Positions 1 to 64,000 of a stretch of DNA of 64,000 nt are shown here, in pieces. Positions within the stretch are counted from its first letter, which is position 1; the number at the start of each line of letters is the position of its first letter. The position numbers and the translations under genes were made by a program. The stretch is from positions 307,272,001 to 307,336,000 of the forward strand of contig OZ024742.1 of assembly GCA_964016885.1 (NCBI GenBank). The letters are read 5' to 3'. The DNA comes from Eledone cirrhosa. Its lineage: Eukaryota. Under the pieces are notes generated by a model. The model did no database searches and had not been told where the DNA came from. It was given only the letters and a program-made list of their open reading frames with translations.

Positions 1-190
1 AGAGAGAGTTGACAGGTCTTACTTCCTTTAAACAAATCGCCACTAATGACAAAACCTTGTCATCAGCAGCATAGCTCTGCTGAATGTCTGGAAAGTCACA
101 TCACGGCCGTATCAGTGTGTTGTCTGTCACATTTATAGTACGATGTAGAGCTGATTCCTCTCAAAGTTAGTAGTAACTGAGGATAATAGT

Positions 191-529
191 TACTCTCAGG
201 CCCGAAATAATGGAGGGAGGTGGTAAGCGGCGGGAGGGGTGACATCGGTAATTGTTCAAAGTTGTCTCCGTTGATTTTTTAAAAACCAGAATTAGTCGTT
301 TAGTTTACATATTGAGACCCCAACCCATCCTTTTATTTCATAAATTATGGCGTTTCTAGTCATGTACTTTTTTGTCATGTAGAAAGTTTTTTAATGTATA
401 AAGAAAATTAATTGTCGCAGGAATGTTACCACTAAAAATAAAATTTCGCCGGAGATAGATTTAATAAGCGGCGGGGTTTAGAAAAATAATAAACGGGGGC
501 TGAGGTGGGGTATTCGAGACGCGAGAGTA
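191..529. mobile_element. Candidate MITE with degenerate terminal inverted repeats
   Basis: Left end TACTCTCAGGCCCGAAATA; reverse complement of right end TACTCTCGCGTCTCGAATA; non-coding interior. Confidence 0.45.
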
Positions 530-544
530 TTCTAGAAAATTAGT

Positions 545-741
545 GGTTTCTATCATTGTAATTTTAAGGGGAGGAGGTCGATTAACTCGACCACAGTATT
601 TAACTGGTACTTTAGTTTACAGCCCCTTGAAGGATGAAAGCAAAGTTGATCGTAGCATGATTTGAACTCAGAATGTAAAAAGCCGGGACAAATGCGGTTA
701 CGTATGTGTCCAATGCTCTAACGAAGCTGCCAATCAACCGC
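545..741 (-). mobile_element. tRNA-derived SINE with MetaSINE-like core, diverged copy
   Basis: Motif CTGGTACTTT...GGATGAAAG(G)CAAAGTT...ATTTGAACTCAGAA recurs more than 10 times in the window; GAGTTCAAAT B-box-like motif on the minus strand. Confidence 0.65.
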
Positions 742-896
742 ACTGTTATTCATAATAACTAATAACAAACTGTTATAAGCCGTCGTTGAGCATGATGTAA
801 ATAAATAGTCTAATTACAAATACCTTCATTTCATTTTCACCTACAATCTCTTTGGGAAAGACATAAACATCGAAATTAACTTTCCCATAAAATAAG

Positions 897-1110
897 GTTT
901 GTAATTTAGGCACAAGACCAGCAATTTGAGAAGGGGACTATTGATTATATTTACCCCTGTGCTTAAATCGATCCTTGGACTGGTACTTTATTTAATCGAC
1001 ATCGGAAGGATGAAAGGCAAATTAACTTGAGAGGGATTTGAACTTAAAACGTAAACAACAGGAATATATATCGCAAATCATTTTGTCCGATGCTCTAGCG
1101 ATTTTGACAA
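897..1110 (-). mobile_element. SINE, same MetaSINE-like family, diverged
   Basis: TTAGGCACAAG...CTGGTACTTTATTTAATCGAC...GGATGAAAGGCAAA...ATTTGAACT. Confidence 0.65.
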
Positions 1111-1885
1111 TTTTATAAATTATAGCACTTTATTCTATCACATATTATATATAGATAATTTGAAGGCCTCAAAAGTAACCACGACGCTTTTTTACATTTA
1201 TTACCCCAGATTTTCAAACTAAACATAACATTATATGAATTAGGGTTAAGGTTTAGGACTACGGTTTAGAGTCCGAGTGAGGGTTTAAAATTACACAGCG
1301 TAATAACGAAGAAGCGCCGAAAGCAGTAATCAATTTAAAGTATTTCAAGCATAAACCAATGTAAAATTCAGATGACACGAAATAAGATGTGATGACATTA
1401 ATGCCTTTTCCCATAGATTAGAAACAAGTAAATTTGTAATAACTTTAATTTAATAATAGAATAAATAGTTTGTTTGGATTATTTTTTTAAATTTTTAACT
1501 TACCGAAATTAGGTCCAAATAAACATTTTTGAAAAAATATAGAGAGAAACACAGACAAAAGAACCAAATGGTATGCCGGAGTCGACTTCATGTTTGCGAA
1601 AGAGTTTAGAATTATAAGGTACACTCAGACAATGGAGCAAACTGTCTCCAATGTTATTATTGCAGCAGTTATTTTCCCTTCATCGAACGGTGTCGGCTCG
1701 AATAAATACCTTGTTCTAGATACACCCGTAGTATTATATTTTATTATGATTTATTTATTTATTTTAGTAGTTTAAACTTATATTATTCAAAGTTGTATAA
1801 ATAACATTAGAAATTGTTTATACATCTTACAGAATGAACATGTATAAACACATGTAATAAATACAATTAATTACAAAGGTAATGC

Positions 1886-1932
<47 letters not shown>

Positions 1933-1936
<4 letters not shown>

Positions 1937-2227
1937 AAATAAAGTTAAATAAAAGTCAAATGATTAAAATTTAGCTTCGTTTATTACTGCTATATATATT
2001 TCAGTGACCGCCATCTTTGGCTGTGACCTCTTCAGGCAGTTTGAATTAGTATGGTATAGACAAGTACATATGTTATTTAGGTGTATGATATTGTCAATAC
2101 TCTGATATGCCCAGTTCCTTGTTGGGTTGTTAATTCACTGGGGAACTGGAGTCATATGAATTCAAACAAACGAATTTTCGTGTCACAGGTCCCCTTCTCC
2201 TCTCATTGGTCAGTTATTAGAACATTC

Positions 2228-2230
<3 letters not shown>
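1933..2230 (-). mobile_element. Short HHR-bearing PLE terminal-repeat element (family A), tail-less, within (TA)n
   Basis: Near-identical to 4071-4290; flanked by (TA)n on both sides; HHR followed by AATAAA on the minus strand. Confidence 0.7.
1986..2040 (-). ncRNA. Hammerhead ribozyme motif, type I (family A)
   Basis: Minus strand reads ACTGC-CTGAAGA-GGTCACAGCC AAAGAT GGCGGTCACT-GAAA-TATATATA-GCAGT: stem I ACTGC/GCAGT, self-complementary stem III. Confidence 0.75.
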
Positions 2231-2297
<67 letters not shown>

Positions 2298-2338
2298 TTC
2301 AAATATTAACAAAATAGATATTCTTGTGATCAATTAAA

Positions 2339-2401
2339 TTTTATTATACATATTTCAGAGGTACTGAATCAAGTTCAACAGTACGTCCTCATCAGATAAA
2401 A
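2339..2401 (-). ncRNA. Hammerhead ribozyme motif (family B, left arm)
   Basis: Minus strand TTTTAT-CTGATGA-GGACGTACTG...CAGTACCTCT-GAAA-TATGTATA-ATAAAA. Confidence 0.8.
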
Positions 2402-2518
2402 TAAAATGATACATGACATACCCTGCATGTTAGATGGTTAAGATTTAATCAAGGTAGATTAATACCTTAATTAAATCTTAACCATCTAACATGTCAGAGT
2501 ATGTCATGTATCATTTTA

Positions 2519-2581
2519 TTTTATCTGATGAAGACGTACTGTTGAACTTGATTCAGTACCTCTGAAATATGTATAATAAAA
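2519..2581 (+). ncRNA. Hammerhead ribozyme motif (family B, right arm)
   Basis: TTTTAT-CTGATGA(2525-2531)-AGACGTACTG...CAGTACCTCT-GAAA(2564-2567)-TATGTATA-ATAAAA; predicted AUA cleavage triplet. Confidence 0.8.
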
Positions 2582-2718
2582 TTTAATTGATCACAAGAAT
2601 ATCTATTTTGTTAATATTTGAATTAATATTAATAACTCTGGAAAATAACCGCTGTAAAGTGCTTCCAATCTACTGTAAAACTCATTCTTTGATGTACTCA
2701 TTGAATCTTGTTTAACTC

Positions 2719-2754
<36 letters not shown>

Positions 2755-2794
2755 TTGTTCGTACTGCCTCTCTGTTTTGTTCCCGTTCCATTTT

Positions 2795-2837
<43 letters not shown>

Positions 2838-2842
<5 letters not shown>

Positions 2843-3380
2843 ATGTATACATACATACATATATGTGTACAGACGCACAGTAGTATGTATACATATACAT
2901 ACATGCACACACACATATATATATATATGTACATATGGGTTTACCGAACATTTATTATAATGTTCGGTTTGTTTGTAAACAAACAGCCCGAATTGCGCCG
3001 TACAGTGCTCGGCAACCATCGTCGCCCTTTTGTTCAACACTGACACAGGAACGATGTACTAGTTTCAAGCTTATTAGCTATCGTCAGCATCGTATACCTT
3101 TCTGTCAGATGATTGAACGTCTGAAAGTATATACTTTCCTTATGCATATTAACGGCTCAGCAGCCTAATTTACATATCGAGTGAGTTAGTCGGCCGGGCA
3201 TACAGAAAACGATAAATGGAAAAGAATGGTACGGCTGAAACTTAAATATAAGTATGTATACGTACATACATATATGTGTACAGACGCACAGTAGTATGTA
3301 TATATACATACATGCACACACATATATATATATATGTACGTATGGGTTTACCGAACATTTATTATAATGTTCGGTTTGTT

Positions 3381-3385
<5 letters not shown>
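2838..3385 (-). mobile_element. HHR element with partial direct tandem repeat (family C, unit about 410 bp)
   Basis: 2838-2978 is repeated at about 3249-3383; second copy at 7005-7447; lies within (TA)n. Confidence 0.7.
3051..3093 (-). ncRNA. Minimal hammerhead ribozyme (family C)
   Basis: Minus strand ACGATG-CTGACGA-TAGCT AATA AGCTT-GAAA-CTAG-TA-CATCGT; palindromic stem III ACTAGT; GUA triplet. Confidence 0.85.
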
Positions 3386-3422
<37 letters not shown>

Positions 3423-3518
3423 GGTAGTACACTGGAAGGTAATATCCGAAGTGGTAGAGCACTCAATCCATGGGACGAGTTAGGTAGAAGTGGTTACACA
3501 ACAGTTAGTTTACCATAC

Positions 3519-3556
3519 CGAGAACAATTGTTTCACCTTGGCGGATCCTCAGCTCG
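3519..3556 (-). ncRNA. Minimal hammerhead ribozyme (family D, left arm)
   Basis: Reverse complement of 3616-3653 with one substitution in loop II. Confidence 0.75.
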
Positions 3557-3615
3557 TTATGGACAAGGTTATACGGAACAGGAAGGTTTCCTGTTCCGTA
3601 TAACCTTGTCCATTA

Positions 3616-3653
3616 CGAGCTGAGGATCCGCTAAGGTGAAACAATTGTTCTCG
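3616..3653 (+). ncRNA. Minimal hammerhead ribozyme (family D, right arm)
   Basis: CGAG-CTGAGGA-TCCGCTAAGGT-GAAA-CAATTG-TT-CTCG; palindromic stem III ACAATTGT; GUU triplet. Confidence 0.75.
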
Positions 3654-3682
3654 GTATGGTGAACTAACTGTTGTGTAACCAC

Positions 3683-3740
<58 letters not shown>

Positions 3741-3745
<5 letters not shown>

Positions 3746-3952
3746 AACAAGTATGATCCCGACGGCAGAGCTCAAGCCGTTTCGACGACTAATTCTCCTG
3801 AGAATTAGCCGTCGAAACGGCTTGAGCTCTGCCGTCGGGGTCATACTTGTTCCTATTACCCACTCTACTACCCTAAGTATTGAGTACTTTGGTGCGTTAT
3901 GGTCCAGATGGACCATAACGCACCAAAGTCCTTATCACATTTCCTTCGTTTT
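3741..3952. mobile_element. Palindromic mini-PLE (family E): arms 3741-3856; tail contains a second hairpin at 3886-3929
   Basis: Arms match the terminal repeat of the Naiad-type PLE at 38971-41311 and the palindrome at 44472-44578. Confidence 0.85.
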
Positions 3953-3974
3953 ATATATATATATAGAGAGAGAG

Positions 3975-4305
3975 ATTTTGAGTTTATGTTGGTTGTATAC
4001 CAACACCTCAGTATGCAGGCTGGAGCACTCGACGAAGTGCGCAGGTTGGTTTGGTTACTCCGGAGTAGTGTAAAATAAAGTTAAATAAAAAGTCAAATGA
4101 TTAAAATTTAACTTCGTTTATTACTGCTATATATATTTCAGTGACAGCCATCTTTGGCTGTGACCTCTTCAAGCAGTTTGAATTAGTATGGTATAGACAA
4201 GTACATATGTTGTTGAGGTGTATAATATTGTCAATACTCTGATATGCACAGTTCCTGGTTGGGTTGTTATTTCACTGAGGAACTGGAATCATATATATAT
4301 ATATG
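3975..4305 (-). mobile_element. Family A HHR element with tail (3975-4070); HHR at 4123-4177 with core TTGAAGA
   Basis: Direct repeat of 1933-2165, extended by about 95 bp on the minus-strand 3' side. Confidence 0.7.
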
Positions 4306-4312
4306 AATCATA

Positions 4313-6368
4313 TAGACATGCGCTATCCCGTCCAGGTCCATCCATGACAACCTCCACCTCATGCGATACATCATAGAGAGGGTTGGGAACGAACCCGGCT
4401 TTGGTGGGGCTCTGATCAACTTGGATCAATCTAAGGCGTTCGATAGGGTCGACCATGGTTACCTGGATGCGGTGCTAGCGGCGGCAGGCTTCGGACCCGT
4501 TTTCAGGGGCTGGATCACTGCTATGCACAGCAGCCGCATCTGCTCTAGGGTCAAGGTGAGCGGCTACCTCTCGGAGCCGTTCAAAATCGCGCGGTCCATC
4601 CGACAAGGGTGCCCTCTCTCCTCCCTTCTGTATGTGTTGACTCTCGAGCCACTACTGCGGAAGTTGGAGTTGTTGCAGGGCATCCCTTTGGAACCGGGAT
4701 TGCGGAAAGCGGTGTCAGCCTACGCCGATGATGTGACAGTAATGGTGTCGACGGCCTCCGAAATCGAGGCGGTCGGCACCTTACTGGAGGAGTACGAAAA
4801 GTTCACAGGGGCTAAGCTGAACCGGGACAAGTCGATCGGTTTGCAACTCGGCACGTGGAGGGGCAGACCGATGCCCTCTGATGGCGTCGTCGGACGCTGG
4901 ACGGAGGGCCCGGTGAAGTTGCTCGGGGTCTGGTTCGGACCGGACCTCCAGGTGGAGAAAAACTGGGCGGAGGTTACGAACAGGGTGTTTGCACTGACCC
5001 AGAAGTGGGCCAGTTGCAAACTATCCCTGAAAGGTCGGGCGGAGGTGGCGAACACTTATATAGCGTCCGTCATCTACTACCGCCTGACCGTAGTGCCCTG
5101 CCCAAGGGAAACCCTCACCAAGATGGAGCGCGCGCTCTTCTAATTCCTTTGGAAGGGGCGGGCTCCTATGGTGAGGAGATCCATCTGCTGTCAACACCCT
5201 TCGAAAGGAGGGCTGGGGATGCCGTGGCTAATGATGCGTAAACACGCATTAAGGCTACGGCACCTCTACGTATTCCTCACCGGACAACCGGTGTGGGCCC
5301 CGTTTGTGAGACGAACCTTTCCCAGACTCGTCTCACTCACCGAACTGCAATCCTGGGTCAAGCAGAGACCGAGAAAACTGGGCGCCTGGCACACTGAGTG
5401 TGCCCAGGCGCTCACCGCCCTCTGGCAGGCGGATCCGGTTATCAGTGGAGACTCCACCGCAACATTCTATAGAGGGCTGGTACGCAGCAGGTGCGACGAC
5501 GCCCTCGGAGAAGCCCTAGACATGGAGGAGGACGAACTGGCCAGCCTGTTCGGTAGGACATTCAGCCCGGGACCTATGGACAACTTCCAGAAGTCCCTGG
5601 CCTGGCAGTGCTACCGAGGGGCTTCACCCGTTCGAGAAAGGCTCTACAGACACGGGCGCCCGGGTAGGGACCCCGCCAAAAAGATCTGTCCCAGATGCGT
5701 GTGCGACGAGGAAACCGTTGCACACGCATTGGTACACTGCTCGGGCGTAGCCGATCTGTGGGGCTATGTCGAACAACTGCTGTCAAGGGTGGGACCGATC
5801 CGGTTGACCACCGAGTCTATTGTAATGATCAAGCCGCCTCCCCCCTTCAAAGATGAAGCAGAGGCGGTGTTTCTGTGCGTAATAGCCATGGCGAAAGAGG
5901 TTGTATGGTGGACGCGTCTGAAAGGACTGAGGTCGGGCGCCTTTCTCTCTGGCCAACAACTGGTCCGTTTCTTCCGATATCATTTCGGAAGAAGGATCAG
6001 GATGGAGAGAGAGGTGCTGCACCCCAGTCGTTTTTATGAAAGGTGGGTGAAAGTGGCGAGAATGGCCCGTGTGAATGGGCCTTCTCTTTACATAAGCCTG
6101 TAGGTGGAAAAGAGGAAGGAACGAGGGAGCACCCCCTCTCTGTGCTCCTGAGGAAAAGGGTTGCACACTTTTTTCGGGGGTGTGTGCGACCCCCCAAGGC
6201 GCCTCCTCTCTATTGAGGATTTTGTTAAAAATTTTATTTTTTGTTATATCTTATTTTATTTTTATATTTTGTTATTGCCTCCTCCTTATTGAGGACGCCT
6301 TTTTGTGTAAACTCCCCCCTTTGTACTTGTCCCACTTTTGATGCCCTAGTGGCAAATAAAAGAAACTT
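4313..6368 (+). mobile_element. 5'-truncated L1/Tx1-clade LINE: RT, CCHC zinc knuckle and 3' UTR
   Basis: LDQSKAFDRVDH, RQGCPLS, AYADD, GGLG, CPRC...HALVHC; a single in-frame TAA at 5141-5143; AATAAA at 6355; inserted in (TA)n/(TATC)n. Confidence 0.9.
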
Positions 6369-7004
6369 ATCTATATATATATATATCTATATATATATAT
6401 ATCTATCTATCTATATATATATATATCTATATATATATATATCTATCTATCTATATATCTATATATCTATATATATATCTATCTATCTATCTATATATAT
6501 ATATATCTATATATATATATATCTATATATATATATATCTATATATATATATATATATATATATCTATATATATATATATATATATATATATCTATATAT
6601 ATATATATCTACATATATATATATATATATATATATCTATATATATATATATATCTATATATATCTATATCTATCTATATATATATATATATCTATATAT
6701 ATATATCTATATATATATATATCTATATATATCTATATATATATATATCTATATATATCTATATATATATATATCTATATATATCTCTATATATATATAT
6801 CTATATATATCTCTATATATATATATCTATATATATCTATATCTATATATATCTATATATATCTATATCTATATATATCTATATCTATATATATCTATAT
6901 CTATATATATCTATATATATCTATATATATCTATATATATCTATATATATATCTATATATCTATATATCTATATATATCTATATATATCTATATATATAT
7001 ATAT
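6369..7004. repeat. Compound (TA)n/(TATC)n microsatellite, about 630 bp
   Basis: Direct reading. Confidence 0.95.
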
Positions 7005-7117
7005 AAGTATGTATATGTACATACATATATGTATACAGACGTACAGTAGTATGTATATATATATATATATATAATTATGTGTATGTACATACATATATGT
7101 ATACAGACGTACAGTAG

Positions 7118-7167
<50 letters not shown>

Positions 7168-7447
7168 CATACATGCACACATATATATATGTACGTATGG
7201 ATTCACCGAACATTTATTATAATGCTCGGTATGTTTGTAAACAAACATCCCGAATTAAGCCGTACAGTGTCTAGCAACCATCGTTGCTCATTTGTTCAAC
7301 ACTGACAAAGGAACGCTGTACTAGTTTCAAGCTCATTAACTATCGTCAGTAACGTATACCTTTCTGCCATATCATTCGATATGCAAATTAGGCTGCTCAG
7401 CCGTTAATATGCATAAGGAAAGTATATACTTTCAGACGTTCAACCAT
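7005..7447 (-). mobile_element. Second family C HHR element, with degenerate HHR at about 7313-7355 and an inverted segment at 7376-7447
   Basis: 7195-7367 matches 2932-3105 directly; 7376-7447 matches 3110-3180 in reverse. Confidence 0.7.
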
Positions 7448-8689
7448 CGCCCAGCAGGAGGAACCTGCAGATTATCAGGGCTACCAGAAGTAAGGTTCAA
7501 CAGACTGCAAGCCACTGTACTGGACACAGTGCTTGCAGCACTTCGTAGTATCTCTGAGATTCCATGACACATTGTAACAAGGCGGGCTCTTTGAATTACA
7601 GATACAGCCCGTTCAACGGGTTTCAAAGCACTTTACCGTTACCCAGTTTTACTCATAAGGAATGGATTGACCCGAGACTATGGTAATTAACATTTGCCCA
7701 AGATGCCATGCAGCGAGATCGAATCCGCAATCTAATGATTACGAAACGAACCTTTTAACCATCCGGCCATGCCACGTCTAACTACTATTTTAACTTTTTA
7801 AAAAATATTTACGATTTTTATTTACAGTTGTATAAATAACATTACAAATATAATGTCGTTGATAAACTGTTTAGAAACATACTCAGACTCCCGACGGGGA
7901 GATCTCCCACCCATTTTTGGGTGGGTGAGAGATGTCTTCTCTTGTGAAAATGGGTATAGCTCTCATTATGTAAAATCTCTCGATTTTGTCTCATTTCTCC
8001 CCGTTTTGGGGCACCTTTTTTCATGGTATTCCCCGTTTTTGTTTTTAGAGTTTGGCAGGTCTGATATACCTTCCTAGAGGAAGAGTAAAAAGAACTATAT
8101 GCTCACGAAATTAACCTGCAAGAGACAATGTGTGACAGGGCTAACACTTTGAATTACTGGTACAACTCATTTTTGCTCGCTAAGTTGACTGGAGTAACGT
8201 GAAATAAAGTCTTTCTTGCTCAAGGACACAACACATCGCCGGAAATGAAACTGATGACAGTACGCCGATATCCAAATTACTATGCCACGCACCTTCAGAA
8301 CTCGGATATAGTAATTTGTATTACAACTCTTGATACTAGTCATTTGAAGTACCAATTGGATTCCTGATGGAACATAAAAACCACATCTATCACTTAACTG
8401 TTGATTCCTATTTCTTGGGACGCTGTTCGTTTTCTTTTAAACATTGAATATCATTTATGTTAACATTTTAGAAATCAATTTCTAATTATCTTTTTTGTTC
8501 GTCACCATATTGATTACTCTCCCTTGAATTAAAATTTCTTCTAAGGGAAATAACTTAGTATACTGGGTTATTCGTGAATTGAATTCGTAGTATTCCATGA
8601 CACAGGGTTACAAGGCGGACTCTATGAATTACAGTTGTGTGTGTGTGTATGCACAACAATTACATACTACATACACACAGACACACCGA

Positions 8690-9130
8690 ACTAGCAACAT
8701 AGTCAATCAGGTAATACAGGACGGAGTTATGCCCAATGACTGGTGTAGCTGTACAATCATAAATTGCTACAAGGGTAAAGTTGATGCTCTAGAAAGAAGC
8801 AACTATAGAAGAATAAAACTAATGGACCAAGTTAAGAAAGTCACAGAAAGAGTTCTGGTACAGCTAGGGATGCAGTTCGATATCTAGCTTTTGTAATCTA
8901 GAAAAGGCCTTTGTCAGAGTACCTCATTCTGTTATCTGGTGGTCCTTAAGAAAATTAGGTGTAGAAGAATGGCTTGTGAAAGCAGTACAAGGCATGTACA
9001 GAGGAGCTGTCAATAAAGGGAAAGTAGAAAATGAGTTCAATGAGGAATTCAGGGTGCAGGTAGAAGTACATCAAGGTTCGGTTCTCAGCCCACTTCTGTT
9101 CATAACAGAGGAGTTTATGGAAGGACATAC
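8690..9130 (+). mobile_element. RTE-clade LINE RT remnant
   Basis: MPNDW...CYKGKVDALERSNYRRIKL, LEKAF, VHQGSVLSPLLF; stops and deletions. Confidence 0.8.
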
Positions 9131-9554
9131 AGTAACAGAAACCATACCAAATATGGAATATATGAGCAACACAGGTCACACTGACACATCTGTTCTCAAA
9201 CCATGTCAACCCATGCCAGTGTAGAAAATGAAGTAGATCCTGATGATGTTCATAGTGATAGTGGCTGTGGTGATAGTGGTTGTGGTGATGGTGGTAGTGG
9301 TGAACTCCTTTCCAACAGTCAATATGATATTTTTCTCTGCCCCCCAACACTTAGTGGTTAGGAGATGTAAAAAGGTGGAATGGTGCGACATTCAGGCTGT
9401 TTGAATTGATATCAAACTTCTGTCTTCTTGTTTTTCATTTTCAGTAGAGTTGGCCAATATCGCTATTGATGTGGAAATTTCTGTTGGTGAATAATCATTT
9501 TAAAATTTTAATATCATTGGTTCAGATCTCATTGATTGTCCAATAGATTAGCAC

Positions 9555-9810
9555 ACCCTGTAAGGTGGTCATGTAGGTAACACAACAAAAACCACCTAGT
9601 TAGACAGTCGTTTTAATGCAACGATAAAAAGTACCCAGTCCACACTGTAATGTGGTTGGTGTTAGGAAGAGCATCCAGCTGTAGAAACCGAGTCAAAATA
9701 CAGATCCGTATGAGCAAGACATGGTCTCCGGACCTGACATGTTTCATAATATCACAACCCATCTAACACATGCAAGCATGGAAATATAGACGTTAAATGA
9801 TAATGGTGAT
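9555..9810 (+). mobile_element. 3' UTR fragment of an RTE-type LINE; related copies at 11480-11715, 12020-12425, 42340-42690 and (minus) 17215-17470, 17790-17890
   Basis: GGTTGGTGTTAGGAAG(G/A)GCATCCAGC...GCATGGAAA..AGACGTTAAA(TGA)n; the same sequence directly follows the RTE ORF end at 16150-16680. Confidence 0.7.
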
Positions 9811-10954
9811 GTTTCTAGGCATATTGATACAATAAACATATGGGCCACAGATTTATTGTACACAGAGATCTCTGACAAGTATATTTTCTTCATTTAGGTG
9901 TAGCATTATCCAATTATATGTTCCTTGTTACAGGTATCATCATATATTTTGATCTAAACCTAGGTGCCTGTAAAATTCTTCATCAAATACTGGACAGAAA
10001 TAGTCAGGTTCTTGATTGAGATGTTCCAAGACTAGTTTGTAGTTTTTTTCCCCTTATTTTATTATCAAATAAGAATATTTGTCTTGATTAGACTCTATCT
10101 CTATATCCGTTTTATGATGTTATAACCAGATCAAAACTCTTTATTCTGTCATTTATAGTTTTGTTATATACATTCATGTATATTCATGCAGTATTGTTAA
10201 ATCATCAGATTAAAAATGCTATAGTATCTATTGCAGCTCAATGTTTGGAGTTCAACTTCGACTTCTAATACTTTGAGGGCAATAAATATATGACCTCTCC
10301 AGTATCGGGGTTGAGTCTCTCTTTCTACCTCCACCCTTTGTCTCTCTTGGGAAGAAAACTACGCTTCTCTGACCTGTAGAGGTATGGGCTCTACCAGGTT
10401 TAGAATACCCAAGACAAGCTGTATGTTAGGATGGTACACCCAGGATTCCACCAGTTGTAAAGTACCCTTTACCTTTTTTTCATATTTTACTATCAGTTCA
10501 ACTAAAAAGTAGCTATGTACCAGGTTAAGTTTTCTGTCTTCTTGTAAGCCTATTGTATGCCCTTCAGATATCCTCAATAATAATGGTTGGTGGGATATGC
10601 TGCAAATATAAACAGTATCACAGAAAAAGTGTCACTTTGAAATACACTTATAAAACACTTTATCTTATCAGAGACAATGCAATCACTTCCTGTATTTAAC
10701 TTCAGAATGGTGACCAAGAGTGAAACCAGGTTGCCTATGGATTTCATTATGGTTTCTATAACTTTAAGCTGTCAAAGAATTCCTAGAATCCATGACTGGG
10801 AAACAGAATTGAATACATTTTTATAATATAGTTACACTAAAAATAAATTCCTTCTCTCTTGTTACACATCTACCACCAACATTTTGTTTATTAGATGTTG
10901 TTGATCACATTGCCATACTACTTTCTTCTTGCCTAATTGTTCATTTGTAATAAT

Positions 10955-11105
10955 GGTTTCTGTTTTAGGCATGCACAATGCCAGCAATTCTGATGAAGGG
11001 GAAAGTCGATTAAATTGACCCCAGTGCATTACTGGTACTTTCTTTTATCAACCCCGTAAGGATTGAAGGCAAAGCTAACCTCGGTGGGATTTGATCTCAG
11101 AACGT
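10955..11105 (-). mobile_element. MetaSINE-like SINE, head truncated
   Basis: Family motifs; ends at a perfect hairpin 11107-11144. Confidence 0.65.
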
Positions 11106-11819
11106 ATGCTGTAACTATATGCTTTGTAGCATATAGTTACAGCACTAAACATAACAAGGATTCTGAAGGAATAAGATTAGATGGGCAGTATTCATGATAT
11201 AAAGTCAATTCTGGCATACAATTAGTTGGTGCTTCTCCACCATATGAGAGGTTTATGTTTTGGTATAGGAATTTATTTTTGCCAACACCAACCAGTTAAG
11301 TAATTTACGCTAAGTTGACATAAAAGACCTGCCTTGTATAATCATTGTAACACAAAAAGTAAATGTAATGTATGACTGGAGGCTACAGTGTTGACAATCG
11401 AACACAGATAATATAGGATATGAGAGGATTCTTAAATCTGGATGAGCATGTAACAACTTCACTAGTGCTAGCTAGTGCCATGAAACACACCCACTACACT
11501 CTGTAAAGTGGTAATAATTGTTAAATGACAAAAATGTACCCAGTGCACTCTGTATGGTGGTTGATGTTAAGGAAGGCATACAGCTATACAAATCATCCCA
11601 TATGGAATATAACAAGAACGAGTAAGAGTCAATCTGAACCATCTGATCCTGGACAGTGACAACCTCTCCAGCCCATGCCAGCCTAGAAAACAGATAAAAA
11701 AGGATGATGATGATATCCTAACTAAGATATATGTTGATTAGATAACTCTGATAGAAAGACAATATCTTTTAGTATCAGTAGCTGGCAATCTCTCATTAGA
11801 GCTTTTCAATCCTGCAGTG

Positions 11820-13140
11820 CATCAATGATATCATCAATAATACAACAAAACCAATAATATCAGCAATAATATCACCAGAGATATTTCAAGTGATACCACC
11901 AGTGACACCATCAATTATATTACCACTGAAATCATCAATAATATCATGAATAACATCAAGAATGTTATCATTAGTAACATCACCAATAATATCACAAGTG
12001 ATATCACCATTGATATCAAAAGCACCCAGTCAACACTGTAAAGTGGTTGTTATGGCAACATGACAAAAAGTGCCCAGCCCACACTATAAAGTGGTCATGG
12101 CAAAAGTCACCCAGCCCACACAATAAAGTGGTCATGGCGGTATCATGGCAAAATCACCCAGTCCACACTGTAAAGTAGTCATGTAGGTATCATGGCAAAA
12201 ATCACCCAGTCCACACTGTAAAGTGGTTGTGTAGGTATCACGATAAAAAGTACCCAGTACTCACTGTAAATGAGGGTGTCGCTAGGAAGGGCATCCAGCC
12301 GTAGAAATCAAGCTAAAATCAGTTCTGTATGAGCATGACATGGTCACCTGATCTAGCATTGCTCACATGATAACTTGTCTAACCCATGCCAACATGGAAA
12401 CATTGATGTTAAACAGTCATGATGATCATCATCACCATATATACCACTAGTTAAATCACAAAGGATATCATCAAATATATCACCAATAATATCACAAATG
12501 ATATCACCAATAATATCAATAATATCACTAATAATATAACCAGTGATATCATCAATAATATCACTAATGACATCACCAATGATATCACCTGTGACATCAT
12601 CAATAATATCATCAATGATATCACCAGTGACATCACTAATAATATTACCAATGATATCACCAGTGACATCACCAATAATATCACCAATGATATCACCAGT
12701 GACATCAATAATATTACCTGTGACATCACCAGTGACATCACCAATAATATCACCAATGATATCACCAGTGACATCACCAATGATATCACCAGTGACATCA
12801 CCAATAATATCACCAGTGACATCACCAATGACATCACCAATAATATCACCAATGATATCACCAGTGACATCACGAATAATATCACCAGTGATATCACCAG
12901 TGATATCACCAGTGATATCACCAGTGACATCACTAATGACATCACCAATGATATCACCTGTGACATCACTAATGATGTCACCAATGATATCACCAGTAAC
13001 ATCATCCATGATATCACTGTGACATCACCAGTGACATCATCAATGGCATCACCAATAGCATCACCAATAATATCACTGCTGAAATAATCGATTTTATCAC
13101 CAGTGATGTCATGAAGAATATCCCTAATGATATCATTGGG
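11820..13140. repeat. 12-bp minisatellite (ATATCACCAGTG/ACATCACCAATG), interrupted by an RTE 3' UTR with about 35-45-bp internal tandem amplification (12020-12270)
   Basis: Direct reading; source of the spurious GDII/SLVI/ISPV ORFs. Confidence 0.9.
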
Positions 13141-13229
13141 GATATCGCCAATGCTTTTTTCATGGTAGAGGGACAATATTACTTTAAAATTTTGTGTTGA
13201 TTTAATTTTATGTCATTATTGTTGGTATA

Positions 13230-14760
13230 ATGTCTGTTGTAGTGGTGAGGGGTGTTGCTATAGTAGCAATGGTACTACTTGTGTTAATAATGGTATTGGT
13301 TGTGGTGACACTGGTGGTATTGATTTTAATAGCATCGGTTGTAGTGGTTGTGTTGGCTGTGGTGGTATTGGTTGAGGTGGCAGTTGATGGTATAGGTAGT
13401 GGCAAGAGTGGTGATATTGGTTGCAGTGGCAATGGTGGTATTGGTTGTGGTGGTAGTGGTGGTATTGGTTGTGGTGGAAGTAGTGGTATTGGTTGTGGTG
13501 GTAGTGGTAATATTGGTTGCAGTAGCAGTAGTGGTTGTGGTGGTAGTGGTGATATTGGTTGTGGTGGTATTGGTTGTGGTGGTAGTGGTGATATTAGTAG
13601 TGGTGGCAGTGTTGGTATTGGTTGTGGTGGTAGTGGTGATATTGGTTGCAGTGGTAGTAGTGGTTGTGGTGGTAGTGGTGGTATTGGTTGTGGTGGTATT
13701 GGTTGTGGTGGCAGTGGTGATATTAGTTGCAGTGGTGGTATTGTTTGTGGTGGTAGTGGTGGTATTGGTTGTGGTGGTATTGGTTGTGGTCGTAGTGGTG
13801 GTATTGGTTGTAGTGGTAGTAGTGATATTGGTTGTGGTGGTAGTGGTGATATTGGTTGCAGTGGTGGTATTGTTTGTGGTGGTAGTAGTGATATTGGTTG
13901 TGGTGGTAGTGGTGGTGTAGGTTGTAGTGGTAGTAATGATATTGGTTGCAGTGGTGGTATTGGTTGCAGTGATGGTATTGGTTGTGGTAGCAGTGGTGGT
14001 TTTGGTTGTGGTAGCAATGGTGATATCGGTTGTGTAGCAGTAGTGGTATTGGTGGTGGTAGCAGTGGTGGTGTAGGTTGTGGTAGCAGTGATGGTGGTAG
14101 CAGTGGTGGTGTAGGTTGTGGTGGTAGTAGTGATGTTGGTTGTGGCGAGAGTGGTGATATTGATTGCAGTGGAAGTAGTGGTATTAGTTGTGGTGGGAGT
14201 AGTGGTATTGGTTGTGGTGACAGTGGTGGTATTGGTTGTGGTGGGAGTAGTGGTGGTGGCAGCACTGGTAGTGTTGTGGTGGCAATGGTTATGGTGGCAG
14301 TGGTGGTATTGGTTGCAGTGGGAGTGGTGATGGTGGTATTGGTGGTGGTGGCAGTGGTGGGAGTGGTGGTGGTGGAAGTTGGTGGTATTGGTTATGGTGG
14401 TAGTAGTGGTATTGGTTGTGGTGGTAGTGGTGATATTGGTTGCAGTGGGAGTAGTGGTTGTGGTAGCAGTGGTGGTATTTGTGGTGGTGGTTGTAGTGGT
14501 GGTTTGTTTGTGGTGGTAGTGGTGGTGGTGGCAGTGGTGGTATGGATTGTGGTGGGAGTGGTGGTGGTGGCAGTGGTGGGAGTAGTGGTTGTGGCAGTGC
14601 TGGTATTGACTGTGGTGGGGGTAGTGGTGGTGGCAGTGGTGGTTTTCACTGTGGTGGGGGTAGTGGTGGTATTTATTGTGGTGGGGGTAGTGGTGGTATT
14701 GGTTGTGGTAGCATTTGTAGTATTGGTTCTGGCAATGGTGGTGTTGTGAATGGTGCTGAG
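13230..14760. repeat. GGT/AGT/TGT triplet-derived low-complexity satellite (GGTATTGGTTGTGGTGGTAGT-like units)
   Basis: Direct reading. Confidence 0.9.
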
Positions 14761-15089
14761 TGAACTGGAGCAATGTGAAAATAAGTGTTTTGCTCAAGGA
14801 CACAACGCAAAGCCCGGTCCGAAAATCGAACTCACAACCTCACGATTCTAAGCCCAACCCCTACCCACTAAGCCATGCACCTTAACATATATACATATAT
14901 ACATGATTTTGAATATCTCTGTCTTTTTATATATGTGTGTGTGTGATATGTGAGTCCTGGGTTCAATCGGGAGTAACCACTGTAAGTAAGGTACTCAATA
15001 CATTGAATGAAGTTTGGTATTGAGTGTGTGTCTGTGAAACATACATATACACCAGATCTGAACACAAAGGAATCAAACTCCCACTGTCA

Positions 15090-15720
15090 CTGACTCCATC
15101 TTACCGGCTTTCCCCAACTCTCATTATTATGAGCAAATGGAGGTTCACGTGCTGGCCGCCCATGTGGCTTCATCATACAAAATAGAGAAGGCGTTTTCCC
15201 AGATGATGGTGAGGGAGACGTGTTGGAAGAGCCATTCCAGTTCTCGGGGCTCACACCTGCGGGAAGCCAACTCTGTGCTGATGGTGGTGAGTAGGTCAGT
15301 GGCACTAGGGCCAAGGACACAAGAAGTCTCCACTGATATGGGCTTCATGGCAAACCTGTCATAGACCGACTGGTATTTGGAGAGTTTACCCTCCTTGGCT
15401 CATAGTGCAGCAGAGCCTAGGTTAGTTGCAGACTTCAATAGGTTGCTGCTGGAGAATGTGTCACTGTATGTAGCATCACAGATGAGGGGTTTACCACTGT
15501 GGAACGGGAAGATAGTCATGCTGTCTGGCCTTTTGCCATCTCCTTGGTCAAGCCCCACCCTCTTGAGCTGCGAGGGGAAGCCTGCAGCATCCAAGCCATG
15601 CTTTATGATCTCGTTGAGAGCAGCATGGCATGGAAGCTGGGTGGTACTGTAGCGGCAGGACAGCAGCTGGAAGCTGAAAGAGTCTACTTGGATCCACAAC
15701 AACATTTGTCTGGCTCGCAG
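15090..15720 (-). mobile_element. Remnant of an RLE-type (CRE-like) non-LTR retrotransposon C-terminus
   Basis: HAALNEIIK...GDGKRPDSMT...GKPLICDATYSDT (PD..D nuclease), PISVET, WLFQHVSLTI. Confidence 0.75.
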
Positions 15721-15869
15721 ATCCAGAGGCTGAGTCTCAGGGAAACGAAGATTCGCATGAATTACTATAAGATAGTCAGTGGTTTAATACAACTGTAGAC
15801 TTTGGTGTAGGGATGGACAACACACCACACAGCAAAAACACACATATGCATATATATACACAAAAGGTT

Positions 15870-16680
15870 TCTCTCTAAAAATGAAAGGCAGAATGTTACA
15901 TGGCAGTGAGTCATGGGCTTTGTGTGTAGAGGATCTGCGCAGACTGGAGAGGAACGAAGCATCCATGCTCCGTTGGATGTGTAATAGTAATATACGTGAA
16001 CGGCAAAGCATAAATGAACTAAGTGAGAAATTAGGAATAAGAGGGATCAGATGCTGTTTACTCGAGAGAAGACTACGTTGGTATGGTCACGTGATGCGCA
16101 TGAAAGACGACAGCTGTATAAAAAAAGTGCAGGACGATCAAAATTGATGGACGTTATGGAGTAGGCAGACCCAGAAAAACCTGGGACGATTTGATAAATT
16201 CCGACCTTACACACTTACACCTCTCTAAGACAATGTCACTGGACCGAGATCTTTGGTGCTACGCAGTAATACAGAAGACCCACCTTGCCTATGTACAAAG
16301 CGAAACCTAGTCAGAAGGCACCTCTTAACCAAATATATACCCCCGTCCCACTAACCTTACTCCCACCAACACCACCCATTTCTCTGTAAAGTTATGTTGG
16401 TACGACAACATCCAGTCCAAGGATGTAGGTGTCACAACAAAAAAAACACACAGTCCATGCTGTAATGTGGCCGTGTAGGTAACACGGTAAAAACCTCCCA
16501 GCCTACACTGCAAACGTGGTTGGTGTTAGGAAGGGCATCCAGCCATAGAAAACCTGCCAGACAGTCCTATACGAGCGAAACATGGTCACCCGACCATTCT
16601 TACCTCAAGTAGGACAACTCCCGTCTAAACTCATGCTAGCGTGGAAGATAGACGTTAAACGATGATGATGATGATGAAAC
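15870..16680 (+). mobile_element. RTE-clade LINE 3' end: ORF C-terminus, 3' UTR and (TGA)n tail
   Basis: MLHGSESW...EASMLRWMC...RRLRWYGHVMRM, GRPRKTW; tail GACGTTAAACGATGATGATG. Confidence 0.85.
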
Positions 16681-16844
16681 AGACACACGCAGACAGATCA
16701 TCTAAAAAAGAACAAAAAACCTACATATACACATACACACAAACTAAAACAATAAAAAGGTATCCACATACACACACAAAACCAATTACAAAATAGAAAT
16801 GATCCTCAAAAAAAAAGAAATGCTCAGAGCACCACCACCATCAC

Positions 16845-16905
<61 letters not shown>

Positions 16906-17939
16906 AGCATCAGCATCAGCTCTATGTAATAGTATTTAGTTATTCTTTACATTCTATGTTTAGATCTCTTTGATGTTGATTCTTAACTTTCACCACTCAA
17001 GTGTGTATATGTAAACACCAGAAATATACATCATAATTGTTTCTACTTTAGGCACAAGGCCACCAATTATCCCACTGTATTACTGGTACTTTATTTTATC
17101 GACCCCGTAAGGATGAAAGGCAAAGTTAAACTCGGCGGGATTATACATCATAATAGTCAGTGAGTTTGTTGTTTATTTTTAGCTAAAGATTGATGTTTAA
17201 TATCTCATCCTCCTCATCCTCATCATCCTTTTAACGTCTGCTTCCCCTGCTAGTTGGATGGGTCTACATAGAGAAAATCAGTACTGAAGTGGTGGCTACT
17301 GATCTCCCAGACAAACCAGGGATCTGTTGTTTTGCTTATGTATGGTCTCACATTCTACCGAGTGTACATGGGGAGTATATCATTTCTTTGACATGACTGA
17401 AGAGTCCTCTGGACCCTCTGCTTGGCAATGCTTTCTATGGCTGGATGCCCTTCCTATCACCAACCAGTTTCCAGCATGTGTTGGGTGCGATTATAGTGTA
17501 GATCCTCAAACACTGGAGAGGCTGTCATGCCTTGACACAAAATGATTAGAAGCCCATATAATGCATATAAAGAGTTAAAATGTACCGTTTTATTAAAAGT
17601 TTTCAGTCTTAACAGACTTCCATAAAAAAATTGCTACAAGATTTTTTTTTTTCCCTTTGTTTTCATGCCAGGAAATTTTTGGTGTTGGTTAACAGTCAGA
17701 TTTGAAGTTTGAAAATATATAAGCTTTAGTTGTTGTCATCCGAAAAGCTGTTAGAAGATGAAGGAACAGACTATAGATGTTAGTGTATAGGTATCATTGT
17801 TTTTATGTCCACTTTTCCATGCTGGCATGAGCTGGAGAAGATGTTTTGAGAGACATTTTTACAGTTGGATGTCCTTCCTGATACCAACAATCTAATTGCT
17901 TATTCCTTCTTTATATAAATAATATCTTGCTAGCAGGAC

Positions 17940-19720
17940 ACACTGGAAGGAATGTTTGAGGACTCTTCGCCCACAACCCTCTCGGGAATGAGTGGGCAAA
18001 GAAGTAAAAGAAGAAGAATGAAAAGCCAACATACGCAAAAATAAATTCTCAGAGATAGAAAATTTCTTGAGATGAAAAACAAAGATCTCAAAGCACTTAA
18101 ATACACAATTAAAAGACTCATTTAAAAAGGGCAATCAAATAAAAAGGAAAGAACAGGAAAAGAAATGATAAATATAGAAAATATAAACATGAAGCCGAAA
18201 ACTTTCTATAAATTTGTAAAAGAATTGGGTTCAATATACCACAAGATAAGGTCACTGTTCCAAGAAAATACCCTTTGGGGCCCTGTAGTCAGTAAGCTAA
18301 GTGAAATACTGAATGATCAGTTCAAAAGTGTTTTCACTTCCCTGATAGGATGCATTCAAATAAACAAGTAACATGAATTATTTCATACTAGAGCCTTACA
18401 TAGGAATGCAGCAACCACCAACTACACCGGCATAAATGAGAAAAGAATAATATCAGCCATTCATGAAATAAGCATGAACTCAACATCAGTGTCTTGTAGA
18501 TTCCCAGCATTTTTTCTAAAAGTATGTAAAGAGACTCTACAGATACTTTTCAAAGTTTCCTTGAATGTGGTAAATTTCTGAAAAAGTTAAAGGAAGCTAT
18601 ATGTCCTATCTATAAAGAGGGTAGCAGAGCAAATGCAAAACATTACATGTCTATATATCTGACCTTGCATATCAGCAAATTTATGGAAAAAAAACTGATC
18701 ATGTTACAAGAAGAAAATGATCTACTAACTAAGGCTTAGTATGACTTTTGTCGAGGAAAATGCTGCCCCACACAGTTTCAACAGAATTAAAATTGCGTGC
18801 TAAAAGAGTTGTTTATACACTGAAAAGTTAGATATGGTACATTTCAACTTTGTGAAGATTTACGACAAAGTTCATTGTGGAATAATATGCTATAATCTGC
18901 ACGATCTTGGCACAGTTGGAAAACCCCAAACCAGGACTTGGCTAACTGCTTCCTTTTCATTAGATCTCTGGTATCCTCAATTACAGGACAGCTGTTTTTC
19001 TCCTCAAAATTTGGAGGAGTGTATATCACCTGAAAAAGGAGCCTTGTAAGGTGGAATGGCTCATACAGCAGGTGTAGTTGGCTGTTCTTTGTGGTGATGC
19101 TTCTTGTCCATGAGGGGAAGCTGAGATATATCACCCTACCAACTGTTCAGAGTTCGTCCTCCTCTCCTTCTCCCCCCTTTTCAATTAATCAATTATTTCT
19201 CCCCTGCTCTTTCACCCTGCTCTTTCACCCTCCTTTTTGTCTTTTCTTGTTTATTATTTGAGGTTAACTTTGCCTTTCATCCTTACGGGGTCGATAAAAT
19301 AAAGTACCAGTAATACACTGGGATAATTGCTTGCCTTGTGCCAGAAGTAGAAACAATTATTTTAATGCTTTAAAAAATAATTTTCAACATTGCATACTTC
19401 TGTTCACAAATTGTAGGTTGGAAAACTAGGGGAGATAACTATAGGACTTCTGAATAAAGAAGACAACTGTTGCAGCAAATAGAGACTTCTCGGTGAAAGC
19501 AGAAATAGTAGGAAGAGTTCCTCAGGGGACTCTCTTGAGACCATTTCTGTGTGTAATGGAACTCTCACACACACCTTTAGTTCTACAGAAAGACATTCTC
19601 ACTAGTTGTGTTGATCATATGAATGGATCACAAGCAATGAAGAATTCTGATGATGCCACATATCTACAGTAACATCTGAATGGAAAATACAAGTGGTTTG
19701 AAGACAGTAACATGAAATTT
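17940..19720 (+). mobile_element. Heavily decayed CR1/Jockey-group LINE, interrupted by a plus-strand MetaSINE-like copy at about 19260-19360
   Basis: PKTFYKFV...SEILNDQFKSVFT, PIYKEG, FVKIYDKVHCG, RVPQGTLL remnants. Confidence 0.6.
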
Positions 19721-19743
19721 AATACTCTCTCTCTCTCTCTCTC

Positions 19744-19868
<125 letters not shown>

Positions 19869-21189
19869 TAATTACACACACTCACACTATAATACATTAC
19901 TTTTATCTGTATTATATAACTAACATGTATGAATAGTATTTGCAGAATGCATTTAGTATTTTACTATTGCTTCAGTAAATTTAAAGTTTCATGGGAGATA
20001 ACTCTTCCATGCAATACCAAAAGATTTCCCATCCAAATTTATATGAATAAAAATGGCTAGTTTTATTAACCGAATATATTTGCCGTAAATCACTTTAACT
20101 ATTCTAATTATCCTAACTTTACTGCAGTAACAATAATTAGGAGAAAGTTCCGAACTACCATTACTAATATTATTAGGTGATATCGCAATTGATGTAATAG
20201 TAAATATGCAATTAAACTTATTGAATAAAGAGCTTATTTCACTAATGTAACAACGCATACCACCAAGACACGTTACCAAGACACATTACACACACATACC
20301 ACACAAACATACACACACACTAGCATCACAAATATTGTACATAAACACACGTATAACGCACAAACACTCACGGCCATCACGTAAATACTATGTATAAACA
20401 CATACACATACATACACGCTCACAACACATTAACACCACATAAATACTCCACACAAACACACTCCATAAGCACGCACATAGATACTACACAAACACTTGC
20501 TCACAGCATATATATACACGCATATACGTATTACACATATACTCTTTATACAAATACACACTACATAAACACACATTCCAAACAACCACACACATACGTA
20601 AATGCATACACACATACATCACACCACATCACGTCATATTAAACAAACACACATACACCATACCACATCACGTCACATTACACAAACATACACACACATA
20701 TATGATATCACACAAACGCACACATGGAATTAATAATTAGATATAACAGCAACATGAACAACAAAAACATCAGCTACGAGTCAATGAGTGTGATGCTTCA
20801 TAGTTCTTCGCCTGCTAGAAATAGCAGTCGAGTCTCTCTCAAACCATAAATGTGTTTCTTAAAATTAGTCACATTGGATAACGTAGTCCGAGGTATACTA
20901 CGCTAGGTATAAAAGATACGGAGTGGTCATGGATATGAGGAATACTTTGGCCAATTAGAACTTACCATATTTCTAATGAAATACACTATTTAATTGTTTC
21001 AATTAATTTGGAAAAAATAATTAAAAAAATTTGGATAAATTCAATAAAATAACACGTTAGCAAAGACTTAATATATAGAAAGCCCTTGTTTTACAGTTGA
21101 CCGACTCAGCATCGTTGCCCAAATTATGTAGGCCCGGACGGAGTAAGGAAGTGTTCTCTGGTGTAAAGGAGCCCATATGTATACCGCCA

Positions 21190-21283
21190 CCTGATCCCAG
21201 CGGACAGAATGGAGAAAACGTTGACCCAGAGGATGGCGAGGGGAAACGCGTTGGAATAGCCATTCCAACTCGTGTGGCTCACT
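21190..21283 (-). mobile_element. Second CRE-like C-terminal remnant
   Basis: Homologous to 15175-15260 (EWLFQRVS); continues after the MITE at 21533. Confidence 0.55.
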
Positions 21284-21532
21284 CAGGGCCGGACTTAATG
21301 GGCCCCACCAGTGACGGCCGGAGCAATTTATTTGTGCCCTCAGCTGGGCTTTTTAGTTTTAGGATGCTTAGAATTGTTGTATTTAATACCTGTATGTATA
21401 ACTTTTCAATTCCAATTACTTGCGCCAAACTACCGTTAATATGTAAAATTAGGGGGAGAGGAGGTGCTGTGTATGAGGGGCATCCCAAGCCTGATGTGCT
21501 ATGGGCCCCACCCAAGTCTAAATCCAGCCCTT
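21284..21532. mobile_element. hAT-type MITE
   Basis: TIRs CAGGGCCGGACTTA / TAAATCCAGCCCTT; degenerate 8-bp TSD GGCTCACT / GGTTCGCT. Confidence 0.6.
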
Positions 21533-21839
21533 GGTTCGCTCCTGCGTGTATCCAACTAATATTTCATCAGTAAGTTGATGGTTAGAACTATTATGTAACA
21601 CAAATATTCGAATATAAAATTATGATGGAGGGTGTTAATTTAAGGATATACATTTTAAAAGAGTTGTTGTTTTATATCATAAATCCAGAGCGGTTTTGGG
21701 TAGGTTAGTACCACAATGGGTGAACAACAACAACAACAACAGCAGCAGCAGCACACAGAAATGCTTAAAAAAAAAGACATCTTATAAAAACATAAATGCT
21801 TTGTATTAATCCCACTGAAGCTCATTGATTTCGGTGAAG

Positions 21840-22315
21840 GAATGGACCTCCGTCGGTTTCGAGGTTGAGTTTTACCATTGTTTGATCAACGGAACAACTT
21901 ATTCATGAAATTAACGCGTACGTGGCTGAGCATTCCACTTAATGTAATTCTCAGGGAGATTCAATATGACGTGAAACAAGGCTGGTCCTTTCAATTACAT
22001 GCTACATTCCATCTGACGGGTGCCTAAATATATTCCGTCAATCCAATTTCACTCACAATGCATGGTTCGACTAGAGGCTAAGGTAATTTACACCTACCTA
22101 AGATACTACGAAGTGAGTGGAATCAAAAAGGAACGGTTTAGAAAATCGCTTCTGTATTTGTAAAGGGCCAGCCTTGTCACAAACGGTCAATGAATCTAAC
22201 TGAGAATTACGTTAAGGTTACACATGCAACTTATGCGTAAATTTCATGAGCTGGCTTGTACTATTGATAAAAAAAACTGGAGCATTCATCGTCGAAACTG
22301 TTGGAGATCTATCGA
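21840..22315. mobile_element. Two oppositely oriented, diverged copies of a second SINE family (also 8100-8300, 27630-27745 plus 28480-28710, 28830-29060, 54625-54950, 62370-62560, 63100-63440)
   Basis: Shared motifs CATGAAATTAACGTG, GGCTGAGCA(C/T)TCCAC, GACAAGGCTGGCCCTTT; tRNA-like heads in some copies. Confidence 0.55.
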
Positions 22316-22778
22316 TGATATGACTTGAACGTTTATCAGTTAAAAGTCCTATGGCGAGTGGTGACGTGTGCAGACCTAATCAGTTAGAAGCACACAATTA
22401 CAAATCTGCACATAGGCGGCAGGAGTCTTATCTTAATATCGTTGTTGTGAGTTCCTGTGACCGGGACTAACTTCGATGGAGGCATTCGTGTCTGAGCAGC
22501 CCTGTTAAAGAGAACATTGCTCCCCCAGGGTGTTGGAAAGATGCTACAAGAAAAGATGCACTAATCATTGTCTGTCGCATCAACACTGGTTAGTTCCCTG
22601 AGGCTAACGGTGTTTCATTTTAGGTGGAGCATAAAAGATGATAGATTTGCCAAATTAATTGCAAAAGAGCGAGTTAAGCTCAACCTTTATTGTTGGAATG
22701 TTTGAACAATTCTGGACCAGAATTCATCAAACCGACAAGAAAGAAGAACTGCACTGGCAACTAAGGAACCTCATAGAC

Positions 22779-22833
<55 letters not shown>

Positions 22834-22837
<4 letters not shown>

Positions 22838-24218
22838 AAATACGTCCCTCATCAGTGATTTGCCGAAGATCATAGATATTTCATTGCATTAAAAATCATA
22901 TATCTCACTTCGGTACGATAATAACCAAAATAAGTTATTAGGACAATTAAAACGCGTAAAGCGAGTGAGACAGGAGAACAACAGAAAAGATAGTATAACG
23001 TTGGAGAGAAACAAGCTTCAAAAATTATTCTGTTAGCGTAAGCTAGGTGAATATATGAGCGCTAGGGAAAGAATAGTCCAGCACGAACGAAGGCCATTGA
23101 GCAGAGAGATCATATAGATTTTTAATGCAATGAAATATCTATGATCTTCGGCAAATCACTGATGAGGGACGTATTTTATTACATGTTACCATGTGCTACC
23201 TGCAGTATTTTTCTCTATATTTTAATACATATATTTACCACTGCGATTCTGTGTTTTTTTCTCTCTCTCTTACTGTTCCCCCATTCTCTCTGTTTCTCCC
23301 CCTCTGTCTTGTCCGTTAACTCTTCCTCACACTTTCACTCACTCACTGTTTTTCTCCCTCTTCTCTTCATTTCATCCTGCACTCACGGACGCTATTTTTT
23401 CTCTCTCTGCTCAATGGCCTTCGTTCGTGCTGGACTATTCTTTCCCTAGCGCTCATATATTCACCTAGCTTACGCTAACAGAATAATTTTTGAAGCTTGT
23501 TTCTCTCCCACGGTATGCTATCTTTTCTGTTGTTCTCCTGTCTCACTCGCTTTACGCGTTTTAATTGTCCTAATAACTTATTTTGGTTATTATTGCACCG
23601 AAGTGAGATATATGATTTTTAATGCAATGAAATATCTATGATCTTCGGCAAATCACTGATGAGGGACGTATTTTATTACATGTTACCATGTGCTACCTGC
23701 AGTATTTTTCTCTATATTTTAATACATATATTTACCACTGCGATTCTGTGTTTTTTTCTCTCTCTCTTACTGTTCCCCCATTCTCTCTGTTTCTCCCCCT
23801 CTGTCTTGTCCGTTAACTCTTCCTCACACTTTCACTCACTCACTGTTTTTCTCCCTCTTCTCTTCATTTCATCCTGCACTCACGGACGTTATTTTTTCTC
23901 TCTCTGCTCAATGGCCTTCGTTCGTGCTGGACTATTCTTTCCCTAGCGCTCATATATTCACCTAGCTTACGCTAACAGAATAATTTTTGAAGCTTGTTTC
24001 TCTCCCACGGTATGCTATCTTTTCTGTTGTTCTCCTGTCTCACTCGCTTTACGCGTTTTAATTGTCCTAATAACTTATTTTGGTTATTATTGCACCGAAG
24101 TGAGATATATGATTTTTAATGCAATGAAATATCTATGATCTTCGGCAAATCACTGATGAGGGACGTATTTTATTACATGTTACCATGTGCTACCTGCAGT
24201 ATTTTTCTCTATATTTTA

Positions 24219-24225
<7 letters not shown>
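22834..24225 (+). mobile_element. 497-bp tandem non-coding element (family F): inverted partial copy 22834-23108, then about 2.2 tandem units, flanked by (TA)n
   Basis: Identical 102-aa pseudo-ORFs 497 bp apart (23141 and 23638); third start at about 24135; left block is the reverse complement of about 23400-23677. Confidence 0.85.
23124..23175 (+). ncRNA. Candidate permuted (type II-like) hammerhead in each family F unit (also 23629-23662, 24126-24159; minus 22849-22882)
   Basis: GAAA-TATC-TA-TGAT-CTTCGG-CAA-ATCA-CTGATGA-GGG; stem I capped by a cUUCGg tetraloop; stem II pairing weak. Confidence 0.45.
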
Positions 24226-24250
<25 letters not shown>

Positions 24251-25046
24251 TGCACCTCTCAGAAATGCGTCTGTCAGGTGAAGATCAGTTGACAGAAGTA
24301 TCATCAAAATATATAATTTTATGGCTTGGTAAGCCTAAAGGCGAGCGTGGAGAAGGAGGGCTTGGTTTTGCTATCAGAACAACATTGGCAAAATATTTAC
24401 AGTGCTCTTCCTCTAATAATATTGATCGCATAATGAAGCTACTTATTCCACTCATGTGTGGACGTTTTGCGACAATCTTTTCATTTTATGCTCCAACGCT
24501 CCAACTCTCCAAGCCAATGAAGAAACTGTTATGACCTATGAAAGCCTTCATACTGACATTACTTCCACACCGAATAATGACAAGCTAATACTTCTTGAGA
24601 AGGGGAACAGTGGATATAATCTTCTCTGCGGGGAAGATGCATAGAACAGCAACTGCCTTTATATTAAGTTTTTATAGACTTGACCAAGGCTTTTGATACA
24701 GTCAACAGAGAAGCCTTATGATGACCGAACTCTGGACAATTAACACACTACATCCTTTGGTTTATCTTATCACCAACTTTGTGTACCTGTAATATCCCGC
24801 CTGGTGCGGATTTACCCGGCTAAAATATTGTTACGTAACAATTGAGAGCTGCATCAGGTATGCACATAACGCTTACGAAGTTTTATGGAAAATTAGAACC
24901 TGTTTCATATATATTTAGATACCAATACTACATTGGGTACCTGACTACGTGATCCCAATTCTTAGAGAAGTACAACCGACGTGGAGCGCTAAGGATGATT
25001 ACACCCTAGTTTATTGCTTGCGGTGTTGCCAGTGCATTGATATAAG

Positions 25047-25252
<206 letters not shown>

Positions 25253-25276
25253 GTGTATATATTCCTCTTTCTTCTC

Positions 25277-25319
<43 letters not shown>

Positions 25320-25788
25320 ATACAATATCGGAGAAAGCTTTTTAGCGATACTCCGGCCAAATTCCAACTCACTCAACAAACATTAGGAAATAAGTGATTA
25401 TATTCCCAATTATACGTTCGGGGTGCTAACTAAAAGTATTGCGTGGAAAATTGGCTGTATTATTTCATATGAGACATATCTAATATATCTCTTCCCAGAC
25501 GGACGTCTCGTTTCATTATAGGATTCCTACAATTTGGGTGAAATTATACCAATTTATGTAGGAGCTGTATACCATCAATAGATATATATTCAAGTGGGCT
25601 CCTATAATTCATCAGTGGGTGCCCCAATAATACTAATATTGATAATCTAACCAACATCAGTATTTAGCGATAATCACCATCCTCTATGCCTGAGGTATCT
25701 GTCAGGTTGCCAGTCCAGCAGTTTTAAAGAAGTGCTCAAACTGATTAAAAAAATGAGGAAGTAAATTACCGCCAAAAAAACAATACAT

Positions 25789-25819
<31 letters not shown>

Positions 25820-25823
<4 letters not shown>

Positions 25824-27220
25824 AGCGGGTGGTGAGATCACGAATAACCCACTTTCTTGAAAGCAACGGCCTGCTGAACTCCAACCAACATGGATTCCGT
25901 AATGGAAGGGACTGCCTAACGCAGCTCCTGCATCACTTTGACGATGTTTTGAGAGCCTTGGGAGAGGGCTCCAACACTGATGTCATCTACCTTGATTTCA
26001 GCAAGGCCTTTGATCATAAGATTCTACTGAAAAAACTATCTAATGTTGGTGTCTCTGGAAGGTTACTACAGTGGATCAAATGTTTCCTGACAGGCAGAAA
26101 CCAGCATGTTGTAGTCGAAGGAGTAAAATCAAGCCCTGCCAATGTCAACAGTGGCGTCCCACAAGGCACTGTGTTGGCACACTTCTTTTCATCATCTACA
26201 TTAATGACATTACTGACATCATCAAACACAGTAACATCAGAATCTTCGCTGATGATTCCAAGCACCAAAGGGTCATCAATGAGGTGGGTGACCGGACTTG
26301 CCTTCAGTCAGACCTACTGGCTGTTATCCAATGCGCAGAGATGAATAATATGCTGTTGAATGAGGATAAATTTGAACTAATCCACTTTGGAAAAAAGGAT
26401 GCCCTGAAACTACCATACTCTCTTCCTTCGGGTGAAACTCTAGTGGCTTCCAATAACATCAGAGACTTGGGAGTAATTGTGGACAACAATATAAGCTGGG
26501 CCACTCATATAAACAGCAAAGTTGATATGGCCCGCAGAATGTGTTCCTGGATTCTCAGAACTTTCCAGTCGAGAGATATCCACACTGTTGTCCTGCTCTT
26601 CTCCACTTTTGCCCGACTCCACCTTGAATACTGTTGTCCACTGTGGTCACCCCACACGAAACAAAGTATCATGAAAGTTGAAGCACCCCAAAGGTCAATT
26701 ACAAAAAAGATAGTTGGCATGATAGGCCTTGACTATTGGGGTCGATTAGAAAAGCTCAAACTTTATTCTCTTCAACGTCGCCGTGAGCGCTACATTATCT
26801 GTATGATGTGGAAAATATTCCATCAGCTTAGCCCAAATGATGCTGGCATCACCTTTAGTGTACACCCAAGGCTTGGGGCCCGTGCTATCCACCCACGACA
26901 AAAATCCCTCTCGCATCACATAACAACAATACGGCACAATTATTTCACCTCAATTGGCCCTGCACTCTTTAACATTACACCAAAACACATCAAAGCAGAG
27001 ACAGACCCCATCAAGTTCAAGAAGTCTTTGGATAAATTCCTTCAAGAAATCCCGGATAAGCCTCCTACACCCGGATATGCCTCCGTAAACAATAACTCTC
27101 TGCTCGAGTGGGCCATGGTGCCCAAACACTGATTTGTAAGACTTCGCCAGGTGGTGCTATTAAGTTAGACATGGCCTGGGCCAATACTGGCTGAAACCTA
27201 TCAAAGTTATCAAAGTTATA
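25820..27220 (+). mobile_element. 5'-truncated CR1-group LINE RT with a frameshift, inserted in (TA)n
   Basis: QHGFRNGRDC, YLDFSKAFD, SGVPQGTVL, IFADD, DLGVIVD, LEYCCPLWSPH, YSLQRRRER; tandem 3' tail TATCAAAGT. Confidence 0.9.
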
Positions 27221-27745
27221 TATATATATATATGGTACAATGTCATATAGGTCCCTTTGCAAAATTAGCTGTCAGCAGTTCTTTAGATTTATTGACTCTC
27301 ATTCCTGCTATTTTTCTTCATTTTTTCTTAACTTAATCAGAGGAAGAAAGGCGGGTCATGTGACCTTTGCAGGTATTCACAAACATTTGGATAACAAGAA
27401 TTGTTTGTATTAATAATTGTTTATACCAATAGATGTTTATATTAATATTTCGAAATTTTGCACGAAAAAAGTTGATTACTTTCCAGACAAAATGGCAATC
27501 TTTCAATCTGTTGACATAGTTAGTTTCCGTTCCCGCTACACAGCAACGAATGAGTTATCACTTCTTTTCTCCTCGAAGCTATCAATGTACTGAGATTAAC
27601 AAAATGTCACTCAACATGAATATTGATGAATGGACCTTCACCGGTTCAGACAATGTGTGTTTCAGTTGTTAGTTCAACCGAACAGCCTGCTCATAGAATT
27701 AACGTAAACAGACTGATAATTTCACAGACAGGTCTGCCCTTAACC

Positions 27746-28478
27746 CAGAGATTCTCATAACCTTTTGGGCCACCACGCCTTTCTCACGGCCACGTAATAC
27801 TCTCTATTTTCAGAGAGACCTGCCTACATGCAAATTGTAAATAATATATAATAAATAAAACCGTTAATCTATATAGCATGAATAATATAATGTATTGTTA
27901 TGTTGCCAATAATAACACACGCACTTGTTGGTTTTCACTTCAATTTATTATAAGTTTCCGGTTGGTTGGCTGGTTCGATAACCGGAAGGTTGTTTATATA
28001 TTGCCAAAGCTCTTTCGTTACACATTCTGTGACCTCCTCAGTGACTAGGTTTTTATTTTGTGTGTCTCTCCTTTGTTCTGTCCTCCAGCATCTACAATAA
28101 AGAGCTTTGACAATATATAAACAATCTTCCGGTTATCGAACCAACCGACCAACCGGAAATTTATAATAAATTGAAGTGAAAACCGACAGGTGGGTGTGTT
28201 TTTATTGGCAACACGACCCTCCCAAAGTATAACAATATTTGTTTCAACACACGTTTTCAGATAAGAAATCTCGCAAAACAAATTCAAAAACGAATATAAT
28301 ATATACTATGTATAAATAAATAATATATATATATTTTTTAAATTTTACTATATTTATATATAATATGTATCATTTGATATTTAATATACTACTATATTAT
28401 CTCTACCCCCACCACATCCTTAGGTTCCAGTGTCCCCTGGACATTCTCAACGTCCCCTTCCCACATTGAGAACCTCTG
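27746..28478. mobile_element. hAT (Charlie-like) MITE inserted in a SINE
   Basis: TIRs CAGAGATTCTCA / TGAGAACCTCTG; TSD CCTTAACC / TCTTAACA; SINE sequence resumes on both sides. Confidence 0.65.
27901..28238. mobile_element. Inverted-repeat HHR mini-PLE (family G): arms 27901-28015 and 28099-28213, short tail; HHR on minus strand at 28003-28045
   Basis: Minus strand GTCA-CTGAGGA-GGTCACAGAATGTGTAAC-GAAA-GAGC-TT-TGGC; tail GACCCTCCCAAAGTATAAC resembles 48183-48203; related copy at 42975-43085. Confidence 0.7.
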
Positions 28479-29969
28479 TCTTAACATAATTCTCAGTGAG
28501 AGTCAGTGGGACACATTTGTGACGGTATTGAATATTTGAAAAGTAGAGTAGCCAATCCGACGGCCTTCTAAACAATTTCAATTTATTCTGTTCCACTCAC
28601 AAAGCATAGTTCGACCCGATCCTCTGGTAAATCACACATCCCTTGATGCCACACAGTAGTATTGAACCCGCAATCTAATGATTGTAAAACGAACCTCTTA
28701 ACCATATACGAAGTTGCATGGGACTTACCCCTTCAGTGTTGTATGCGGACTTATGCGTGATGGTGCTAGTATGTGTGTACGTGTGTTTGTGCATGTTTGT
28801 GTGTGTGGAAGATTATGCTGTGTCATGAAGGCGCGTGTTTTGCTGGTTACGTTGTTCAACTACCGATCGTGAAGTTATGAGTTCGATTCCAGGCGGCACG
28901 TTCTGTCCTTCACCATAACACTATATTTCGCATTGCTCCAATCCACATCTACCTGTGATACAAAGGGTACGCGTGTCAGTGGAATTCCCTGTCATTTTCA
29001 CGTTAATTCCATGAGCCGGACATCCTGTTGATTGAACACCTGGAAACACTGATCGTCGTAACAGATAGATGTCTATTCCTATGTATATATGGTGAAGATA
29101 GTGGCAGTATTGCTGTGTGTATGTGTATGTGTGTGAATGTATACATGTATGCGATGGTGTGGAACACGTGTACCAGCATGAGAGTTGACCTGGCAAAAGA
29201 ATAATAGATGCCATCGACAGAATTAGACAGAACTATTCTTCAAATATTATTATTTTTTTCTTTTCTAAGACCATTGCGGATTATTCAGATATGGACAGCC
29301 GTCGCCTGGAGATTGTCTGAGTATCTTAGTCACCGCATCAATGGAGATATTCCATCTGACATTCGGCTCATAGTTCAGAGGGGGAGGAGGTGGAAAACAA
29401 ACAAACAAAATAAATATGGAATCTCAAACAAATAACACTCACTGTTATAACCATTAGTATTCGCATCACGACTCTGGTGTGGTCCTGCCATATCGACAGA
29501 TTTACACGCTAGATAACATTAAATCTTAAGAGAAAGTTTCTGCCTGGCGTACACACATACACATACACACATATATACACACTCACACCCACACACACAC
29601 AGATACACACTCACACTCACATACATATTCACACATACGCACGCACAAACAAATTACCATTCACACACACACACACACACACACATGCACTCATACACAC
29701 CGGCATACTCTCGTGCAACCAACTATATGTTTAAAAGCAGATTCCCAGGAAATAAAAGCATATCTTTATGTGATAATATGAGTATGTATCTATTTATGTT
29801 TATTGCTATCAATCTATCTATACACACATATATAAATATTTGTATACCCCCCACAGATATACATACATACATACATACATACATACATACATACATACAT
29901 ACATACATACATACATACATACATACATACATACATCCACACATACATACATGCTGGCACATACATACA

Positions 29970-30150
29970 TAGCTGGAACCTTCAAAATTTGCAAAACATT
30001 CTTGCGATTCAAGGGATGACAATTTCTTTTCTTTTACAACCTTGCCACCAGGAAGGTGGCCGGTCAAAAAAAATATACTCGAAATTAAGAGAAAGAGATA
30101 ACATACATACATACATACATACATACACGCATACATATATACATACACTC
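29970..30150. repeat. Dispersed repeat with (TACA)n; homolog at about 62750-62900
   Basis: ACCTTCAAAAT...CAACCTTGC..C..GGAAGGTGG.CGGTCAAA shared. Confidence 0.5.
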
Positions 30151-31593
30151 ATTGTTAATTATTTGTTTAGAAACAAATAAGCAAAAGGAGTTACGGGACC
30201 ATGCATACATGATGGCCGCAACTCGGTTTCGAACACTGTCATCGCTTGACACTCCCCTTAATCATGGGCGGGGCTTTTTAGTCACGTTAGGGAGCCACAC
30301 GTTTGCAAAGATGTGGGCCTCTCGAAGTAGGCATTACTGTGCTGTTTTGGTGAACGACAATTTCAATCCTCTAACTGAGGCATATTCTTTTCCACATACC
30401 CTGTAAACAGAAATGCCATACAATGCATAGCTGACAGGGTCCTTGTGCACGTGGCTTCTTAGATGACCTCTAAGGCCTGCCTTTCTTAGACATAACCGGC
30501 CACATTCTTTAAAAGTTAAATCGAACTGCATGCTAAGATACTTATGCAAACAGACCACAAGACCCTTGAGCTGTTCATGCTCAACACGTTTCTTTTCAAA
30601 TTCTCCCCCCCCCCCCCGTAATTCACTACCTTCCTCTAGGAAAAGCGAGAGTCTCCCAGTCATTCTCCGATATTCTCATCTTCCCCAGTGTACTTTTAAT
30701 GCAATCTTTGTATCTCAATTTTGATTTGTTTGTGAAAGTGCTCCAAACATTTGCGATGTCACTAATAAGTGATCCAAGTCTCACATGCATACAGCAAAGA
30801 AGACAGAATACAGGCATTGTACACTTTCAGTTTTGTCTAATTGGAAATATCAGGCTGAGACCAAAGACGTCCTTCCAGTTTCCAAATGAATCACTTGCCT
30901 TCTTGGTGTGGAGGGAGATTTCATCATCTAGAACACAGGTTCTCAACCTATTTAGGCCAAACGCCCCCTTTTGTCCCTCGAAATCACAAAACGCCCCCCC
31001 CACCCTATTTTTCCATTTTTCAATATACTACTGATTTTGATATCAGTAGATTACTAAAAAATTGATTAACAATATTCTAAAGATACCATTGCAGGCAGCT
31101 GAGAGTATAAATACATTCCTTGAAAGGAAATATATAAATTTCAAAAAAAGAACATAAATGTTCTTTTTTATGAATAAGGACCAGTTGAATTTGTTATATA
31201 CCCACCAGGCGATACCAACTATTTTGAAAATTTATACAAGAGCAACTCTGTCTATCCAAAGAGTGCTCCTCTTATCTGGAAGAAAGTGGCAATTATATCA
31301 TTTCAAAGCTTTCCAGTTTTCCCTTTAATGAAACGGACAGAATAAATGTTGATATCTAACTTGATGTCCCCTCTACTTTGTGAGCTTAGAGACCACGGAA
31401 GAGGGTTTTCATGACTACGCGTGAGGGTAGTAAATGGTAAAATATATACAACAAATGAGTAAGTGAATTGTAGTAGATGGTTTCCAGTCCAGTCAGACTG
31501 CAACTACAAATAAAAAAAATTGTTAGTTTGCTTTGTAACAATAGCATAACCAAGTTTTTGGATAAATCAACTTACTTTAACTTTGACCTCATT

Positions 31594-32650
31594 TCAATGG
31601 GACCCTTGAACTTTATGGAGTCTAGCTAACTCTTTGACGCCAGGCTGGATTTTCGTAAGATGTAGCCGGTGATCTCCACATGTAATTACATTGTAGCGGT
31701 TGCGAGCCTTACTGTGCAGTCTGGAAACAGCACCAAACCTCCTCTTGACTAAGTATGAGCTTGGAAAAGGCAGAGAAAATCTCTTAGCCTCTGCATATAG
31801 GTGTGGAAATCGACGCTGAATTTCCTCTTGTATCCAAAAAAGGGGTTCACCTATTTTGGGAAATCTAATTTTGATCATGTCATCTGCTTGAAGTTCAATG
31901 AATTCTTTCTGAAATATAACGTCCAAATCATCAACGTTAGCTATGAAGGGATATGCTACCCACATTGGGATGTCCATCGGCAAAAGGTCGACAAACAGTT
32001 CTCCCATGTTGTCTTGTAGCGCACGGAAGCGAGCGGTATAAATCTGGAGTTGGTCATCGCTTACAATGTTTTGAACATTGGCGACACTAGGAAAATTATA
32101 AAATTCCCGTCCACAAAGATTCCTTTCGATGACATTCAATTTGGCCAGGAATGTTTTTCACAGCATTCCTTGCTTTAACCAAGGTGATCTTCTTCCCCTG
32201 CAAAGCCAAAATGACGCTATTGCATTTGTCGACGATGTCGGTGAGGTAGGCGCAGTTTTGCCTCACATCGAGGGTTTTCTTGTACAATTCTGTGTTGCGT
32301 CCTTGCAGAAACTCAATGATAGAGACGAACAGTTCAAAGAAGTGAGTAAGGCACTTGCCCTTTGAAAGCCACCTCACTTCATTATGAAGGAGAAACTTGA
32401 CAAATTCTTCGTCATTATCTTGGCACAGTTGCCGGAAAATTCGTTCATTGAGGGAATGCCGTTTGATAAAATTGATGACATCAAGGGCCACCTGCAAGGA
32501 CTTGCTCAGCGGCTTGCTGAGTTTCTTCGCAGCCAAGTGTTGTCGATGAATGACACAATGAACAACAAATACAGATAGATTTTCTCTCTTCAGAAGAGTG
32601 ACGAAACCCTTATGTTGGCCGACCATTGCTATTGCGTCGTCCGTAGCACA
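31594..32650 (-). pseudogene. hAT transposase C-terminal half (Charlie/Buster family), frameshifted near 32130
   Basis: TDDAIAMVG, HCVIHRQHLAAK, EVRWLSKG, FPSSYLV, ending GSH. Confidence 0.85.
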
Positions 32651-32654
32651 TGAT

Positions 32655-33180
32655 ACAATGTGTGTTGTATTTGGTCCTAGATGTATATATTACCTGCATG
32701 TGTGTTGTAGGTAGTCCTAGATGTATGTATTACCTGCTTATGTATTGCATGTGGTCCCAGCTGTATGTATTACCTGCTTGTGTGTTGTATGTGGTCCTAG
32801 ATGTGTGTATTACCTCCTTATGTGTTGTATGTAGTCCTAGATGTATGTATTACCTGATTATGTGTTGTATGTGGTCCTAGATGTGTGTATTACCTGATTA
32901 TGTGTTGTATGTGGTCCTAAATGTATGTATTACCTGCTTGTGTGTTGTATGTGTCCTAGATGTGTGTATTACCTGCTTATGTGTTGTATGTGGTCCTAGA
33001 TGTATGTATTACCTGATTATGTGTTGTATGTGGTCCTAGATGTTTGTATTACCTGATTATGTGTTGTATGTGGTCCTAGATGTTTGTATTACCTGCTTAT
33101 GTGTTGTATGTGGTCTTAAATGTATATATTACCTGCTTGTGTGTTGTGTGTGGTCCTAGATGTGTGTGCTACCCGCTTCT
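32655..33180. repeat. 40-bp minisatellite, about 13 copies, inside the hAT element
   Basis: Unit TGTGTTGTATGTGGTCCTAGATGTATGTATTACCTGCTTA. Confidence 0.9.
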
Positions 33181-34077
33181 GTGTTTTTTTTAATTTTTTT
33201 TATTTGTAATATTATTTATACAATAGGGAATACAATAGATCTACATAGTGTTAACTCGTTACGGTTGAGTCAATAATTTCAGACATGAAATACATTGTTA
33301 TCGGTGACGGAAAGACAAGATTCTAACTGGCTGGACTCGAAGTGTCCTTGACCCAGTTGACTGTGGGTTTTTCCATTGTTAGGATCTCAATTGCCAGTTA
33401 ATGTCTAGACACGCCTGCACACCTGTTTACAGCAGCGGTCAGACCATAGTTATGCTGTCTGCATGGTCATTCAAATGCATTCACACTGGCTGTCTCAAAG
33501 ACATATAAATATGGTTTATAAAGCTTACCAAAGTAAAGAGCCTTCCAGTGCCCCTCAAAGCTCCAAACGCCCCCCTAACACCCCCTTGCTTCCAAACGCC
33601 CCCACCCCCTGGAGTTCCAAAGCGACCCCCGGGGGTGCATATGCCCCTCATTGAGAACCTTTGATCTAGATTATTGGTTATATTTATAGTACTGCCTAGA
33701 TACACAAACTTATTTACGACTTTCAATCTCTGTCCATATATTTATATGCTAGGCGCAGTGTAAGCTTTGTCTGGTGCAGACTGGTATATCATCACAGTCT
33801 TTTGCCGACTAATTGATAAACCCAATGAGCTGCATGCTTTCAAGAAACAGAGTGAGCAAAACGATCACAATCGTCAGCATAGAGGAATTCACGCATTAAT
33901 GATATAAATAGCTTCGTTCTGGCAGGAAACATTCTGACATTGAACATTTTACCTGTTGTTCAATATCTAATATAAACACTATGTGGGCAATCTTCTGGGC
34001 CTATCAAGTAAACACTGTTAAGTACAACGCAGAGTCGGCGCTGGAATATATATGTTTATATTTATATCTATCTCTCC

Positions 34078-34151
<74 letters not shown>

Positions 34152-34152
34152 C

Positions 34153-34183
<31 letters not shown>

Positions 34184-34275
34184 TTATATATATATATATT
34201 TATATAAAAAAGAAAATTTCGCTCTACATGGCTGAATACAATAAATGTAATCTGAGTTTTTCGAATATTAATAAT

Positions 34276-34468
34276 TGTTTCTACTTTTGGCACAAGGCCA
34301 GCAATTACCCAGTGTATTACTGGTACTTTATTTTATCGACCCCGTAAGGATGAAAGGCAAAGTTAATCTCGGCGGGATTTGAACTCAGATCATAAAGGGC
34401 CGTAACTCTATTCGTCAAAGCATGGCGTCCGACTCTCTACCGATACTGCCAACCCACCGCCCTTAATA
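34276..34468 (-). mobile_element. Young full-length MetaSINE-like SINE with 17-bp TSD
   Basis: TSD TTTCGAATATTAATAAT at 34259-34275 and 34469-34485; tRNA-like head. Confidence 0.85.
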
Positions 34469-34924
34469 TTTCGAATATTAATAATAACATTCGATTCGTT
34501 TGCAATTTTGCAAACAAGCCTCAATTTTATATATATATACATTGCGAGGTGTGTCTGCTTCAGATGTTACTGGGTGGTGTTTTTCGTCCCCGCTCGTCTG
34601 GTGTCTCAGTCTTGTAAGTCAAGGATACGAAACACCAAGTAGCAGCTCATGTAGCTGTAGGTTTCAATAAAGAAAAATATTACTCTACTCTAAGGAGCAT
34701 TTAGTTATCCCTCACTCTGCATAATTCTATTTCTAGTTGTGTATGTGTGTGTGTGTGTATTGGCATATATATATATAATGTAGGAGGTGATTTTTATTGT
34801 AGTACAATAAAGCAATGCAGATATCGGATAAGAAGCACTCTACAGTTTGTAGGACTGGAGTATACATAATATATAAGATCAACTGACACCAATTCCTTCA
34901 CCTATTTTGGAGTATACAGAATAT

Positions 34925-36420
34925 ATAAGATAACTGACACCAATTCCTTCACCTATTTTGGCTCCACTTCCACCTCCTTTAAAGCTCGTCTTTATAATCA
35001 TCATTCGTCTTTTAAATACCAACTTAAAAGAACCAACACGGCTCTCTCAAAACTCATATGGTCCTTGAAAGACAAAAATATTAAATATAACATCTCTTGG
35101 AAAAAGGTTTCTTCTGCTTCGCCATACTTGAACAGTTCTCTATCCAAGACTTGCAATCTCTGTCTAAATAAAAAATTTACCATTATATCTAATTTAGATT
35201 CTATAATAAATAGACGCACTGACTTGTTTTCTCTCTGCTTGCATACATTCCACAGAACATTCCATAAAGTATACAGCTAATATCCAAAATTTTATCAATT
35301 CAGAATCCTTTTCTCAAAGGCACATATATATATATATATAATTCTTTAAAAATATACCCATCTTTCTACCTTATTTCAAAGTTATTTATTATACATTATA
35401 TAATACTTGTTACTCATTCTATATCACTCCTATTATCACTTCCCTTTCTTCCTTTTCCTTTTCTTTTCTTTTTCTTTTAATTTCTAACCCCTAATCTGTA
35501 CCTTTTCTCACTGTGCCTAACATAGAAACAATTATTACACAATACAATATATTCTTACTTTATATCACCTTGAAAAAATCCTTCGTAAGCAAACATTTTT
35601 TTGACGTTAGATTATTCATCCTCAATTCATTATTTTTTTCTCACTTTCATATTTCATCCTATCTTCTACTTTTTTCACAATATATCCTTACTTACATTAC
35701 CTTTGCTATTTTTAATAATACATATCAACATTTCCTTTCCATCGCACATATTATTAAACCCTTAAATATTATTCTTAATACATATTAACAATTTTTTTCC
35801 ATCGCACATATTATTAAACCCTTAAATATTATTCTTAATACATATTAACAATTTCTTTTCATCGCACATATTATTAAACCCTTCAATATACAAACCTTAA
35901 CTTTACATTATTTTTCTCTTCGTTAATTTTCAAATTCTTTTAATTTATACATTATCTTCCAACGGTTTTTCAACCTCTCTATGTAAAACAATATATTTTT
36001 CTCAGTTATAAAAGCTATCTCTCTCTCTCTATCACCCATCTCTCCTCCTATCTCATCCTTCCTCATTATACTCCTCCCACTCCACTTTTTACTCTCATCT
36101 CCTCCTCTTTTTCATCCTTTCCAACTCCCCCTCTCCTCCTATCTCATCCTTCCTCATTATACTCCTCCCCCTTTACTTTTTACTCTCATCTCCTCCTCTT
36201 TTTCATCCTTTCCAACCTCCCACCCCCCCTCAACATTTTTTTCCCCCCAATATCACACATCAATCTAAATCTACTTTTCACATGTTGATTTAAAACTGCA
36301 CTATCCACAAGTGTTTTTTAACCTTCACATCATGTCTTCCTATTTTATCTGATGAAAATACAAATGTTATTGCATGATGATATTTGTTTTTGAAATGCGC
36401 ATAATAAAATACATGTAACT
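34925..36420 (+). mobile_element. 5'-truncated Naiad-type Penelope-like element: GIY-YIG C-terminal part, long 3' UTR and HHR
   Basis: YFGSTSTSFKARLYNHHSSF...TALSKLIWSLKD...WK...CNLCL...INRRTDLFSLC. Confidence 0.75.
36341..36411 (+). ncRNA. Hammerhead ribozyme at the PLE 3' end
   Basis: TATTTTAT-CTGATGA-AAATACAAATGTTA...TGATATTTGTTTTT-GAAA-TGCGCA-TA-ATAAAATA; 8-bp stem I, palindromic stem III ATGCGCAT. Confidence 0.85.
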
Positions 36421-36620
36421 CTTTTAACCATCTTTTGATCTTATAGGGCGGTGCCCCAGCATGGCCTCAGCCGGATGGCTGAAACAGGTAAAAGAGTATA
36501 TGTAAGTATGTATACGCACATACATATATGTATACAGACGTACAGTAGCATGAATATATATATATATATACATACAGGTACACATACATATATGTACGTA
36601 CATATATGTATGTCTACCTG

Positions 36621-36656
<36 letters not shown>

Positions 36657-36769
36657 TGCTACTGTACGTCTGTATACATATATGTATGTACGTATACATA
36701 CATACTTACATTTAAGTAAGTGCCGTACTAAGAGTGAGAAATGAAATTTCGTTTTCATTTTATTACAAG

Positions 36770-37149
<380 letters not shown>

Positions 37150-37436
37150 TACACACACATATATATATATATATATACATCCACACACACACACACATAT
37201 ATATATATATACATCCACACATATGCATTCATACATACATTGATAAGTATTTGTTGAGAAAAAAATATATTGCTTTTGATTACAACTGTCTTGTGCACAC
37301 CAAAAAATTCAATTCATGTGTGTACATGAACAAAGGTTTGTCTATGTGTATATATGAATGTGTTTGTGCGGATGTACACATTATTGTGTATGATCTTGTG
37401 TTTGTCTTTGTGTATGTATGTGTATGTGTGTGTATG

Positions 37437-37467
<31 letters not shown>

Positions 37468-37480
37468 TTATATATATATT

Positions 37481-37514
<34 letters not shown>

Positions 37515-37536
37515 TATATATATATTTATATATATA

Positions 37537-37596
<60 letters not shown>

Positions 37597-37792
37597 GATA
37601 TACACACAGCTATATATATATATATATATATATATTTGTGTGTGTGTGTGATTGTGTGTGAGAGAGTGAGAGTGTGTGTGTGATTGTGTGAGAGAGAGAG
37701 TGAGTGTGTGTGTGTATGAGAGAGAGCGAGAGAGAGATAGAGAGAGATAGTGAGAGAGAGAGAGAGTGTGTATGTGTGTGTGTGGTGGTGGT

Positions 37793-37828
<36 letters not shown>

Positions 37829-38297
37829 TGTGTGCATGTCTATAATGGTGTCTAGCTAAAGAAAAGGCTCTAGTAGACTGGATTCACTGAAAATAGCTGA
37901 GAAGTCTGTGGAATTGGCTGAAAGAAAGAAAAATTGTGAATAGACCAAAGAAGTCGGTATATATCACTATGTCTTTATCAATATGGTTGTCAGCAGATGT
38001 TTACTTCAGTTTGTACCGAAAATACATGATTGAAAACGTTGCCATAGCTATTTCAGTGAAATTTTAAAGGAAGTTAATAGATCGAAGCGTATTGCAGTCT
38101 TTTCTTTTTGATTTGACGTTACTATGGCGTGCTAGCAAAAGATATGCTTCTTTGTTTGTCATAGCTATCTATCTATATATCTATCTATATATCTATCTAT
38201 GTATCTATCTATCCATCTATCTACTTACGTACTTACATACATACCCACCTACCTACCCCTCTCTCTCTCTTTATATATATATATATATATATATAGA

Positions 38298-38820
38298 TAA
38301 ATGTACCAAAATATACCGTAGTGTCCAATCCGATGAAGAACTCAATGTAATCCAAATATCATGAAAAGAGAAGATGCATTCAAAAATTTTCGATGAAAAT
38401 CATTGGAAAACAGAGTCAAGATAAATTAATAAAAACAATGAAATAAAAACAAAGAACAAGTTCCTTATATAAAAAAATTCATCATTTTACGATCGTTTCT
38501 AGGATGTATATGTGTGTTGGTATGTATATCATATAGATCTATGTAAAAATATTACAAATTATCAGAGGAAATATATATACCTTCACATATACATGCTGCC
38601 TTCAGAAATGAAGACAGTATGTATATGTGAAGGTATGTATATTTCCTCTGATAATTTGTAATATTTTTACATAGATCTATATGATATACATACCAACACA
38701 CATATACATCCTAGAAACGATCGTAAAATGATGAATTTTTTAATATAAGGAACTTGTTCTGAATTTTTTAATATAAGCAACTTGTTCTTTGTTTTTATTT
38801 CATTGTTTTTATTAATTTAT
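38298..38820. mobile_element. Palindromic HHR element (family I): arms 38421-38820, tail 38298-38420; long-stem-II HHR on minus strand at 38484-38609
   Basis: About 190-bp inverted arms; GAAA-CGATCG-TA; related solo copy at 41561-41770. Confidence 0.8.
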
Positions 38821-38926
38821 TTATATATATATATATATATATTCCTGCTATTTCAAGCGTTAAACTAATATATTCCTTCCATGTACTGTGCCGTTTGTTT
38901 TGTTATTTTTGTTATTCTTGTTTACC

Positions 38927-38970
<44 letters not shown>

Positions 38971-38975
<5 letters not shown>

Positions 38976-41310
38976 AAAAAGTATGACCCTGACGGCAGAG
39001 CTCAAGCCGTTTCGACGGCTACTTCTGGACTAAATTAGAATTTTTAGCCTGGTGAATAAATAGCCGGACTTGTCAAGGGGGTACTTCCTTATATGGGAAG
39101 ATTGTAGTTGTCAAGAGGATTGGTTAAAATTTGTTGTAAACACAAATAAGTCTATCATGGCATTTTGGTGGGAGGTAGGGGTGGCTGAACTTGCCTGTAG
39201 AACAATAGGGGAGTGACAGGAGCGGTCAAGCGTTGAAAGTGATATGTATACAGCAGATTCTAAGGATAGTGTATGAAGTGGAGGAGGGAGGTTATAGAAT
39301 AGGTAAATCGAATGAGAGTAGGAGACAATAAAAGATAATAGAAATAAATAAAAAATATATAAAATTAGATAGTAAGAAATGAATAAAAAAAATTACAATG
39401 CTATCTTACAATTAGAGGTTAATAAGTTGAGAATAGAAAAAACTTGTAGAAATTGAGTAGTAACAAAACTGATACAAATTAAGGGGTTTAACACATCTGC
39501 TATAAGTAGTTAGTAAAACGTAATCGGCCAATTCTATCTTAAAATTACAGGGGTGGGGGAACTGATGCTACAGAGGCCCGATGGGCTGCATCGGGGTAGG
39601 CGAAAGGGGAAGAAAATAGGGGGTGGAAGGAAGTGATAGGATGAGACAGGGGGAAGAAGAAGACAAAGAGGAAAAGAAAAGAGATACATCTACCTATGTA
39701 AGCTGAGGTTTCCGCTAACTTATTCGGCAAGTGTGTGTGAGTGGGGGGGGGGTATCAGCCTTTGTCTAGCCACCCGGGTCGTTATGGGGTTTGAGGGTGA
39801 GGTAAGTCCTACGCAATCTGTGTTTGCATGCAGTTACCAGTTCGTCTTTCTTGTTTAGGAGTTGGTCCTTCGAAAACGGTACTTGTAATGTTTCCTCCGA
39901 GCATAAGTTACACGGACGGCGTCCTCCCGCGTAAGAGTTAGCTCTGGACAGTAAGCTCCAAGTGAGATTTTAGGTTATATTATTATCTTGGAGGTCCCAG
40001 ATGTGGCCCGAAAGAGTAGTGGCATGTCGCCGGAACGGGTTTCGGAAAGTATGTCGGTGTTGGTAGAGCCGGATCTTGAAGTAACACGCGGTTAATCCTA
40101 TATAAGCTTTGTTGGAGGTGTCCGTCCTCGCGTTGCACTGGTAGATCACGTTACGTTCTCGGCATTTGTTGTTGAGGGGGCACGTAGATCTATCAGGGCA
40201 GTTACACCTCCTGGTCGGCTCTCCACTGATGTCTAGGTTATTTCTTCCATAGGGGTTAAGTTTTTTTGTTGTTTGAGGAGACGATGTTTTGTGCGAAGCT
40301 TGGTGTGGTGCTGTAGTAGAGTTTGATGGTGTTTTTGTTGAATATGTTGTGGTAGCGGTGTTGTAGTGGGAAGTGTTTTTCGAGGAGTCTAAAGAAGACT
40401 TTCCCGATAGGTGTTGCCACCTCGGCATTATGGGGAGGATTGAACCACGTTACGTTGCGTTAGCGGCGGTGTCGCCTGCTGGTTCCGCTAAGGGAAACTG
40501 AATAAAAGGATATTTCCTCTCGGAAGCCACTTCGCTTGAGGACCTGGTTGTAATGAGGCGCGTGTTCGTCGAATATCTGCTCATTAGCGGACAAACGAGA
40601 TATGCGGAGGAAGATGTTTTTAACCAGGTTATTTGTGATGTTTCTAGGATGGTTAGAGCGGCGGTGGATGTAGTGCAGGTTGTCCTTTGGTTTCCTGTTT
40701 GGGTAGTACAGATCAATTTCGAGGTTAAGGGTAACGTCCAGGAAATTGACTCGGGTTAGGGACGTTTGTAGGGTGATTTTAAATCCCCAGTCCCGGAAGA
40801 AGTTGATTAGTTGTTTACGGACCCGGTCTGTACTACTGGGGTTGTACTCTTTGAGAGCGAGGAGCCCAGCATGCCGGTACAATCTACCGCCGAATGCAGG
40901 AAACATTTCGGTGAGTTTAAATAGTAGGAATAATCCAATAAGATCTGTGATCTCGGCCGAATCCGTCGCGCCTATACTGACCGCTCCACTCTCCCCCTAT
41001 TGTTCTACAGGCAAGTTCAGCCACCCCTACCTCCCACCAAATGCCATGATAGACTTATTTGTGTTTACAACAAATTTGAACCAATCCTCTTGACAACTAC
41101 AATCTTCCCATATAAGGAAGTACCCCCTTGACAAGTTCGGCTATTTATTCACCAGGCTAAACATTCTAATTTAGTCCAGAAATAGCCGTCGAAAGGGCTT
41201 GAGCTCTGCCGTCGGGGTCATACTTTTTCCCATTTCCCACTCTACTACCCTAAGTATTGAGTACTCTGGTGCGTTATGGTCCATCTGGTTCCTTACCACA
41301 ATTCCTTTGT

Positions 41311-41311
<1 letters not shown>
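38971..41311 (-). mobile_element. 5'-truncated Naiad-type Penelope-like element with inverted pseudo-LTRs (38971-39228 and 40978-41233) and tail 41234-41311
   Basis: RT LYRHAG (decayed YRDD), VNFLDVTLNL, SNHP; CNCPDRSTCPLNNKC; VIYQC...YIGLT (GIY-YIG); CNLC...CKHR; flanked by (TA)n. Confidence 0.9.
38986..39082 (-). ncRNA. Hammerhead ribozyme, U3-A8 core variant (family E); mirror copy on plus strand at 41122-41218
   Basis: ACCCCC-TTGACAA-GTCCGGCTA...TAGCCGTC-GAAA-CGGC TTGAGCTCT GCCG-TC-(A/G)GGGT; GUC triplet. Confidence 0.7.
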
Positions 41312-41343
<32 letters not shown>

Positions 41344-41346
41344 GTT

Positions 41347-41382
<36 letters not shown>

Positions 41383-41560
41383 CCTTCCTACGTATCTATA
41401 TGTCTATCTGTCTATATATTTATACATCTATCTGTCTGTCTGGTTATTTATCTACACACATACAACCCTCTCACCCTACACATTTACCTCAGTTTAACCA
41501 TCAAATCCGAAAATAACTCTCTTCATCTTAGGATCTTGTGATAAATATATATATATATAT

Positions 41561-41704
41561 TATTTCTGAAGACGGCGTATATATGTGTTGGTATGTATAT
41601 TTAATCTTGATAGTTTGTATAATTCTGTATAATTTTGTACATAGATCTGTTGAATATGCATACCAATTCTAACACATATATATCCTAGAAACGATCGTTA
41701 AATA
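41561..41704 (+). ncRNA. Hammerhead with long stem II (family I solo copy)
   Basis: TATTT-CTGAAGA-about 115-nt hairpin-GAAA-CGATCG-TT-AAATA; between (TA)n runs. Confidence 0.75.
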
Positions 41705-42139
41705 ATGAACTTTTTTTGTTTAATATAAGGAACTGTTTCATTGTTTTATTCATTATTTGTTTAATATTTTATATATATATATGTAAATATCTATAAGTCG
41801 TTTGGAAGCCTCGACAATGCAAATGGGTAAATCTCCGGGTAACAAGGTCCGGTGGTGGAGAGAGAGATGTAAGTGGGTGTACGTTGAGATGCGTGGTGTG
41901 TATAAGATGTGTGAGATGTGTAGAATGAAGGGAAGAGTAAAAGGATAAAAATAATAATAACAACACAAGAGAGAGTTACCTTGGGAGAGATTTAATAGTC
42001 CCTATATATTTCGGATTCACATCCATCAACAGGGGTTTTTTTCCGGGGTGGGGGAAAAGGTTGTCTGTCGGACAAGTCCGGAAGGCGTCTTTCGCTGTTT
42101 GCTGATTTGAATATATATATCAGTGTAGTTTAGGTTGGA

Positions 42140-42960
42140 GATTGTATAGACTATACAGACCTTTGTATAGCTGGCTATATAGACTCTCATATAGTTTATT
42201 GTATAACTGGCTTTATATATTATTATATAGACTCTAGTATAGTTTATTTAAACTACTGTATAACTATCATATAGACTGTTATATAACTATCATATAGACT
42301 ACCATATGGATTATTGTATAACTGGCTATATATACACCCATCCCACTACCCCTATTCCACCCATCGCCATCAACACCACCCCTTTCTCTGTAAAGTTATG
42401 TTGATACCACAACATCCAGTCCAAAATAAATGGGGTTGTGTAGGTGTCACGACAAAATAACACAGTCTACGCTGTAATGTTGCCGTGTAGGTAACACGGT
42501 AAAAACCTCCCAGTCCACACTGTAAACATGGTTGGTGTTAGGAAGGGCATCTAGCCGTAGAAAACCTGCCAGACAGTCGTATACAAGCGAGATACGGTCT
42601 CCCGGCCAATCTTGCCTCAAGTAGGACAATTCCCGTCTAAATCCATGCTAGCGTGGAAGATAGACGTTAAACAATGATGATGATGATGATTGACTGGTTG
42701 AGAATCACTGATATAGACTGTTATATAACAGGCCATGTAGACTATCATATAGATTATTGTATAACTGGTCATATAGACAATTATGTAGACTCCAGTATAA
42801 CTGGCGATATAGAATATTGCATAGACTATTGTATAACTGGTCATATAGACAATTGTATTAACTACTGTATAACTGATAATGTAGACTATCATATAGAAGA
42901 TTATATAACTAGTCATGTAGACTGCTATATAGATTATTGTATAACTGGTCATATAGTTTT
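42140..42960. repeat. ATAGACTATC/GTATAACTGGTC minisatellite, interrupted by an RTE 3' UTR copy (42340-42690)
   Basis: Direct reading; the insert is highly similar to 16340-16680. Confidence 0.8.
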
Positions 42961-43108
42961 AATATTAGTTATTGGTTATTTTTATCAAAGCTCTTTCGTC
43001 ACACAATCTGTAACCTCCTCAATGACTGCTTGTGTCTCTTTGTGTTTCCTCTTCTTTCTGGGCTTATTCTGATTCCTCCATCATGCAAAACGTATATATT
43101 TACACACG

Positions 43109-43172
<64 letters not shown>

Positions 43173-43629
43173 AATTGATGGTTCTTGTGTGAAAAGGATT
43201 CCTTCTGTCGTTGATATATCCTTGCATTGGTAGAGAGGGTTCGAAGTAGCTTTAACATTTTGTTTTGCACATGAATTGAGATGCCAATAATTGATCATAT
43301 TAAAGATGCCGTTTTATCTCTTCTCGTTTTACTGGATATTATTAATTATAGATGGGGCAATGAAGAAAAAAAATACTATATGACCCCCATCCCACCTCAC
43401 TCGCATCCAAGCCAAAACATATGAATATTATACAAATATAAGCAATAATATAAAATAAATTTTAGCTGATATCAAACAACGTATGAGATTAATTGCATAT
43501 CTTGTATTTTATATGTATTTTGCATATATAGAATATTTTTCTTTCATTGTGTTTTTTGTTTTCAAGGCAAATGGCGAAAATGTCCAGAGATGAAATGAAT
43601 AAATTATATATTTATTCGTCGAAACCTTT

Positions 43630-44130
43630 GTGTGTATGTGTGGGGTATTATGTTGTGTGGTAGTGTTGCTGGTGTTGGTGGTTTTGTGGTGGTGTATGTT
43701 AGTGGTGGTGTCATGCTGCTGTGTGTTGTTGTTTTTATTGTTGTTGTTAGTGGTGGTGGTGGTTGTGTTGGAGATGTTGTTGGTGGTGCCATGTCATGTG
43801 GTGATGGTGGCAGTGGTGCTGTGGTTGGTGGTTTTGTTACTGGTAGCGGTGTGTGTTGGTTGTGGTGGTATATCATGCCGTGTGTTGTTGCTTTTGTTGT
43901 TGTTAGTGGTGGTGGTATTGGAGATGTTGTTGGTGGTGCCATGTCATGTGGTGATGGTGGCAGTGGTGCTGTGGTTGGTGGTTTTGTTACTGGTAGCGGT
44001 GTGTGTTAGTTGTGGTGGTATATCATGCCGTGTGTTGTTGCTGTTGTTGTTGTTAGTGGTGGTGGTGTTGGAGATGTTGGTGGTGGTATCATATCATGTG
44101 GGCAGTTGTGGTGATGTTGGGGTTAGTAGT
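43630..44130. repeat. GGT/GTT low-complexity block with about 150-bp tandem duplication
   Basis: Direct reading. Confidence 0.8.
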
Positions 44131-44299
44131 GTTTTGTGTGTATGTGTATATACATTTTAATGAGCTGTCGAGCCACCACAGAATGCTTTGCATTTATATA
44201 GTATGTATACATACATACATGCATGCAGACACACATAAACACACACATACACCCACACAGACACATACACCACACACAAACATTCAGCCATACACACAA

Positions 44300-44392
<93 letters not shown>

Positions 44393-44395
<3 letters not shown>

Positions 44396-44575
44396 CGAAT
44401 GAATTGTGGTAAGGAACCAGATGGACCATAACGCACTAGAGTACTCAATACTTAGGGTAGTAGAGTAGGTAATAGGAAAAGGTATGACCCCGACGGCAGA
44501 GCTCAAGCCGTTTCGACGGCTATTTATGGACCGTCGAAACGGCTTGAGCTCTGCTGTCGGGGTCATACCTTTTCC

Positions 44576-44578
<3 letters not shown>
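44393..44578. mobile_element. Family E palindromic mini-PLE: arms 44472-44578, tail 44393-44471
   Basis: Same arms and tail as 3741-3952 and 41180-41311; flanked by (TA)n. Confidence 0.85.
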
Positions 44579-44611
<33 letters not shown>

Positions 44612-44733
44612 TATTGTATTTTTGTTTGTAGTACACATACATATATTATGCAAACTCACACAAGCACACTCATACATAGACAGAGACAAACACGCACGCA
44701 CGCACGCGCACACACACGCACACACACGCACAC

Positions 44734-44897
<164 letters not shown>

Positions 44898-44956
44898 CAT
44901 TTGTAGTACAAAAATCATGATCCAAAATCCTATGCCGAAACTGATATCGTTTTAAT

Positions 44957-47900
44957 TTGAGTTCGTCTGTGTCGACGTCGCAGAACTCCAGCTCACTCTC
45001 AATGCGAGTAACAATAACAACAACAACCACAGTGGTAATAATAGAAATAATACATGTAGCAACATTAATGATAGACACAGCAACAACAACAACAAAAACA
45101 AGAAACATAATAAAAGTAACAACCACAATGGTAGAAATAACAGTAACAACAACAATAACGGTGGAGAAAACAACAACAATACATCTAACAATCACAGCAA
45201 CAATACATCTAGCAATCATAACAATAATAATAATGTTAATGATAGGAACAACAACAACCACCATAATAACAATAATAGCAACACACACAACTATGACGAT
45301 GGATATAATGACAATCCCTTAGAGAAACTATTCTTCAATCCAGCTGACAAAACATATAAGATGGGTAATATCTATCCTACGAGGTTACCCTTTAATAAAA
45401 GGGTTTGTATACCACAACAAATAGATGACGAGACAGAGGCACAGTTCACCATAGCTAGAAATAAGATTAGACAAAGAGTAGACCGGTATACTAAGAGACA
45501 AAGCAGACCAGAGGTCCAACAACTTGGGAGGAAACCTGTAGAAGGCTTGGTTAGCCTCAAGCAGCGCACAAGGGATGGTGAGGTAGTATGTCTACCCACT
45601 GATAAATCTGGTAGGATGTCAATAGACAGCATGCCGAACTACATCAAGGCTATGAAACCCCACATCACCAATACGAGCGAAATTGCATAGCAAATACATG
45701 ATGGGAGAGAGAAAATCCTCAACGCTCACATGATGATGTGGACCGACATCCTAAAGCCAAGCAGATGCACTGCCAACAACTTCCAGGCGTCTAACAATGG
45801 CATACCACCCTTGTATGGACTCCGCAAAGACCATAAGACAGTCGACGACCCGACAACAGGACCACCAACAAGACCTGTATGTGGAGCAAATATAGCTAGC
45901 AACTACAGGTCCTCCTACTTCCTCTCAATGGTTATACGCCCCATAATCAAGATGTCCCCATAGGTATGTGACAGTACAGAGGACCTCCTCAGCAGAATCA
46001 GTGAGTACAACAAAAACAAAAACCTATGCAACTGCATAATAGGCAGTATGGATGTGGTATCACCGTACCCATCCATTAACATTGATTTTGCTGCTGTGGA
46101 AAAATGTGTGGAGATGATCATTGAGAATGAGGTGGAGTTCTGCGACGTCGACACAGACGAACTGGGCCTCCTACTTAGACTTACCTATGACACTGACTAC
46201 CCAGACAGCCATGACCATAGACGTTTCTGCCCCAGTAGACCCAGAAGAGGTAGACCCCCCCCCCCCCCACCATAACCTCAATGTCAAAAAAGACTCCCAT
46301 GGGAAGGTGGATTGGGTGTACCAAAGCTATACGGACCCCCCCAAAACAATGATCAGGTAAGAAAAATGGTCGCACATGCAATATGGGATAGTATCAAAAC
46401 TACCCTAAAGGGCCACATATTCAAATTCAACGAGAAGATCTACACCCAAAATGAAGGAGCAGCCATTGGCGTCAGCATAGCTGGTGACGTTGCCAAACTT
46501 TTTATGGTATGGTGGGAAAGGAGACTCAAAGATCTCCTTGATGAGAGCTCCATAGACCTCATCATGTACTCTCGTTACGTAGATGACATCAATATAGTAA
46601 TAAGAACACCCCCACTAGAGAGTACTAACAAGTTTGATTTAGAACGTAGCACAATGGAAAGCATCCAGCAGATAGCTAATTCCATACACCAGAGTATAAC
46701 TGTAACTATCGACTACCCTTCCAAACACCCTAACAATAGACTGCGTGTATTAGACATGGAACTCTGGATTAACACTATAGAAAAGAGAGCCCAAATTCTC
46801 CACTCACACTACGCTAAACCCATGGCCTCCAAATACCTGATACTCAAAACCTCAGCAATGTCCAGTAGTGCTAAGTTTAATATTCTGATCGCAGACTTGG
46901 TACGAGTGATGAAGAACGTGTCCCGCATGTGCGACCCAACAGAAATGGAATGAAACATCCAACACTTCATCAACCGCATGCAGTTCTCTGGCTACAACCA
47001 AAGAGCCAGAATAAGAGTATACGAAGGAGCCACGGAGAAGTATAAGACCCTCATAGAACTGGACATGAAAGGAATTTGCCCATTATACAGGAGCAAATCA
47101 TGGAATAGTTTAGATAGGACTAGATATAAGATAGGGAAAGCCACCTCATGGTACGATAATCAGAGATACCAGAGTGTCATGTTTGTGGACGCTACCCCTG
47201 GAGGAAAATTAGCTAACCAGTGTAGAAAGGCCCTGACAAAGACCCATTAAACATTAAGGTGGTAGAAAAGCCAGGAACCACCATAAAATCCCTGATCAGC
47301 AAAACCTACCCTTTTAAGAAAACCCACTGTACTAATAGGAAATGTATTAGATGTAAAATAAAACCCCGGATAAACTGTAAAACTAGAAACGTAGTCTATA
47401 GCATAAGATGTACAGAGGGTACTTTCAGAAACATGACAACAACATACATAGGCGAGACAGCTCGTAGCATAGGTGAAAGGATAGACCAACACTGGGGAGA
47501 ACTAAAAGGACGAAAAATGGTTCAGTACTATACGAACATGCCAGACAACAACACGACGGTAACATAGACAACATAGAAATTAGAATAATATCTAAACATA
47601 GAAATGACCCAGCAGATAGGCAAATCAGAGAGGCCAGCGAAATAGAACTTAGAAGGCCAAGGCTAAACAAAAAAAAATGAATGAAATAACAACAACACCC
47701 AAACAAACAATACTGACCTAAGAGAAGTATAAATAAATACATACACAAGCACAATAACAACAAACACATATAAACACACACTAGTAAACTAAGATAGAAT
47801 ACAATAACCAATACACAGTCACCCAAACACGAACACACATCAAACACTATACACACGCGCAAACGCATGCGTAGAGAAGACAAAAATAAATAAATAAATA

Positions 47901-48197
47901 GATAAACAGACTAAATAAAGATGGCGTAGGCATACAATACAACAGGAGGAAACATAATAGCACCACTGACGATGTTGCAGATGTGCAAAGAAAGAACTTT
48001 GTTAGACTATATATATGTGTTTGTGTCTATATTATATCTGTATTTTTGACCGTTGGTCAGTCAATGGTAACATTGAGGACCGAATAAATTAAATTAACCG
48101 ATATAAAAGACACAGAAGCGAAAACCAACCAAACAGTGAATGTGTTCTGTTATTAATTCTGGCAATATTATTACACAAATATGACCCTCCCCAAGTA

Positions 48198-48203
<6 letters not shown>
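44957..48203 (+). mobile_element. Near full-length decayed Penelope-like element: RT, Cys knuckle, GIY-YIG and 3' repeat with HHR
   Basis: PTDKSGR, PPLYGLRKDHK, PTRPVC, SMDVVSPYPSI, QNEGAAIG, YSRYVDD, VLDMEL, CTNRKCIRC...C, VVYSIRC...YIGETARS; multiple stops and frameshifts. Confidence 0.9.
47961..48003 (+). ncRNA. Hammerhead motif in the PLE 3' repeat (weak stem I)
   Basis: CA-CTGACGA-TGTTGCA GATG TGCAAA-GAAA-GAAC-TT-TG. Confidence 0.6.
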
Positions 48204-48235
<32 letters not shown>

Positions 48236-48359
48236 CACACACACACATATATGTGTATACATGTGAGTTTAAACACACACACACACACATATATACATAT
48301 ATGTGTGTGTGTATACATGTGGGTTTACACACACATACACACGCACATATATATATACA

Positions 48360-49295
48360 TAATATCATAAACCCTACCACTATAAGACTGTCATACTCTA
48401 CAGCGTTAAACCTCGAACAACACATAAAAAAGATCAATACTAGAAGGTTAAACGAAAACACTAAAAACTTAAGTACAAAGAACACAAAAAAAACAGTAGA
48501 CAATACACTACAGAACATAAATAAACCACACCTAAGTTCGTCCGCAATACTACTCCAGAGTAAACCTAACTACAAAACCAACGTACACAACTGTAACTGC
48601 ACCTATCCTGACAATTGCCCCCTCGGCAATAACTGCCTGGAAAAAAATATCATCTATATGTGTACCATTGAATCCGGAGGCAACGAGTGGTATTACGTGG
48701 GATCAACGGCAACATCGTTTAAATCTCGATTATATAGGCATTCTTACTCAATAAAACACCAGAGCCAAAGAAATGTAACAACTTTAGCAGAAAAAGCTTG
48801 GACGCTCAGGGATAGCGATCAAAAGTTTACCCTAAAATGGGAGAAATTAGCTAAAGCCCAAAGCTTTTCCAGGAGCCAAAATTTCTGCAAATTGTGTAAT
48901 CTTGAGATTTATTACATAATCACACACAAGAAGAAATTGCTTAATAACAGAATTGAACGAACATTATTCTGCCGCCACCGAACTAAAACCCTTTTTTCCC
49001 ACTACAAGCTGAATATTACATAAAGAGGGACATCCCCCCAACTATATAAACCTCAATCTAGTTAGAAAAATATAAAAACAATCTCTTCTCAACATATATA
49101 TGTATATTAATAAAATTAAATTACCACACTAATAATGGAAAGATATGCTGATGAGAATAGGTGCGAATATGCTATAATGAATGTGTCTAAAAGCGACCAT
49201 ATGTATGTATATATGTGAAAATGTATATAAATAAGTAAATATATATATATGTTTGATGTGTATAGTTAGATGTATGTGTATTCATGTATTAAAGT

Positions 49296-49354
<59 letters not shown>

Positions 49355-50157
49355 GACAGGAGTATGTATGTATATATGTGTGTGCCTATACGTGTGTATA
49401 TGAAGATAAGTTGAGTATGAAAATGTATATACATGAATGCGTATGTATGTACATATATATATGTATATATATGTATATATATATATGTGCAGGTATATAT
49501 GTATGTAAGTATGAGCATGTAAGTATGTGTATGTGAGTGTATGTATTTTGTAGAGGTGTGCATATATGTTTGTGTGTGAATGTGTGGGCGAACGGATACG
49601 TACACTTGAAAGAAAAATTTAAGTCTGTATGTTAATTAAGTGCAAACACAAAACCAACCATGCATATTTTTACTATCTCTAATCCTTCTATAGATTTAGA
49701 AAAATAACCAACGCCAAATAATGTATTCTATAAAAATGTCAAACCAACAGATGGGATCTAATTACTCACTGCTACCAAAAATTCTCACTGCTATCAAAAA
49801 AATCTCTATCCACTCCCTTAACTATTCTTCTAAAAACTTCACCCCTCCCTCTTAATATTCTCTATAAAAACCAAACAGGTTCTCAATAAAATTATTCTGA
49901 TGAAATGACAGTTGATAATAACATTGAAATATTGATTGTCTGCATAATTAATACTTTGTAGATAGCAGCTGTTTTCAGGTTATGTAACTGTTATTGAAAC
50001 ACGTGTCAATAAATTCCTTTTAACTGAACTGTATCCATTTAAATCCTTCTATTTTCTCCGGATTACTTTTGAAACTACAACTGGAACCGTCGAGCAAACT
50101 CTACGTGAGCTGTCCATCTACTGTGTGTAATATTCATATTACAACACTACGGAAAAT
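48360..50157 (+). mobile_element. 5'-truncated Naiad-type PLE: open GIY-YIG ORF 48360-49023, 3' UTR, HHR and tail
   Basis: TIRLSYS, CNCTYPDNCPLGNNC, IIYMC...YVGST, CKLC, LLN...CRHR. Confidence 0.8.
49892..50012 (+). ncRNA. Hammerhead ribozyme with extended stem II
   Basis: TTATT-CTGATGA-AATGACAGTT...AACTGTTATT-GAAA-CACGTG-TC-AATAA; 10-bp basal stem II, palindromic stem III, GUC triplet. Confidence 0.85.
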
Positions 50158-50159
50158 AT

Positions 50160-50189
<30 letters not shown>

Positions 50190-50191
<2 letters not shown>

Positions 50192-53100
50192 AGGATGTTT
50201 ATACATGCATAACTCCACGCAATTATTTGCATGTAGAAAAAAAAATTACATGGGCATCTGATGATTGAAAGTTGCCAAAGAATGTGTATTTCAATGGGAA
50301 GTTCGCTGCTTCACTACACCATGACTAAGTAATCTATATTACTATCACCCTTCTCTTTATAACTCACAACCATTTATTTGGATTCACCTGGTGCTGAAAA
50401 GTAATAACAATTACATCAACAATAATGATGAGTGTGCCCATCGGAAAAATATTGTTTTTTTATAACATTGCATACGAAGCTATTTATTGGAAATGGTTAT
50501 ATTTATATAAAACAATTGCATGGCAAATCTTTGTAAGAACCTTTGTTCAATTATGTTCAACACACCAAATATATGACACGAATTTGTTATTTTACTAAAT
50601 CCCTCCAAAGTCTGAAAATTATAAGTAGTGTCTTTCCCAAGAAACATGGGAACGAAAGGATTAATGAATTTTGTGATTCTCTATTAGAATTTTGTGATTC
50701 TTTATTATTGTCAATAACTACATATCTGATACACCTTACTGACTATGATGTTGTCACAAAGAAATACTCCAAAGAAACAACGAAACAACGGCAGTAATGA
50801 AAGACATTTTAAAAAGAAAATATAGAGATACAGAAACAGTCCTAGCTTTACACACATAATAAGAAACTGTCCATTACTGACTATTGAACCTTATATGTAC
50901 AATTGAAGAAATTCGATGTTTTTCCAGACCTATGGCTTCAGACTTCACCAGACTTAGTTACATAAGACAACCGAATCTAGAATTGTTACGAAAACTTCAA
51001 AGCGGTTACAACTACTTCCTAATTCGTAAACACGACTATTATTATATAAGCCAAAAGCAACAAATGTGTGCCAAAGCGAAATTAAATTGTTGTGGCCGTC
51101 TCTTGTAAGAGCAAGAACCATATTGTCAGAGGAGTGTTGCGTTGTCTTTTTTGTCCCTCCTCAAACTAGACGGGCTGTTTCTGCGGGAGATGAACAGGAA
51201 AGCGAATAATTGCGTGGGATTTGTCAGGCATTTTGAATTCAAGCAATCTCCACATTCTTTCTGGAGCACTCACATATCTGGCATCTAGAAAATTCTTGAT
51301 TTCATCATGAATTATGACTTGCTGTCAGTTGCTTCGCTGATGTTTACAGTTATGGAATCATAGCCTTTGTATATGTATTTATACACATATTTCACTGAGT
51401 GGATGAAGGCGCAAATTTCTAGATTGACGTGGCAGTTGATATTTGTTATAAGGTACAACATATCGGTTGTCTACTACTTTCGGACAACGTTCAATGTTGA
51501 ACTCGGACGTCTTCTGGGGGATAGATAACTATCTCGGGTTTTAAAGGTTTTCTGTTGAAATTGTTTGGGAAAGTCTTTTGAGCAGTTGTTATTTTCCATG
51601 CATGGCGCGTTAGAGTTTTTCTCTCCCAGTGCATTACTGGTACTTTATTTTATCGACCCCGTAAGAATGAAAGGCAAAGCTAACCTCGGTGGGATTTGAA
51701 CTCAGAACGTATAGGGCCGTAACTCTATTCTGTAACTTTATGCAACACTATTATTAATAATAAAAGTTACTATAGTTATGATGAGTGCCGTTGTATTAGG
51801 ATTGTTCCTTGTTGGACAAGTAATTTCGCCAACGAAGTCAACTGACTATAAATTGCTTGTCTAGTTTGAGGAGGGACAAAAAAGACAAGTGCTAGAAAGA
51901 GCTGCGCAACGCAACACTCCTCTGACAATATGGTTCTTGCAAAATGATGAAAATGCAAGACGATATCTATATGTAGACAACCCTTATTATCTCTACAAAA
52001 CCCAGCAGATTTTTCTTCTTAGATGGCTCTGGTAGTACAGGAAAAATGTACCTCTACAGTACCTTGATATCGCATTTGAGTCGTCAAGGAAAGAGTGTTC
52101 TCTCATTTGCTACAACAGGCATTGTGGCTGATCTATTGCACCAAGAAAGAACTGTACACAGTGGCTGATCTATTGCACCAAGAAAGAACTGTACACAGTG
52201 GCTTTAATCTCCCAGTCCCTATCTTGGAAAACTCTACATCACCAACGAAGATTCCATCACAGCGCTCTGAAACATTAAAATTAGCTGACCTAATAATAAT
52301 TGATGAGGCATCAATGCTTTCAGGAAATGCATTGAGTTGCTTTGATCTACTGCTAAAGGAAATAATTGTTTCTACTTTTGGCAGAAGGCCAGCAATTACC
52401 CAGTGTATTACTGGTACTTTATTTTATCGACCCGGTAAGGATGAAAGGCAAAGTTAACCTCGGTGGGATTTGAACTCAGAATGGCAAGGGCCGTAACTCT
52501 ATGCGTCAAAGCATGGTGTCCGACCCTCTACCGATACTGCCAATCCATCGCCATTGCTAAAGGAAATAATTGTTTCTACTTTTGGCACAAGGCCAGCAAT
52601 TACCCAGTACATTACTGGTACTTTATTTTATCGACCCCGTAAGGATGAAAGGCAAAAGAAATAATGAACTGCCATAAGCCTTTCGGCGGTAAGGTTCTCT
52701 TTCTTGGAGTGACTTTAGGTAAACTGCGCCGGTTATTCTGAGAGGGTCAAATGCTGCTATAATTGAATCTTCTACCAAATATTCTCCTCTGTGGACAGAT
52801 GTGACAATTTTTACTTTAACTGAGAATATGCGAATAAATGGACAAGAAGAATTCACCGCATGGCTTCTTAGCATAGGAAATGGAACAGTCACTAATGATG
52901 TCGGCTTAGATGAAGATCTAATAAAAATACGTGAAACCATGATTTCATCTGGAAATTTGATAAGAGACATATTTGGCGACGACATTTCTGTAGTAAGTAT
53001 CGGAGATATTGATGAAACTTCAACAAAAATTATTTACTAAAAGATAAAGATTCAATCGAACTGAATATCAAGATATCACTTCTAGATATAGACTTACAGA

Positions 53101-53728
53101 TATATGAAAGTGTTGATGTGCTGGTTGACGAAAGTGCCGAGAATATCATGAATTATCCGGAAGAGTATTTGAATTATCTGATGCCGTTAGGCATGCCCCC
53201 ATATAATCTAGCACCGAAGAAAAATTCCATTGTGATGTTGCTGAGAGATTTGGATCCTGCTAATGGCTTGCTGAATAGTACTCGATTTTTGGTTTTATTT
53301 TCTAATGAATCTTATATTCATGTAATAATCATTACTGACAGTAAAAAAGGAAATGAAGCTTATATACCACGTCCGAGTGAAACAGATCTACCCTTCAATA
53401 TGAGTAGACTGCAGTTCCCTGTGATACCAACTTTTGCCATGACCATAAACAAATCACAAGGACAGAGCCTCAAAAAAAGTTGGTATTTACTTGCCACCTT
53501 CCATAGTCAGTCATGGCCAGCTTTATGTGGCCTTAAGTTGTACAAGAAGGAAGGAAAACTTAAAAATTCTTTTGAAGGAAACAAGCAGTCAAGGCACATT
53601 AGTTGTAGAAACTTTTCACAAAAACATTTGTAATAAAAGAATTATTAAACTAAAAACTTGGTTTTGTACCCTTTTTATATATAAAATACTACAATTAACG
53701 TCATTTTTGACGGCACGGAGCCAGCTAG
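50190..53728 (+). mobile_element. Decayed, rearranged Helitron (5' boundary uncertain)
   Basis: PIF1 motifs DGSGSTGK, IIIDEASM, PFGGK, LTENMR, RLQFPV..FAMTINKSQGQSL, SHGQLYVALS; 3' end GGCACGGAGCC hairpin followed by CTAG|T; Rep-like segment inverted at about 51100-51625. Confidence 0.8.
52367..52657 (-). mobile_element. Full SINE plus a truncated tandem copy inserted in the Helitron helicase
   Basis: TSD TGCTAAAGGAAATAAT repeated; helicase frame resumes as EIMNCHKPFGGK. Confidence 0.85.
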
Positions 53729-55636
53729 TTATTAATAATAATATTGACACAAGCCAACGAGGGAAACTCTACATAGTCCAAGTAGAAATAGTAATCATAT
53801 TTTCCTCGAAGCTTATCCTATCAGCTTAAAATGTAAGAATACATTGGCTAATGAAGTCCTAGACACATTGTTTCTTTCTTTAGAAAAAGTACGGAATTGT
53901 CACGACTGGACATCTTTAATCACAGGTCTGTTCAATCAGAGTTGATCTGTGTTCCACTTGCAAAAACAACAACATCAACAACGTTGATGATGGCCACCAG
54001 AAACTAAATCCATTTTATCAAAGCTATAGTTAAAAATGAACCATTACCAAACAACTTTCGTTCACCAGTCACAATTCTCAACCAAGACATTATATACAAA
54101 TATATACAATTAATTCCCTTTTGAAAATTATCTTATTCCATGTTTATTCGACAGAAGTGTTTTTAAAACAAATTCTATTTATCTTTTAGTTAGTTCTTTT
54201 CTTTTTTTGTTATTAGCGATTGCACTGTACATTCTTTTGGCTGGAATAGTAATGGTATGATTTTTACTTCTTGTGTTATGTAATTCCCTGTCATATATCG
54301 ATTCTTGTTTTTCTACCTTTCCAGTTGGATTAATGTCAAATCTTTCCACAAGATTTAAATCAGCGAAAAGTTAACATTTATTGATCAGCTCGAACATCTA
54401 AAGATTAGAGAAGCATTGGAAAAGGAAAGCCACGTTGCTTGGTGATTGATGCTGTATCATAGCTCCCAGGTAGGCTGAATACAGTAAAATTGGCGACTGA
54501 ATTCATTTGATTTAGCGCAGATGCTATGGTTAGTTAAATGAAACATCCACTCATGAATATTGATTATGATATTTCCAAATATTGGATTTACGACTTACAG
54601 GTATGAAGTATTCTTTTAGAGTAGAGGCAGCATGGCCGAATGGTTAAGGAGTTCGTTTCGTAACCATTAGGTTCCAGGTTTGATCGCTCTGTGTGGTATC
54701 TTAGGCAAGGTTGACTTAAAATTTGTGAATGAAATTTCATAGACGGAAAGTGCTTGGAAGCCTACCCGAGGGACTAGACCTGTATTTCAAAAGGTTAGCT
54801 TTATCAGACACTGTGTTACGCTGCATGTCACTTAGAAAAAGAGTACTCAATTCTGTAGAATGCTCAGCTATATATACATCAATTTCATGAACAGGCTGTT
54901 TCCTTGATCAAGCAACTGGAACGTTTAATGTAGAAACCGACGGAAGCTAATTTTAATTCCAATTCAGTTGTTGCTCGTAGTTTTCTGACTGAATCTTGCT
55001 AAAGACGTAGCAAATGAAAGACCGATCCAAAGCAAAACAAAAGAAAAACAAAACAAAACTAATAGCTAGCTTTTATGTTCATTCGTTATGGATTTCAGTG
55101 TTTAGTGTTTGGTCTATGTTGGATATAACTAAAGTAAGGACATGTGACTAGTTGTCGTTGTTGTCATGAGAATATAAAGAGGGTGATATTTGTGTGCTAC
55201 AAAAAGGTAGAAATAGCTATCGCCATTACGTTGTCGTCATTCCGAGGTCGCACTTACCGTTGAAATCCGCAATATTTAAAACGGAAGTCATGTTATATGT
55301 TCTCGATATCACACATCTTTTCTTCAATGGACTCTCCTGGCATTCTTATCATTAAAAGAAATAATAGATCAAACTTTGAGTATAAACTCGTAACAAATTG
55401 CTTTCAACGAATACATTTATATAAAAAATACCTTGTATTTTGCAACTTATCTGAATAGGCCATTTTTGCTCATACAATTTGTACTCTGCTCTGTGTGTTG
55501 TGTCATTGATCGAAGCCTTAATTAATTCGAATTTTAACTGACCTGTCATTAAGTTGAAACAACTATCGTGATTTGCCTGGCAAGGCTTTGTGAATGGGAA
55601 CTACTGGAGCATATTCATAAGTACACACACACAAAG

Positions 55637-55713
<77 letters not shown>

Positions 55714-55721
55714 TATATATA

Positions 55722-55781
<60 letters not shown>

Positions 55782-55805
55782 TATATATATATATATATAT
55801 ATATA

Positions 55806-55865
<60 letters not shown>

Positions 55866-56994
55866 CACGCATACACACTCACACATCACACACGTGCTTA
55901 TAGACTCCATCAATTGATTTATACTTTAGTTGATCGACACCGGAAGGATGAATGACATGGTTGATTGCTCTCAGTTTCATTTCAAATCTAAACGTAAAGA
56001 ATCGGAACAAATACTGCAAGGTATTTTATTCAACGTCCCAGTGGCTCTGCCACTCTAATGCCCTCGTTCGTCAATACAATAGTACCTGAAATAGGGTCAG
56101 TCTCATCTCATAGACAAATTGACAATGTGCTTATTTCAGTGAAAAAAATTAATAAAGCAGTAAAAGAGATGCTGAGTTGTCGATTATGAAGGGATTTAAA
56201 GCATTGAAAGAACCGTTGGAGAGGTACAATCTCATCAGAGGCCGTTAAAACTGTTCAGATGTGAGCCGTAACAACAACTGGGTTGTCAATTAAGAAGAAC
56301 AGCTCAAGAGGCAGATTTGAAACCGTGTTTTGCAACGAGTTCAGTTAGGTGGTTAAACAATTTCCGCTTCATTTAGGCTGTTAATACTTCAAGAAAAAGA
56401 ATGAAGACTACACCATCTTTTGCTTTCTACTATAAATCCATATCTACAAAAAAAAAAAAAAAAAAAAGAATCATTATTATAACTTTCTAATGTTTTAACT
56501 TACAGCAAATATCAAAGTATTTTTTGAAATAGACACTTTGGTTGGCGCTCATTGGATGAAAGATAAGTCTCCAAGTTGGCTGCGTGTTTCCAGCATTATT
56601 CCGATCTACTTAGGCGATAAAACATATTTTAATTGGAGGGCAGAAAATAAATAGAAATTCTTTCAAAGTATTTCCATAAATTCTAAAACATTATAATTCA
56701 AGAAAATTGGCTTCCTTGAGTTGGTTCTCTCATGTTTAGGTTTTATTTCTTCCTCACGTGCGAAATTCTAACTCAAGTGTTTTTCTTTAATGCAGCGCGT
56801 TTTGTAAATTCTTTTGTGAAGTTGGTCAAGTTAGCGTTTTATATCCCTCCCAGGAGTTGTTTTCTCAGCTGTTATGTTGTTATTGCGGGATCTTCGTCGT
56901 TTCCGACTACTAGTGCTCCACTTAATTCTATCAACGGAACAGAATGCTCGTGAAATTAATGTATATGTGCTGAACATTCTACACACATGCGGAA

Positions 56995-57545
56995 GTATCA
57001 GGTTTTGCAGATAATATCAACTTCATCTTATAGCATCATCAACAACAGCAAAACCGAATCTTGCTCAGTTTTATCAACCGCAAGAACATGGTAAAATAGT
57101 TGATCCCTCTAAAACACATTGGTTCCCTTCACTAATTCTGAACGAATCAATTATCAATGTGATAAAATATACTTAATGAATGAACTATTGACACCGCAAA
57201 AACCGATAATAATCCTTAGTATTTGGTTACAAGCTGAAATGGGAACCTCATCTTAATCACTCACTGAAAAATTACATCAACATGGAATTTAATTTAATTA
57301 TTTCAAAGAAATTCCTCTGCCTAACATATAAACACTTGAGATCGTATAATAAAGGAGTCATCAATGCTTACTGTTTGTATGGCAGTTATGTTGAGGGTGG
57401 GAGTGGTCACAAGCACAAACTAGCAAAAATATAATTAGTCAAGGGTGGGAAACATTTTGGGAAGAATCTAGAGATAAGTTCTCAGATTTCAATCTTTTAC
57501 TTTCTCGACTAGATCTGTCAACATTTAAAACATATCATCACTGCA
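56995..57545 (+). mobile_element. Very decayed LINE RT remnant
   Basis: GFADNINF and LKWEPHLN-like motifs only. Confidence 0.35.
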
Positions 57546-58310
57546 CACAACTTCATATTACCTCCTACTGCATTATATTTACGTAAGAAGTCGATACACA
57601 TCGTAATGTATCTTAATATAACTGTTTCTACTTTTTTGCACAAGGCCAGCAATTAACCAGTACATTACTGGTACTTTATTTTATCGACCCCGTAAGGATG
57701 AAAGGCAAAGTTAACCCCGGCGGGATTTGAACTCAGAATGGCAAGGGCCATAACTCTATGCGTCAAACCATGGCGTCTGACCCTCTACCGATACTGCCAA
57801 TCCACCGCCATTTAATGTATCTTAATATAATATTCTCGAAGATATTGAAGAAAAAGCAGAAAAGAATCACAGCATGAACATCACAACTTCACATTACCTC
57901 CTACTGCATTATATTTACGTAAGAAGTCGATACACATCGTAATGTATCTTAATATAACTGTTTCTACTTTTTTGCACAAGGCCAGCAATTAACCAGTACA
58001 TTACTGGTACTTTATTTCAACGACCCCGTGAGGATGAAAGGCAAAGTTAACCCCGGCAGGATTTGAACTCAGAATGGCAAGGGCCGTAACTCTATGCGTC
58101 AAAGAATGGCGTCCGACCCTCTACCGATACTGCCAATCCACCAATCAATATTCAATATTCTCGAAGATATTGAAGAAAAAGCAGAAAAGAATCACAGCAT
58201 GAACATCACAACTTCACATTACCTCCTACTACGTTATATTTATGTAAGAAGTCGATACACTTCATAATGTATCTTAATGTAATATTCTGGAAGATATTGA
58301 AGAAAAAAAG
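57546..58310. repeat. Tandem triplication: two units carry a SINE (57622-57810, 57958-58143), the third has the empty site
   Basis: Unit starts CACAACTTCA at 57546, 57882 and 58207; TSD TAATGTATCTTAATATAA. Confidence 0.85.
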
Positions 58311-58360
58311 AAAGACAAAAGAAACATAGCTGCAACAACAACAACAACAACAACAACAAT

Positions 58361-58395
<35 letters not shown>

Positions 58396-58749
58396 AGAAG
58401 AAAACCCTCTTCAGAAATCAGGATAAAACAAGAAATTGAAGAAAAGAAGGCAATGGAGGTTAATGAGTGAAATGAGACGTTGTTGGGTTTGTAATATATA
58501 GCGTTCATTTTCCTGACTGTAGGAAACAAGATTTGGTGTACAGACAATATAAGTCAGTGAGATAATGCTATTATCAAATTACCTCTATTTATATCTTAGT
58601 GGTAAGCAATTAGCTTGCTAGCGAGTCTGTCTTTATTATTATTTATCGATCGATATTTTCCTTGTAAATATATAAAACTCGTCATCTTCGTCGTAAACTT
58701 GACACTAGCACTTATTAAACACACTGGATACTGTCCAGTATTTACTAAC

Positions 58750-59100
58750 CACCACCATCTCAACCACCCTCTACTACCAATACCACTGCCGCCGCCACTA
58801 GCATCATTAACACCACCACCACCAACTACAACAACACGATAACCAGCCACACCAACACCAACGATGCCGTCGCCGCCAACACCACTATCACCACCATCAC
58901 CACCATAACCCCCCACACCAACACCACTGACGCCGTCGCCACCTCCACTATCATCACATCGATACCACAACAACCATCCACGTCAATACGCCGTCCCCGC
59001 CACCACCATCACCACCAAAACCAACACCACCAATACTAACAACACCAACAAAGCAACCACTATTACCAGCATCCCCACCACCACCACCACCACCACCACC

Positions 59101-59176
<76 letters not shown>

Positions 59177-60115
59177 GCAGGAGCAACAGCAACAACAGAA
59201 ACAACAACAACAACAGCACTGACAACAAGTTAGTCTTGTGCCTAAGCTAGATATCAATATTGTTGTCAATTTGTCAAGTACTAGAGCTGGCATGGGCAAC
59301 CTTTATCGAGAAGCGGGCCGCATGAGATATGACTCATCATCAGGCGGGCCGCAAGCGCTAATTTACATTCGTGCCCACATTAAAAAAGGGCGGTAACTCA
59401 GGTTGTTTTGATACACGTTGTTTTCCTTGATCGTAAAAATGATAGAAAGATAAACTACAACTGAAAATTTGGGGTAAAAAAATCAGAAAGATTTCACTTA
59501 GGTGACTTAGGCGAGTCATTCAGAAAGCTTCGCGGGCCGCAGGTTGCCCATGACTGTACTAGAGTAACAACAACAACCTCCACCACCGCTACCGTCAACA
59601 CCACAACCGCCAACAACACACCATATCTCACAAACACTTATATTACTATTATGACAACTACTAACAGCAACTACACCCAGAGCAGCAGTAGCAGCATCAC
59701 TACCACCACCGCCACATACACCACCACAAACAACAACACGTCTAACGACAACAACGTACAAGAACCTAAAACACCGCCACTACTATTTCGAGAACCGTCA
59801 CCACCAACCAACAGCAACTACAACAAAACAGCTGCCGCATCACCACCACCACCACCACCACCGCCAACAACAACAACAAAAACGACAACAACATCAGCAG
59901 CATCAACAACAACAACAACAACAACATTAATAATAACAACAATAATGATAACAGCAGAAGCAACAACAACATATTAGAACTACAAACAACACCACTACTA
60001 TCATGACAACCATCTCCACCAACTACCACCAACCAACCAAAAACAATAGCAACTGCAATAGAGCAACAGCTACAGTAGTAGCAGCACCAACACCACCAAC
60101 ACTACCACCACACAA
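58750..60115. repeat. (CAC)n/(CAA)n low-complexity region
   Basis: Direct reading. Confidence 0.85.
59287..59556. mobile_element. hAT MITE with perfect 8-bp TSD
   Basis: TIRs CTGGCATGGGCAACCT / AGGTTGCCCATGACTG; TSD TACTAGAG on both sides. Confidence 0.9.
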
Positions 60116-60374
60116 GCTGGGGACCTAATGATAGCCAAGTGAACTTCTTAAGTATTCGGTCATACTGAATTGTGACCGTAGAGAGTAGAAATATAAGAGT
60201 AATATTAATATTTTATGTTTATCTCTTTTGATTATTCGTCTCTTTAAATCCAGTGTCGTCTTCATTTATTGTTACGATGACTTGAGAAAATAATTGCAAT
60301 TGACTCATTTAAAGGACAATTCAATCCGATAAAATACACCCAGAGTGACATTTATTTAACTCAGATTAACACGA

Positions 60375-61000
60375 AAGACTAGTCTCCTTCAAAATAGGAC
60401 TCGCCAACTTCAATACATTTGTTGTAGCTCTCCAGCCACTTCTGGGAGCCTCCTTCATCTCCTCCACAGTTGTAGCTCTCCAGCCACTTCTGGGAGGCCT
60501 CCTTCATCTCCTGCACATCCTGAGCTTCTCCTTCAGCTTCGGGATAATATTTGATTGTAGGGAGGATGAGGGACATTCTCGATCCCCATACCGACCAAGT
60601 TGGATAAGTTTGTGGCAGGGGGCGTTGTCCTGGTGTAGGTGCCACTGATTACACACGAATAATTTTGGTCTCTTGCGACAAAATAACATTTTGATCTACC
60701 TCAAAACCTCTACATAATACTCTTTGTTGACTGTCTGGCCGTGGGGGACCCAGTGAATGTAGATGATGCCCTTGCTGTTGAAGAATGGAATCATGATGAA
60801 CCTCCCAGTCGACCTGCTTTGCCTGGCCTTCTTGGGTCTTGGGGAGTCAGAATGTTTCTATTGGGTTTTCTGCCTCATGGTCTCGGTAGACCCAGCTCTC
60901 GTCACAGGTTACCAGAGACTCAAAGACATTTGGATTTGAAGCGATCCATTCGACCATCTCTCTGTTGTCACCAGCGTGCCTCTGCCTTCGATCTTCATTG
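60375..61000 (-). mobile_element. Tc1/mariner transposase remnant
   Basis: LVTCDESWVY, GQTVNKEYYVEVLR, WHLHQDNAPCH, YFEGD ending. Confidence 0.8.
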
Positions 61001-61759
61001 AACACCCTGGGAACAAACAAGTACTAGAGTGTAACTCATCGGTTTCCAATCACTGTTTCGTTGACGATTAGCTGTGCCACAAGATCTTATAGCAATTAAC
61101 AATGTTAATAAAAACTATGCTAGCTTCAAACGGGTATTATATCGTTGAACTATATTTTATCACGAATAAGTCGTAATAAATCACCAATATGTTCTTGTGT
61201 AGACTAGTCAGAAACTCTTTTGAACTATTTGTTCCAATGCAGAAATTACCAGTCTGAAATAGAGGATATCTTAAGCTGATCTTTAAAAAAATTATCAAGA
61301 TTGGAGATACAATATATTGCCAAATATCTAGCAACTATAAACAAGATTTTTCAGTGAGGCTACGAAAAGATTCAACAACTGGCACCTTTATTTGCTTTAT
61401 AGCTGATCTTGTTTTTCACTTTTGTTTAATCCTCTTTTGCCTCCCGTTGGTTTTCCCTCCTTTTATATCTTTGTCTATTTCTTTTTGTTTCATAACTGTA
61501 AGGAGTACTAGATACCTCTCCTAGTCTGTCGTGACACACTAGCTCTATAATGACGTTTAAAGTGATTAAATAAATGAATAACGACAAAAACAACAACAAT
61601 AACACCAGCAGCAGCAACATCGACATCAACAACCATTTTCAGAAGTTAGTCTTGTGCTGAAGTTAGATATCAATATAATTATCAATTTGTCAAGTACTAG
61701 AGTGTAGCTCAACGGCTTCCAATCAGTTTTTAAAATATTTCTATTCACAATTCAAGAAG

Positions 61760-61980
61760 CATGGGTTGGCACTGTCGATAGAGTGTCGGTCAAAATGCTT
61801 TTCAGTATTTATTGAAGAATATTTTACGTTATGAGTTCAAATCCTGCCGAAGTTAATTTTGCCTTTCACCCTTCGGGGGCCAATAACATAAAGTACCTGT
61901 GAAATACTGCGGTCGGTATAATCGACTTAACAATTCAGCCCACAAATTGATGGCCTTGTGCCTAAATTAGAACTCATTAT
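61760..61980 (+). mobile_element. MetaSINE-like SINE, diverged; other partial minus-strand copies at 17035-17142 and 51625-51735
   Basis: GAGTTCAAATCCTGCCGAAGTTAATTTTGCCTTTCA...AAGTACC...GGCCTTGTGCCTAAATTAGAA. Confidence 0.7.
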
Positions 61981-64000
61981 TTATTCACAAAATAGCAGTG
62001 CTGCACAGAAGATAGAAGGACGAGTATATAGTAAATTAGCTGCATGTTAAATGTGTTAAACATTCTTCATAGAACTATCTCCCATGTTGCAATTATGCAA
62101 ATATATAAACATATTGTTGGATATGCACGATTCCCATTGGAGTTATCTGAGAAGAGACTTTTTATCTAAGTCCTGGAACTAGAATCAATGTCATCGACGA
62201 AAAACTTAACTTCAAAGTTTTCATCATTGATTCTTGGAGTTTTTTGGTCGGAATGACATTTCAATCGCAAAATTACATTAGGTCAGACAGTGGTAGGCTA
62301 TTGATTAATCCCGGGATAACTACTTCACTTATATAAAAGAAAGTTTGATACAAAATGAAATGTAACGTGTGAAAGCGTGTGGCGTAATGATTAAGGATAT
62401 TCGGCTAACTATCGTAAGGTTGTGAGTTCTTTTCCCGACAGCACGTTCAGCTCCAGAGCCAGACATTTTATTTCAGGTTGCGCCTGTAATTCATAGTGCC
62501 ATTCTGAATCTCCATGAGAATTACATTAAAGGTAAAACATGCGTCAGCTGCTCACTTGATAAGAAACATGCAATAGAAGGAGGATACATACGGATCATTG
62601 TTGAGGAGTTTGTAGATCAAGTATTCATTCCCATTATTATTGGAGTCACGTGTTATACATCAACACGTCTGGACTAAAATATATCAAAACGCGGATTTGT
62701 GTAAAAGAACGTAGATCCTTAATTCATAAGCAACAAATAGCCTCAATATTTTGGACCTTCAAAATCCCTAAAACTTTCTCAAGATTCAAAAGATGAATGC
62801 TTACACAAGAGTTGATGACAATTTTCTTTTTCTTTCAACCTTGCTACATGGAAGGTGGGCGGTCAAACATAAACTCAAAATTCAGAGAAAAAGAACATAT
62901 AGAGTCAGGTAGCCCGCCTGAGAGACACACAGATAGACATACCAGCATACACTGATTCCCATTAAGAAAAAACAATATAAGAACATTATTTCCCTTTCGT
63001 TTGGGTTTCTGAATACGTATGGCAATATACATAGATTTGTGGTCGAAATTGAGCAAATGAAAACTGTTTCAAAAACACACTTTAGATAGATTTTACCTGT
63101 AGTTCACAGGGCCAATCTTATCACACATTGTGACGCTGGTTCTCTATGATAACTACGTTTGTATTACACGTATAACTGGAATATTCAGGCTTTTATTTTC
63201 TAGATGCACGAGAAGGTTGTTCCATTGATCGAAAAATTGGAACCCTCTTGGTTGAAGCCGGGTCACCATCATGACGTCATGAGTTCAATTCTTGCCGGCA
63301 TCTTTTGTCCCTAAGCAAAACGCCATATTTCATGTTGCCCCAGTCCACTACATGTATGTGGAATGCTAAGCCAATTACTCGTTAATTTCCTGTACAGGAA
63401 CTTCTGTTGCCCAAACACCTGGATTACTCATAATCGGAACCGACAGAGGTGTAACATGAATACACAACATAATCCCTGACCTTGTTTTAGTTCTTCCCAT
63501 CTACACTGTCTATCAGTGTCTGTTTACTTTACACATACATAGAGAAGATTCTATATATGCTGGCGTTAATAACTACATTTCTGGGGGGAAATATGGAATT
63601 TAATATGTGAGCTTAGAGAAAAGCATGTAAGCATTGCAGTGGTGGTGGTGGTGGTGGTGGTGGTAGTTGTAAATATAGGACAGTATCCAGTATGTTTAAT
63701 AAATGCCAAATGTAAGGATTAACAATATATCATCGATAGCAGCAAGTTTTAAACATCAAATGCAAAACCAAGAAAACCATGTTTTTACTTTGTTCTTGCT
63801 ATGAAGACTAAGTTCTGACAAGCACGCACAGTGCATACACAAAACCGATTTTCTTGGCGAAGATATCCATCAGCTTACAATGTGTCTGGATGCCAAATAT
63901 CTCTCTCATGGGTAACTCTTTATCAAGATAGATGTATGTGTGATAGCTAAACAGGAAAATGCTCCTCAAGGACAAAATATCTTATCTGGTCCAAGAATCG

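Follow-up and report, generated by a model that had tools for sequence, protein, structure and literature searches.

Penelope-like retroelements (PLEs) have a published anatomy that combines an inverted, 5'-truncated copy, a one-sided tail, a (TA)n target, and a hammerhead in the pseudo-LTR, according to the accessible portions of PMC8557442, PMC4209133, and PMC3846280. Within this group, the Hydra clade (for example, Penelope-13_HM and Hydra-1_Obim) encodes a reverse transcriptase (RT) followed by a GIY-YIG domain, with DKT, CxCX5C, and CxxC/CxH motifs and no CCHH, and its members use (TA)n targets and have a pseudo-LTR hammerhead and a 5'-truncated inverted copy at the 5' end (PMC8557442, clade description). 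In Adineta vaga, Pen2a_Av and its relatives possess a head-to-head inverted pseudo-LTR with a tail on one end, for which self-priming on an antisense template has been proposed (Arkhipova et al. 2013, PMC3846280, available text). The Poseidon element PAc of Anolis carolinensis was studied in vitro (Frangieh et al. 2024, PMC11167929), and in the available text of that study the PLE protein cuts and extends both target strands and starts at two internal sites bounding the tail; the hammerhead is protein assisted, is uncleaved in the template, and its cleavage is dispensable for insertion in vitro. PLE hammerheads with a palindromic helix III have a type I topology and a long helix II, seem built for dimers, and cleave poorly in vitro, and pairs of motifs on opposite strands 100 to 700 bp apart also occur (Cervera and De la Pena 2014, PMC4209133, in the part available). 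Motifs with a weak helix III are likewise described as cleaving better as dimers (PMC7229834, available portion).

The locus described here compares closely with these systems. Its near-perfect palindrome (2296 to 2624) consists of two 162-bp arms, with 3 substitutions and 1 indel between them, that flank a 5-nt spacer, and to judge from its sequence it is the stub of a Hydra-type PLE inserted in a TA microsatellite. The arms, the hammerhead core in each of them, and the tail on the right arm only had all been recognized in the preliminary description, and our analysis reproduced them (Table 1). The arms point away from each other, and the ribozyme arm comes second on either strand. Both outer ends of the insertion adjoin (TA)n. 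Positions along the right arm are given below as q, the window position minus 2459; on this scale the left arm begins at q3 and the right arm at q4.

TABLE 1 Features of the palindromic insertion and its flanks. Positions refer to the window, i.e., the whole 64-kb stretch of DNA that was analyzed
Feature	Positions	Strand	Basis or remark
(TA)n target microsatellite, left	2231..2294	.	Sequence; sister copies likewise end in (TA)n
Left arm: tail-less pseudo-LTR copy, from one base past the inferred transcription start to end site A	2296..2457	-	
Left-arm hammerhead motif	2338..2402	-	Core 2395-2389 + 2356-2353; predicted cut between 2345 and 2344
Head-to-head junction spacer, 5 nt	2458..2462	.	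Junction letters vary among copies
Right arm: pseudo-LTR copy, starting two bases past the inferred transcription start	2463..2624	+	
Right-arm hammerhead motif	2518..2582	+	Helix I 2518-2524/2576-2582; core 2525-2531 + 2564-2567
Right-arm hammerhead helix III, self-complementary	2567-2574	+	Predicted cut after 2575
A/T tract with end site A; tail-less arms pass into (TA)n here	2622..2634	+	Sister copies
97-nt tail between end sites A and B	2625..2721	+	Sister copies
Small hairpin past site A (stems of 4 and 3 bp separated by a 2-nt bulge)	2635..2663	+	Pattern search
(TA)n target microsatellite, right	2723..2752	.	Sequence

The assignment to a PLE is supported by other copies in the 3.0-Gb genome. 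A query with the right arm and tail returned 2,827 first-look candidates, and one ribozyme 22-mer is present 6,203 times, distributed over subfamilies that are 77 to 96% like the reference. This locus is one of thousands of PLE stubs and is ordinary by itself. The 30 loci that were fetched have a common end point, lie nearly all in TA-rich sequence, and differ on their 5' sides. In longer copies, ~1.5 kb of noncoding sequence is found upstream of the same end, preceded by an open reading frame (ORF) with RT and GIY-YIG motifs, and the palindrome-type end is joined to this ORF and the 3' UTR in most of 20 ORF-bearing copies. One copy, L058, is a full partial tandem with a unit of 4,116 bp and the order inverted 1.85-kb 3'-end copy, pseudo-LTR, tail, start codon, ORF, UTR, pseudo-LTR, and tail; partial tandems with both pseudo-LTRs were also found in L059, L072, and 10 further copies. 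The 5' truncation and the adjacent inverted, 5'-truncated copy typical of PLEs are present. In subfamilies L179, L194, L195, L206, and L208, as well as in L182, L197, and L200, the ribozyme and both end sites are common and the sequence upstream of q39 or q-90 is different.

The motifs read from the translations are DKT, a CxCX5C linker, and CxxC and CxH around E and N, and CCHH is absent. This combination is the definition of the Hydra clade in the available text of PMC8557442 and indicates a match to it, an assignment made from motifs and by-eye comparison with published Hydra proteins. The (TA)n insertion and the hammerhead, both Hydra features, are present as well. Support from Pfam is weak: the ORF pieces gave only GIY-YIG at an E value of 0.005, below the cutoff, Pfam returned no RT family for two RT pieces, and a PDB search gave no match. 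Atlas neighbors at 0.91 to 0.95 carry GIY-YIG (20%, 45%) and RVT_1 (16%, 56%). The element also departs from the described Hydra members in several respects. Its 4.1-kb unit with a ~1.5-kb 3' UTR exceeds both the descriptive norm of <3 kb, which is not strict, and the consensus lengths of 1.1 to 3.0 kb listed in the accessible part of PMC8557442; RWR stands at the expected N-terminal place of RWK (L066); and the tail has 97 nt rather than the published 30 to 40 nt. Unlike in the listed Hydra motifs, the 8 nt of helix III form a perfect self-complementary stretch of even length, and helix II is laid out as 3 bp, a mismatch, and 6 bp. The tail of Pen2a_Av is likewise shorter, at 31 bp (PMC3846280, available text).

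The arms of this family end at one of two fixed positions, site A in the A/T tract or site B 97 nt beyond it, and the two arms of a locus use opposite sites. Of 40 short palindromes retrieved without the tail in the query, the script scored 36 as A/B and inspection raised this to 37, the tail being one-sided in 37; the remaining ones, by inspection, comprised one A with a broken tail, one B/B, and one without a call. L089, a palindrome with the tail on both arms, is the single clear departure from the opposite-site rule; its arms share rare variants. When 30 loci were selected with the tail only, the inverted partner ended at A in 21 (18 by alignment, 2 by eye, and 1 via a longer fetch) and at B in none, with 3 loci lacking a call and 6 lacking a partner. 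The 30 ribozyme matches that come first in genome order included 13 callable pairs, and 21 ORF-bearing loci included 10; all of these pairs were A/B. The locus sets behind these counts overlap in part. In addition, the ends of long copies were predicted in writing from the end of the inverted partner ~4 kb away, and 11 of 11 predictions were correct (20 loci were fetched, of which 4 had no 3' end in range and 5 were without a prediction).

Arm divergence was 2.3% within a locus versus 5.1% between loci, and 112 of 246 variant sites were common to both arms, compared to 25 in shuffled pairs, a pattern that also fits fold-back or later gene conversion. As read from these variants, both arms of a locus derive from one template. 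A strand-biased G>A change (cDNA deamination), prompted by four G>A changes in the copy at 2296 to 2721, was rejected: arm-private G>A changes numbered 19 on 21 G columns versus 13 C>T on 19 C columns, with no clusters.

The A/T tract of site A is directly followed by a small hairpin with a variable loop. Full-length copies have a twin of it directly past the A/T tract of site B, 97 nt from the first. In these copies the tail continues into the second hairpin, and the start codon of the ORF follows 63 nt later. Other families carry the small hairpin with different inner pairs. The hairpin pattern, of which the pairing is a part, matched 5 times in the window versus 0.6 times per shuffled window; in the copy described here, a substitution at 2657 disrupts one outer pair. 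The hairpins may position the RT or protein, and the TA end of the target may pair with the A/U tract before the hairpin. This arrangement differs from the PAc start site, which is inside the ORF and not homologous to the cut DNA: the sites here are A/U tracts that could pair with (TA)n, located before the ORF and ahead of a repeated hairpin. That the two sites are used oppositely within a single insertion is not mentioned in the available text on PAc (PMC11167929). Neither the opposite-site rule nor the twin hairpins nor the start-site boundary described below was found in the open-access literature, and searches there for the extra G at this boundary or for a PLE structure gave nothing relevant apart from the papers cited here.

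The 5' ends of the arms show a sharp boundary. A 23-mer starting at q2 was preceded by a nonnative base in 618 of 1,924 exact matches (about one third), compared to 37 at a control position two bases upstream and 23 four bases downstream, the last being a count without a denominator. Twenty-eight of 30 sampled cases were true junctions, in which the preceding base was G in 12, T in 15, and A in 1, although about half of the 12 extra-G junctions are readable as partner-arm letters; in a hand count, G was the preceding base in 39 of the first 100 listed cases. Solo arms likewise begin at q2, an A. The first base of TATAAA lies 31 nt upstream of it, and q0 to q4 read TCACT, the same as the initiator-like motif of the rotifer PLE, where the TATA box lies ~20 bp before it (PMC3846280, available text). 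This suggests that q2 is a capped transcription start. The main caveat is the position of q2 at the border of a native 7-bp inverted repeat, since this repeat could shape the junctions on its own.

In contrast, none of 27 mapped ORF-bearing copies started at q2; their starts ranged from -734 to +236, and 3 of the 30 copies were unmapped. A capped, unit-length mRNA as the sole template is ruled out by these copies, which run through q2. As they do not stop there, long copies need a more-than-unit template, either a tandem read-through RNA or a circle, the latter being proposed in the available part of PMC4209133. The two pseudo-LTRs of one copy were 2.8% apart (n = 13) versus 8.7% between copies. 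Together with the opposite end sites, the 5' boundary of the stubs and its contrast with the long copies point to two template pools and to two primings on one RNA. In 30 tail-selected loci there was no peak of 5' ends at the hammerhead cut site, and the junctions near this site sit at the helix III palindrome.

We consider it probable that the stub arose from both target strands, each priming on the same element RNA, at A and at B, and that the resulting cDNAs were joined head to head. The element protein would cut both strands of (TA)n, and the 3' end on each strand would then start reverse transcription of that RNA, at A for one strand and at B for the other. At the 5' end of the capped transcript the cDNAs would run out after ~165 and ~260 nt, and these two short products would be joined near the likely start of the RNA. 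The observations that enter this scheme are the link to an ORF with RT and GIY-YIG, the two fixed end sites, their opposite use, the common template, and the sharp 5' boundary. Two-strand priming agrees with the in vitro behavior of PAc, in which both target strands are extended from two internal starts (PMC11167929, available text). A wider reading, which we put forward tentatively and hold to be rather doubtful as a whole, treats the stubs as a fossil record: a dimeric protein would cut both (TA)n strands and prime each in a telomerase-like manner on an A/U tract next to either of the twin hairpins of one RNA, capped linear RNA would yield short head-to-head stubs ending at the cap, and long or more-than-unit copies would come from a template without a 5' end there, most simply a circle produced by hammerhead cleavage in both pseudo-LTRs. 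The family matters for how PLEs form inverted ends, optional tails, and more-than-unit copies and for the role of their hammerheads, as it supplies exact coordinates for two start sites, two hairpins, a putative transcription start, and a predicted circle junction.

The preliminary description called the motif a canonical hammerhead, which holds for its core (CUGAUGA/GAAA/UH) but not for its fold, as helix III has 2 bp within the self-complementary 8-mer and helix I consists of A-U pairs only. A scan for hammerhead cores gave 4 matches in the window versus 0.02 per shuffled window. None of the Rfam hammerhead families matched at the gathering score or at an E value of ≤10, and sub-threshold Rfam matches to miRNA precursors were dismissed as generic hairpin matches. 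The fully self-complementary 8-mer of helix III, a feature not demanded by the scan, was also present in 20 of 24 other distinct motifs in the DNA sampled. Across nine sequences of four families, 95.7% of the cells were paired and 12 of 18 pairs had changed on both sides, a level that 0 of 500 shuffles attained; the scan that found the motifs had itself required helix I and three initial pairs of helix II. Covariation thus backs a predicted conserved type I core with three helices, and the motif is a dimer-type hammerhead rather than a canonical one. Relative to the hammerheads in the available part of PMC4209133, positions 9 and 10.1 have no additional base between them, and helix II opens with G-U or A-U rather than G-C.

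The computed cost of the active monomer fold was +5.7 kcal/mol, so that it is disfavored even without the antisense arm. A failed cleavage of a single arm, which had been named as a refutation, would therefore be misleading, since a dimer or the element protein is reportedly needed (PMC4209133 and PMC11167929, available portions). The hammerhead is the pseudo-LTR ribozyme of the element itself and is likely active as a dimer of two same-sense copies. The two motifs of the palindrome are on opposite strands and therefore cannot form such a dimer in one RNA, and in the stub at 2296 to 2721 the hammerhead is a passenger. Two other repeat families in the window also have hammerheads, at 1982 to 2044 (-) and 36341 to 36411 (+), which share this helix II layout and the self-complementarity of helix III; the second lies ~1 kb below a GIY-YIG fragment (34870 to 35280).

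The whole palindrome stretch folds as a single hairpin of -250 kcal/mol (z = -29; 0 of 100 shuffles match), and within it the computed cost of the active ribozyme fold is +95 kcal/mol. The self-inhibition proposed in the preliminary description is therefore upheld for a read-through RNA of both arms but not as a dedicated switch, the hairpin being the standard inverted-end product of PLEs. The long hairpin would not form unless transcription from outside crosses both arms, and it is likely a by-product rather than a switch. Such a read-through RNA is a plausible ADAR substrate by the general rule given in the available text of 10.1101/2020.01.19.911685. More broadly, the family supplies many perfect 330-bp hairpins, and any of them crossed by host transcription would become an ADAR or small-RNA substrate. 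One long host ORF that encodes a galactosyltransferase domain (PF01762; E = 9e-36) lies ~4 to 5 kb left of the window start (L118, 6215 to 4998, minus strand); its upstream region faces the palindrome and is no more than a possible source of read-through.

Three other explanations were weighed against two-strand priming. In fold-back or self-priming, one cDNA, or the antisense template proposed in the available part of PMC3846280, would fold onto itself at a short native inverted repeat and copy itself, with the second arm being trimmed at A by the endonuclease. Apart from being a published proposal, this would account for the near-identical arms within a locus, for the 12 of 122 arms that end in a junction reproducing the native 7-bp stem-loop, and for other junctions at the helix III palindrome. 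However, the arms of long copies are not mirrored from the center (in L058, the inner end of the partner lies ~1.7 kb upstream of the sense copy start), and the opposite-site rule is nonetheless kept over 4 kb. Moreover, of 11 one-tailed stem-loop junctions, 3 have the loop on the tail-less arm, a product that one tail-primed cDNA could give only with a later flip, and solo arms share the start base. We regard fold-back as unlikely.

A functional, self-inhibiting ribozyme hairpin, transcribed at the locus and retained because it keeps the ribozyme silent and supplies ADAR or Dicer, appears very improbable. The exclusion of the active fold inside the palindrome would suit it, as would the possible read-through from the upstream region of the minus-strand galactosyltransferase ORF ~6 kb to the left and the status of young repeats as the main ADAR targets in animals (10.1101/2020.01.19.911685, available text). 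Yet copies vary in the length of their arms, in the spacer, and in whether they have a partner at all, the short arms have no TATA box, and the monomer fold is disfavored in any case. Arm-private A>G changes were not in excess (15 on 50 A columns versus 15 T>C on 61 T columns), a comparison that bears on template RNAs only. Bidirectional transcription from the palindrome center was set aside, as the short arms are without a TATA box. A MITE-like nonautonomous DNA transposon or a retrozyme moving as a palindromic unit is, in our judgment, slightly more remote still. The many similar-sized copies speak for it, 40 of 40 scored matches being palindromes of 300 to 337 bp, but the query itself imposed this size. 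Long copies have an RT ORF fused to this end, and for a MITE-like unit it is also adverse that junctions differ in almost every copy and that the tail is one-sided. Retrozymes are described in the available portion of PMC7229834 as head-to-tail tandem repeats, which for the non-LTR type measure 150 to 450 bp and have no coding partner, whereas the pair here is head to head. The accessible text of 10.64898/2026.07.22.740005 ties animal retrozymes to PLE pseudo-LTRs; the PLE family at 2296 to 2721 is not a tandem retrozyme.

Related structures and other mobile elements occur elsewhere in the window. A frequent palindrome-plus-tail family with only the GAAAC half of the hammerhead and the same small tail hairpin is represented at 3745 to 3900, 38970 to 39165, 41040 to 41270, and 44456 to 44540, and it flanks a PLE-type RT and GIY-YIG fragment at 39970 to 40996. 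A head-to-head unit of a different family lies in (TA)n at 22830 to 24220; it consists of a 280-bp inverted arm followed by two tandem 497-bp units, with a CUGAUGA core in each 497-bp unit and a tail on the long arm. A non-LTR retrotransposon RT (Pfam RVT_1; E = 8e-19) with its C-terminal region is encoded in G+C-rich sequence at 4316 to 6103 (+). Further mobile-element fragments, read by eye from translations as PLE-like RT, GIY-YIG, LINE RT, hAT-like transposase, and Helitron-like helicase, are located at 46276 to 46953 (+), 48157 to 49023 (+), 25757 to 27132 (+), 31594 to 32689 (-), and 52080 to 53633 (+).

What the first reader, a model, noticed from the sequence alone, without database searches (positions are those of the whole stretch)
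3741..3952. Family E mini-palindromes are cut-down ends of the Naiad PLE at 38971-41311
Seen: 3741-3952 and 44393-44578 have the same arm end (ATAGGAA.A.GTATGA) and the same tail as the 2.3-kb PLE, but fold back after only about 55 bp, inside stem II of the ribozyme, so UUGACAA is lost. The first copy has a second fold-back in its tail (3886-3929). Inference: three independent insertions with a fixed arm/tail boundary and a variable turn-back point give a natural series showing how inverted pseudo-LTRs arise (fixed initiation site followed by fold-back synthesis).
Basis: partly seen in the sequence, partly recalled or inferred. Interest (0 to 1): 0.7.

Follow-up and report, generated by a model that had tools for sequence, protein, structure and literature searches.

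The report
Twin run-off stubs of Penelope retroelement
These short mirror-image repeats are back-to-back end pieces of a very common Penelope-type jumping gene, and both halves stop at the same spot, likely the capped start of the element's RNA, which suggests the mirror is made by two copying reactions that run off one RNA rather than by one copy folding back.

Summary
The two minis are real, independent 5'-truncated insertions of the element at 38971-41313. That element is a Hydra-clade PLE (C-terminal GIY-YIG), not a Naiad. The family has over 12,000 tail copies; 66 of 91 sampled copies are short head-to-head pairs. Their 3' ends are fixed (pLTR end, tail end) and 56 of 65 axes differ, so it is no clonal MITE. 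But the turn-back is not freely variable: both arms pile up at 59-60 nt with a hard edge, on the A of an initiator-consensus match, often with an extra G. A second family (28,076 arms) stops 30 nt behind a TATA box. Fold-back cannot explain copies whose tail-less arm is longer. Best reading (0.7): both target ends prime on a capped RNA, at the two internal start sites known from the anole PLE; both cDNAs run off its 5' end and are end-joined. Short snap-backs occur at junctions. Against: no RNA data, mixed cap-G signal, 6 of 9 full-length copies pass the edge. The layout is published, and this scan noted it before elsewhere in this genome; I did not find the run-off reading in print.

The parts
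3741..3796 (-). Mini 1, tail-less arm (pLTR 0 to -55), 3' end in a (TA)n tract
3797..3800 (.). Mini 1, 4-nt filler at the axis, not templated by the family reference
3801..3856 (+). Mini 1, tail-bearing arm (-55 to 0): 3' half of the hammerhead only
3857..3952 (+). Mini 1, tail (first 80 nt of the element body) with an inserted inverted piece
3886..3929 (.). Private palindrome in the tail, likely a local template switch at a natural 3-bp inverted repeat
   Evidence: 1 of about 156 tails; mechanism inferred
44394..44471 (-). Mini 2, tail
44472..44531 (-). Mini 2, tail-bearing arm, ends at -59 (the family edge)
44531..44578 (+). Mini 2, tail-less arm, ends at -47, 1-nt overlap at the axis
38971..40977 (-). 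Long copy, tail-less arm of 2008 nt: frameshifted RT 3' part, CxCx5C linker, GIY-YIG, 3' UTR, pLTR
40978..41233 (+). Long copy, inverted tail-bearing arm of about 255 nt with the complete hammerhead motif
41128..41134 (+). Hammerhead core UUGACAA (U3-A8 variant); predicted cut between 41213 and 41214
   Evidence: variant described in PMC4209133; cleavage untested
41142..41149 (+). TATA-like box at -31 from the edge; 5 of 8 consensus matches, overlaps stem II
   Evidence: function inferred
41171..41177 (+). Initiator-consensus match (YYANWYY); its A (41173, position -60) is where arms stop; inferred transcription start
41234..41313 (+). Long copy, tail: start of the element body, ends in TAT like the pLTR end

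Best explanation
The minis are dead-end insertions of a Hydra-clade Penelope-like retroelement, likely made when both ends of a cut (TA)n target prime reverse transcription near the 5' end of a capped element RNA, one at the pLTR end and one at the tail end, and both cDNAs run off that RNA's start about 60 nt upstream and are then joined head to head. Shown: two fixed 3' ends, both ending in TAT; one tail per insertion; a hard inner edge at -59/-60 on either arm and on solo arms; variable, end-joining-like axes; arms that share subfamily variants. Inferred: that the edge is the transcription start (initiator match, TATA spacing, extra G); that both cDNAs usually come from one RNA, the tail-primed one displacing the other; that joining is by host repair, sometimes through a short snap-back. 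Long inverted copies would arise the same way from templates that reach further upstream (3' pLTR, read-through or circular RNA). The ribozyme core is lost because the start site lies inside the ribozyme.
For: Edge: 157 arms from 91 tail-selected copies: 28 end before -50, 55 at -50..-58, 51 at -59/-60, 13 at -61..-70, 10 beyond. The A at -60 is A+1 of a YYANWYY match (consensus from PMC4581360); 13 such sites in 483 nt. A TATA-like box lies 31 nt upstream in 43 of 50 read-through arms. G precedes -60 in 19 of 37 unselected arms but precedes -59 in 3 of 25 (p=0.0025); genome-wide G 1242, C 375, A 202 after a non-T base. An extra G marks capped 5' ends in L1 insertions (PMC11702581). Independent family K: of 55 arms 20 read through; of the other 35, 32 end at +1..+10 (16 at +1/+2), 2 at 0 (ambiguous overlap), 1 at -5; TATA box 30 nt upstream in 17 of 22 read-through arms; C (cap copy) follows +1 in 12 of 20 arms. 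One tail plus one tail-less arm in 62 of 64 arm-selected pairs. Arms share subfamily variants (site -12: both 12, one arm 2) while CpG decay is not shared (site -37: both 0, one arm 12). In long copies the partner arm is 229 nt or more in 15 of 17. Only 3 of 157 arms end near the ribozyme cut, as expected if uncut RNA is the template (PMC11167929), which also shows two internal start sites and extension of both target strands.
Against: No RNA evidence for the start site was obtained. The G signal is mixed: 20 of 30 sampled G junctions could take the G from the partner arm; among free junctions G 9, C 8; arms joined to TATA show G 20, C 29, A 7 (counted by eye; p=7e-5 against flank background, p=0.19 against window background); after T, C outnumbers G 19 to 11 in 30 loci. 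C at -61 is templated in some subfamilies (2 of 50), which explains only part of it. In family K about half of the C cases can come from the partner arm. Six of 9 full-length copies pass -60 of the upstream pLTR without a mark; one stops at -56. The family E TATA-like box matches 5 of 8 and sits in stem II, so its conservation may be structural. Family F (window 3421-3687) shows graded arm ends, no TATA and no clear edge in 30 copies. Shared variants and correlated arm lengths fit fold-back equally well. Samples come from the start of one contig.
Confidence: 0.7

Rival explanations
1. Two separately primed cDNAs, but the edge is a roadblock (ribozyme stem II refolding or bound protein), not the RNA 5' end.
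For: The stop lies in the inner stem-II hairpin; full-length copies pass it seamlessly; the G signal is mixed.
Against: The inner stem is weak and the stronger stems are passed first; family K has a different fold position yet stops 30 nt behind a TATA box; G is specific to -60 versus -59.
Confidence: 0.13
2. First reader's model, close to the self-priming idea of Arkhipova et al. 2013: one cDNA starts at the tail, folds back and copies itself; the second end at the pLTR boundary is set by a cut or stop.
For: Arms share subfamily variants and have correlated lengths; short snap-back pieces exist (L305, L308, L310, L287); recurrent junctions fit 3-6-nt hairpin loops.
Against: Tail-less arm longer than tail arm in the window element, L122, L129, L032, L065, L101, L111 and in 15 versus 4 minis; snap-back-type junctions mostly sit on the tail-less arm while the partner has the tail; 2 nt or more of overlap at only 5 of 65 axes, fillers at 36; L179 has arms of two subfamilies; both outer ends finish in TAT like priming sites. 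Later asymmetric deletion at the axis could rescue some cases.
Confidence: 0.1
3. Minis are long inverted copies shortened later by deletion of the palindrome centre.
For: Long inverted repeats are deletion-prone (general knowledge); internal deletions occur in some tail arms.
Against: Deletion would not give a single-base edge on both arms and on solo arms, at an initiator match, in two families.
Confidence: 0.04
4. One clonal MITE-like family with a fixed axis.
For: Narrow size range; a few junctions recur (up to 3 of 65).
Against: 56 distinct axes in 65 copies; the recurrent junction occurs in different subfamilies; the same subfamily variants occur in long copies.
Confidence: 0.02

Closest known systems
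Hydra-clade PLEs (Craig et al. 2021, PMC8557442; read: passages, sections 6, 11, 15, part 2 of the supplement)
   Same: C-terminal GIY-YIG, DKT, RW(R), CxCx5C linker, CxxC and CxH, hammerhead in pLTR, (TA)n target, inverted 5'-truncated copy with one-sided tail.
   Different: Unit is 3.1 kb (theirs mostly under 3 kb); tail 80 nt (theirs 30-40); U3-A8 core, unlike the listed Hydra-1_Obim motif; the sections read give no arm-length edge and ascribe tail and inversion to endonuclease cleavage.
PAc Poseidon PLE of Anolis (Frangieh et al. 2024, PMC11167929; read: parts 1-2 of 4)
   Same: Two adjacent internal RT start sites bounding the tail; both target strands cut and extended; uncut RNA used; product length set by the RNA 5' end in vitro.
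   Different: That work does not explain the inverted copy or name a run-off product in genomes; here both sites appear to be used once each per insertion.
Adineta vaga Penelope palindromes (Arkhipova et al. 2013, PMC3846280; read: passages)
   Same: Head-to-head pLTRs, tail on one, TATA and Inr-like motifs inside the pLTR.
   Different: Interpreted there as self-priming on an antisense template; here the junctions fit two sense-templated cDNAs.
L1 twin priming and cap-derived G (PMC11702581; read: passages)
   Same: Second target end primes a second cDNA; inversion junction resolved by end joining; extra G at capped 5' ends.
   Different: In L1 the two cDNAs cover adjacent, non-overlapping RNA and the second site floats; here both sites are fixed and the cDNAs overlap, giving a palindrome.
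Retroviral minus-strand strong-stop DNA (recalled, no call)
   Same: Priming near the 5' end of the RNA gives a short run-off cDNA.
   Different: No tRNA primer or RNase H; the run-off products are integrated as they are; a strand transfer was not shown here.

Membership tests
Naiad PLE | GIY-YIG endonuclease N-terminal to RT | tested here: not met
   Endonuclease motifs follow RT in the 767-codon frame of the family reference and in the window copy
Naiad PLE | No canonical hammerhead; DKA motif | tested here: not met
   Type I hammerhead motif in pLTR; motif is DKT; definitions
Hydra PLE | Single ORF, C-terminal GIY-YIG, CxCx5C linker | tested here: met
   Pfam gave no significant hit on the two window fragments, so this rests on motifs
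Hydra PLE | DKT and RWK motifs; CxxC and CxH in EN; no CCHH | tested here: met
   DKT, RWR (one conservative change), CNLC, CKH; only one Cys inside the GIY-YIG core
Hydra PLE | Hammerhead in pLTR and (TA)n insertion | tested here: met
   Core invariant except N7 in 34 of 44 read-through arms; TA flanks. Rfam gave no hammerhead among the 150 hits listed; cleavage not tested
Hydra PLE | Placement in the Hydra clade on an RT tree | not tested
   Reference proteins were not available as session sequences
EN+ PLE insertion layout | Inverted 5'-truncated copy, one-sided tail equal to the start of the body | tested here: met
MITE | Clonal copies with a fixed interior | tested here: not met
   56 distinct axes in 65 copies
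Non-LTR retrozyme | Tandem units each with a complete hammerhead | tested here: not met
   Minis are inverted pairs lacking the core; definition from bioRxiv 10.64898/2026.07.22.740005 part 1
Pol II core promoter | Capped transcripts start at the initiator A | not testable with these tools
   Motif match and spacing only

The most novel reading that the evidence does not exclude
PLEs copy the way this series shows: one RNP primes both target ends at two fixed internal sites on one RNA, so every insertion is born as a head-to-head pair. On a capped RNA starting in the pLTR this yields a retrovirus-like strong-stop pair, the commonest product; only a jump to the RNA 3' end or a circular or read-through template gives a live copy. 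The tens of thousands of stubs are then a base-precise fossil map of PLE transcription starts, family by family.
Probability: 0.45. Interest if true: 0.75.

Novelty: new variant of a known kind. Interest (0 to 1): 0.58.

Why it matters
How PLEs make their inverted pLTRs and one-sided tail is stated as open in the papers read (PMC8557442 section 15; PMC11167929). This series ties the in vitro two-site initiation to the genomic palindrome, argues against self-priming, and gives single-base predictions (start at -60 in family E, +1 in family K) that one 5'-end mapping experiment can test. It also suggests that many short palindromes in (TA)n tracts of such genomes are failed insertions, not MITEs, microRNA hairpins or ribozyme switches. 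The element itself is an ordinary new Hydra-type family.

Tried and rejected
Rfam returned only sub-threshold hairpin matches. Pfam gave nothing significant on the two ORF fragments. A ribozyme-cut template was considered: only 3 of 157 arms end at -18..-21. A constant sum of arm lengths in long copies was looked for by eye and not seen. A jump scar at -60 in six full-length copies was looked for and not seen. DPE/MTE matches downstream of -60 were checked by eye against and are only partial; not claimed. A test on the 2291-2722 family failed because the motif was private (1 match). The first family K count had a faulty pattern and was redone; the 2x2 test printed used rough counts and is not used. 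Rows dropped: L056 (tandem array) before one search counts, L096 (mis-paired) before one search counts; long tail-less partners beyond about 330 nt are missing from the 157-arm histogram; one search lists two double-tailed copies twice. [quoted passage not shown]

Full report
Observation. Both minis match the arm and tail of the element at 38971-41313 at 89-95%. I count positions from the pLTR 3' end (0 = 41233). Mini 1 has two 56-nt arms, a 4-nt filler and a tail; mini 2 has a 60-nt tail arm and a 48-nt tail-less arm. Both lack the hammerhead core at -105..-99. The palindrome inside the tail of mini 1 is real but private, 1 of about 156 tails; it starts at a natural 3-bp inverted repeat and is likely a local template switch unrelated to the main axis.

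The parent. Eight long genomic copies give a 3118-nt unit with a 767-codon open frame. The endonuclease follows the RT; DKT, RWR, CxCx5C, CxxC and CxH are present and CCHH is not. These are the Hydra features in Craig et al. 2021; Naiads have the opposite order and no hammerhead. The tail is the first 80 nt of the body after the upstream pLTR. The hammerhead is type I with a U3-A8 core, a variant known from Schistosoma; N7 is the position that varies. Earlier scan notes call this genome an octopus; I did not test that.

The series. A 28-nt tail motif has 12,346 exact matches. I took 92 of the first 100 listed places and dropped one tandem array. Of 91 copies, 66 have a short inverted partner. 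Outer ends are fixed: 149 alignment ends at 0 and 150 at the tail end, both finishing in TAT against a TA target. Axes vary: 56 distinct in 65 copies; 12 blunt, 12 with 1-nt overlap, 5 with 2 nt or more, 36 with fillers. This refutes a clonal MITE and looks like end joining.

The edge. Inner ends are not random. Of 157 arms, 55 end at -50..-58, 51 at -59/-60, 13 at -61..-70 and 10 beyond. Tail arms, tail-less arms and solo arms joined straight to host DNA all show it. The A at -60 is the +1 of a YYANWYY initiator match, with a weak TATA-like box 31 nt upstream; 13 such matches lie in 483 nt, so the coincidence alone is modest. The template base at -61 is T, yet G stands there in 19 of 37 unselected arms against 3 of 25 before -59. 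An extra G is the mark of a copied cap in L1. The signal is not clean: much of the genome-wide excess (1242 G, 375 C, 202 A) can be read from the partner arm, C is nearly as common in free junctions, and the TATA-joined test is significant against one background only.

An independent test. Mining the fetched loci for other palindromes gave family K, 28,076 arm matches, with the same arm-plus-tail layout. Its short arms end at or just inside an A that lies 30 nt behind a near-perfect TATA box and within a YYANWYY match: 32 of 35 short arms at +1..+10, 16 of them at +1/+2, one clearly upstream. C follows +1 in 12 of 20 arms, about half of them free of partner sequence. There +1 is also the first base of ribozyme stem I, and arms run past the cut site, so uncut RNA is the template, as in the anole element. 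Family F, next to mini 1, shows no such edge in 30 copies. D. virilis Penelope also starts transcription inside its pLTR (PMC2377424, passages).

Fold-back or two cDNAs. Fold-back must start from the tail arm, so that arm should never be the shorter. It is shorter by 1750 nt in the window element, in L122 and L129, in four unbiased long copies and in 15 versus 4 minis. Yet the arms are not independent: one tail and one tail-less arm in 62 of 64 pairs, shared subfamily variants but unshared CpG decay, and long paired with long in 15 of 17. One RNA used twice, once from each start site, accounts for all of this; rare discordant pairs such as L179 point to two RNAs. Short snap-back does occur: solo arms in L305 and L308 carry an 11-17-nt inverted copy of themselves, and the commonest junctions fit 3-6-nt loops. 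Such a piece would give the homology that joins the two cDNAs.

What is unexplained. Six of nine full-length copies run through -60 of their upstream pLTR without a mark, and one stops at -56. They need a template that reaches further upstream (read-through or circle) or a seamless homology-guided jump. L094, with two jumps from -63 to +193, shows that jumping from the edge can happen, but it is one case.

Verdict. A real feature; an ordinary new Hydra-type family; a published layout, noted several times by this scan, including a first-reader guess of an initiator at arm starts. What is added is a quantitative case that the mirror is two run-off cDNAs ending at the RNA start. I did not find this in the searches. 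Confidence 0.7, interest 0.58.

Noticed in passing
window 3421-3687: Family F: another arm-plus-tail palindrome with a canonical hammerhead core on both arms, sharing the TA tract with mini 1; 52 exact tail matches; graded arm ends, about a third long.
   Followed up: partly
window 2291-2722: 170-bp-arm palindrome with hammerhead-like core and a roughly 90-nt tail; 13 relatives among fetched loci.
   Followed up: partly
window 22830-24230: Inverted 280-nt arm plus tandem units of about 497 nt, each with a hammerhead-like core; retrozyme-like or PLE partial tandem.
   Followed up: no
window 27901-28213 and 38421-38820: Further imperfect palindromes; the first belongs to a family of 8 among fetched loci.
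   Followed up: no
L312-L381 (family K): Very abundant arm-plus-tail family, 28,076 arm matches, TATA box 30 nt upstream of the arm edge, transcription start predicted at the first base of ribozyme stem I.
   Followed up: yes
L094 739-1465: Three head-to-tail passes to -63, two restarting at +193; L140 has a jump to +199. Possible short RNA 3' end or jump acceptor near +195.
   Followed up: partly
L056: Tandem array of a 58-nt unit holding part of the family E tail.
   Followed up: no
L034, L038, L060, L062, L083: Internal deletions confined to the tail-bearing arm; may reflect the second RT skipping the first RNA-cDNA hybrid.
   Followed up: no
window 48157-49023 (+): Open frame with a CxCx5C linker and GIY-YIG-like motif: remnant of another Hydra-type element.
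   Followed up: no
window 46276-46953 (+): RT fragment of PLE type from a different lineage.
   Followed up: no
window 4316-6103, 25757-27132, 31594-32689, 53016-53633: Fragments resembling two non-LTR RTs, a hAT-type transposase and a Helitron-type helicase (names recalled from motifs, not tested).
   Followed up: no

Follow-up and report, generated by a model that had tools for sequence, protein, structure and literature searches.

Did a young non-coding repeat write its own (TA)n flanks? An insertion nested in a dead retrotransposon of Eledone cirrhosa

Targeting of microsatellites conceals how Penelope-like elements (PLEs) prime and whether they duplicate their target sites (PMC8557442), and insertions nested in sequence of known ancestral state, which are rare, offer a way in. 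One such insertion lies in the window, the 64,000-nucleotide stretch of Eledone cirrhosa contig OZ024742.1 (assembly GCA_964016885.1, positions 307,272,001 to 307,336,000, forward strand) that was analysed here. It is flanked by a (TA)n tract on each side, and the question is whether these tracts were written by the element or were already present when it arrived. A sequence-only reading had argued that the site was once short and that the element therefore made the tracts.

The host of the insertion is a decayed non-LTR retrotransposon, which lies in two collinear halves from ~22332 to 24720 of the window; by its motifs, we take it to belong to the RTE clade. As the sequence-only reading had proposed, removal of ~22782–24250 rejoins RTE-type sequence: the flanks are collinear, and 33 paralogues span the site uninterrupted. 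The insert itself is ~1.4 kb in size and is composed of one inverted arm, a 10-bp junction, one truncated unit and two full 497-bp units. The features are:

22332..22781, plus strand: RTE-type non-LTR retrotransposon, 5′ part, with degenerate APE endonuclease start; 70–80% identity to 40 genomic paralogues
22782..22834, unstranded: left (AT)26.5 tract, 53 bp, perfect; adjoins the 3′ end of the inverted arm
22835..23109, minus strand: inverted 5′-truncated arm, unit positions 174–453, tail-less; five private substitutions in two clusters
23110..23119, unstranded: arm-to-arm junction TCATATAGAT, 10 bp
23120..23228, plus strand: first direct unit, 5′-truncated, about positions 388–497
23229..23725, plus strand: complete unit of 497 bp, non-coding; a lone CUGAUGA at unit position 428, without canonical hammerhead
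23726..24222, plus strand: second full unit, one difference from the first, 44-bp tail at its end
24223..24250, unstranded: right (AT)14 tract, 28 bp, perfect; adjoins the 3′ end of the direct arm
24251..24720, plus strand: RTE-type copy continued, collinear with the left half, with frameshifts and stops; 67–83% identity to paralogues

The tracts, put earlier at about 50 and 28 bp, are thus perfect runs of 53 and 28 bp. Genome searches with each host flank returned ~40 paralogous matches of 67–86% identity, the closest being 80–83% identical, i.e. ~17–20% divergent. The left host frame reads ERRTALATKEPHRLHI and the right one LHLSEMRLSGEDQLTEV. Pfam PF14529 (APE-type endonuclease) was found in paralogues L039 (E 3e-6) and L082 (E 2e-4); in the Pfam scan it was not matched by the 95-aa fragment in the window. 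The 33 distinct paralogues that were fetched and that cover the site without insert serve as the denominator for expansion at the focal site. The site core is exactly ATATAGATAT in 12 of them (in the context CTGC-ATATAGATAT-TGCAG or similar), TAGAT is kept in 20/33, a perfect (AT)5 to (AT)5.5 run of 10–11 bp occurs in two, and none has a longer run. Alignment to these paralogues bears out the claim that the ancestral site was short and refines its 'short ATAT' to the 10-bp ATATAGATAT. As reconstructed from the paralogues, the ancestral site is a 10-bp proto-microsatellite, a single G>T change away from (AT)5. The threshold for dinucleotide slippage is reported at 4–5 units (PMC3812793), so this one change, present in 2/33 paralogues, would bring the site to that threshold.

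The focal flanks are collinear with the paralogues and all unique flank sequence is kept; relative to the paralogues, however, the right flank is 2 bp short (gap of 12 = 10 + 2), so the rejoined frame is discontinuous. The proposed join itself stands. The host differs from its paralogues by ~17–20%, whereas the direct units of the insert are 100% identical (distance 0) to copies at other loci; the RTE consensus is therefore not the pre-insertion allele. Owing to this time gap, the paralogue sequence dates to the RTE insertion and not to the repeat insertion, and the argument from a short ancestral site to element-made tracts skips the long interval between the two events. We also looked for further expanded RTE copies at the site. 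A genome-wide pattern for the left junction gave the focal copy as the only long one; a pattern for the right junction gave no long copy and is blind to the focal copy owing to its 2-bp deletion. The two paralogues with (AT)5 hardly expanded: in all the far longer time open to them they added no more than one unit. Among the 149 loci examined, the focal one alone sat in collinear old coding sequence, and a tblastx search for additional coding hosts added none.

Reads were available from runs X1–X3, which represent one sample with a word depth of 5–8, and their contigs break at TA runs. The left contig extends 30 letters beyond 22772 and the right contigs start 19 letters before 24251; these values are overhang lengths only and are as expected for long tracts on both sides. 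No contig bridging both flanks was found in X1–X3, which is weak at this low depth. The left junction was without usable coverage in three RAD runs, as was the right flank in one, and an empty allele of the site was recovered from none of these reads. No short empty allele was found in the three runs of the one sample, again at low depth, and this was counted in favour of a long tract before insertion. At window position 24307, the X2 and X3 contigs have G, as do most paralogues, and the assembly has A; on this G, the sample may represent another haplotype.

Within the insert, the left arm ends at unit position 453 and the right arm at 497, so that both tracts adjoin inferred priming ends. The inverted arm carries five private changes, against a single difference across the direct units (~1,120 bp; Fisher p 0.0015), and its variant is unique genome-wide at up to 1 mismatch. 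A separate subfamily as source of the inverted arm was rejected, as the variants are private to the focal arm. The clustered substitutions in 22835–23109 may be sequencing errors caused by the hairpin, or this arm may have been copied with low fidelity.

The junction between the arms, TCATATAGAT, includes CATATAGAT, which is the 9-mer of the host's empty site with the G included. If this were retained target, the site would still have been imperfect at insertion and both tracts would be new. We regard retention as improbable: the junction can also be read as GAGA microhomology of the two arms plus two inserted bases, the five other private changes of the left arm weigh against retained target, and target sequence between the arms was found in 0/13 other inverted loci. 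The inverted arms of L006, L024 and the focal insert (window 23109) all stop at a GA run at unit 172–174, a possible termination hot spot.

The 497-bp unit gave 1,203 first-look candidates genome-wide and 1,032 exact matches to its tail motif, an abundance of ~1,000 units. The survey covered 94 loci, of which 38 were top-ranking matches and 56 were taken consecutively along contig C1; L109 (a duplicate of L110), L137 (its array runs off the locus) and five listed C1 sites were left out, and L122 and L123, which are one duplicated insertion, were counted twice. Copies are 5′-truncated at varying positions across the whole unit and are often arranged head-to-tail, in arrays of up to ~11 units. 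An inverted 5′-truncated copy is present at the 5′ end of 14/94 loci, the focal one included; the remaining 80 have no inverted part. The 3′ ends form two clusters, at unit 445–455 (9/94) and at unit 485–497 (85/94), which fits an optional 30–40-bp tail, and they adjoin at least 11 bp of pure TA in all 94 loci. Naiad and Hydra PLEs are described with (TA)n preference, partial tandems, inverted 5′ copies and a 30–40-bp tail (PMC8557442), and the present family shows partial tandems, the inverted 5′ copy, the optional tail and the (TA)n bias alike. The insert is likely a young non-coding repeat mobilised by a Penelope-like retrotransposon.

With 5′ truncation, tandems, inverted copy, tail and (TA)n, the family is like the non-autonomous PLEs MRC1 and Chlamys-N and like EN+ PLEs (Craig et al. 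2021, PMC8557442). Different from the PLEs described there, the present unit has no ORF, and an autonomous partner (RT plus GIY-YIG with common 3′ end) was not found among ~240 fetched loci. Membership in the Hydra clade was rejected, as the unit contains neither a hammerhead, said in that source to be universal in Hydra, nor an ORF; the mobiliser could still be a Hydra element. The Naiad clade agrees with the present family in lacking a hammerhead and in targeting TA, whereas the young age fits poorly, Naiads being described as long inactive in cephalopods (PMC8557442). The Rfam hammerhead is absent from the unit at E up to 5. The unit has one CUGAUGA; the 60 nt downstream of it contain no GAAA, though one lies 23 nt upstream, and shuffled sequences fold as well as the 3′ region does (z 0.09). 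Animal non-LTR retrozymes (PMC7229834; bioRxiv 10.64898/2026.07.22.740005) are likewise dispersed, tandem and non-coding, with units of a few hundred bases, and are proposed to be mobilised by PLEs; their defining feature, however, is that every unit contains a type I hammerhead, whereas the present unit has the CUGAUGA half-core only, and the retrozyme assignment was rejected. A TA-targeting MITE or MULE (MuTAnT-like) was rejected as well, on the varying 5′ ends and the 80/94 loci without inverted part.

The family also resembles the in vitro mechanism of the purified Poseidon protein PAc of Anolis (Frangieh et al. 2024, PMC11167929), which cuts and extends both strands of AT-rich targets and uses two RNA start sites bracketing the tail. 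PAc starts are reported to be without target homology; the present 3′ ends, different from these, fall at AU-rich spots (unit 445–455 and 485–497) that match the TA target, which suggests microhomology priming.

One relative of 82% identity lies beside the unit in L139. It was considered as the autonomous partner and rejected, because it is not coding: it belongs to a 522-bp non-coding sister family (3,301 candidates, 1,282 exact tail matches) that is built like the 497-bp family. The sister family (L139:3172-3450; L183–L242) and the loci L105, L148, L198 and L220 have in common a 3′ region with GAAA, in which CUGAUGA stands in a non-hammerhead order and a small hairpin shows changes that look compensatory. 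Some other TA-flanked families in the fetched loci have canonical-looking hammerhead cores. By their motifs, we take ORF fragments at L141:2889-4121, L177:1148-2116 and L144:2-1027 to be PLE-like RT or GIY-YIG; those at window 40463–40996 and 46276–46950 are presumably PLE-like too. A Pfam scan of the fragments in L141 and L177 gave no match.

How far the element itself adds repeat units can be judged at its own ends. Among the 24 copies ending at the first AT run of the unit, 14 show (CT)4–13 in place of the unit's (CT)2, and at least 6 of the 24 lost CT. No length change was found at 105 internal unit junctions, where one (CT)3 arose by substitution at equal length; host slippage of CT beside TA is possible, however, which makes internal junctions an imperfect control. 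Since the internal junctions have (AT)3 only, long TA is not carried by the unit. An origin of the CT units from pre-existing (CT)n(TA)n targets was rejected, as the 5′ side is without CT: none of the 14 expanded copies has more than (CT)2 within 150 bp of 5′ flank. Copies at distance 0 from a neighbour already have 4–13 CT units. In the sister family, (CA)2–5 was observed at 13/44 terminal ends versus 0/6 internal ones; in family A, the (CA)1 at the 497 end did not grow in 11 cases. The CT and CA gain is new repeat grown from a seed in the element; it may have come from the enzyme at priming or from host slippage by the TA run, which the data do not separate, and a CT seed in register with long TA could grow by host slippage. 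Other short duplications, of TTA and of 10-mers, also occur at 3′ ends. In L005, the last 8–12 bases of the element are repeated within the 3′ TA tract, with ~(TA)13 between the copies.

The TA tracts differ between the two ends. At 3′ ends the median is 34–39 bp and the minimum 11 bp; at truncated 5′ ends the median is 13 bp, with <8 bp in 25/80. The 3′ tract is longer than the 5′ tract in 62/80 insertions (p 2.6e-7), and in 27/30 and 19/24 sister loci; three loci of the sister survey were dropped because their 3′ tract fell below 8 bp (a 7-bp tract, an assembly gap and a mis-clustered locus). Filled sites total a median of 53 bp for truncated and 71 bp for inverted insertions (p 0.07 for the difference). 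The length-weighted background, taken over tracts of 16 bp or more, has a lower median of 38–43 bp, a difference that would be equally expected if the element preferred long tracts. Older insertions do not have longer tracts (rho −0.14, p 0.22, n 83). At least 12 bp of TA is present on both sides in 57/94 insertions.

Other loci provide evidence that long TA can precede insertion. Five copies of a related RTE subfamily have a TA seed near the 5′ end that measures 9, 14, 14 (L075), 9 and 10 bp, and the same type of seed is 48 bp in L082 and 47 bp in L083, with collinear flanks and no element; these two tracts were counted for long TA before insertion. Seed expansion without an element is thus seen in 2/7 copies (interval 4–71%), L088 being omitted for its ambiguous alignment. 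The solo tracts of 47 and 48 bp could instead have been left behind when flanking tracts recombined and an element between them was lost. Apart from the focal site, usable collinear empty paralogues were available for L143, L029 and L119 only, of 149 loci, and separately for L120. L143 lies in a local inverted duplication of 98.4–99.0% identity: AT extends over 61 bp in the empty copy, and the filled copy has 0 bp on the 5′ side and 56 bp on the 3′ side, which was likewise counted for a long tract that came first. Such insertion at the edge of an existing tract makes the 3′ bias explicable without synthesis. The empty paralogues of L029 have 37 and 135 bp of compound TA at 93–97% identity and 17 bp in older ones. 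At L029, L119 and L120, some or all empty paralogues have less pure TA than the filled site. At least 12 bp of TA was present at 44/80 truncated 5′ ends, which are unprimed, and this too was counted for TA before insertion. Among 222 clean tracts, both flanks could be identified in 34, most of which join the ends of different repeat families; with ends of other TA-flanked families as many of their neighbouring flanks, the tracts serve as shared landing sites. Current length is a poor guide to length at insertion, as L122 and L123 (C349), duplicates of one insertion spaced 13 kb apart with 13 mismatches in 2,235 bp, have 3′ tracts of 31 and 73 bp.

Taken together, these observations lead us to favour, with moderate confidence, the reading in which the repeat landed in a TA tract already grown inside the dead RTE, split it in two and gained modestly at the junctions. 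Several observations speak against a tract that was long beforehand: none of the 33 RTE copies goes beyond 11 bp at the focal site, the (AT)5 paralogues hardly expanded, the arm junction includes the host 9-mer, filled-site totals lie above background, and across the family TA adjoins 94/94 3′ ends, yet 25/80 truncated 5′ ends have <8 bp. They lend weight to insertion at the short ATATAGATAT or at (AT)5, with a telomerase-related PLE reverse transcriptase re-copying the AU-rich start of its RNA and so writing both tracts. That account is unlikely in our judgement, for all that it draws on much of the above: CT expansion at 14/24 primed ends against 0/105 internal junctions with no source in the target, its presence in distance-0 copies, the terminal (CA)2–5 of the sister family (13/44 against 0/6), the TTA and 10-mer duplications, the longer 3′ tracts (62/80, and 27/30 sister loci), the absence of a rise with age, and the host 9-mer CATATAGAT at the arm junction. 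Against it, the empty duplicate of L143 already has 61 bp and solo tracts grow without elements; no other inverted locus (0/13) retains target, and GAGA microhomology explains the junction in an arm with other private changes; the CT seed may slip beside TA, and (CA)1 at the 497 end stayed static in 11 cases. Put more generally, a Penelope-type reverse transcriptase, sister to telomerase, would reiterate dinucleotides on a TA-ended primer to yield (TA)n, (CT)n and (CA)n, and would have turned a 10-bp imperfect site into two long microsatellites; to this we give only a minor share of belief.

The element might instead be a trigger only: a short-to-medium tract of (AT)5–10 is hit and partly duplicated as a target-site duplication, and host slippage regrows the halves. 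Fast length change after insertion is seen in L122/L123, shorter pure TA than at the filled site is seen in the empty paralogues of L029, L119 and L120, and MuTAnT, a Mutator-like element of Medicago, offers a precedent, since its empty sites have ~9 TA units and its filled sites ~15 on each flank (PMC4486113). We nevertheless consider it improbable, because both short halves would have had to expand greatly in a time too short for any substitution in the direct arm, the (AT)5 paralogues grew by no more than one unit, and there is no trend of length with age. Distortion of the tract lengths or of the arm junction by sequencing or assembly error in a TA-flanked hairpin is very improbable: the five clustered private substitutions and the mismatch between reads and assembly at 24307 would suit it, whereas the contig overhangs fit long tracts and the same pattern recurs at 94 loci.

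Under the favoured reading, insertion into a tract already grown, the locus would have formed in five steps. An ancient RTE insertion carried ATATAGATAT in its endonuclease region, as the paralogues indicate. A G>T change, seen in 2/33 paralogues and presumed at the focal site, would have yielded (AT)5 at the slippage threshold, and slippage of the host polymerase, observed at another seed in related copies, would have lengthened it to tens of bases. A Penelope-type RT/GIY-YIG enzyme would then have cut the tract, and both ends would have primed cDNA on the element RNA; the back-to-back arms, with starts at the tail end (unit 497) and at an inner start (unit 453), have the architecture expected of such a product. 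Priming, or the time just after it, likely brought some additional units, and since then the length of both tracts would have changed freely. A seed would thus mature in a dead retrotransposon and then be hit and split, so that each insertion doubles the number of tracts. On this best reading the family mainly multiplies TA tracts through splitting, and it probably does not create them from nothing. The proposal that the elements make TA tracts accordingly keeps part of its force, in the unit gain at primed 3′ ends and in the two tracts that most insertions make from one.

The element type and the TA targeting are already known, and filled sites richer in TA than empty ones are reported for a plant MULE (PMC4486113). 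What is new is the terminal-only CT and CA gain and one nested site with known ancestral sequence; this is modest but testable. Repeat-unit gain at primed ends, which the present family shows, does not figure in the element descriptions of PMC8557442 that we drew on. Like MuTAnT, the present insertions are TA-flanked and richer in TA when filled; MuTAnT, however, belongs to the DNA transposons, its terminal inverted repeats are fixed and it duplicates 9 bp (PMC4486113), whereas the present 5′ ends vary and the units are tandem. The site also resembles microsatellite birth in L1 and Alu, where proto-microsatellites in dead retrotransposons mature by substitution and then slippage; birth at integration is there from poly(A) tails (PMC3812793), different from the present units with their (AT)3 at internal junctions. 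In what these sources offered, bioRxiv 10.64898/2026.07.22.740005, PMC9977147, PMC13282606 and PMC7229834 held nothing bearing on tract creation, and at the level of titles and abstract openings no report of telomerase-like stutter by a PLE enzyme was found.

Such stutter has a cheap, testable signature in the (CT)n and (CA)n that primed ends have gained. Template slippage is known for some LINE reverse transcriptases. If the PLE enzyme does stutter, the TA load of the genome would feed itself, since each family has thousands of young copies and every new tract would become a target for the next insertion.

Several further arrangements were noticed around TA tracts. In L192:930-1390, a LINE fragment is inverted back-to-back with TA at both ends, and one arm stops at an internal coding CAG|TATA, as if a TA-ended primer had annealed inside the LINE RNA. 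L149, L100, L011, L059 and L129 contain many TA-flanked or TA-centred palindromic elements of other families, and short tail pieces are repeated there with TA tracts. Compound, mirror-like (CT)n(TA)n(GA)n tracts are common, as in L096, L097, L011 and window 19748–19870. Elsewhere in the window, at 4316–6100, 25757–27129, 31597–32689 and 53016–53630, lie transposon-like ORF fragments, which from their motifs we take to be L1/Tx1-like, CR1-like, hAT-like and Helitron-like.

Follow-up and report, generated by a model that had tools for sequence, protein, structure and literature searches.

The window, as we call the whole 64,000-nucleotide stretch of DNA that was analysed, carries between two (TA)n runs a tandem array of a 497-bp unit headed by an inverted partial unit (Table 1). 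Tandem-repeat analysis of the window gave a period of 497, 2.3 copies (2.27 units) and 99% matches, and the two forward units differ at a single site outside the 5' junction. The inverted arm, of 280 bp, is 98% complementary to 23402-23681 and to 23899-24178 and carries five private substitutions and one more at the (TA)n edge. Because this leader ends at unit position 444 and the forward array at 497, the tail is present on one side only. The first forward copy starts at a short junction near the predicted cleavage site and therefore misses the upstream helices described below. These features agree with what the first-pass annotation had reported, namely about 2.2 near-identical head-to-tail units, an inverted partial unit ahead of them, (TA)n runs on both sides and, in all copies, GAAA upstream of CTGATGA together with the arms TGAT..ATCA. 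The unit has a GC content of 39%, and its + strand is 68% pyrimidine. Its longest frames (107 aa from stop to stop, 102 aa from a Met) both lie in the pyrimidine-rich strand, and we read the unit as probably non-coding, with no credible ORF. The 3' flank (window 24252-24620) resembles by eye a decayed LINE endonuclease region, and the insertion therefore seems to sit within an older repeat.

Table 1 Features of the array, in window coordinates
Feature	Position	Strand	Basis or remark
(TA)n microsatellite, 5' flank, target site	22782..22834	.	repeat analysis
Inverted 5'-truncated leader, unit positions 165-444, without the 53-nt 3' tail	22830..23109	-	sequence comparison
Ribozyme motif in leader, H17 = 22899; helix Pa or its immediate neighbourhood has two substitutions	22844..22944	-	predicted
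Forward array, 2.27 units of 497 bp; clean match starts at 23117	23106..24228	+	
Complete predicted type-SGC hammerhead motif, copy 2	23567..23667	+	
Pd, copy 2	23567-70/23664-67	+	
Hairpin Ph, copy 2	23571-77/23586-92	+	
Pa, copy 2	23593-96/23624-27	+	
Pb, copy 2	23598-603/23643-48	+	
Stem III, copy 2	23606-11/23632-37	+	
Predicted cleavage site, copy 2, after AUA, H17 = 23612	23612..23613	+	inferred
Stem I, copy 2	23613-18/23650-55	+	
GAAA, copy 2	23629-32	+	
CUGAUGA, copy 2	23656-62	+	
Pyrimidine-rich tract of the unit	23742..23915, also 23245-23418	+	largely unpaired in predicted folds
Complete predicted type-SGC hammerhead motif, copy 3; predicted cut 24109/24110	24064..24164	+	
3' tail, forward end only; one of the family's three discrete 3' ends	24179..24231	+	
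(TA)n microsatellite, 3' flank	24219..24250	.	repeat analysis

Dispersed copies of the unit

A search of the 3.0-Gb, animal-type genome with one unit returned 1,209 candidates; the 39 that were scored had 97-100% identity and every one was an array or a truncated copy. Identical copies of this family (family A) are located on different chromosomes. A pattern of the shared motif had 6,038 genome matches against 0 for its control, and a looser version had 7,778 exact matches, again against 0. In the sister subfamilies B, C and D the unit measures 494-564 bp, with 73-81% identity over aligned positions, and searches with subfamilies B and C gave 3,852 and 519 candidates. The variable-length multimers that had been expected elsewhere in the genome are thus present as dispersed arrays, the 1,209 candidates exclude a duplication unique to this locus, and the locus is one insertion of a young, dispersed, multi-copy element.

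The 39 arrays, whose selection favoured copies containing a full unit, have 5' ends scattered from unit position 1 to 456 and 3' ends at 497 (27 arrays), 436-446 (7) and 476 (4), one further end lying outside the retrieved sequence. An adjacent inverted copy was found in 6 of the 39, and (TA)n or (CT)n(TA)n follows directly 3' in 34 of the 38 readable flanks. The 5' starts of 8 of the 39 arrays fall within unit positions 365-394, around the predicted cut at 376; the 26 tandem starts of the other subfamilies spread from +33 to -287 with no sharp peak at the cut (about three rows being mis-aligned). The family has the short, non-coding, low-GC tandem units, occurring as dimers to multimers, that are expected of a retrozyme, and it shows what is expected of a non-autonomous PLE: truncation at variable 5' points, partial tandems, a 5' copy in inverted orientation, a tail on one side and insertion at microsatellites. 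In the excerpts of published work used here, the Naiad/PLE features given are 5' truncation, tandems that are partial, inversion of a 5' copy, a tail at one end and a preference for (TA)n (PMC8557442), and Frangieh et al. explain the one-sided tail by internal initiation at two sites (PMC11167929). Because its insertion features match the PLE signatures in these excerpts, we read the element as a non-autonomous PLE derivative. The inverted copies, discrete 3' ends and (TA)n flanks likewise bear out the PLE-type inverted leader and retroposition suggested by the first-pass annotation.

At one locus (G000:C1:81547307-81636409, L147-L170) 515-bp units of the family form a tandem array about 90 kb long, and in many of these units the first stem I pair is broken by a substitution. 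This array is a satellite-like expansion of the retroelement. It illustrates that satellite-like growth happens, which speaks for a local duplication or an ordinary satellite carrying a chance motif, an explanation to which we give practically no weight given the thousands of dispersed copies, the discrete 3' ends and the covariation presented below.

Predicted fold and covariation

In the predicted fold the blocks follow the order cleavage site, GAAA, CUGAUGA with crossing stems, which is that of type SGC hammerheads, and the cut is inferred to fall between AUA and UGAUUU. Stem III pairs the letters after GAAA with the upstream strand (AUAUCU/AGAUAU in the window; AUACC/GGUAU in subfamilies B and C, with a G-U intermediate seen), and stem I pairs the letters before CUGAUGA with the same upstream strand (UGAUUU/AAAUCA, elsewhere UGAUCU/AGAUCA). 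Helix Pb extends stem III and occurs as CCGAAG/CUUCGG, CCAACG/CGUUGG, CCAACU/AGUUGG and CUGAUU/AAUCAG. Pa, Ph and Pd form a predicted four-way junction at the place normally taken by stem II. A direct stem II between CUGANGA and GAAA was not found, the pairs past 10.1/11.1 failing; 10.1/11.1 itself is paired in 40 of 46 aligned rows (G-U 21, A-U 16, U-A 3) and mismatched in 6. As in the SGC type, a short linker, here of 5 nt, connects stem I with the side of stem II, and a helix, Pb, joins their far ends. A descriptor blind to block order had exactly three matches in the window, all of them SGC, and 0 SGC matches in 20 shuffles. The Rfam hammerhead models gave no match in the array region even at E up to 10, and no hammerhead was among the best 150 of 163 Rfam matches over the whole window; weak snoRNA and CRISPR matches were dismissed as chance.

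We scored the fold on two sets of relatives. In 26 rows hand-picked from 104 distinct variants, 97.0% of the cells are paired and double changes occur at 7 of 33 pairs. In 46 rows, taken from 67 signature variants and five subfamily-D copies with truncated copies and most single-copy mutants excluded, 94.7% are paired and double changes occur at 14 of 33 pairs. None of 500 shuffles of the 46 rows scored as high and slid controls were 26-43% paired, in rows that share descent, and related rows can outscore the shuffles without any structure. Stems I and III show compensatory changes, as do the helices Pa, Pb and Ph. Pb is 96% paired with double changes at 5 of its 6 pairs; stem I is 97.5% paired with double changes at three, namely one well-sampled pair and two single-row pairs within the family; stem III is 84.8% paired with a G-C/G-U/A-U series at one pair. 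Helix Pd has a double change in none of the 46 rows, and because the patterns used to select most rows hold the core and Pd constant, the invariance of these parts is not independent evidence. The CUGANGA and GAAA core with N7 free is present, mostly in rows selected on that core, so that its presence is partly circular. The two positions that are free in hammerheads do vary, N7 being U in 39 rows and C in 7, and H17 being A in 38 (triplet AUA) and C in 8. The A15.1-U16.1 pair of the SGC fold is A-U in all 46 rows, consistent with a NUH triplet. Of 207 copies retrieved by similarity alone, 204 also keep the core intact, which counts for little because these copies are mostly young.

Folding of the isolated motif gave probabilities of 0.78-0.95 for Pd, Ph, Pb and stem III, those of Pb and stem III exceeding 0.8. 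In a nested-only fold of the circular monomer, by a program that gives pseudoknots no score, stem III and Pb had a probability of 0.06 and a different nested fold was preferred. The predicted structure poses a geometric problem for a monomer, since Pb, which continues stem III, would also have to extend to where stem I and Pa end on their far sides. A canonical type I core assembled from three successive units is formally conceivable, but it would need loops of about 470 nt and is inapplicable to L306, the single-copy metagenome locus described below.

The first-pass annotation had tentatively assigned the motif to a type II hammerhead cutting after GAAAUAUCUA, in a circle of about 497 nt copied by rolling reverse transcription. 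The permuted core is upheld, but the data fit a non-circular permutation (SGC) and do not support type II. On the 26 relatives the type II fold paired 57.3% of the cells and 328 of 500 shuffles did as well; its A15.1-U16.1 pair is broken in 16 of the 26 rows, its stem I had a pair probability of 0.02, and the data instead fit the SGC cut 25 nt further upstream. Private variants fixed through all units of L408 (4 units) and L020 (3 units), as repeated copying of one monomer would give, and unit differences of 2.8 within arrays against 6.9 between arrays speak for a circle, though not for this fold. Against it, multimeric or switched templates are needed for L407, a family-A locus with a higher-order repeat in which three variant units occur twice, and for L012:2128-2205 (-), where a subfamily-C fragment is fused directly to a truncated subfamily-A copy, a junction that suggests a template switch between related RNAs. 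The five private changes of the window's leader point to such templates as well. The pyrimidine-rich monomer is moreover weakly paired (z = -1.3): its predicted circle is 45% paired and lacks the high self-pairing of retrozyme circles. Among contigs from 4 of 6 sequencing runs one of 489 nt loops back, which fits tandem DNA and a circle alike. We regard the type II circle as highly improbable; a circular intermediate, considered apart from the fold, is a less probable but real possibility, and it is not needed.

Naiads and the moving enzyme

With stem I left free, the pattern had 195 genome matches against 6 for its control. It recovered older non-coding families whose stems are unrelated in sequence (CUCUCA/UGAGAG and UCAACC/GGUUGA among others) and whose Pa and Pb helices match; a stem I of at least 5 bp is present in 12 of 30 retrieved loci. 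The scaffold descriptor is loose, Pa and Pb occurring together in 102/133, 10/12 and 27/40 cores against 17%, 37% and 22% after shuffling. With a metagenome pattern, stems I and III both reach at least 5 bp in 42 of 78 loci (80 were taken of at least 120 and two dropped), which belong mostly to one family and come from few assemblies. In two of these loci, L306 and L282, the motif lies about 250-270 nt after an RT ORF. The RT motifs of L306 (DKA, WDFSTLYT, YDKR) end about 250 nt ahead of the SGC-type motif, and L306 is 71-81% identical to P0005, a 953-aa protein whose N-terminal GIY-YIG (weak Pfam score, E 7e-4) and C-terminal RT correspond to the Naiad architecture. An unrelated metagenome contig (L322:251-389, +) carries the SGC scaffold in a third unrelated sequence, with an additional hairpin between Pb and stem III; no RT was seen on this 2.8-kb contig.

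According to the excerpts of Craig et al. 2021 (PMC8557442), canonical hammerheads are absent from Naiads, and only strings termed 'core' or 'half core' are flagged. In the part of the supplement of that paper covered here (CTGATGA at places 1-55 of 62, and places 3-11 of three other words), the 3' ends of about ten Naiad consensus sequences, including two octopus and three coral entries, have by eye the SGC order, and nearly all of them share the side helices; at least three nematode entries have, again by eye, the related CSG order. We found no report of a link between Naiads and SGC hammerheads in the open literature, subscription journals being outside the scope of the search. Taking L306, L282 and the by-eye reading of the supplement as the basis of a clade-wide claim, we suggest that the four-way-junction SGC hammerhead is probably a general feature of Naiads. 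On balance we also favour the broader view that Naiads and their non-coding parasites across animal phyla give a non-circular hammerhead, with a four-way junction in the place of stem II, its first genomic home and its first biological setting; this hammerhead may cut only between tandem units and may therefore spare the last copy and its priming tail.

In the genome searched, the published octopus Naiad motif and the Naiad RT motif each had 0 matches. A Naiad-type RT protein had 3 genome matches when an outside query was used, and a local query gave 147 matches among the best 150 of 246 candidates, most of them with stops. By genome motif and protein searches we found only decayed copies and no intact Naiad, and the 3' ends of the decayed Naiads had no recognisable ribozyme. 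L371-L403 represent one decayed Naiad-type family, whose 3' UTR runs for about 1.1 kb up to a terminal (TA)n and in which no intact hammerhead core was seen. Among the loci examined, from candidate lists that were only partly scored, no 3' tail shared with an autonomous family of the genome was found. The endonuclease motif search recovered instead a Neptune-type family with 1,789 genome matches. L242:1118-3469 and L243:1364-3715 are young Neptune-type PLEs in which an intact 784-aa ORF is accompanied by a canonical type I hammerhead and a 3' UTR that is long. PLE fragments that adjoin some copies of the 497-bp family are of C-terminal-endonuclease types.

The element might accordingly be moved at present not by a Naiad but by a different PLE such as this young Neptune-type family. 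Its abundance and intact ORFs are in favour, as are the (TA)n at Neptune-type insertions and the contrast between Naiad ORFs that were found in decayed form only and family-A copies that are identical on different chromosomes. Its hammerhead is however of canonical type I and it has no tail sequence in common with the unit, the SGC scaffold was seen behind Naiad ORFs only, and with 150/246 and 150/465 candidates scored a divergent live Naiad could escape. We consider a PLE other than a Naiad as the mover a less probable option, although a substantial one.

Proposed mechanism and alternatives

In the model that we consider likely, the unit is a non-coding tandem element, probably a non-autonomous PLE derived from a Naiad 3' end, with a predicted SGC hammerhead that would cut after AUA. 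A PLE RT/GIY-YIG protein encoded at another place would bind the array transcripts, nick (TA)n and start reverse transcription from an internal position, for which two or three sites downstream of the ribozyme would be available. The RT would copy one or more units and would sometimes prime a second, opposite-strand copy, the leader. In the RNA the upstream strand would pair with the GAAA block (Pa) and with the CUGAUGA block (Pd) into a four-way junction replacing stem II, while the 5-nt linker and Pb would hold stem I and Pa together at their ends, a task that usually falls to a loop-loop contact. Cleavage would trim multimeric transcripts down to unit length, and would have to be slow or conditional because most insertions extend through the cut site.

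Non-circular permutations of the hammerhead are known from one report, on environmental RNA of unknown hosts, for which rarity was proposed (Eckert et al. 2023, PMC10085705, as excerpted here). The type SGC named there cleaves at 0.007-0.19 per minute and was found in metatranscriptomes only, RefSeq also having been searched; none of its members came from the genome of a known organism. Those hammerheads (HRIMA-1 and variants) have, like the unit, the order site-GAAA-CUGAnGA, a short linker between stems I and II (about 3 nt in theirs, 5 nt in the unit) and an extra helix that joins the ends of stems I and II and poses the same geometric puzzle. Going by the text description, Pb would be equivalent to their helix 'I'. 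They have a direct stem II, in contrast to the unit, where it is reduced to 0-1 bp and a four-way junction with the upstream strand and a hairpin takes its place, and they come from metatranscriptomes and not from a genomic retroelement. The variant may have been overlooked by Eckert et al. because their scheme, as we understand the excerpts, needs a direct stem II helix. What would be new here is this four-way-junction design of the predicted SGC hammerhead and its occurrence in an animal genomic retroelement.

Animal retrozymes are defined by type I hammerheads in the portions of PMC7229834 and bioRxiv 10.64898/2026.07.22.740005 used here. Non-LTR retrozymes resemble the unit in being non-coding tandem repeats that are a few hundred bases long, with a GC content below 50%, with one hammerhead per unit, and in being likely non-autonomous PLE derivatives. 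They differ in the type I hammerhead, in place of which the unit has the SGC order and no Rfam match, and in their highly self-paired circular RNAs. The unit thus seems to work like a hammerhead retrozyme but departs from it in lacking both the type I order and a direct stem II. With Naiads (PMC8557442, excerpts) it shares the insertion features listed above and the SGC scaffold, which lies behind the ORFs of L306 and L282; Naiads have an ORF, the unit has none, and we found nothing at the sequence level that connects it with a Naiad of this genome. The type I hammerheads of Penelope/Neptune pLTRs (PMC4209133, excerpts) have the same catalytic letters and a similar place near the 3' end of the element, but the circularly permuted order CUGAUGA-GAAA-site and a short, often palindromic stem III set them apart from the unit.

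The geometric problem of the monomer could be solved if the same pairings formed between neighbouring units or between two RNAs, so that each core would be completed by the CUGAUGA block and upstream strand of the unit before it. Such a domain-swapped dimer, which alters how the fold is assembled and not its identity, would cut tandem or circular RNA only. A 2x5 internal loop connects Pb with stem III, and no more than single nucleotides connect it with Pa and with stem I, so that closure of a monomer would be hard; a similar puzzle was remarked on for SGC ribozymes (PMC10085705), vertebrate type I retrozymes cleave better as dimers (PMC7229834), both according to excerpts, and the elements are usually partial tandems. 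Yet Eckert's SGC monomers cut in cis (PMC10085705, excerpts), L306 and L282 have a single motif behind the ORF, L322 has its extra hairpin at the strained link, and the isolated motif alone is predicted to form Pb and stem III. We hold the dimer to be a real but less favoured possibility. That the structure is hammerhead-derived but does not cut unaided, serving as a site of RT binding or initiation or needing a protein in order to cut, appears unlikely to us. It would account for the irregular stem II and for insertions that run through the cut site without a sharp 5' pile-up there, and it has parallels in an anole PLE hammerhead, which needed protein in order to cut and without which insertion still took place (PMC11167929), and in the lack of cleavage in 8 of 9 Xenopus retrozymes (bioRxiv 10.64898/2026.07.22.740005), as stated in the excerpts of both. 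The catalytic letters are however all kept across the divergent subfamilies and across unrelated families, N7 and H17 vary but stay within the allowed letters, and the core is intact in nearly all similarity-found copies, young as these mostly are.

If the SGC reading holds, this topology would gain a host, an evolutionary series and test constructs, through thousands of genomic copies with compensatory changes. It would explain why in Naiads, which are said to be the dominant clade in many invertebrate genomes, descriptor searches found no more than hammerhead 'half cores', it would overturn the statement that Naiads are without hammerheads, and it would imply that ribozyme censuses of animal genomes miss an entire class. 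The role of PLE hammerheads would become open to testing, through the cleavage of monomers compared with dimers.

Elsewhere in the window the type I order, with which the first-pass annotation had contrasted the permuted order of the array, is indeed found in other PLE-like families. Their hammerhead motifs lie at window 2395 (-), 2525 (+), 3552 (-), 3620 (+), 36349 (+), 36921 (-) and 36926 (+); several combine a long stem II with a segment of stem III that is self-complementary, and some occur in inverted pairs. PLE ORF fragments are present at 39970-40996 (-), 44956-46953 (+) and 48157-49023 (+), with an RT followed by a GIY-YIG-like domain by motif reading, Pfam being weak or silent; the family at 48157 has a copy in L004 that is 96-100% identical. 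LINE-type RT fragments and a DNA-transposon-like remnant lie at 4316-6103 (+), 25757-27132 (+) and 31594-32689 (-).
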